Below, one piece after another: positions 1 through 64,000 of a stretch of 64,000 nucleotides of DNA (position 1 is its first letter; each line of letters opens with the position of its first letter). A program made the translations under genes and the position numbers. The DNA is from Tubulanus polymorphus. Its lineage: Eukaryota > Animalia > Nemertea. Below the pieces are notes generated by a model, which ran no database searches, was not told the origin of the DNA, and saw only the letters and a program-made list of their open reading frames with translations. The stretch is from NCBI RefSeq assembly GCF_964204645.1, contig NC_134027.1, forward strand, positions 10,882,485-10,946,484, read 5' to 3'.

Positions 1-362
1 TCCCCGAATCTACTCAACTAACCCTTTTTATCCCCAGAATATCACCCCAAGTCTCAATCCCCTTCCATTGGTTAATTACTAAATAAACTCCCCAACATTC
101 TATACAATTATATAACTAAAATACTCTACAAGTAGCGAGATCGCCACTCAAGATCATGGTCTAACCAATGTTTATATAATAATAAGCCTAATGGATACTA
201 ACTAAGAATTGGAACAATGAAGCCTAAAGATGCCAGTTTGAAGGGTCTTGAATGTCGATCTACACTAAATGTCATAAACACAGCAGATGTTCTGCCCTAA
301 AGTTACATGAAAATATTTTATAAACAGCATTACTATTTAGCCAAAATAGCTACATCGTAACA
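1..362 (-). repeat. 3' LTR (partial, truncated by window edge)
   Basis: Direct copy of 5075..5436, ending ...TCGTAACA on the + strand at 362. Confidence 0.9.
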
Positions 363-1650
363 CTCGCCTGGGCTTAATTAAGTGCCTGTCCTCAGGTACT
401 TCACAAAGGAAACCATCATGTCTCGCAACAAAAATAAAGAAATCACACGCACAAAATATTCAATTCAATTCAAATCCTTGAGGGATGGAAATCGAAAAAA
501 AAACATTACGGACATGACAATTGCTTTGGACTATACACACGATTCCGCTAATCCTCGATACAATTAACTATATACAGTGCTTCTCTGTTGAAGGCAAAAC
601 CAAAAATCTAGAACCTAGTCTTAAATCTGACATCCAAAATCAGTCAATAATTTGAACGCACTTCAACAGATACCGCCTAAACCTAAAACCGGGGCATTAC
701 TCCGCCCTCCTTTTTTCTTATCAGAAGAGGGTAAACTCCTGCTTTTCTGTGCTGGAGTGTAGTCTCCAGAGGAAACCAATACATTTATCCGTCAGCAATT
801 CCAATAGAACTGGACGTTCCAACTCCCTACTCGACACGTGGATCATCCTGGTTCATCCCATCGTGGACTTCGATGTGGGAACTGGTACATCTCATTCCTT
901 GGTAATCAGCGTTGGTTGGTCATCAGCTCCTGGTATTTTGGTCAGCAGTCGCGCGCGCATGTCAAGTAGAGCCTACCATGCATCCCAAACTGGATATAGA
1001 CTTTGTCCAGGAAGGGGACGGATTGGAATAAATGTATAGGTGACCATTCTAGCCCTAACCTAAGAGGATCAGCTTTTCTAAAATTAATCAATCTTCTGTT
1101 GCGTCTATTGTAACAGTGTCCCTGAAAGCAAAAGAACAAAAGCCAATTCTCTGTGCATGGAAGTTCGACCGATACCATTACTGAATGAATGATTTAATGA
1201 GTTTTAATCTGTACAATCGTTCCTCCAAAAATTTTCCTACAACGCCTGGGCTTTTATGGTTAACTATATCCTAAGCAATCGACTATTTACAATGACCGCC
1301 CATCTTACAACACAAAAATCCACTCTTGGCTCTATCCTATACCTCATACCTCAATAAATTTCTACCTGAACTCTATTTTTAATATTTATCTCGACTATTT
1401 ACATCTGACTCCCCCGCCTGGGCTTTTTTAAATTAGACATGCCCACATGTCTAGACATAGACTATTTTCCCTAGCCCCGGGTCCGAGTTCAACACGTGGT
1501 ACCGGTACGTATGACTGGGGTGCCCATAATGTTCCTTTACGCACAGGGTCACTGCCATCACACCCTCCGCTTATCACAACTTGATTTCTGTTAAATACAC
1601 TACCCACTTGCTTTTCACGACTATTTACAACGATATCCCTACTGATCTAA

Positions 1651-2925
1651 TTAACTTTTAATACGGCTCCTGTGGTACGTATGACTGGGGTGCCCATAAT
1701 GCTTCTTGAGCACAGGGTCACTGCAATCACACATCCTACTAACCACAACTTTGTCACGCAACGGTGGAGGTTTCCCTCGAAGGTGACCCTTATCTCTTTT
1801 AACTCCAACCCGGTTCCGATATCTGCATTCTACTGGCCCGATATGTTTTACCCCAGGTTTAAACACACTTGTATATTGGTGCGAATGCTCCACAGAACTA
1901 ATACGAGGGACAAGGGCAACGTCATTACACTGCTCAACTCCAGTGAGACCTAATCCCTCCTGGGCACCAGCTGAACTTTCGACCAAAGCGGTATCCGGAT
2001 CATATACTCCCAGATCACGAATATCATTCAACACAATTTTATTCCTAGCAGATAAATCTAGGGGCTCATCTGTCAAGCCAATGCAAGTTATACAATTATC
2101 AATATTGTTACAATCACTTTCAACTTCATGAACACGCAGATCTAACGGATTATCACTAATGGAACTAATCGATCCGTCATTAAGATCCTTTTTACAACCG
2201 ATATCAGATTTACGAACTGACAAATCTAAAGGTACATCAAGCATTTCTTGACCAGAATGCATACATAGTACATGGACAACCTTTTTCGACCTACTGATTG
2301 ATAAATCTAACGGCTCATTAATTTTAACAGTTTCCTTCGTAATCTCTGTATTTTTACTCATTTTCCCTGACCTATCTACATACAAATGTCCAATCAAACT
2401 CGAATGATCTACCTTCCTAAATTTCTCTTGATCTATCACATCATTCCCGACTATTTCATACGATTTTCTATCAGCCTCTCCCGTCAACGACTCAGTAATG
2501 CTGACGTCATCCGTCTGAGTGCTGATACTCTCAGTACTGTGTCCCCTAGACTTAAGTACAACCCCTGACGTATGGTCATCCAACCCAAGCTTCCATCCTA
2601 CAGAGTCCTGAAGTACTGAAGTTCCTACCCCCACTGATTGGGGATCCTCAGCCTTCCCTGGATTCTCCAAATGTGCGTCCCTTTGGACCGCACACGATTT
2701 ATGGACAGCTTGCTGGCCTACCACCTGATCAGTTCTGGGCCCTTTCAGTACTGACGCCTGGTTCTGGACACCGGAGGAATCTTTCCCGGGCATCGGAATC
2801 TTTCCTCTCCTGAGCTCAACACAATTATTAAAACTAGCATGATTATTATGGTTATTAGATAAATACTTCCTTTTAATAGGCTGCTCAGGCCTTCGCCCGT
2901 CAGACTGAGCAGTTACTGAAAACCC
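1651..2925 (-). CDS. ORF2 in the pol position: unknown, probably disordered protein with 4x PLDL[S/R] and one STQT motif; probably expressed as a Gag fusion
   Basis: ORF track 1651..2967 lies in the -1 frame relative to gag. It contains EPLDLS, VPLDLS, NPLDLR, EPLDLS and SISTQTD. No D[ST]G, YxDD, HHCC or DDE pattern was recognised. Confidence 0.75.
   Translation of the reverse strand, partial: GFSVTAQSDGRRPEQPIKRKYLSNNHNNHASFNNCVELRRGKIPMPGKDSSGVQNQASVLKGPRTDQVVGQQAVHKSCAVQRDAHLENPGKAEDPQSVGVGTSVLQDSVGWKLGLDDHTSGVVLKSRGHSTESISTQTDDVSITESLTGEADRKSYEIVGNDVIDQEKFRKVDHSSLIGHLYVDRSGKMSKNTEITKETVKINEPLDLSISRSKKVVHVLCMHSGQEMLDVPLDLSVRKSDIGCKKDLNDGSISSISDNPLDLRVHEVESDCNNIDNCITCIGLTDEPLDLSARNKIVLNDIRDLGVYDPDTALVESSAGAQEGLGLTGVEQCNDVALVPRISSVEHSHQYTSVFKPGVKHIGPVECRYRNRVGVKRDKGHLRGKPPPLRDKVVVSRMCDCSDPVLKKHYGHPSHTYHRSRIKS
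2881..2925 (-). promoter_or_regulatory. Programmed -1 ribosomal frameshift signal
   Basis: Heptamer G_GGT_TTT (2925..2919) is in the correct phase with gag (TCG GGT TTT CAG TAA). A 6-nt spacer is followed by an 8-bp stem CTGCTCAG/CTGAGCAG (2912..2905 / 2888..2881). The -1 frame stays open to 1651. Confidence 0.8.
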
Positions 2926-4492
2926 GACTCGGTCCCGGAAGGAACTGAAACTACATTTTGTGTACAATCACGGTAACCATGACCGATCTGTTGACACCGA
3001 TAGCAACGCAAAGTTTTTTGAGGACGGGACCTCATCTCAGGATGGCTATTTGTCCACTGAGACGCCACAGCAGCAATCGGAGGTCTTTGGCTTCTCGTGC
3101 TGTAAGATGGCACCTCAGGAACAGCCATATCCCTTACGCGAGCCTGAACTTTTGCCTGAATGAAAGTTCTAGGTCGTACGGTCATCAAGTGAGCCTTTAG
3201 CTCCGACCGCAGACCCTTAACAAAATATTCGATGTGTGATTCTTCTGAACCACCGACAATCTCGAAATATTTTTCCATCACGGAGATATACGCCTCTAAC
3301 GATTCACCAGGCATTTGCCTGCGTTTTTCCATTTTAGCTTTTTCCGTATATCTCCAACTTTCATCATTAAATTCGGCCATCAAAACATCTTTCGCAATTA
3401 AATAATTCGACTGATCCTCTAACGATAACTTTCTAAATATGGCTAATGCCCGACCTTCTAAATAAAACGATAAGGTTGTCGCGTAATCACTGTCAGTGTA
3501 CCTAGCGTAACGTTCGACCTGATATAGGAACTCTCCGAGACGTTCGCGCTGAGTTCCTGAAAACTTCATCGGCTTCGGGATATCTTTCATGCGATGAACG
3601 CGATCCTGGATCTCTCGCATATCCCGAACCGTAACTGGTCGATTTTCAAAACGATCGCAGTCAACCGTAGCCGGCACGCGTTCGTTATACCGCTCAGATA
3701 TAACCGATCTGGGCCGAACCGGTCCTGCTACATGTGAATGACCAACATTCTGAGGGGGTTGACCGACCAAAGACGCCTGTTGACTAGGTGGCGGCACCTG
3801 CGCACCCATGACCTGTCGTGATCCAGAGGACCCATATGTGTTGGCTGATTTTGTGGCGAGTATCTTTGATCGTAGCCATAATCTGCGGTCGGCAGTACTG
3901 GGGCACTGTTTAAATGTGCCAACTGATTTACCGGCGGGTAATGATTCGGTTGATTATAACCCTGATCAACCGGCCCTAATTGAGCCATGGCCTTAGCCAA
4001 TGTGGCTTGATCAAGAGGCCGATCATCCTCGTGATATCCACTCGGACCTTCACTCATCCTCTGGTGAACCTCTCCCCCTTGTAACTGGGCAGAAGGTCCC
4101 CTCTGCGCTGAACGTACAGCTCGCGAGCGAGTGCGCGTACCAGACACCGAATTTCTAGCCCCGGAGGGAACAGTGTCTGATCCGCCACCCTGCCTGTCCC
4201 GCACGTACGTCACTGCCTGACACAGGACATCCAAATTATGCATTTGCCACATTTCCTGAGGAACATTAATCGAACCATCAGCCCTGACTGAAACACCCTG
4301 TGGCAAAGATCCCCTCGAATTCCTGCCAGATCCTACCCTTGAAGAACCTTGCCTTGCCCCCTGATGGATCGGCATAAGCGGAATATTACGCGGCCGAAAC
4401 TCGTACATATAATCCGAACAGCTAGATAAAGAACTAACTGAATCACTATCAGATTCATAATCGACCAAAGCATTAAATGATGTATAAGCCAT
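2913..4492 (-). CDS. gag: Gag (disordered N-terminus + Ty3/gypsy capsid + CX2CX4HX4C nucleocapsid), split into two overlapping ORFs by a probable 2-nt insertion near 3838
   Basis: ORFs 3728..4501 and 2913..3809 overlap. The sequence has capsid-like motifs (KFSG...FL..VERYA; RRQMPGESLEAY; YFVKGLRSELK) and the knuckle CYRCQQIGHGYRDC. Removing CA from CCA-ACA-[CA]-TAT-GGG joins them into one ~525-aa frame. Confidence 0.85.
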
Positions 4493-4661
4493 TTCTATCA
4501 ATAAATAAAATCTCTAACTCAAGTTAACAATAAAAATATACGACAAATTCCCTGTATATACCTAGCACAAGAATATATAGACTATAAATCTAAACCGAAT
4601 TCTAACGAAAAGAGCACCGTAGGTTCGAACCGTTTAGAATTCAGCTAAAAAGAGAATTTAA

Positions 4662-4676
4662 CACGTTGGGGCGCCA
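4662..4676 (-). promoter_or_regulatory. Primer binding site, tRNA-Lys-like
   Basis: TGGCGCCCCAACGTG lies 1 nt after the 5' LTR. It resembles the tRNA-Lys(CUU) PBS TGGCGCCCAACGTG with one extra C. Confidence 0.8.
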
Positions 4677-4677
4677 G

Positions 4678-5436
4678 TGAAACGATCTTCAGTGTCGTTC
4701 GATCTTAGTGGTCGTCGCTTTCGCTACGATAACTCTGAGTGAAACGGTTTAGTATATATTTCTTACCTATCGGTATCTCTTGCTACCGATAACCTATTTG
4801 TAGACGATTTCCCTAGCTCCTAGAATCCGGGATATAAAAAGTATACTTAACTTAACTCAGCAGTTTGCCTTTATCTGGTATACTATGATATATGTTTATT
4901 CCATTATCCGATATATAATTTCTTCTATGGTGTGGCTACAATCCTATAGTCGACCCGTCTGATCCAGATCCAACCCCTCGGCTAATCTCCCGTACGATTC
5001 CGATCTGATCTCTCGGTTCTCCTCTCTCTACTACTCTACTAGTTCCCGTTCTCCTCTCTTACTTGGTCTCGTTCTCCCCGAATCTACTCAACTAACCCTT
5101 TTTATCCCCAGAATATCACCCCAAGTCTCAATCCCCTTCCATTGGTTAATTACTAAATAAACTCCCCAACATTCTATACAATTATATAACTAAAATACTC
5201 TACAAGTAGCGAGATCGCCACTCAAGATCATGGTCTAACCAATGTTTATATAATAATAAGCCTAATGGATACTAACTAAGAATTGGAACAATGAAGCCTA
5301 AAGATGCCAGTTTGAAGGGTCTTGAATGTCGATCTACACTAAATGTCATAAACACAGCAGATGTTCTGCCCTAAAGTTACATGAAAATATTTTATAAACA
5401 GCATTACTATTTAGCCAAAATAGCTAAATCGTAACA
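4678..5436 (-). repeat. 5' LTR (759 bp)
   Basis: On the minus strand it begins TGTTACGA and ends TCGTTTCA (imperfect inverted ends). It contains TATA-like GGGATAAAAAGGG (~5097-5109) and AATAAA (~4896-4901). Confidence 0.9.
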
Positions 5437-5496
5437 CTTGATACTAACGCAGTAAGAGTATATTCTATCTACATCTGATGATGATTTTTGTTCCAG

Positions 5497-6337
5497 GCAC
5501 TGATGCTACGACCAATTTTATGGAACCGACGACTACTCCGATATCCACGGCCTCGCTACCCACGACGCCGATGGTGCCCGATTTTTCATTAGTTTGGGAT
5601 ATCATTCTTCGGAACAAACAACAAACATCAGGCACTGCTCTGTTACGAGATGCAAAATTTCAGAAAGCAGGTAAAATAAAGGAATGGCAAATCTACACGA
5701 CTTTAGAATACCCGGGTTACCTGTCTGTTTGGAGATTTATATCAGCCCCACATATTTATGAGTTAATTGGGCTGAATTACATCCCTCAAGAACCTGCGGG
5801 TGATCGAACTTTGCTCATCCCAGAAGTCGAAAGAATTTCGGTACGAATTGGCGATGTCATCGCAACCTCAATTTACGGAAATCAAACCAACTCGCCTTTC
5901 GGCTACACCAAATCAGACACGTGAGTATTACAGCCGTTTCATTAGACTCCTTGACACATCCTCGGTTGCTATGTTGGAGTTGAGCCTCCTCCCGCCCCCA
6001 GTTCCCGATTCCTCGATACGCTCGCCCGATACGTTATATGGTTGGCGCTCTTCCAGACAATCCCGGCTAGCCGGATATTCTGATAAAAGATTCAGTCCGA
6101 GTTAGTAGACAATGCCTTCTGATGAAAATGTTCTCACTTCATGCTCATTAGTATCTGTAGAAAACTCTACACAACAAGGTATCAATACGGGTTTATTCCA
6201 CCTATTTCAGACCGGATCAAATGACTACGCGAATATTAAAGATAAAAGCGTTGCCGTCTGTCGGTGCTACTGCCGAATTCAACACTGCCTTAAGCTACCC
6301 TTATAGAGAATACTCCGTGCGACCCGTTCTGGAATAA
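5497..6337 (+). CDS. Paralogue A of the secreted PAN/apple-stalk-beta-domain protein (exons 2-3; exon 1 presumably upstream of the window)
   Basis: Exons 5497..5920 and 6211..6337 have AG/GT boundaries and the same phases as paralogue B. The protein ends YSVRPVLE* and is closely similar to 9509..9932 and 12027..12156. Confidence 0.8.
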
Positions 6338-6631
6338 TCTACAACGCTCGGATTTATAATCGCATATTGGTATAAGATCCCTCACGCCGTGTATATAACA
6401 CAATATTAAATTGAATAGATCATCGTTGTTTGGATATAAAATGTCGTGAATATACTTAATTCTGCCTGGGGTTTTGTTTTTTACTTAGTATTTGTCGAGA
6501 AGTAAAGTTTATATGAATCGTCGATCGCAGCCGCATTTTGAAAGGTGAATAGCATTATCTGAACCGGTGTCAGATACGTGGCGCGCCTATGAAACATCAA
6601 TATTCTCGATTGGTTTTTCGATATGCCTATA

Positions 6632-7471
6632 CAGAGTGTCCCAGAAAATGGTGACTCCGAAATGTTTCAATATTTATAATTTAATCTATATTAATGAGTA
6701 CATTTTTGTGATGGCCAAGTAATCAGTAGGATTTCTTCTTAACATGTTATGAATAATGGATCATGAAGAGACGCCCGGCTGGTTTTCAAAGACTAATCGC
6801 GCAGCGACCTATTTTACTTCAAAACCAAACTTGATAAATGATAAATAATGATGGTATACCATAAATCAAATTAATATATTAGATAATCTTTCCATCCATA
6901 ATTTAGGAGAGTTCAGACAATTGAAATGATCAATCGAAAAACCAAGTCAATGGCTAGAAATCTGGCAAAGAAGAAAATTATTTTATCCTTAAACATAGTC
7001 ATAAATAAAATCTACGTAAGACAAGATTCCAACAACAATAATTAAATGTACATTTGAGACAGTACAGTCAATTTGAGACACAATAAGTTACAATCTGAGA
7101 CTAAGATTTTTTAAGGTGTTATTGTTGTCTGATCAATAAATAACCTTTGGTAAATGAAAAACTACGGGATTGTGCGTCGAATTCAGAATCCCGAAAATTG
7201 TTTTTGCAAATGAATACCTCCTGCCCTTAGTTGTTACCATCATTAGTAACTAGCCTAATTTCATTTATCAAGTTTGGTTTCACAGTAAAATAGGTCGCTT
7301 CATAATTAGCCTTTGAAAACCAGCCAGGAGTGGTCTACTAGACCCATTACTCTTGATATGTAAAGAAGACATCCTACTGATTACTAATCCATTACAATAA
7401 TTTATTTACTCGTATAAATTAACTGATGAATATTTTACCATTTCGGAGGAACCATTTTCTGGGACACATTG
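6632..7471. mobile_element. Tc1/mariner-type non-autonomous element with ~210-bp diverged TIRs
   Basis: TA|CAGAGTGTCCCAGAAAATGG...CCATTTTCTGGGACACATTG|TA. The paralogous flank at ~12630-12770 shows the empty site. Confidence 0.8.
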
Positions 7472-8274
7472 TATATCCCGCGAGAGATTTTATGGAATAG
7501 CAAATGAGCCAGAAGTGTACGGGCCAGAAGATGGATATGACGGGTAGATTGATCTCCTCGTCGAGTCTTATTTCACAGAAGGGGTCCGCCTGCTTACGTT
7601 ACTGTATGAGACGATGTGCACTACGTTATCAATATTTGCATTTAAAAGTAACAATTGCAATTGTGAATTTTGGCGTTCATTTAGTAATTAGGTATACAAA
7701 AATATCTTATTGATCATTCTATATCATTCATTATTGATGATATAGGCAATATATTAAGATGTATATGCGTTATTTTTCTTCAAAGCGATAATAAACTTAA
7801 AAGAATAGTTTTCTTTTTATTTGCATTTGCATCCAATTCCTGTATCGATCGCGGTTATCGTCATACGTATTGATTGATATATACAGATAAAAAGCGAATT
7901 AATTTATCATTCTGGTGCATATATTCAAAATCAACTAAAATCTAATACAGTTAAATATTCTTTCCTCTTAGAATACGCAGGTGCGTTGGAAGCAATTTTT
8001 TATTGCAGCGGCCAATTGCCGATTTTCCGTAGGTTCTAATATTGCAGCGACGAATTTACTTCAATTTCATAAAAAATATAGTATAGAAAGAAAAAAAAAA
8101 CGTCATTCAGTAAATAATTGCCACGGCTTTCGCCGCTGCAGTCGCTACGTCGCTTAGTCACAAATATGCTTTCCAGTGAAATCAACAATCAACTTCTTTA
8201 TCACAAACAGTCTAACAATAATTCGGAAAAGACGATCATCAATCGAGAAGACAATCGTCAATCATGCTTGAAAA

Positions 8275-8585
8275 TACTAATAAAATTAATATTTATTTCT
8301 TATTTACCGCGCCCCGTATACATTTCAGCGCGTTTTACAAATATGCAAGGCTATAAAAACAAATTAAAACAGTCAATCAAAATATTGCCAAAAAATGTTT
8401 TCAGTTCATTTTAAAAGTTCCAGTACAGGATCTTATTCTAAAAGGTAAAGCATTCCATAAGATTGGAGCTGCTGAGGCAAAGGCACGGTGACCCTAAAAT
8501 TGAGTGTTGAATGAGACAGAATTTAGTAAAATCGAATAAGTTCATCGTAAGTATCTGATAGGAGTATATAATGTGATTAGATCAC
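8275..8585 (-). mobile_element. 3' remnant of an L2/CR1-clade LINE
   Basis: The minus strand encodes GHRAFASAAPILWNALPFRIRS, a typical L2/CR1 ORF2 C-terminus, followed by a TGTAAAACGCGCTG...GGGCGCGGTAAATAAG-type tail. Confidence 0.7.
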
Positions 8586-9022
8586 AAAATTCATTTCGGG
8601 TTCATTCTTGTTAAGAATGAACCCGAAATGAATTCATGGAAGTAATAGTTTTGACACCAGGAAGATGAATAAGTATAGAAAGGCCAGAATTTGCATGTTT
8701 GTCAGAATCATCAACATTGAGATTATATTGCAAGATAAATAAAGAATGTTGAATGCTAAACAATGATTATGCGTGACATACTGTCGCTGACTTTGTTGGC
8801 CGTTGCTGGTTCGTGAAGATTGTCAAAGATGCTCGGAGTTACGTATGCATCGATATGAAAGGGAACGTCAGAGCATTGATAATCAATACACCGTCCTGTA
8901 AGATGAAAGAAAATATGCTTCAACCACTAGATGTAAAATTAATCAGCAGAATCTAAATTCAATGATGCGGCCATACATAACCTTAAACATCAGTTATACA
9001 TAACACATCTCGATCGGTAGAC

Positions 9023-12156
<3,134 letters not shown>

Positions 12157-13371
12157 CTACAACGCCGCGATTAATGACGGAATTGGAATAGAGACCCTCA
12201 CACCGTATACAACTGTATGATAAGACATTGTTGTATCTTGAATATAAGATGTAAATTAAGATTCTTATATTGTATTTGTGTAATTCACTTTTGTCAACAT
12301 TTCAAACTAGATGGCAATTTGAAAGGTTTAATAAAGTTCAATTTTGAAATGAACTTCCACATTAGCCGTTCATATCTCCATTACCATTTGCATTTTGAGT
12401 GGTATTTAAAGTCGAGTTATAAGAGGGAACCGAAGGCTGAATTCAGTTGGAAATAAAACCCAAACCAAACTAGCCAGTTCTTAAAATGCCCACGGGCCTT
12501 CAGCTGGTGGTTCCATGTGAGTTTATGGGGGTAATCCATGGCTGAAATGAAATGGAAATATTAGCCAATCTATGCTGGGTTTTAAACGTGGTACCGGTAT
12601 TTGTTGCAAAGTATGGTTTATTGGAAGCCTCGACCGCTGCCGCATTTTCTAGATGGAAAACTGAACCTGTAATCATTTACCACTGCGCATTAGGCATCAC
12701 AAAAATTCTGATTGGTTTTTAACATGTCCCGCGAGCAAAATCTACGGAATAGAAAATGAATCAGATGTATCTGCGTGGACCAGGGAGGTACAAGGTCTCT
12801 TGCTACTTCCAGCGGACAGATGGATTTGGAATAACCTCATGGACTCTTAATTCTACAAAAGAGATCTACCTACGTTTCGACCAGCACTCGATTGTATCGA
12901 CAGAATTGTTTAAATTTTCATATGCATCCTCGTATTTGATTCATGAACACACAATAGGCCCCATCATGCGACTATCACCATATTGCTGCATTCGATTGTT
13001 CGCTATCGGATTAAATATAAATGCGATGTAACGATGATTATCGATGGACCTGTTGGATGAAAGATTTTGAAAGACGATGTGGTCACAAGGTATGAAATTC
13101 ATAAACTGAATCTAAATAGTTTATCAGATCATACATCATCTTTCTAAACATACCCGTTGTATGCAATCCATTACGTGTAATGTAAGAGGACCACTCTGTT
13201 TGCGTTGACTTACACAAAACGATTGACGATCATGGAACAAGGGCGGATTTAGGGGGGTACACCGGGTGTACTGGTCAACCTCTTTCAAAATTCGAATGTG
13301 CCCTCAGTTGTGCGGTTTGATTTTATATTGTACAGTAAGCCTCGCCCATGGGATCGGCAAAATTGGTCCCA

Positions 13372-13585
13372 GGTAAATGACGTCTGCATAGGATAGGAAA
13401 ATATAGTTTTGTCTCGTGCTGCAGAAGCACTAGGAACATTCTGGGGACGGGAGAGACCAACTTGCCGAGTTGACACATCCTCCCTCGGCAGGGATTCGAA
13501 CCTGATGGCATCGCTACACTCAGCCACGGCACGAACCGTCATCATGATGCCATCAGGTTCGAATCCCTGCCGGGGAGGAGTTGAC
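13372..13585 (-). mobile_element. tRNA-derived SINE with an inverted duplicate of its head
   Basis: The minus strand has box A-like TGGCTGAGTGTAG and box B GGTTCGAATCCC. Arms 13478..13512 and 13546..13579 are inverted copies. Confidence 0.6.
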
Positions 13586-14294
13586 AAACGTTGGTTCAGA
13601 CTGGTTGGAAGATTGTTTGAATGAACCGGAACCGAATTTCCCGATTATGTACTTCGATTTAAACAAAAAATTCTGTAAACTCGACCGCCGATCACACAAC
13701 TATATCTGTACTTCGATTTCCGATTTGAAAATCAAACCCCCGGTTAAGCTCCCGGCAGGTGTGGTGGGTCTGTAAGGGACACTCAATCAAAAAATCTAAT
13801 GAAATTTACCAACCAAATAACTAACAGGGACAATCCTATTTTAAGATCAAACGTTAACGACGTTACCGACCGAAATTAATTGCCAACACTAAACGAATAT
13901 AGACAAAGGGAACCTTGACGACTGCAGAATCACGTACAGAAAGTTAACTGTCATACCCCCTATTTTTTTTCTTTTTTAAGATATAGCAGCTGCCTTAGCC
14001 CGTCTGGCGGGATTGAAACTGAACATTTTTCTATAGTATATCGAATACCAATGTATGTTTACATAAGCCCAACGTTTGAGTAAAAATCACAGCCGATTTC
14101 ATGCAAGGATTGATGAGGTTTCTATATAAAAGATTTCAACAACCATATTAGAGATATTCAATTATGCTGGGCTAACCCGGTTAACCCGGCCGGCCACCTA
14201 AATATTACACATTACTTTTTTAGACCATTATCCAGCTGATACAGAGGAAGGATATAATGATTACTATTATGATTATCATCATTATTAGTATAAC

Positions 14295-15099
<805 letters not shown>

Positions 15100-15129
15100 T
15101 AACTAATAATTTCCTCTGTATCACAGCGA

Positions 15130-15780
15130 AAAATAACACAGTTAAGCAGTTAAGCGTTAACAGAGAAGACGTGAAATTAGGTTCCGTTGTAATAATTCAT
15201 GATGATACGGTCCCAAGATTAAAGTGGAAGTTGGGCATCATCATCGGTTTATCCAAAAGCCAAGATGGTCGGATTAGATCATGCATTATTAAAACCGCGA
15301 ATGGAGTTACTAATCGCCCTGTTTCGAAATTATATCCACTTGAAGTCGAATTAGAATGTTATATTGCATAGTAGTAGTAATTCCAGTATTGACGAAAACG
15401 TTGATACTTCTAATTCTGTGAAATCTAGACCAAAACGGAAACCTGCAGAGATAGCCAAAGGTAAAATTTTTCAAAGATATGCAGTAAATTATGAATATAA
15501 ATTCACCAATTACTATGTATTGTTTGTATGGAGTTTTGTATATAGTTTGTGTAGTTTTTTCCAATTGTTATCACGTATTGTTTGTAACGTAAGATTTGTT
15601 AGTCTAATTTTAGGCATTGGGTTTTGTTCTGGGCGGAGTGTTGCGACTTACATCACAATCCTATAGCATTTATATCCAACCAATCACCTCCAACAGTTGA
15701 TTTAATAACGTTGAATTGTCTAAGTACTGTTGTATAGAATATTCATGTATGTATAGCATGTAGAGCATATATTATTCGTT
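15130..15780 (+). mobile_element. BEL/Pao LTR retrotransposon 3' remnant (integrase C-terminal region, PPT, start of LTR)
   Basis: VKLGSVVIIHDDTVPRLKWKLGII...DGRIRSCIIKTANGVTNRPVSKLYPLEVE is the BEL/Pao post-integrase (DUF5641-type) signature. PPT GGGCGGAG is followed by TGTTG at 15639. Confidence 0.85.
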
Positions 15781-15794
15781 TTAACTAGTTCTAG

Positions 15795-16115
15795 TGCGCC
15801 ATTGCGTTCAACTCTTCGTCCGTGTTTGTTCAGAATCGTCCCACCACGGAATCCATATATTTTGGGAAGTATTGATTAAGGCGCTTCAATGGATTGTCTT
15901 AATATTTATTCATTTAATAAATCTATCTACCCCAGACACATCTGCAGCCCAAAAACTGGCTCGATCAGATTAAAGATGGCCGCGGGTGGTGACCATAGTT
16001 TTTCGCCGAAATGAGCAGTTTTACACATTTTTACGAGGGAAATTTTGAAGGCACTTCGATCACTTATCTTGATAAGAAAAATTGGGTCGATCGGACACAA
16101 GATGGCCGACCTGTC
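15795..16115 (+). mobile_element. Degenerate fragment of the Helentron-associated (HINE-like) family
   Basis: Similar to 25080..25410 (CGGAATCC...TTTTGGGAAG...CAGACACATCTGCAGCCCAAAAACTGGC...AAGATGGCCG). Further fragments lie at ~20330..20560 and ~22180..22410. Confidence 0.6.
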
Positions 16116-16581
16116 ATACAAGATTCACTCTTTAGTTTTCTCCGTGACGCCATCGTCAAAGAAAATAATGTTTGCTGTTTTCCAGTCGCTCGTAGTTCTA
16201 ACGGTCTTCTTCGGAATTCAAAGTAAGCAACCGGTTATTTCGGATTGGTTTTTTGTTTTTGTACAGCTGCTCAAAACCCCTGCCGCCCACCGTTTCCACT
16301 CAACTTCTCGGGCACAGAGCTGAAACCAACAAGCATTTTCATTAACGTCTTCGAGCCAGTCGAGAAATTTTGCAACGGTTTTTACCTGCTCGGGCCCGTT
16401 TCTTGCAGGAAACCACTCGTAAAAACCAGCATTATATTCTATGATATTGGTTAAATTTCAACTTTAAAACTGTAGAATCGTGGTACTGGTGTATGTAACG
16501 AAGTTCTAAAGTGCCCGGGCAAAAATGTTCTCAATGTTGTCTCTTATTAGAACGATAACCACACTCAAACGTGGTGAACGG

Positions 16582-16740
16582 ACAATAAGATAAAAACCCA
16601 CTATCTACAGATTAAAAACCTGACGATGATCTCTAGGGTGAGATCGATACGTCGTGTCTTATATGTATTTTAGATTGAATAAATAAATTCTTGTTTTTAA
16701 ATTCTTTTAATCTGTAGATAGTGGGTTTTTATCTTATTGT
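16582..16740 (+). mobile_element. Penelope-like pLTR remnant with a degenerate hammerhead-ribozyme core inside a 36-bp inverted repeat
   Basis: Perfect inverted repeat 16582..16617 / 16705..16740. CTGACGA-T-GATCTC(loop)GAGATC-GATA-CGTCG at 16620..16654. A related copy lies at 51870..52155 (-). Confidence 0.55.
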
Positions 16741-18299
16741 TGTCTCGTATTTCTTAGTTTCCAATGGTTGCATGAGCAAGGACGAAATAGCGGCGAATCG
16801 CACCGTTATGAATGAAGTTGCTGTACAGGCAATTTGCCTACGATCATCAAATGATATTCTGAGCGCAAAATGTCTCTCTTCTACTTACATTTACAATGTG
16901 ATAATGTAATATACCGGTATGATAATGTTTCACATATTTATGTTTGAAAGTTTACTCTACGTATCACTCACATTCTGAATGTCCCGGCTTTGTTTGTGAT
17001 TTTGCGGCGGTCTTCGGAACAATTACTTGACCATCGCAGTGTTCTCCATATGCTGGAATCTTAAGGGCTTAAGGGGCTGCAGTATCAGACATCGTGGCTG
17101 CTGTAGTAGCAAGGCTTTCAATCCTCCAAAAATAGAGACCATTAAGCTAAATTTTGGTGTAATCTTCTATTTTTCACATTAGCTTAATATATTTCAAAGC
17201 ATCTATCAGCATTTTGATAGAATCTTGACATCATCATGACTAGGGTTATAAATCAATCTGTCTTTAGGCTGGATCTTCAGTCCTCGTCCTCGTTCTTGAA
17301 TTTCTTCCAAGGCTCCCGTATATAACTTAACGACTTCTTAAATCATATATTCGTTTATATCTCTTGACTAGATGTGTACAATCTCTTCCTGGAGCTCTGT
17401 TCTCTCAAACCTCTAAAATCTCTAACTTCCTTTAACCCTTTTTTCACGCGAAAACGCGAAAAATAATAAGATAAAACTAAAAACTATTAATAACAATATT
17501 GTATGTACGTAATAAATAGCCAATGTAAGCCAATTTATCAAATATTGTATTTCGTCCGTTCGAATTTCAGGTCAAGGTCACAATATCTTTCCAAAAATTA
17601 ATTTTTATTTCCGTACTTTACCAAAAACAAACATTTAATTACGAATAGTCATTGAATACACGAAAGTTACACACTTTCTACGTTTAAATGTTCTCGATTT
17701 ACGGTTAGTTTTATAAATAATCGATGAAAAAAGTTATAATCCAAAAATTTCGAAATTCAACTTCTCGCGCCGATTGTATTGCCATCTGGTGGTATGAATT
17801 GGCAGTAATAATGATCGGAAAGCCGCCATGTTTTTATGCAGTGTCGCTGGCGCACAATAGATATACATAGAGAGGAGAAAGTGCCGCGAATATTCATTCC
17901 ACGATGATTTGATTACAATTACGGCGCCCAGAATCAAGTCACGCATTCGTACTGTAAGTATACGCATCGACAGATCGTGCATTTCAGAAGGGAATGGGAC
18001 CTGGGAAGGGGCAAGGAAGGAGTGAGAACGACGAAAAATACGACTCAAACTGACTCGAAAAAAAGGCTAAGTTTGTTTAGAAAGAGCGAGATTTTACAAC
18101 TTAGGCCTTGTGCCGATCACAGGGGCCTGGTGCAAATAATGTGACCACACTACCATAATGGCAAAATATGGTAACAAGGACTAAACCACGGCGCATGATC
18201 TAAGAAAGTAAAATGTTGAGTACCAATCCAATGCGAGACTGCGATGTTGGTTGGCCTTCTCCACAGGCACAAAGTCATTTTTGATAGTAGTAGTCCTCC

Positions 18300-19147
18300 T
18301 AGTTAGTTACCTAATCGTTGGTGGTAAGCTTTTTATAATCGGATGGGCTTATACCAACGTTAGGGATGACAAGGACCAAAACACGGTTGAAAAAAGTAAC
18401 ACTTCAAAAATATACTTTCTATTCACTTCAGTCCACAATTAATAGCTTAATTCACAAACTAACACAGGTACCTTTCGAAATAATCCAATTTTATGTATGT
18501 TTCGAGTGATTAATCAACATTATTTTGAGAAATTAATTAATTTCTCCACAAATTTCGCCATTGGCCGCCATTTCTCTGTATTGCACATGTGGCATGATAA
18601 GACAAGGGGACCTACAAGGATTTATATAAAACTTCCAAGACGAAACGACAATTTTTATTTTTGATGGTTTTCCAACTTTTATATCAAATCTTCATGTTTT
18701 CCATAACAAATAATGAAATAATAAATTTCTGGTAAAAGAAAAATGTGAATAAGTGTTGATTTCTTAATTTTTTTTAATTTCGTCGTTTCGCTTTGTTAGT
18801 TTGTGCTGTTGTCCTGGCCTCAGTCCACAGGTGCCAGCACCTCCAGTAATTTTCAAAATGGCAGCTGTTGACTGGACGGAAATTTACTCTCACTTTACGG
18901 CCGATTTGCACATGGATTAAGATCGTCAGGTGAGGTGTTATAGGTATCAGACAAACTACGAATCTGTTGTGCGTCGATTACAACAAAAATGAGACAGATA
19001 TCTTAAGAGACAATGAAATGCCAGGCAAATTACTCGTCAGTCAAATTGGCTGACGAAGATTTCATACAAAAATGACCTTCCCATTCCTGACTGTGGTTTG
19101 TGAAAATATCCGATCGTGAAACTAAACCACAGACAGGTTACTGACTA
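18300..19147 (+). mobile_element. Non-autonomous DNA transposon, 848 bp, 9-bp TSD (copy 1)
   Basis: Termini TAGTTAGTTACCT...AGGTTACTGACTA; TSD TAGTCCTCC on both sides; near-identical to 58795..59641. Confidence 0.9.
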
Positions 19148-19305
19148 TAGTCCTCCATACCCAGATACCTGATAGGATAGGTCATAGAGGACCAGCAGAA
19201 TGGACAGGTAGTTGAACTTCAACAAATCGATTTTTCAATCTACTTTACACTCTATAGAAGGATCGCTGAAAAGTTGTTGAAAAAAATTTATGAGACGAAT
19301 ACAAC

Positions 19306-19467
19306 GGTCATCCTTATTACCAAGATGACGTATTTTACCGAGATCAACCGAGATGAAATGAAATATAACATATTTATTTATTCCTTATCGATTTTAACAA
19401 TTGAAATCATCTCGGTTCATCTCGTTTCATCTCGGTAAAATACGTCATCTCGGTAATAAGGATGACC
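19306..19467. mobile_element. Small palindromic MITE
   Basis: 39-bp inverted arms GGTCATCCTTATTACC(A/G)AGATGACGTATTTTACCGAGAT with one mismatch. Confidence 0.75.
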
Positions 19468-21174
19468 CCAATACAATACAATACAACACAATTAGAACTC
19501 GCTTGAACTCAAAAATTTCTACAATAAAAACATTAAAGCAAAAATCAATAAAGCACAGACAGGTGAAAGTTACATAAGAATCATAGGCGTCCCCAGATTT
19601 TTTTTGGGGGTTGTTTTTTTTTTAAACTTTTGAAAATTTCGTGCAAGCAGGCTCGTTGTGCTGCAATCTGAGACCGATAGGTGGACTGGTCCCCGTTTAC
19701 TTTGCATGTATCGATCTCATTTTGCTAATTTAGCAAATGCAGACCATGTGTCGATGTTCGTCGACGTTTAAAAATTGAAAAAAGGGGGTTCGTTCGAACT
19801 ACCGAACCAATGGCCTAATGAACTAATTTTGATCGAGTTCGTCTGATATCACAGCGGGGCCATCTGAAGGGATAGCTGGTGTGCCGATACCCCATTCAAT
19901 ATAGGGCAGGCCTTGTATGAATCGTAGGAAAAAAATCAATTATTATTCATTCCTGCCATATCCACTGTCAACATCAGTTGAAACGATGCGAAAAAGAAAT
20001 TTTTTCGGTTTCTCTCTGATAATGTATAAACCATTCCAAAGAATACTCTCGGTTAGGGGAACTGTTTATGTATTTTTGGTACTTTTGTTCTTCAACTTAT
20101 AAGATCAATCAATCCCAAAACTTCAAGGCTCGTGGGCCTCTTGTTGAAGAATCGCCCCTTCATTCTTCAGAAATTACGTAATTCTCATGCCGTATTTTCG
20201 AAGAGACTTGACTTGACAGAACAACTAAGCGCAGTCTTTGTTACGTGCTTGCAGTCGCGACAGCTTTGAATAATTGATGGCGTCAGCTGTTGTTTGTTTG
20301 GTTACAATTGAGAAATGATTGCACTACGTTCTATAGGCTGTGTGTGATGTTGCGGTCGTGGCCACATGCTGTACAGGGCTGTGCATGAAGAACATATTAT
20401 GCCCGTACCGGGAGGGGGATTTTGATCATCAGTACAAAAACGTACATGGGGAGGGGTGGATTGTCTCGATATTATATTTGCACATGTACCTCCCCTATAC
20501 ACATCTGCAGCCCATAAATTGGCCCGATCAAATTCAAGATGGCTGGCCATTTTTGGTTCACCGAAATTAGCAACAATACGCGAATTTGGGAAAATCTGAC
20601 CCACAGCAATACGATCATAGATTGCTGTCGGTGTCCACAGCATCCCGCTGCAATTTTTCTGAAAACTTCAAAATTTTAGAATTTCAAATTTCGGCTAAGC
20701 AAATTACCAATTAATTGTACAAATCACCATCACTAGATTTTTTGCATTGATCGTCATTGAGACAAAGAGAACACTAATCTAGACTATAATCAACCACAAT
20801 CGTATTATTTTCATGATGACTTCGACAGATAAACTTTATTATTCAACCATCTGCTATGCCTACAATGAATAGACTGTAAGCACTGCGTGTGTCTTCTATA
20901 GCTGAACATTATAGCTACATAATATAAGATGAATATTATCTACAACTTATGTACAACAAATATTATCTACATCTATATATAATGTATATATTATCTACCA
21001 CTTTGTTTCAATTCGTTTTTATCTTTGACTGTGCAACTGAGCATGTATTCGTACAAATCATTCATTAAAGCATTATCCATTCTCCTAACTCTACGTAGCT
21101 GAATTTTGAAAGAGGGCCTCGTTAAAATTTATATGAGTTTTTTCGTGAAAATCTGATCACAAAAATATTGCCTT

Positions 21175-21300
21175 TGAAAAGCCAATCAGAAAGCAATGAC
21201 TCCTCTATGATTGGCTTAGCCGCAGAGATCAGCAGGTGTTCATGTGAACCTGGGGTATCGTCTACCGTTTTACTTCCGGATTTTATTTTAAGATCTGAAA
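21175..21300 (+). promoter_or_regulatory. Candidate promoter of the NRF1-like gene
   Basis: Two opposed CCAAT boxes (~21182, ~21210) and an ETS-like ACTTCCGG (~21272) lie upstream of a possible 5' UTR donor at ~21646. Weak evidence. Confidence 0.3.
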
Positions 21301-22427
21301 TTGTATTTCAAGATCGATTTCTGTGAAAGCTTTAGTTAATTTGGTTTTTGGGAGGAATATTTTTATTAGCACTACAGAAAATATCATTGACAATTGTGCA
21401 AACTCTGGGAAAAAAATAGCTTTTTCTCAAATCGGATAGATGACCTTGATATGCTAATTAGCTATGCGCTAAAACTGCAAATTCAATCAAATTTTATTCT
21501 GCAAAAGAATATCAAGTCCAATTTTACTTATTGAACAAATAAAAACATCAAATCCAATTCAATGTTGTTTTATTGAGCAACTTTCTGAAAATTGAATCCT
21601 ATTCCGCATAAGAATCAATAAGACCAAGGGAAACGATTTATCTGAGGTATTTGTTCCTGTCAGCTCCAGTTGCTGTCTGTGCTACTTTTGTATTCTACGG
21701 TTGTATTGTGTAAATTATTAGGTATTGACTCTTGAGCTGGGAGTGTATTTTCACAAATTTAACCCACGGAATGCATCATCATTTGCCATTTTTGAAAAGC
21801 TGACAGGCTGGCCATAGTGCCCCTTGGGGCTCTTGTTTCTCTTTATTTCTTTCATGGGTGCTTGCTGTTGCAGCCTTTTGGCTTTTGCTTAGCCCTCATA
21901 AGATAGCGTTCTCAATTTTACTTTTGTTTTATCGGTAAATATTATTTTCAAACCATGCTTTCTTACAAAATAAATTGAAATTGAATAGCTATAAATAGAA
22001 CTGCTATCACCTCTTGTGACAAATGACTGAGCGACAGATCATGATCAAAACAGACAATATTATAACAATAGTATTTAGACGGGAATAAACCCAAGGCAGT
22101 TCACTTAGAAGACAAACTGGCAGCATTAGTTTTATTACCAGCAGCAAATGTGGCAGGTGCTGTCATTAAATTGAAGGCCTGTTGCAGAATTATAGCTCAT
22201 GACGAAGTTCTGTGGTTGTGTTAAGTTTCTGGATTAACACATTTCCAAATATTTTCGTACCTATACGCATATTTTGCAACCACAATCAATTGCGAGATTT
22301 TGGCTCATGCCAAGTTCTATGATTGTGTCACGTTCATTGGCCGCTGTATTTGTTCTTCAGGGGTGAAGGAATATTCACATTGCGAAGCATTTCACTAAAG
22401 GGTGGTGTCCCTAAATGTATTCCGTTT

Positions 22428-22850
22428 TAACCCATTAGCACTCAGGAATTTCACTATGTAGTGTCAATTACTCCTCAGAAAATTCAAGGGAAAATCCAAG
22501 TTTGTCACAATACCGAATACCTCATTTGCTGTTTATTTTTCATGCACTACAAGTTCGTGTTATTTTGTAGTAAATAGTCGAGGCTTTCATAATGATATAA
22601 GATGTGATGAGATGGGCCACCAAAATCATGTCCTTTTGGCCCCCCGAAATTCTCCTGAACTTTGGACTTGGATTTGAAGTGAGAGCTCAGGTTTGTCATG
22701 TTCTTACACCGAATACTCAAGAATTTCACAAATAGGAAGATGTTGATTTTTGTATGGTATTTCAAGGACTAGGGTGTCTAGTTTATCATAAGCTGTCGGG
22801 TTCGAATCCCACTATAACCGTCTTAGTGCAGCATACGAAAAAAGGTTTTG
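22428..22850 (+). mobile_element. piggyBac-like non-autonomous element end (TTAA|CCCATTAGCA...), with an inverted diverged copy at ~28840..29212
   Basis: About 400 bp align in reverse complement between the two loci. Confidence 0.65.
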
Positions 22851-23338
22851 AGGAGTAATAGGCATGAGGGATACGCGTGGCTCGAGTGCTATGAATGAAG
22901 CACAGAGCCTTCATGAATAAGGTCTACGTTTTGCATATTAACCCATTAGACCATGGAACATCCGTCGTCGTTCGACTTTTATCTCGACTTTTGTTCGATT
23001 TTTTTTAGTCCGCTGGTACTATACCGCCCGCCACCTATATGCCTTGACCTTTGAGGGGTCAAATGTCAAACTCTTGATTGACCAAATTTATACAGCAATA
23101 GAAAGCCTGTATAATTATCTTCAAAATAACCAATGGTTGTAATGCATCATTTTCAGTAGTTTTCACACTGCATCTCAACCTTTTTTTGTATGCAAATTCA
23201 TATATGATTGGCTAATTAAGCGTTTGTTATTCGGGAGCATATTTATGAAGTTACAGCATCAAATGTGTTGATAATGATGATAAACAATATCGACAGTATA
23301 AATAATTGATTTTTTTCTGCCTTCATCTAGGATACAAT

Positions 23339-26300
23339 ATGATGCCCGATAAGATGGAGTTGCCGAAATACGACGCCGGTTTGACGACGCCGACGTTACC
23401 GTCGCTGACCATCGATCACATGGATTTCACCGATCTGTGCGCGTTCATCCCGCAAATGATGCAGTCCGTAACGAAGTCGGACGAACGTCGAACCGAGAAA
23501 CCGTCATCCGATTCGACCGTGCCGGAATGGTGGCCCGAGGACGTACCGTTCGGTATTTACGCATCGGATCCCAGGGACAAAGACCATCGGAAGGTAAATA
23601 TTATCGATCTGCCCTTAGTAGGCACTACTGGTGTTTCTATCGGTGCTTCGTGGTTCGAGAAGAGAATCTGCTGGGAAAGCTCGCGAATTTCAAAATGATA
23701 TTTCCCGGTTTGGAAATGGTGCCTGTGAAGCATTTCCTGCACCATTATGCTGATAATAGCCATTGCCCCTATGTCATATAGCGTCAAAAATACATCCTGC
23801 ACCATTATGCCGATAATAGCCATTGGCCCTATGTCATATAGCGCAAAAAATACATCCTGCACCATTATGCCGATAATAGCCATTGGCCCTATGTCATATA
23901 GCGCAAAAAATACATCCTGCACCATTATGCCAATAATAGCCATTGGCCCTATGTCATATAGCGCAAAAGATACATCACGAGGAGTTAGTATTTTTCTATG
24001 TAGGCATGCAAATACATTAGGCCTATATGATGAAAGCCCACTGGGGGTATACAGATTGTTGAATTTTAAAACCAAGAATTTATTCAATCAAAAATGGAAA
24101 TGACCGAAACTTGTCGTTTTAATTTTTGATTGATGTATTGATAATTCTTGCTTTTAAAACTTTTAAATCTGTGCATTGTGGGTTGATTTACTGCCACGTT
24201 TCAGCGTGGTTATTTTACAAATACATTATAGGTTGGAAAACCTGTGACCACCATAGGCTGTCGATAAGACTGCACATAAAGGATTTACGTAAAGGGTGAC
24301 AATGATTGATAGAGACCCCCTGTTGACTAGTACATGGACACATGTAACTATGAACAGCCAACTACACTTATTGTCATTGCATAAGGATCCCAATAAATTT
24401 TTTTGGTTAACCTTATACACATCCTGGTATACAATGGGTTTTCTTTTAACAGCTATATGACTATATCATAAATTTTTTCCAAATTAACGCAATACAATAT
24501 GCACTTAGTGACAGTTATAAAGTAGCACCTGCTACTTTCACATTTGGTGTGTACGAGACTATTGATGAACAAACATGCCTTTAGGCAATCAGAATTTATT
24601 ATTTGTTTTCTTCAATACATGTAGTACCGGTAGGCCTACTGAAATAGTCAAATAAGCCCAGGCATGGGGAGGGTTTAAAGGGGTTACTGACAAACTGCCC
24701 AAGTTCTGAAAAAAGGTACAGCGTTATGCTGATGAACTAATTGAAATTGAATACGGCTCCCACATGACTGTGAAAACTTGAAAAACTTGTGACTCTTCGT
24801 GAAACAAAATTCGCAGTTGTGAAAAACTTGCCTAAAGTCTGTGAAATCTGTGTATCTTGATTGAATTTGAGAGTAGATTGAGAATATGTAGGTCGTTTTT
24901 TTTTGCAATGATCATAGTTTCTGATGCAAAGAATTAACCCAATGTTCTATATGTACGAGGTTCAGATAATTGCTCGTAGGTACGATCAACTTTCTTAACT
25001 GGCGGTATTGTAAACATTCCGATAAACGAACTTTTTAGCCCACTTGGGACTTTAGTCCCAGCGGGCTATTGCGTTCACTTTTCGTCCGTCGTCCGTCCGT
25101 AGACGGAATCCAGTTATTTTGGGAAGTTTTGAAGACGCTTCAAGGTAACGTCTTGATATTTGGGTTACACATGTATCTACCCTAGACACATCTTCAGCCC
25201 AAAAACTGGCCCTGTCAGAATCAAGATGGCCGACTGGCAGCCATTGTTGTTCGCCAAAATCAGCCCTTTTTACACATTTTTGAACTTTTTGAGGGAAATT
25301 TTGAAGACGCTTTGATCAATTACCTTGATCTTTCGGATATATGTGAATCCCCCCCAGGGCCCATCAACATAACAAAAATTGGGTCGGTCGGGCTCAAGAT
25401 GGCCGTCCTATGACCTTTTTAGTGCCCAAAAATGTTAATTTTGGCCCGAATTCTGAGTCCTGTAGCTTCCTACTGGTTTGCCATTTCTCATTACAATTTG
25501 TGATGGGTGTTCTTTGGAAAGGGATGTTTTATACCTGAGACAGGTATTTTTCATCAGCCAATTATGACGCAATTGGCGGCCATCTTGGTGTCACCAGTAC
25601 TCATTTGTAAGTGGGAAAAAGTTTTTCCACATTATATTGATACCTAAGCGTATTTTGCTACCACAATCTATTAGAAAGTTGTAGCTCATAACGTATTCTA
25701 TGATTGTGGTGAGTTTCAAGGTAATTGGATTTCGTATGTGGCCACCAGGGGGCGTTGAATAATACAATATCTTAGCATTTCTTTATTATATTCGTACCTA
25801 TCAATATTTTGTAACCACAATCAATTGGAAAGTTGTAGCTCATGACATCATCTTTGATTGTTGCGAGTTTTAAGGACATAATTTTTTCTATATGGTCACC
25901 AGGGGGCGTTGAATAGTAGAATAACTTAGTATTTCCTTATTATATTGGTACCTAGGCATATTTTGTTACCATGATCAATTGCAAAGTTGTAGTTCATGAC
26001 ATGTTCTATGATTGTGGTGAGTTTCGATGTCATTGGGTTTTGAATATGGTCACCAGGGGGCATTGAATAGTGGAATGACTTAGTATTTCCATATTAAATT
26101 GGTAACGAGGCATATTTTGTTATCACAATCAATTACAAAATCGTAGCTGCTGACATGTTCTATGATTGTGGTGAGTTTTAAGGTCATTGGTTTTTGTAAA
26201 TGGTCACCAGGGGGCATTGAATATTGAAATTGTTAGATTGTTGAGCATTTGAAACCACTTCCCAAGTGGGCATGGTGTCCCTGGACCCCTAGTTATCGCA

Positions 26301-29300
26301 TGAAACGTGGTGTTACAGTACAGTTGCGCCATCTATTCTATTTTGGCTGGCGTTAGAGTGTCTTATGCCAACGGTCTGGCCGATCAATAATCAATCATAT
26401 GCTATGCTCAAATCTATTTTTAGCTTGTATTCAAACGCAATTTCAGTACGACAGTAGCCTGTAATTTCACTACAAATGGTCGAATTGAGCATATTAACCT
26501 AACATATGCTAATTTAGTCATTTATTTTTCTTTATGGTGCGCAAAGTTTCATATTTGTTTAGGAATTGTACCAAAAAAATTTGATTTATTTGAGCATGTT
26601 TTTTTATGCTGTCTTTAATAAAACATGTGAAAATTCAATGCTTTTTGCATCGGAAGAACTTTATCTTGTCAAAATCCAACGATTTGTTTTGATAGTTATG
26701 GGCTTACAAAGACGAAACCCCTCAAAATCTTAGTTATATGTTATTTTGTGTTGGCCTGGTTTGGACTCCTCCAGCTGGTGCCCGTTGAGCATAACTAAAC
26801 AAAATGATGGCACAATTGAATATGTTGATATATTCATCATTGCTAGCGCGATTACTGATACTCAAGGCGTATTGGACAAGGTCCGAGCCAAATTTTGGCA
26901 TGAGACAAATGATTTCGTTTGGATTGCAACTGGTACCGGAATGACCCACTACACTTTGAGCATTGTTCCGTATCGAGTGAGTGGTTTATATGTGAACGCG
27001 CTCTCTAATTAGCCTGATTTCCTCGAGCCTGATCCATACCAATTTGGCCCAGGCTGAATCGTCTCCGTGTGATCGCGGCTGTAGTTTCTCTTAGTTTTAG
27101 TTGTTTTATGTCATTCTCAGAAAGTCGTTAGTATATGTTAAAAATAAAAAGGCCCCAGTATAGATCCCTGCAGAATTCCGTAATCAATGTCCTTCTTCGG
27201 AATAAGAAGTGGAATCCGGGAATCTTCTGGAAACCACCGAATCTATAGATATAGTTTAAAGAATACGTATAAAGAATTATGTCAATTTATACGTAATTTG
27301 TGCAAAAAAGTAATTTATAAATTGTATATTATTTGTTATGAATTGCTATAATTTTCAGAAAATAAATATATAATAATTTATAGAGACAGACCGAAAATTA
27401 CCGATTCGGGTCTCAACGCAAGCTAACTGCTGAGCTCAGGCCGATTGGATTTGAGCGTATTCAACTGTTGAAACTAATGTGGGAACGATGTTTTTATTTC
27501 AGAGCCCGTGGGTCGATGTCTTACGCAACGTCGTTCGAAGTTGTTACCGATTCTACGGGAATGAGCATCTACTGATGTCAAGTGCTGCTGCCTCCAATTG
27601 CCACGCGCCGACTAGTATGCACATGTACAATAACAAAGATGGCTCCGTGTCGATACTGAGTGGCAGTACGTTAGTAACGGTTTGCAATACGGCGCCGAAG
27701 GTCAGTCTTGAATTGAAGAGGAAAGAAAACAAGAAAACTAACTTAAAAGTTTATTGACGCTTCGAAAAACAACGCGCATATTGGTTTGATACTGTCGACA
27801 AAAGATGTTATTAATGATATACACATATCGACGAAGTTATTTTAGATTTGAATATATCGATAATTGAATTGACCGGCAACCAGTCTAGCCCCGATATATA
27901 TCGATGACGTAGCGCCCATTATCAAAATCTATCAAAAATGGAATAAAAGTTATGAAATTTATTTAGTTACAAAAAAAATGCCAAAATTCACAATTGTAAT
28001 TGTTATTTGAAACGCCAATATTGATGTATATAACGCATACTAGGTATCAACGTATATAAATGTGTTTCTTGGGTATTGTATTTTGCGCAGGTGAATTTGA
28101 CAGCTTCAAACATTAAAAGTGAACGAAAATCGAAACGGCTTCTAGAAAAAGGTAATAAATACCTCAGTCCGAATAGCTTTAAGAGGGGAGTTCAAGGATC
28201 TAAATGTGACCCCAATTCTGAAAAACACAAGGAATTGATACGGGAAAAACGCAAGTCCTGAAAAGTTATGGAAATTCGTTATTGTTTGCAAACGCTCGGA
28301 AAAGTTATGCATGAATTAATCAATGAATTAAAAATACGTTCTCCCTGGGTTAAGAAATACAATATATGTTCTCCATACGATCAAATTCCTAAATTGGACA
28401 AGTTCCTAGTCGGACAAGTTATCGCAGTCCAAGAAAAAAGATCCAATTCGAGTCGAGTTTACAGGGTCCCAACAACTCCTTGATTCCGGAGAAAACTCCT
28501 TCAATTTTGAGAAATTGGCTATTAAAAATCCGGGATTTTTTTTTAAACAAAATAAGCCAGTTACCAAATCAGAAACCAACTAAGTAGTGTATAGGATAAA
28601 AAGAGGCTTACAAAACTGCTGACAATGGTTTACCTTGATTTTGATAGTACCGATTCAGGAGGAGTCTATTACGGATATAGAAGTGGTGCAGATGTTAAAA
28701 CTACTCGCGCCAGTCGATCAAAAGTCGATTAGAGTTAACCAGCGGATAGTTGAAAAATTGACGTTAACCGATTAGCACTCAAGCCGCCCTTATCCACCTT
28801 GCCTATTACTCCTCAAGCCGCCGAACCCACCCCAACACTTTTTTGATGCTGCACAAAAACGGTTATAGTGGGATTCGAAACCCAATAGCTTAAACTAGAC
28901 ACCCAAGTCCTCAAATACAGAACAAAAATCAACATCCTCCTATTTCAATTTCTCGAGTATTTAAAGTATGAACATGACAGATCTGAGCGCTCGATAAATT
29001 TTGGGGGGCCAAAAGGACACAATTTCGGTGCCCCAACTCATCAAATCATACGAAAGCCTTGACTATTTACTACAAAATAACATGAACTTATAATGCTTGG
29101 AAATAAACAGCAAATGAGCTATTCGGTATCGTGATGAACTTTGATTTTCCTTTGAATTTTCTGAGGAGTAATTGACACTACATAGCGAAATTCCTGGATG
29201 CTAATGAGTTCATTAAAAGCTCATTATTACTGCGGTATTTATCCATCAGTTATCTTTAACCAACTTTTGAGCAACGAGCCCCTTATGTCAAGGAATTAGT

Positions 29301-31904
29301 GATCTGTCGCGACCCTGCGGTAATTTCGTTCTCGTTCTTTACGTTACAGAATTCGTCGATGAACCGGTCATGCAACAGTTATATATCTGTTACTTTTGCG
29401 ACAGCGATTACGCGAATCGCGAAACGCTGATGCAGCATCAGCAGTTGTGTAGCAAACGACCGACGGAGCTTCAGCGTATTATGGTATCGCCGCGGAAGCC
29501 GCCCGCTCGACAACAGCCGAAGGCGTCCGAAAAATCCAAACTCCGTCATCACCCGCGAGAACACGTCGAAAAACCGAGCTTCGTCAGCGCGTTGGGCTTG
29601 ATATCGAAATCCGAACTGAAAACGCTCGAACGCGACTCGCGCAAATCAATTGAGGTGATCAACGTCGTCAACGACAGTCCGCCGGCGATTCCGGTCAGTC
29701 CGCGTATGCCGACGACGCCTCGAACGCCGAAGTCGTTGATCTCGTTCGACAATCAGTTCAACCACGGCGCAAAGGAGGTAATCTGCATATCGAGCAGCGA
29801 CGAAGAGGATGTAGATGAGGAGAGCGATGCCCAGTCGAACAACGATGGCAATCGGTCAGCGGCGTTGAATAAGAATTCCGGTCTGTTGAACATCGACGTC
29901 ACGTCAAATCTCGGCCGCAAGTTGAAGCAGCACATCGAAAGTTTCGAATTGCACCATCTATCCGTCGTCAAAGACTACGACCACTTCTGTCATACGCCGC
30001 GTAAAAGCCGCGTGTACTCGAAGCTGCGCGATCGCGACAACAACTTTCCGGTCATGTTTCGCAAACGCAAGGCGACGCGACATGCGCACGTTTACAAGTT
30101 CACGCGGCGACAGCGCGAGAACTTCATGTCACGCCTGCGTACGGGACTCGACGCGAAAAGCCGCGTGCTGTCGAAGCAGATGCGTCCGTGTTCGGTCATC
30201 GTGCGGCGTTTGACGCGCGAGAAAATCGATTTCTTCGCGCGGCGGACGCGGTTCCCCGTTCTCGAGCGGCTGCGGCAGAGTTTCAAATCCGACGCGGTTT
30301 CCGCCGCCGATATGCCGTCCGTGTTTCCGACGCTGCCGGCGCTCGTCTCGCCGAACGTCGATCGTCTGTTGGGCTTGAAAACGAAAACATCGAACCTGCT
30401 GTCGTCGGCGAACATCGCGCTGGCGATCCGCGGCGAAACGAGCGCGCAGATGACGCAGCAGAAGGTCACCGTTTACAAGTCGTTGTTGTCCGACTATACG
30501 CACTTCATCGACAAGCAGAAGAAGATCCAAGGAATCGGCAGCAAAACGCAGCCATTGATTATCGATATCAGCGATAGCGATTCGAACGACGACACGAACC
30601 GCGAACGACCGACGAAAAAACAGCAACCGCAGCCCCAAGGTCCCGTAGTTGGTATTCAGCCGCCTCAGGTCGTGTGGGTTGGACCGGGTAGTCCGGGTCA
30701 AGTTATGGGGCGTTTGTCGCCGTCGGTGTGTCTGTCGCAAGATAACAACGCCGCCGATACGAGCAACGCATCGCGATCGAAATCCGTCGACGACGAACCG
30801 CTGCGAGCGACGAACACCGCAAAACGTAGATTGCTTAATTCGCCGACGGACTTACCGGCGTCAAAGCGACAGCGGAAAGACGACGATGTTGCCGTGATTT
30901 CCGAAAAGTCGACGACATTTTCGCCGCACGTCGTGTTCAGGTGTCATTTGTGTACGACCGAGTCGCATTATAAAAACAACGCTCAAGCCGAAATCAATCG
31001 CCACATTCTTAACAAACACAAAGGCGAAGTAGTCCACCTGATGGACTACCGTCCGCACAAGTCGGAAGGCCAGTCGGTGCACATCGTCGAAGCGATGGCC
31101 CGTGTGCCGACGGCCGTGACGCGGCTCGTTAACACGAAAGCGTCCGGTAAACAATTGAAACCGGTCGTTCGAAAACCGACAACCTCGACAACGACGAAAC
31201 CGTTGTCGTCAGCTCATAACGTTAAAACCAATTCATTGAGCAAACACCTGACGATGCTAGCCACGGGAAAAAATAGTCAAGTATCGACGCAGTTGCAGTC
31301 CTCGCAGTGCTCGCAGAGAAGAGAGTCGGCATTATGCGCTATACCGACGTATTTACACAAATCGTCGTCGTTTCAACCATTTGTTATGTTGAAATCTGGT
31401 CTTACGGCTGCGTCCGATAAAACTGGTAATACCGCTTCGCTCGGTATGATGGCGTCCAGTTCGACTAAAACCGCCGGCGCGAAGACTTGCATCGCTTCGG
31501 CGCCCGTTAAAATCGGCGCTAATAAAAGTACACCGCTCGTCGTGATGACGAGGTCGAACTCGCCTACCAAACCGGGAATCGTGAATACTCAAAATACGAA
31601 CGTCGTTTCGACTTCCGCGACGAAAAGCCGTTGTCATCAAACCGCAAATTCCGCGTTGTCGGATAACGGTAAGACCGAGCGACGAAAAACGGCGCGCGGT
31701 AAAAACTTACGACGCGTTTCGGCGCGAGCGGGCAGTGTTTCGCAGAGCGTCGCGGCAGCGCCAAAATTGCCGACCTCGCTCGAAGGAACGGGTAAATCGG
31801 CGCGGAATATCCCGCCGTCTTCCAGCGCACCGCGTGTCGGAGATTCGTCTGACGATAGCGAAGATGAAGTCGTATTAATCGACGAAGTTATTTGTTTGGA
31901 ATAA
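23339..31904 (+). CDS. NRF1/Ewg/P3A2-like DNA-binding-domain protein with C2HC and C2H2 zinc fingers and multiple SIM-like motifs (~1022 aa); divergent paralogue, not canonical NRF1
   Basis: Exons 23339..23593, 27503..27700, 28091..28151 and 29350..31904 join in phase (3069 nt). LPSLTID..M...LCAFIPQM...PEWWPEDVPF...SDPR...W..VLR.VV.SCY..YGNEHLL...NKDGSVS matches the NRF1 pattern as I recall it. Fingers are CYFC...HQQLC and CHLC...HILNKH. Confidence 0.82.
23735..23976 (+). repeat. 60-bp minisatellite x4 (intronic)
   Basis: Unit TCCTGCACCATTATGCCGATAATAGCCATTGGCCCTATGTCATATAGCGCAAAAAATACA. Confidence 0.95.
25032..26294 (+). mobile_element. Helentron-associated interspersed element (HINE/DINE-1-like) with a central 154-bp tandem array
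   Basis: 5' end: T-run, subTIR GCCCACTTGGG within a hairpin, and (CGTC)n microsatellite. 3' end: subTIR CCCAAGTGGGC, short hairpin, CTAGTT. Four 154-bp units lie at ~25625..26225. Confidence 0.82.
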
Positions 31905-32118
31905 TACACGGGTCCCTACAAGCATGAACGCAGACGTCGGTCATTCGGATGTCGTCCTAGTTTTCAAGGAGAGACGTTTCTTATTAATTGCTGTGCTTAC
32001 TGCTTATACTTTTAATCCACCTGGCCATCTTACTTTATGTAAGCAAATAATTAATACTCGTTTACGTTTGCGCGGAAACACTTTGCATTAATCATTGTCA
32101 GCCCATTGTCTTAATTAA

Positions 32119-32161
32119 CCCTTGCGGTGCTGTCTAGATTGTTCCCAAAAGAGCTAGAGAT

Positions 32162-32215
<54 letters not shown>

Positions 32216-32340
32216 GTATATATAACTAGGAAATAAGAAAACTTATTACGAAAAACATCAATGCACACTGTGATGCAGTGTACTAGCCAAGTTCATCACC
32301 GATTTATACACCGTACTGCAATGTAAACACAATGAAAGGG
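32119..32340. mobile_element. piggyBac-like MITE (diverged, contains (TA)n)
   Basis: TTAA|CCCTT...AAAGGG|TTAA; same family as 35176..35460. Confidence 0.7.
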
Positions 32341-35175
32341 TTAAATATTAAATCTTAACCATTGTCGGTATGGATTTAAACATGCCCAAGAGCTAGACCA
32401 TTCAATTTCATTTAGCGACATCATTTGAAGAGAAAACTGCATTAATGCACTGATTCATAAAGTACACTTAGTGTATCATATGCTTTTGGACTTCTTGATT
32501 ATCGGGTTATAGATGGTTGCTACTATGACTTATCTCTCTCTCTTTTGAATGACACGCACTTTTCTCATTTTTTTCTCAAATTTCGCAGGTCAATTCTGAA
32601 CAATGGCTGACTAATAATCGCCCTGTTTCCAACTAAGTGTATAAAATAGCTCATAATGGTACCTCAGACGATTGCTAATAGTCTGTTCCTTGAATTACTG
32701 TTAAAAGATGCAAATGCCATTATGCCATCACGATTGGACCCGCTCTCTAGAACTTAGTTGAGAAATATTTGAAGTAAACAACAGTTAACCTAAGCAATAA
32801 TGCATTACAACTCGGCTTCTCTACTGGGATGGATGAACTCCGTAGAATTATATTTATATCACTCAAGCATGTCAGTGGTCAGAGTGTATTTTAGATTATC
32901 CATTGTGAGTGAATTATCGAACTCTATTTAAAACAATTAAGGAAAACAATGTATTATTGATGTATTATTATTCATTTGGCTTAACATTACGAAAGGTAGC
33001 AAGATCCAAGGCACGAGAGTGCACAGGTCTTCCAACCTATGTAAGGTGCTTCCAGCAGTAACAAGTTGAGAAATTTTCTACCCTAAGTAACATTTCTGTT
33101 ATACTTCAAATCAGGCAATATAGTTACAAAATACTGAAAATCAGGAACTATTAGTAGCTCTGAGTCGAGTCTATATTTTGACCGTTGGTGGCTTGGTGCT
33201 GATGTGAATAACATCTATAGCCAAATTCGCAAGAGATGATTCGACCCTGTCCAAATTTGGCCTGTGCCTAATCAGAGAGCCAGTCACTGGATACTAAACG
33301 ACGCCAACACAAGGCAAAGTTAGTCGCTTCCAGAATCGGCTAAAATTCACACAAAATAATTTTGACCCGTGCTTAAAAATTTGGCTCGGCCAAAACGCTC
33401 ATGTGGTCGTTGCTAATATTTTTACGGTCCCATTTATTTACGCCTTGGAATTCTCTCAGTATAATCATAACTCAAAACCGTTGATTTAGCCATATTCATT
33501 TTACCATATTAGTTACCTATTATCCGTTGTAATTTGTACACGCTCGATCACGGTGTTAATTAGTTAGAATGTACGTTATTGTTACAAGATATCATTACGG
33601 TTGAGGCCTTAATTAATTTTCTTTTTCTGTTGATTTTTTTTGTCACTTCATTTATTACAGCACGCGAAAAAAAGAGGAATCGATTCACAAATCTACTTAG
33701 TAATTGCTTTCTGATTTTCGGCGCATTATCAAATGCGAACGTTGTTTTACGGTCCGCTAGTATTTAAGATATTATGTTAAATCCAGATTTCTAAGGGAGA
33801 TCGCCTTTCACGAGACCATGTAATAAGATTGATTGAGTGAGCACATCTCGATGGATGAAAATACTCTTATATTTTTTAAAAAATTTCGTAGGAACGCTTG
33901 CAAAAAAGTGTTTGAAACTAATATTTGTGATAAATTGTGTTTGTACATATCATATACGAGAATATTTTTGTACGAGAAAATGGGGTGTTGGCTGTATGAT
34001 ATTTCGATTGCGATTGAGAGGTGACGTGAAATTACTTTTGTATAACGAATGATGATCGGTTTAGAGCGGGGTTACCGGGTAGCGCTCTGTATAGTGGAAT
34101 CCGGACGAAAAATGTAGTAGCGTCCGTTACTTTCAAATGGCTTTTTTACGCCGCGAAAAGACGGCTGTACATAGTTCAAAAACGATATTTTAGACTGGGT
34201 GGACTTCGGTTTTTGTAGTTTTAGTAGAATTTGTATATATTCGAATGCGCTGTAGTACAATCTCACTTATTTCATGGTGTCGGCCATCTTGTTCCTAGGT
34301 GTGAACTACGGCGATCGTTCTCAATCGCGTTGTTCGCCATTTTTTCGGCCGTACTTTTATTCAGCATTATTTGGTCCGTGAATAGCCTATAAATGGCAAT
34401 AGCCATAGAACTGAAGAGTTATCTATACCTGTATGTATGACGAACAATACAATGTTTATGATTTAATTCATGTGTCTACCCCTTCCCAGACAATGCGTAA
34501 TAACGCGTAAAAACAGCGACAGAAGAGATATTGTGAATAATTGATTCGTCCCGAGGGGTTAGGTTCTAGAACAATGTAGTTCTAATAGCCAGTAATGGGA
34601 AGTGCAGAACCCGCTTCGATAGACTTTGCATCGTAGGGGACTAAAATATACTTCATGATTGTACATTATCGAAATATCAACTTTCACTGCATCTAGACTT
34701 AAGATTTTCCACCTTAGCAATACTGTTCAACGAGAAGTTCGTATTGGGTTTATTAAGTTGCGATTGAGCCAATTGTTTTTAACTCCACGACTAGCACTAC
34801 TGGTGGTTACTGCTGGTATCATCTACACATAAAAAAGTATAAGTATTAAAAGTATTGAGTGTAGAGGCAATTTTTAACCCATGATCTAATTCAATGTGTA
34901 TTGAAAATGCCCTTCATAGGCTACTATGATAACCATTTGTAAGTTGGATGTTTTTTTGCTGGAAAAATTTGACTTTCTCGTGAAAAAATCTTCGGAAGAT
35001 TTCTTCACTTTGGCTTTTGAATTGAACGAAAACAAAGATTTTATAGACAAGAGCTCAGCGATATAACCCCGGTAGGTTTCATTTTCGGCTTATATTCTAT
35101 AATGGCTTTAATATCTCGACCTATTTGAGTGCAGCAGCTTCAACGACGGAAATATAAAAGAATGTCTAAGCTTAA

Positions 35176-35460
35176 CCCTTTCAGTGCTGACTAGTTAATA
35201 CCCTATAGTGCTAGAGATAATTTGAAAATTTTTCAAAATTCCACCCTAGCGTGTTTAAATAACGGGAATACCACTATAGTGCGTCTATACTGCGGCACGG
35301 TATATCGTTAGTTACTAGTATTTCACTATGTTTGACAGTTGCTGCCATTTTGTGATAAGAGAGATAATTACTAATAACATCAACCCACCACAGTGCGGTG
35401 TACTCGCGAAATCTATCACTGATTTATACACCGCACTGCGGTGTAGACGCACTGAAAGGG
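35176..35460. mobile_element. piggyBac-like MITE
   Basis: TTAA TSD; TIR CCCTTTCAGTGC / GCACTGAAAGGG. A partial copy lies near 62750..62786. Confidence 0.85.
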
Positions 35461-37199
35461 TTAAGAAAAGGAAGAGAAAAATATGGCACATTATCAGCCA
35501 ACTTTAGTACGTGTATCTGACTTATGGCATGGTTTAAACGGTAGTATTGACATGGCTTTTGAATCAGATGCATCAAAGCGAGGTGGAATGTGCCGTCCTT
35601 TCGATGAGCTGTACGTTGGTTATGAATGTTGAACAACTGTATATATTTCCGTATACAGACGCTAATGTATTATTAATTTTACAAACACGATTACACGTAC
35701 ATATTCTTAGGTGGATGAGTGGGATCTTTCTTTACTCGTTTTGACTACGAAATAATTCTTTGAAAAAGATGAAATACAATATAAAAACTTAGAACTTGAG
35801 AATTAAAAAGATTTTTCATAGGCAATGCCCTTGCCAAACATGCTCCAGTTTTCAAGATAAACCGCTTTGCAATTTATTATTGTTATAAACACAATTGTAT
35901 ATACATATTCCTAGGTGGATTGGTGAATCTTTTTTAACTCATTTCTCTTTAAAGTTTTTCAAATTTCTCTTGCTGTTTTTTCGGATGTTTCGCATCACTT
36001 GCGCTGACGGCGATAATTAACGCTTATCGCATGAGGAAGCGATTGTATCGGGTCGATGTGATATCCTCGTGTTCGTTCATACCGTACGTACATTTGAAGC
36101 CATGCGATTCATATCTCGGCTCGTGTGTTTATTGGCTTGACTAACGCAATTTGCATTTTATTGATTCGGGTTCGATGTGTGCCTCTTGATACAGTAGTAT
36201 ACTTCGACCATCTAACTTCTCTTCAGTTGAGAATCGGGGGAAATATAAAGGTGGCTAATTTGGGCCGTGTTAAAAAAACAGTCGCGCACGTTTAGATTTT
36301 TTACAAATGCCTAAAAATCGTTTTTATGCGCGTTACAACGAAAATTACAACCATTTATCGCTTATTAGTTCAGCATGGTGTGGCCCCTGCCTCACAACTC
36401 TGGTTTTTTTTTTTTTACGGTAAAAAATTCCGCTGATGGGTTTTTTCGCTCGTCTTTTCTGAATACCACTGTTTTTGTACATTGCAATCACGTAATTAAT
36501 TATCTTCTAGGATCTCCTTACGATTTGTAAAACCTCATGTTAGAGGTTTGTTTTTTCTGCTGTTTTGTGTTCAAGTTTGGTATTACATCGGCGCGATATA
36601 TATTTTTATTTGCATTTTATTATATTGTGTAATATCTCCACACGGTGAAGCCAGGTTTATCATTGAGACGGTTCGTAGTCTAAACTCAAGTCGGGGGCGA
36701 ATCCAGGGTTTTCGAAGGTGCTCTGCTGGTCATTCCCCAGGAAAATTTTGAAAAATAAGTCATTTTCTTGCACGCAGAGCATATGCTGTATTTAAAATGT
36801 TCCATGTAATGTCGTGAAAGAAAATTTTCTAAATGGAGGTCCCCTGGATCCGTGCCTGCAAGTCGTCGTCGTCGTTGGTACAAACATTATGTTGACAGCT
36901 TAGGCCAACTTCGGTTTTCGTGGCTAGTCGACTAGTGGCCGGAACTAATAACCGAACACGCTATAGTTTGGTCATAACGTATTTCACAGTGTCGGCCATA
37001 TTGGAAATGGGTCGAAACTACAGCGACCGTGCTCAATCACGTGGTCGACTATTTATTTGACGTTCGGTTTCGTTTAGTTCGACTATAGTCGACTAACTCC
37101 CATAATCAAAGTTGGCCTTGATTGTCCATAGACAAAAAGATAGAGACGACTTGAGTTAAATGATGACTTATACAATCACGACTATAATATACATGTATG

Positions 37200-37312
<113 letters not shown>

Positions 37313-38271
37313 GCGTTTCTGTTTTATAACCGAGTTACTACTGTATTATTTCCATTTGCCAGTATCTGCTGCCTGGATCCTCCTTAGACAATCTTTTCCG
37401 TTCCGTTACATGGATTCGCGAAATTTTGCTCATTTTCGAGCCCCGCGTATGCACTTTCAAGCATGATGTACATAGGGAGAAGTTGGCAATTTTTTTGCGA
37501 ATATGGACGGCCTTTTGTTATATATTTATATATTCGTCCAGACTTAAACACGTTCGGAACTTCATGAGGGAAATCTCAAATTGAAATACGGGAATTGATT
37601 ACGTAGGTTACAAATGCCAGAAATTAGGCATTTTATGACCGTATTTTCAAAAAGCGATCACCGGGACTTCATATTAGGCTGAATTTAGAAAGGGGCTTCG
37701 GTTGCCAGGCTACAAATACGTATCTGCACAGGCGAGGGATCAAAATCGAATGTAAATGCTAGGATAAGTTCGATTGATGCTTTGAAACTGGGGCTTAGCT
37801 TTGTTTTTGGACCCCAACGACATTTACATGTTCATGTTGAGCCCCTTTAATTATTCCCAGCGTATTTACATTTATATATTACATATTTACTACGGATTTG
37901 AACTTAACGCACCAAAAAGCAGAAACCATGCACATATCTCGCAAATTCATGTAGGCCTATATCTACAGTTATCCCTGTTGTGTATATTAGTAAACCTTGC
38001 CTAACTCTGATCGGAACTGAAGTCGGGAAATGTTTACGTTTTTTTTCGCGAGTTAGCGATGTCGAGTCGGGCGACGTTTTCTGGATATCTGTTACTATTA
38101 GTCCTGAATATACTGGACACAAACTGTTAATGATAAATTATGGGCAATGATGATGATGATGTACGGAGCCAGTTTGATATAGCGCCGTTTTAACTTGCAA
38201 CTCCCTGGGACCCAGTTTTAAGAATTTATAGTCTCAACTTTAAGGTAAACTGTATTGAAATGTAACTGCCG

Positions 38272-38378
38272 ACCAAGTTCCACAGTTGTGAGTTAGAGTT
38301 AACTCTGAGTTAAAGATAGTTCATTTTCAATGAGTTAACTCCCGAGTCAAAATCTTAACTTGGAACTCTGGAACTGGG
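38272..38378. mobile_element. Short MITE (AGTTCCACAG...GGAACT), second copy at ~44679..44775
   Basis: Inverted ends and a shared internal GAGTTAACTCTGAGTTAAA...GTTCATTTTCAA core. Confidence 0.6.
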
Positions 38379-39098
38379 TCCCTAGATGCTAGGGTTTAAG
38401 TAAAAATTGGTCTATATGATAGAGCTCGTGTATAGTTCGATTATTTTAGGTTCTGTAATTACGATTTGATTTTATGGCGACAACCTCCTCCTCGCCGCTG
38501 CTATTTAGTACTTGTTTTTAATTAATGACACTCATAATTGGCGTTATTCTCATTTCCTCATTATTTTCGAGGCTGAGATGTTTGTAGCTGTTTTTAGTTG
38601 AAAAATAAATCATCACCCACCTTATCGATACGTAAGAATGGTTCGTTTGTTTATGTTTTTTTATTTGGATGTTTTATCAGATGTTGTTTGCTTTTGGTAG
38701 AATGAACGATAAAGCCACGACAAAATCGCAACAAAAACAAAAAAAAAAATTATTACTTATTCACTTCAGCCTCATCGGGTATGATAAATGAATGAACTGC
38801 ATGTATGTACAGGGTCCACTTTCACGAAAATGTTTAAGCTTAAAACGGTTAAGTTTACATTGATTGATACATGAAGTAACCGATACCAATTACACCGAAC
38901 ATTTTATACGTGAAACTGAAGGATATATAAGCCCACAGCAGAAATAAACAACTTCAATAGACTTCGCTCAAGTCGGATCTTTTGGGACCGTGGTGTCCGA
39001 GTTGGGTATAATGTATATCATATATAGTGTCACAAAAACATTTCAAAAAACATCAGTTGATCGGATCCTACTCGGGCGGAGTCTACTGTTTAAACTAT

Positions 39099-39301
39099 GG
39101 CCGTGATCACACGATCGTGTTTGGCCTGTGTCGGATTTGGCCCGGAACAACTGTTCACATGGGTGCCAAATGGGCCGGGGTTGTTTGGCCCGACCAAAAA
39201 CGTCGGACCAGGCCCGAGCCAAATTTTAGCACGGGAACAATTTGGCTCGCCTGATCCTTGCCAATTGGGCCCGGGCCATATCGTATCGGTGTGATCGCGG
39301 C
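39099..39301. mobile_element. PIF/Harbinger-like MITE
   Basis: TIR GCCGTGATCACACGAT / ATCGGTGTGATCGCGGC; the same terminus occurs at ~27066..27080. Confidence 0.55.
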
Positions 39302-41171
39302 TATAGTGTCACAATTAATATCTCTAAAAACATCAGAGTTGATCGGATCCTACTTGGGTAGAGTCTACTGTACTTATTTGTTTAAAAAACTAAATATTAG
39401 GCTTAATTCACATATACACACAACCCCCGATATAATCCCCCACATCGGTAACTTCGGGACTTGATTTTGACAAGTTACGAGGGTCAAGTACTCTAGATGT
39501 TCCGGTCTCGGCAAAAAATCTGGCGTTAGGCGGGGAGATTTATCGGGGCCAACCATCATTCTCATTTTAGACGTTCAAAAATGCTCTTTAAATACGGAAG
39601 CGTCCTGGGGCTGGCGCAGGAAAACCCTGTTTGCCTAACCGTGAATAGTGACTTATCCGTTTTCGTTTGGCTAACCAGCTTAAAATACGAGGCCGCATGA
39701 AATCGTGGTTAGTCGAACAGCATTTTCCTGCGCCCATTTATGCCTAACCACAGTTTATTATTAACCACGGTTAGCGCTAACAATATTCCAATGCCTGCCC
39801 CTGGGACATAAGAATGAAATGTTTTTTCTGACTTAAAAAAACGATTCAGGTATTTCTTGATGATGTATAACTCGTCAGAAACTCGATTCAGAAAGTAGAA
39901 TAATTTTTCCCATGAACCGACGAGCTACCATGTATCTCATCAAACAAATCTGAATCTTTTTTTATCAAAAATGATACATTCATTTCAAAGCCTGAAGATA
40001 CGTATGATTTTCCGATTCATTAAAAAATGAACAATTCGTCGCTATCTTTATTTACAAGTTACACGTCGTCAATTCATAAATCGAAAATCGTACACATTTC
40101 CCTTTTTTATTCGAAAATCGAAAGAATGGCCCAAGGACGGCAGGATCTTCAAAAACTCATTGACATCAACGACAGCGGGTTATTACTATCGATGTAAATT
40201 CGTAGCTCTCGACCCTCTGCATGCAGCCATCCGTCAGAAAACGAATGTCCAATGTCCAGTAAATCTTTTCTTACAGTTGTATACTGATTGCCTTGTCTAG
40301 GTAACGTGGGGGTCTGAAATTATAAGAAGTCTTTATTTCGTACGAAAATTACAGAATTTCATACAAAAATTCCAGACTACAAGAGGAAAAAAGAGAATAC
40401 AAAAAAAATCCACATTCACATGGAAAAACATTTTTACAGATCGAATAGTTTAAGGACATAGATTCAAAGCTACACGTATGATGACTGAACAGATACAGTA
40501 ATAGTTGATTAGCTCTTTTATCATCTTTCGCACACATTTACCGAAAGGAATTATATCAAACAATTAGAAACCATGAAGCTATATGGTTGGGGTTTTAATT
40601 ATGGCTTTTACTTTATACAAGTACCGGTACCGTGTGTGTTGGCGGTGCTAATGGTTACCCTATACTCAGTCGCTCGAGTCTAATTCGCGCTATTAGCTGT
40701 TTTAAGCGCTGAAATAGGATTTTATTGTCAATAACAATTCGACTGTTATAAAGAAGTATTTACGGGCAGTACTGCTACCTGCCTAAATACTAAAAACACC
40801 TGCTAACGACAATATTTCGGCATTGCGGCGGCATTACTTGTACTGGTTGTATATGCGCGTCTCGGCTGTCTTGTTTAGATAATGAAGTGGACAGTGAAAT
40901 CACTGGTGGTATAGCGACACCAGTAGCCACGTAACCGGCGCTGTTACACCACGTTCACTGATGTTGATGTTTACCGCGTTCAATTAAGAGTATCGTTGAC
41001 AGCCGAGATTTATATCCGAAACCTTGCCGTACTCGTCCTGGGATTAGCCAGCGAAGAAATGAAATCGCGGCGTAAATGACGGAATAAACGAAACCCAAAT
41101 CGAATGAAAATTACGATGTTTATCGCGTGATATTTTCTTTTTCGATTCGATAGGGATTTTATCTTGTAAAC

Positions 41172-55941
<14,770 letters not shown>

Positions 55942-56746
55942 ATTTTCTATAGCTGGTGCTGTAGCTTCGGGGCTTCCATGTCATTGCTTTAAGCTTTCAA
56001 ACTCTAAAAAGAATGTCTGCTAATTTTCATTGTTGATATTTGCAGTCCACAAAGCGAACCAAAAGATCATACCTATAGATGCGTTGAATTTTGTATAGAT
56101 TTATAGATTGATTGAAAGCCATTACTGTTGAAAATAATGTTTTGTATTTATGATCTGCCGACTGTGATATTGATCGTATGTGTAATTAATGAGTTTTTAA
56201 TTGTTGAAAAATGTAAAATAATAAAGATGAGTGTGTCACATCGTATTGCTTGTTTGAATGTTTTTTTTGGTGTGTTTTGGGGACACCCAGCTGCTACTGC
56301 TAAGTCGATCTAGGCATTTTGATTGAGCAAGATTTCGTGACTGGATATCTTGCACTACTGTGAATAACGGGTGAGGAATGGCCGCCGAGGCATATATGAC
56401 TAGGGCATAAAAACAGATTGTTTCCGACCGTCTATCGGTCAGGTCTAAATTAGTAACTATCAGCGATGCTCAAATGGGAAATCACTGCACCGGCCGAGAT
56501 TATCCAAAACAATTCGCGTTGGTCGTCAAGCCATAGAACACAGAGGCCCCGGTGGGGGATCAAAAAGCCAAAATATTTTGCTACCTCATGCTTCTCAGCA
56601 CATAAAATTTTTAATTTTTGGGGAGAGGAGGACCCCAAAACCACCCCACCAACAACAAAGTTCACATTAGCCCGCGTGAACCCAGAACCCTTTTCATCAA
56701 TGTGAGAATTAGCTGCACCCGCCCTCTTCGAATCTCGGGGTAACGG

Positions 56747-57009
56747 CCCAGCGCAGCCCGGGTACACGAATTCTGTAGAACAAATAATCCCTGGATCCTG
56801 CACGACTAAGCTGCGTATAATCACGGCGGATTCAAGGTACATCACACGACTTACGTGAGACACTCAAAAAATCTGTAATTCCCAGCCCAGCCCGGGTACA
56901 CGAATTCTGTAGAACAAATAATCCCTGGATCCTGCACGACTAAGCTGCGTATAATCACGGCGGATTCAAGGTACATCACACGACTTACGTGAGACACTCA
57001 AAAAATCTG
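56747..57009 (+). repeat. Near-perfect tandem duplication (129 bp x2, period 134)
   Basis: 56747..56875 equals 56881..57009 with one mismatch. Confidence 0.92.
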
Positions 57010-57502
57010 AAATTCCCTTCTTGGAAAGGCAGAAAAAAAATCGAAATGAATTTGGAGACATTTTCCAGAATCGTATTTCGAATGTCCAATCGTACGAATT
57101 CAAAGGGCAGCCTGAAAGTGAGAAAAGGGCATCGAAGCGTAGCGAATAGAATATGTTGAATACATCGGAATTGAGGAGTATCAATTCAAAGTAGGCTAAG
57201 AATAGTTCAATACCCCTTAAAATTGCCCATGTTCCTTGAAGGACACTTAAAAAAATTATGCCCATAGGTAGATTTTCAAATTAGATTAAGGCAATTTGCT
57301 GTCCACGTGAAAAAGGAAATATTGAATTTATTTCTGTAAATGGGCAAAATTGGGCATCTGTTTTAGCTACGTTTTTAAGCTAAGTTTTTAATGTGCCCTT
57401 TTCTATCTACGGGCGTGTTAAAAGGATAATTAGAAAAAAAAGTAAAATGTAAATGACGCTACAGTCCAAAAACAAAAATGGTTGAAAATGATTAGGCCTA
57501 GG

Positions 57503-58164
57503 TAGGGTCTGAAACACGGCCCCGGCCCCGGCCGCGGCCACACGTCTGAAACACGGTCCCGGCCGCACACGTCTTAAACACGGCCGCGGCCGCTCTTTGT
57601 TTTCATTTAAATGGTCAAATGATAGAAAAAAAAGATTTTCTACTATCTATCAAAAGTCCAAATATAGACTATTTCAACTTTGAACGGTTTAAGCTTCAAT
57701 CGACTCTGTCATTTTGCCCCTAACCAGATATGCTATGATTTTCAGAAACTGGACAAACAAACAATAGTGTTCATTTTTTCCCACAATGATCAACTAGTGA
57801 TCAATACATAATATTCAACAACAAAAGAAAAAACAGGCAACAAAACATACTCTCACCCAAATTAGAACCACCAGTCGAAGGAGGTAAATAACTCAGTTTC
57901 CCCAAAGTAAATTATCCATACGAGCTTTTCGGGTATTGTGTGGGTGATACATTAAAGGTAGAAAAGTTGATAATGTTGGCACAAAGTAATGCACTCTCAA
58001 TGCAGGTCTTTACTTAACCTAAGAACCAAAAAAAAGCCTAAGGCCCCTGAAATATTGAGCCGCTTCTTCGTGGTGGTCAGATTAACATAAATACTGCATG
58101 TATGCATAAAATGCATGTGTTTAAGACGTGTGCGGCCGCGGCCGGGACCGTGTTTCAGACCCTA
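57503..58164. mobile_element. MITE with GC-rich TIRs
   Basis: TAGGGTCTGAAACACGG...CCGTGTTTCAGACCCTA with subterminal GGCCGC repeats. Confidence 0.75.
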
Positions 58165-58438
58165 CCTTAGGCCTAGGCAACAGATAAGTAGGAGTTTATC
58201 AAAATGCAAGGGTTACGATAGTTTGGTGTTGTATGGTAGAAATGGTGATAATGCCGCCTACTACGGAAAATGTTTGGGATTCGAACCGATAATAATACAA
58301 ATAGGCTCTGGCAAGTGTTGAATTTAGACTGGTTGCCAGTCTAGTGGCGCAAGAATTGAATCAATTGAATTGAATTGAAAAGCTAAGTTCGTAAAGTATG
58401 CAGTAGGCCTACCAGAATATTCGTAAATTTGACTAAAA

Positions 58439-61400
58439 ATGAACAAGGACAGCGTAAAAGAGATAACACGTCAGTATTTTTTCAGTTGGGTTAAAGGCCT
58501 AACGGCAGTAATGCCGTGTCAGTGATAAGTAAGAATGCACAGGGGATGAGAGTCTGGCTGGACGTACATACAGGGTCGGAGCTGAGAGTGAGATACAAAT
58601 TACACTGTCCTGAGGAGGGCAGGACCAGATTCTGATCGATGACAGCCGCGTACGTGGTTGTACTGTCTTTGATGTTAAAAATCTGGGGAAATCATGAAAA
58701 ATCCTGGGTATTTGGTAAGCCAATCATAAGAACGATATGAAAGAATATAAGGCTAGGTAAATTTCAGAGAGAGTTCATCAATCTGACCCCTGCCTAGTTA
58801 GTTACCTAATCGTTGGTGGTAAGCTTTTTATAATCGGATGGGCTTATACCAACGTTAGGGATGACAAGGACCAAAACACGGTTGAAAAAAGTAACACTTC
58901 AAAAATATACTTTCTATCCACTTCAGTCCACAATTAATGGCTTAATTCACAAACTAACACAGGTAGCTTTCGAAATAATCCAAGTCTATGTATGTTTCGA
59001 GTGATTAATCAACATTATTTTGAGAAATTAATCAATTTCCTTACAAATTTCGCCATTGGCCGCCATTTCTCTGTATTGCACATGTGGCATGATAAGACAA
59101 GGGGACCTACAAGGATTTAGATAAAACTTTCAAGACGAAACGACAATTTTTATTTTTGATGGTTTTCCAACCTATATTTCAAATCTTCGTGTTTTCCATT
59201 ATAAATAATGAAATAATAAATTCTGGTAAAAGAAAAATGTGAATAAGTGTTGATTTCTTAATATTTTTCAATTTCGTCGTTTCGCTTCGTTAGTTTGTGC
59301 TGTTGTCCTGGCCTCAGTCCACAGGTGCCAGCACCTCCAGTAATTTTCAAAATGGCAGCTGTTGACTCTACGGAAATTTACTCTCACTTTACGGCCGATT
59401 TGCACATGGATTAAGATCGTCAGGTGAGGTGTTATAGGTATCAGACAAACTACGAATCTGTTGTGTGTCGATTACAACAAAAATTTGACGGATATCTTAA
59501 GAGACAATGAAATGCCAGGCAAATTACTCGTCAGTCAAATTGGCTGACGAAGATTTCATACAAAAATGACCTTCCCATTCCTGACTGTGGTTTGTGAAAA
59601 TATCCGATCGTGAAACTAAACCACAGACAGGTTACTGACTAACCCCTGCCCTGACAACGCAGTTGCATGTCAGTTGTCCGTGCTACTGTCGTCATCCCAG
59701 TGCCGTGGAACTGGAGGAAACTTGTTTTTTGCCTAACACTTGGTCTTTGCTGGGCTTTTTCAAAAAGATTGCAGAGTAATCTCATGTCCACGCAGGCCCA
59801 TGACACAACTTAATTTGCACCCAAACTTACTTTATTAGGTACCGGTAATGAATGAAAATTAACTAGGAAGCTAATTTCTACTATTCACTTCAGACCTCAA
59901 GTAGTTACTTATTTGTTGAAATACTCATTCACACATTTGTGAACTTCAACTTTTTAAGAAACGCTCGGGCTATTTTTATGACGCCATAGACGGACGACCC
60001 TAGCTATATTTACGACGTTTCATTCTGATTGGCTTATTCACGTTGCGCATGCGCACTGGGGTGCGCGACTTCAAATTCATGGCAAGTGTGGAGAATAGAG
60101 TTAGAGAAAATAGAGGGGATAGAACGAGACTCGAAACCCGGGCAGTAAATTACTAGCGCAGCATCATACCATTAGACCACCGAGCTCACTGAAAACCATT
60201 TGAATGTTTTAACTACATATAGCTTCACCTTTCCCTAATCCTATCCCCACGAGGTAAAACGGAACCTAACCCTAACCCTCTGGACCCTTTTGACACTAAT
60301 CCTCTCCCCTCTAGACCATTATCCTAAATTCAATATAAACCGTCGTAGATATAGAATTTAGGACGCTGCAAATACAGCCACACAAAAAACATATTTTCGC
60401 AACTTTATTATGCAGGTTCCCAGCCCCTTACACAACACGTCAATCCCACAGGGACTTGTCACAATAAATTGATAATAATGAAAAGGAATGATAGCGATCT
60501 TGTTTGTTAAATTAAACAGGTCTTCAAAAAGAGAAGAAGAAAGTGGAACTGAAGGGCAACCTTGTAGAACAGGCTGAATATTGTAACTGCATTGGAGAAA
60601 TATATTCCAAAAATGGTAATAAAACTTCAGAGATCCAGTTTGAAAAGTTTAATCTGAATCAGGGTGGCTACTGACCAGGAAAACCTCGAAAAGTCAGGGA
60701 ATGAGAAAAAATCAGGGAAATCTCAGCGAATTTGACCAATTTTGCGTAAATAAACTGGAAAACTCAGGGAATTTTGTTAACCACACGTGTCTTTATCAAT
60801 ATACACGATTCATGAAAAATTAGTAGATTGAAACATAAAAAGTAATTTTTCAGATTTACTAAAGGGAATTTTCCATTGTAACATGCAAAATTCAGGGAAA
60901 ACTAGCGAAATATTTTTGAATTGGTGAAAAGTGGCCACCCTGTGATTCTTGAATAACCTCAGACAATCCTAAGTTATCCAGGTCTCGATTTAGTTACCGA
61001 TAATTGATTTTGTCGTCGATCATTCTTCAGGTGATTTTACAAGTGCCATTGACGAACACAAGGAGGCGCTGAATCTATTTGAGGCTCTGGGCGATGAAAT
61101 CGGACGGGCCGTGGCGCACAGGCGCGTCGGCGAATGTTTGATGGAACAAGGGTATTTCGATGACGCGTTAAAAAACCAAAAACGCTACCTCGACCTGGCG
61201 CGGTCGTGTCAAAATAAGACCGAAGAACAGCGCGCGTGGGTGACGCTCGGGCGCACGTATCTGTGTCGGTACGAAAACGTAAAGGGACCGACTGCGGGTG
61301 TCGTTTGTTTACAGCAGGCCGAAGAGGCTTTCGAAAAAAGTTTAGAAATTTCCGACGATCTTAAACATACGATCAGTGTAAGAGACTACGACGATATGCG

Positions 61401-63795
61401 AGCAAGATCGATTCTGAATTTAGGTAAGCGAGTTTCACCGCGAATACTCAAACTTGCTCACTTCCCTCAACTCAGTTTGACAATAATCTTAGTCAGGTCT
61501 TTTTTCTAAATTACTTGGAGGACAGATTTTTTTCAAGAAAAAAGTGGAAGGGTGAAGGGAAAAAAAATGAAAATAAAAAAGAAACAATTTTGTGATTTGT
61601 GATAAGAATTTTGAAATGGAAGCAAACTAGAGAAAAGTCACAGATTTTTTTTATTTGAGTATATTTCACTTAAAACCTCTGAAGGACTGTAGAAAAAAAA
61701 CAAAAAGGAATGAAAATTGTGATGAATTTTATTCAAATGATGGAAGAAATGAAATAAACTTACTTGTTTGTAAATATTAAGATTGAGAATTGAGATGAAC
61801 ATAACTTTTGCAAGATACTAGATTGAGAAAATCTTACTTAAAACTGAATTGAAAATTGTGATGAAAACACGAAGGAGGTCTCGAAAAAATAAAATTTTGA
61901 TTTGATGATTTTAGCAGAATTCTGGGAGGCACATCCATACTCGAATTAATTGAAAAAAGGTCTTAGCAAACATTAGCAAACAACTGCAGGTCCAAAAGTT
62001 GTTGTTATGTTCAAACAGCAACTTACCTGCATATTTTTGAAACAAAAGAACATTTATGGTGTTGTCTGAGATAGCCCCGGAAGAATGAGGCCCTGAAATT
62101 ACAAACTTACAACTGTTAATAGAAAATTACACTATAAATTAGCATTGATTTTGTCAATTTATCTAGTGTTTATGATTTGATATTTTCACGGCGTTGCAGA
62201 ATATCCATTGTTTTTCCATTGAATTTCTGCCTAAATCTGATGAACTAATTCATCTAGGTAAAAAATTGCTGAAATATACCTCTATAGGCTTCAAAGGTGC
62301 CAATGAGGTATAACAGTTATTCCACCATTCGATCACCAGTTTTACTTAAGTTAAAATAAGCGAACAAGTGAATTCCTCAATTGCCACAGTAGCGTATCTG
62401 TTAAATGATATTTATATGGATTTTTTCTTTCAGGTATTATACAAGAAAATAAGAAAAATACGGATGAATCTGTAAGACTTTATAGACAGGCTTCGGCTCT
62501 TGTTCAGTAAGTTTATACATAGTACGGTAAAAGCTCTGTTGAGTGTGAATGGTCCTGTAAACCGAACACTTTCTGTTGGTATGTTGCACCTGATTTAGTG
62601 TCAACTATACATGTATTTTGATCATAAAACCCATGAAATACGTATCATAAGGCAAACTGCTTGATAACAAAGATGGAATGCATTATAGAAAAATGTGACT
62701 TAAAAATTTGAACAATAATCTAAAATGGGATACCGATGTTTTTACTGTTGTACACCGCACTGCACTGTAGACACACTGAAAGGTTTCGCTGTATTCGTCG
62801 AAATCTTTTCTAGAGATATCCCTGTTCACGCAGTCGGCCTAACTGCCATTATTGTATACTTTTCTTCGATACTTTATTTCATTTTCCGTTTTGTTTGTTT
62901 AAACAGTAAACATGACCTGTATGAGATTGCAATGCGTTGTGAGTTCAATCTGGCATCGATGTTCCTTCGACTGAACAAATATCCCGATTCCATCCAGGCC
63001 ATCATTAAATGTATAGACTGTTGTACGAAAGGGAAAGACCTTCTCAATAAAAAAGATGCAATGATTTTCAAAGCTAAGGTAGGCCTTTTCGTAACTATTT
63101 GCATCATGGGGCTTCAAGGTTGTCTAGTTTGTCACATTAGGCCATGAAGTCCACGAAGAATTTACACCAAAAATAAAATAAAATCATGGCCATGCTCTTT
63201 TATAAAAAAACTTTAAAATATGTCAGTGATTATTCAACCCCTTAATGGTTGTTAGAATTAATTCTAGCAACCAGAGTACTATCAAATGAGTCCTGCCAAA
63301 AAAGTGTCACTCATACCGTAGTGAATGTACCATGTATTATCAAACTCATGTAAGTGTTTCGGAGTAAGGATAGATGGCATATGGTTTTGAGAATACATGT
63401 ATTTGATAAAAGATTGGCAAAAATGTCTAAAACACCAAATTAAAAAAAAGGGCCAAAAAATTGTCAAGAAGGCTTGCAAAGCCTTTAGTTTATTTATGTC
63501 ACTAGATTGTAATTCAATATTCGAGCAATATAGTCTAGAAGTAAAAAGATTGAAATTAGTGTTGAAAATGTGGAAGCCTTATTCATAATTTTCCAAAGTC
63601 TCGAGGTACTTGACAAGAATCTTTTTCTGCCTTAAAATTTCGAAGGTGATACCGTAGTTGGTTGTCATGTGATCGTTTTCTAGATTCACGTCGAATTAGA
63701 AGATTTTGCCGCCGCCAAAACCTGTTTGAAAGAGTGTCATAAAATTTGTAAATCAGAAGAAGATAGGAAATACATTAAGACTTTACGCATAGCAG
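58439..63795 (+). CDS. TONSL: Tonsoku-like protein, N-terminal TPR region (gene continues beyond the window)
   Basis: Exons 58439-58469, 60520-60615, 61031-61423, 62434-62506, 62907-63078 and 63684-63795 are in phase. AVAHRRVGECL...HQ-like KNQKRYLDLA...EEQRAWVTLGRTYL...AFEKSL...MRARSILNLG matches the TONSL TPR region. Confidence 0.9.
58795..59641 (+). mobile_element. Non-autonomous DNA transposon, 847 bp, 9-bp TSD (copy 2, TONSL intron 1)
   Basis: Same termini as 18300..19147; TSD ACCCCTGCC on both sides. Confidence 0.9.
60105..60192 (-). mobile_element. tRNA-derived SINE-like head (degenerate)
   Basis: The minus strand reads GCTCGGTGGTCTAATGGTATGATGCT...CCCGGGTTTCGAGTCTC (box A/B-like) but does not form a full cloverleaf. 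Confidence 0.45.
60660..60942. mobile_element. hAT-like MITE
   Basis: CAGGGTGGCTAC...GTGGCCACCCTG termini with internal CAGGGAA repeats. Confidence 0.65.
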
Positions 63796-64000
63796 GTGAT
63801 CATTTTACCTTATCAATTAATTCCATGTCGTGTTGTAATTCTCTTTTACGCTGTTTTTGTTATATGTGAGCAGTTACGCCTACTTCAGTGTTTTCAATAA
63901 GAAATTAACAAGCCAGGTCGCTTTGAAAAACAGGAGGGTTCCATAATATTTCACCGTCCCGGAAATGAAAGCTGTTTTGAAAAAAACAGGCGGGTCCTTT

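Follow-up and report, generated by a model that had tools for sequence, protein, structure and literature searches.

A pol-less LTR retroelement of Tubulanus polymorphus with a frameshift-linked open reading frame that may encode a CtBP ligand

The window analysed here, a stretch of 64,000 nucleotides from Tubulanus polymorphus (contig NC_134027.1), begins with a minus-strand LTR element, the copy lying within 1..5436, and raises the question of what such an element could encode in the place usually taken by pol. The ends of the element and its 3′ region are as follows.

1..362, minus strand: 3′ LTR, about half visible, the LTR being cut by the window start
363..375, minus strand: imperfect PPT-like motif adjoining the 3′ LTR
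376..1650, minus strand: non-coding 3′ region, with two further PPT-like motif copies and without a pol remnant
4662..4676, minus strand: PBS, beginning TGGCGCCC, one base past the 5′ LTR
4678..5436, minus strand: 5′ LTR, 759 bp, TG..CA, with an imperfect terminal inverted repeat

The near-identical LTRs and PBS reported in the preliminary description were confirmed: positions 1–364 match 5075–5438 with a single mismatch, 362 bp of the 3′ LTR being in the window, and the PBS beginning TGGCGCCC is of what we take to be the tRNA-Lys-like primer type. TG..CA ends and a PBS just inside the 5′ LTR are features of Ty3/gypsy LTR retrotransposons. The PPT-like motif is purine-rich but interrupted and occurs in three copies in the element. 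The 3′ region also revealed a 79-bp internal duplication (1504–1582 and 1674–1751); a one-base insertion at 1709 in the read comparison was disregarded, as it stems from misalignment of a copy of this duplication.

The coding part consists of gag, a putative frameshift signal and a second open reading frame.

3728..4492, minus strand: amino-terminal part of gag, low-complexity, first ATG at 4492, open frame 3728–4513
2913..3953, minus strand: capsid part of gag (Retrotrans_gag/Ty3_capsid type) with the CCHC knuckle (3005–2964)
2919..2925, minus strand: slippery heptamer G GGU UUU, gag frame, two codons ahead of the gag stop
2881..2912, minus strand: predicted stimulatory hairpin, 6 nt past the heptamer, −14.1 kcal/mol
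1651..2922, minus strand: ORF2 ("X"), 423 codons from the slip site in the −1 frame, stop to stop 1651–2967

The capsid and CCHC knuckle claimed earlier for gag were supported by the profiles of its relatives and by the knuckle itself, but gag in the window copy is split over two overlapping frames (3728–4513 and 2913–3953), so that normal full-length Gag could not be made from the copy as assembled. Direct Pfam scanning yielded the knuckle alone (PF00098, E 0.003, under the family cut-off). The search for Gag relatives gave 542 matches at E ≤ 0.001, the nearest being 22–38% identical, and Retrotrans_gag and/or Ty3_capsid matches were present in 10 of the 12 representatives scanned; Gag is hence assigned through its relatives to the Ty3/gypsy capsid type, which in that group is accompanied by a CCHC knuckle. 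Comparison of gag with viral and metagenome contigs found no related locus, a word-index search with gag returned nothing, the PDB sequence search gave knuckle-level matches only (E ≥ 0.18), and Foldseek with a low-confidence single-sequence gag model found no match. A second programmed frameshift within gag (U UUA AAC, 3914–3908) was set aside as no hairpin lies downstream of it, and is also disfavoured by the contigs of three read runs, which differ from the window at the frame break.

Beyond gag, the Pfam scan detected no family in ORF2 or in the six frames of 366–2050 (stops read as X), and regular expressions for protease, YxDD and GPY/F had no match across the internal region; the PR-RT-RH-IN pol of Ty3/gypsy members was not found. 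Judged on these sequence features, the element has a Gag of the gypsy type and is classed as a non-autonomous derivative, not as an autonomous Ty3/gypsy member. The ∼424-codon −1-frame ORF without pol motifs, carrying four PLDL[S/R] motifs and STQT, had thus been correctly described, its length being 423 codons. The proposed −1 frameshift signal of Gag-Pol type also gained support, as G GGU UUU is the sole in-frame heptamer among the 347 gag codons, and a zero-frame X XXY YYZ heptamer with an open −1 frame is the arrangement of −1 programmed frameshifting. As for the hairpin, which lies within the 5–9 nt distance expected of stimulatory structures, equally stable 40-nt windows make up 1.4% of those in the element, equally stable dinucleotide shuffles were 96 of 1,000, and folding of the region on 86 nt gave a z of −0.47. 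It does not outdo dinucleotide shuffles, which counts against the Gag-X proposal made below. An Rfam search returned no match.

The short motifs of ORF2 are listed below; A and B denote the copy groups described further on.

2512..2523, minus strand: STQT, candidate LC8/DYNLL-type anchor followed by DD, residues 149–152, identical in groups A and B over 2501–2531
2299..2313, minus strand: CtBP-type motif 1, PLDLS, residue 219, within the A/B-identical stretch 2297–2327
2218..2232, minus strand: CtBP-type motif 2, PLDLS, residue 246, group B sequence not visible at this motif
2134..2148, minus strand: CtBP-type motif 3, PLDLR, residue 274, within the A/B-identical stretch 2128–2159
2050..2064, minus strand: CtBP-type motif 4, PLDLS, residue 302, core free of listed differences

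The motif count is far above chance: at least three P-x-D-L-[STR] motifs occurred in none of 100,000 residue shuffles. A run of 300 open codons occurred in none of 5,000 base shuffles. The linkers between the PLDL motifs are 22–23 residues long, and repeated PxDLS-type motifs at such short spacing are the sequence feature of multivalent CtBP ligands. Viral CtBP binders with PxDLS-type motifs include adenovirus E1A, EBV EBNA3A/3C and MDV Meq. The four motifs are written with different codons and only one of six pairs of downstream units could be aligned, indicating retention of the motifs at the protein level. STQT was evaluated with published LC8 motif rules (PMC6607443). The ORF2 protein is probably disordered; its charge-hydropathy index is near zero, and its single-sequence model (pLDDT 32) is uninformative, the folded gag part likewise reaching only 46. 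The other strand has a fifth PLDLS, at 2543, where the frame is short and lacks an ATG.

Relatives of ORF2 were sought in several ways. The word-index search among proteins of near length returned nothing, no match was obtained with the gag-relative profile or with any fetched relative, and no host homologue was found by word-index and feature searches; E1A and NRIP1 are among the nearest Atlas feature matches, which all score below 0.9 and are to be taken as leads only. A DNA pattern of three spaced PLDL motifs matched 19 viral and 110 metagenome stretches. None of the 19 viral stretches, judged by their ORFs only, was retroelement-like, and a subset of the metagenome loci, many of them short, contained 34 ORFs with at least three motifs, the scanned ones having no gag-profile or PR-RT-probe match; no second Gag-X layout was seen among the viral and metagenome stretches searched. 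A literature search confined largely to open-access papers yielded no description of a Gag-X/CtBP-motif architecture.

Public reads indicated a low-copy family, with LTR depth ∼10-fold above that of the interior and a second group of copies (group B), 6–11% diverged and also without pol. The depth of gag, ORF2 and the 3′ region was similar (∼8 in run X5) and group B continues from ORF2 to the same 3′ region (joint 1114–1668); accordingly, no near-identical gag-bearing copy without X was seen. Two diverged pol-less groups and equal depth bear out the earlier view of a non-autonomous family, as opposed to a private deletion of pol. Other copies were truncated, rearranged or carried a further gap in gag, and one copy of greater divergence can be followed as far as STQT, beyond which its sequence is a different one (loose end 2506). 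Joints seen only in runs X2 and X3 were excluded because some loose ends in these runs resemble what is presumably a proximity-ligation linker.

Over ORF2, group B differs from the window at 33/319, 15/197, 13/233 and 20/183 bases. Its gaps in ORF2 are of 3, 3 and net 9 bases, whereas none of the 10 listed LTR indels is divisible by three (Fisher p 0.0035), and the frame is common to the copy groups up to about residue 390 (∼position 1800), group B being frameshifted beyond. Among the differences listed, 29 of the 35 in ORF2 are residue-changing, six are synonymous and none creates a stop, whereas 16 of 21 in gag are synonymous and five residue-changing; omega-like values, from subsets of the listed differences only, were 1.8 and 0.11, respectively. 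By these sequence comparisons the capsid part of gag is under purifying selection between copies, and ORF2 as a whole is not. The preliminary description had made decay of ORF2 across copies a point against its function; the frame has stayed open and the motifs are not lost, but the predominance of non-synonymous change goes the other way. None of the listed differences hits a motif core, and around motif 4 residues 299, 301 and 307–311 are altered with the core intact. Three of the four A/B-identical stretches of at least 31 nt in 1818–2531 contain motif 1, motif 3 and STQT (simulated p 0.012–0.09), while the count of three of five cores being merely change-free is not significant (p 0.11–0.29). 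The comparison lends modest support to a sparing of the motif cores.

It is tentatively proposed, with somewhat less than even confidence, that a minor product of the pol-less element is a Gag-X fusion which, through its four PLDL[S/R] motifs, would bind CtBP, neutralise it and help to keep the element transcribed. RNA from the 5′ LTR would be translated into Gag, with Gag-X arising from the minority of ribosomes that slip at G GGU UUU; for reverse transcription and integration this RNA would depend on Pol from a helper with common LTR ends and PBS. X would be a disordered scaffold constrained at its short motifs only; the motifs, 22–23 residues apart, might cross-link CtBP tetramers and derepress LTR promoters, and STQT might recruit LC8, dimerising X and raising avidity, or couple particles to dynein. 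The model for such an action is the unstructured RAI2, whose two tandem ALDLS motifs, separated by 21 residues, drive CtBP into inactive polymers (PMC11187106), and transcription from LTR promoters is suppressed by CtBP in Drosophila (PMC7061269). Compared with RAI2 and the viral binders, X, a predicted CtBP ligand, has four motifs and an LC8-type site, would be a retrotransposon-encoded Gag fusion and shares no sequence homology. That the lineage swapped Pol for a frameshift-dosed RAI2/E1A-like antagonist lifting LTR-promoter silencing for itself and its helper is a more specific and doubtful reading. The broken gag of the window copy, the defects of other copies, the lack of purifying selection on ORF2, the modest motif-sparing statistic and the failure to find an ORF2 relative or a second Gag-X layout in the searches made count against the proposal. 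So do the mainly cytoplasmic location that a Gag fusion would have unless imported or cleaved, and the view (PMC6719617) that selection acts against TEs that attack host silencing broadly.

X could instead have come from an autonomous Gag-X-PR-RT-RH-IN family, as its transframe (pre-protease) region in enlarged form, the non-autonomous lineage having lost the part behind X long ago; this is a serious alternative that we nevertheless consider unlikely. Frameshift and motifs would then be inherited and CtBP binding would still be possible, Gag-X being a deletion derivative and not an innovation. The slippery site and predicted hairpin do lie precisely at the usual gag-pol junction, 113–238 residues separate knuckle and protease in distant Gag relatives (5 of 150 matches having a protease motif), the excess of LTR depth leaves room for unseen elements, and the more diverged copy leaves the element after STQT. 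However, none of 10 protease-bearing Gag relatives has a PxDL[STR] motif, ORF2 residues 85–325 had no match at E ≤ 10 in proteins of 768–2190 aa (weak evidence), and none of the loose ends and joints listed at the ORF2 3′ end leads, at 80% likeness, into recognisable coding sequence. Even as such a spacer, X would give a retrotransposon polyprotein an array of CtBP motifs, for which no precedent was found in the literature searched.

It is rather improbable that X recruits its partners, with LC8 carrying packaged Gag-X to the nucleus and CtBP tethering it to chromatin, or with X repressing the element or its helper. PxDLS motifs ordinarily recruit CtBP (PMC12992792), a Gag fusion would place X in particles at Gag-Pol-like stoichiometry, and foamy virus Gag is described, in the accessible part of PMC3705263, as using LC8 in incoming capsid transport and having a chromatin tether; against this, the Pfam scan revealed no recognisable DNA-binding domain in X, and four motifs with RAI2-like spacing favour cross-linking. 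Least probable is that X derives from a host CtBP-binding protein by capture of a fragment, or from a repeat amplified long ago, and now drifts neutrally, its open frame being a leftover or serving only to avoid a stop directly behind the slip site. The non-synonymous share in ORF2 fits neutrality (binomial p 0.25), the group B tail is frameshifted, and the opposite-strand PLDLS implies that such matches can arise without function. Yet the ORF2 gaps are in frame, stops are absent from the listed differences, motif cores are spared while flanks change, and no host homologue of X was found; gag synonymous sites have clearly diverged between the same copies, leaving time enough for ORF2 to decay.

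It is still an open issue whether animal transposons encode proteins that act against silencing by the host. Plant cases include VANC, mir820 and the Athila tasiRNA, as far as the available text of PMC6719617 goes, and a 2025 piRNA-pathway paper urges the probing of transposon counter-silencing mechanisms (PMC12992792). With CtBP repressing Drosophila LTR promoters and CtBP motifs arising time and again in piRNA-pathway proteins, a CtBP ligand supplied by the element itself would amount to a counter-move open to direct testing. If the proposed antagonism is true, the element would be one of few candidates among animal retrotransposons for the disarming of host repression, the Gag-Pol frameshift switch would be reused for effector dosing, and with a retrotransposon-encoded anti-corepressor the element would be a cooperating parasite paying its way and not a pure cheat.

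Among known systems, Ty3/gypsy elements (Metaviridae, with −1 frameshifted Gag-Pol) resemble the present one in LTR ends, PBS, capsid with CCHC and gag-end heptamer, here with a predicted hairpin, and differ by having protease, RT, RNase H and integrase. TR-GAG, going by the part of PMC8704663 that was available, also has two LTRs and a retained gag without pol and is helper-mobilised, but is a plant element with a single gag ORF, whereas the element here resides in an animal and has a second, 423-codon ORF with host-binding-type motifs behind a −1 frameshift signal. Element-encoded non-enzymatic helpers against host control, the role proposed for X, are also found in Arabidopsis VANDAL (VANC, PMC6719617) and in C. 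elegans Cer1 (CERV, PMC10309623). In the portions of these papers at hand, VANC, from a plant DNA transposon, counteracts methylation in a sequence-specific manner and CERV, a spliced product of an autonomous element, serves RNA export; neither of them is presented as a CtBP ligand or as a Gag fusion made by frameshifting. Foamy virus Gag has Gag-linked LC8 binding for capsid transport, as STQT may provide in X, although its contact is a coiled coil within Gag and the accessible part of PMC3705263 mentions no CtBP motif array. Troyka LTR retrotransposons have CG..CG termini in the available text of PMC12440569, in contrast to the TG..CA found here.

On the minus strand, the element carries ORF2, the X of the predicted Gag-X fusion, in the position of pol; ORF2 comprises 423 codons counted from the slip site. 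It matched no Pfam family, and homologues were found neither at near length nor among longer proteins. No pol remnant was detected in the six frames of 366-2050, by motif search, or in tblastn comparisons to a PR-RT relative and the remaining retrieved proteins. The features of the element referred to here are as follows:

4678-5436, minus strand: 5' LTR, 759 bp, with TG..CA ends
ORF2 residue 149: STQT followed by DD (LC8-type site)
ORF2 residues 219, 246 and 302: PLDLS (CtBP-type motifs 1, 2 and 4)
ORF2 residue 274: PLDLR (CtBP-type motif 3)

The four CtBP-type motifs are spaced by 27, 28 and 28 residues, and at least three such motifs were obtained in none of 100,000 residue shuffles of ORF2. 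The codons differ between motifs, and when the downstream 66-nt units are compared in pairs, one of six pairs alone aligns above background; an old duplication is therefore a possible source of the array, but the part that has lasted is the motif. ORF2 is probably disordered, and its nearest feature matches in the Atlas (ZNF238.2 fragment, E1A, NRIP1, and LCORL; scores 0.78-0.85) serve as leads only. A fifth PLDLS on the opposite strand within ORF2 (2543-2557, +), in a frame of ∼30 codons without ATG, is probably due to chance.

The window begins within the 3' LTR, and the insertion is recent, as the visible portion shows one mismatch to the 5' LTR in 364 columns, though this comparison covers only half of the LTR. 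The PBS, beginning TGGCGCCC, starts one base past the 5' LTR and presumably matches tRNA-Lys. A purine-rich, interrupted motif adjoins the 3' LTR upstream, with further copies at 1253 and 1425. The 3' region also includes a GC-richer stretch (665-1050) where short ORFs occur on either strand (656-1039, +; 942-1193, -); it gave no Pfam match and may be left over from coding DNA captured in the past.

Only the CCHC knuckle of gag was recognized by Pfam, below threshold. A full HMMER search returned 542 relatives at E<=0.001 (22-38% identity among the 150 listed), and 10 of the 12 listed relatives scanned matched Retrotrans_gag and/or Ty3_capsid, in agreement with the Atlas. The gag of the window copy is split over two overlapping frames (3728-4513 and 2913-3953), a break overlooked in the preliminary description. 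Other copies were sampled in four public runs of one study and a raw-read run of another study under the same species label. The sole contig over the break in each of the runs X1, X2, and X3 differs from the window there, that of X1 being unbroken by frame arithmetic; as contigs drop rare variants, the break may be either private to the insertion or an assembly error. An additional gap within this stretch was present in the X2 contig and in seven of eight reads of run X5; therefore, copies with a broken gag are not rare. The N-terminal piece of gag contains, in its own frame, a U UUA AAC heptamer (3914-3908, -); the -1 frame there is that of the capsid, and no stable hairpin lies downstream.

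Across the 347 codons of the gag frame, a single X XXY YYZ heptamer is in frame: G GGU UUU (2925-2919), which lies two codons upstream of the gag stop and opens into the -1 frame of ORF2. Six bases past it is a 32-nt hairpin of -14.1 kcal/mol, a stability equalled by 1.4% of the 40-nt windows of the element and by 96 of 1000 dinucleotide shuffles; the 86-nt fold at the site gave a z of -0.47. The position of the signal is persuasive, and its structure alone is not.

Two groups of copies were distinguished in the runs. Over ORF2, group A shows no difference from the window and group B differs at 33/319, 15/197, 13/233, and 20/183 bases; only 2 of 118 X5 reads in ORF2 were A-like (99% or more). 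In group B, 1668 is joined to 1114 and the sequence runs on into the same 3' region, and hence this group is also without pol. Loss of pol is therefore a family trait, and a private deletion, posed in the preliminary description as a possible refutation, could be set aside. Summed X5 depth (gag ∼8, ORF2 2-12, 3' region 5-10, flank 5-12, LTR 65-85), a rough guide only, indicates a low-copy interior and many more LTRs; by the same rough guide, copies that carry gag but lack ORF2 were not in excess at 90% likeness. No helper element supplying Pol was seen among the loose ends listed, beyond which lie 146 further ends. At 2506, six X5 reads and the X2 and X3 contigs follow ORF2 through STQT and then depart into other sequence. 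These could come from a truncated copy or from a relative of greater divergence, and may offer a lead to the helper. In a rearranged copy seen in X5 and X2, the tail of ORF2 is fused to LTR sequence in inverted orientation (1913 and 4864).

In one comparison of copies, 40 of 322 difference rows were listed, of which 21 lie in gag (16 synonymous, 5 not); in another, 40 of 133 were listed, of which 35 lie in ORF2 (6 synonymous, 29 not, no stops). The split differs between the two (Fisher p 1.7e-5), with omega-like values of 0.11 for gag and 1.8 for ORF2, ratios that are rough as the rows are subsets picked by support with several copies mixed. Taken as a whole, ORF2 clearly lacks the conservation seen in gag. 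Group B gaps in 1839-2909 were of 3, 3, and net 9 bases (the last a pooled cluster of small gaps), as against no multiples of three among 10 listed LTR indels (p 0.0035), and frame-breaking gaps were confined to below ∼1800, past the last motif. A frame kept open between copies, which the preliminary description had set as a test of ORF2, is supported by the in-frame gaps and by the lack of stops among the listed differences. Neutral decay of X appears quite improbable.

Stretches of at least 31 bases identical between groups A and B, measured from contig ends, were found at 2128-2159 (motif 3), 2297-2327 (motif 1), and 2501-2531 (STQT), while a fourth, ending at 1868, carries no motif; outside the interval 1818-2531, 2727-2756 is without a motif and the stretch from 2880 onward spans the hairpin. 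In simulations, the chance that three of the five cores fall in identical stretches was p 0.012-0.09 and that four cores escape change was 0.016-0.07; for three cores simply escaping change it was 0.11-0.29, which is not significant. Listed changes flank motif 4 on either side with none inside, and the state of motif 2 in group B is not visible. With these modest statistics, the pattern is what a rapidly evolving disordered scaffold that carries short motifs should show.

We tentatively propose, at somewhat less than an even chance, that a minor Gag-X fusion neutralizes CtBP. Gag-X would be translated as a minor fusion, bind CtBP, gain nuclear access, and neutralize CtBP to the benefit of the element. 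RAI2, with two motifs 21 residues apart, polymerizes and inactivates CtBP (PMC11187106), CtBP suppresses transcription from LTR promoters in Drosophila (PMC7061269), and CtBP motifs have been gained by piRNA-pathway proteins (PMC12992792). The linkers of ORF2 are 22, 23, and 23 residues, compared with 21 in RAI2. STQT-DD may recruit LC8, either dimerizing X or coupling particles to dynein; the ORF2 site fits the LC8 binding rules, though many TQT peptides fail to bind (PMC6607443). Foamy virus Gag couples particles to dynein by LC8 (PMC3705263).

The main rival reads X as the enlarged pre-protease spacer of an unseen autonomous family. It draws on a knuckle-to-protease distance of 113-238 residues in Gag relatives, but the motif occurs in none of 10 protease-bearing relatives; we consider this origin somewhat less likely than CtBP neutralization. 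That X would instead act as a recruiter or tether seems improbable. On the motif side, RAI2 and E1A are the closest functional analogues, and for the putative role, VANC (PMC6719617) or CERV (PMC10309623). The element would borrow Pol in the same way as TR-GAG but, having more than one ORF, differs from its single-ORF definition (PMC8704663), and it falls outside the autonomous gypsy elements. No description of this architecture was found in the openly accessible literature on PLDLS/PXDLS in retrotransposon, gag or gypsy contexts and on non-autonomous and extra-ORF elements, and pattern scans of viral and metagenome sequence gave no second example of the layout. The element is a real variant among non-autonomous LTR elements, apparently not described before and so far recorded in a single species; its putative anti-corepressor function is testable and unproven.

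Four distant Gag relatives (P0038, P0042, P0127, and P0156) show Gag-protease and then a further 366-535 residues that lack an RT motif, with hydrophobic stretches near the end in the first three, and are possibly other RT-less derivatives in the same Gag group. In a metagenome contig (L032:685-1056, -), a tandem repeat with a 16-residue unit carries five PLDLS motifs, with no gag or pol nearby.

Elsewhere in the window, a tandemly duplicated unknown gene without Pfam match (5448-5924 and 9448-9936, +; ∼84% identical copies) has the ATG of its first copy ∼40 bp downstream of the element. A GC-rich ORF of 877 codons (29271-31904, +) also has no Pfam match. A DUF5641 remnant (15102-15371, +), of a BEL/Pao type found in metazoans and hence suggestive of an animal host, lies directly 3' of a ∼800-bp TG microsatellite, and a two-copy repeat (18298-19023 and 58793-59517) has its copies, 97% identical, 40.5 kb apart.
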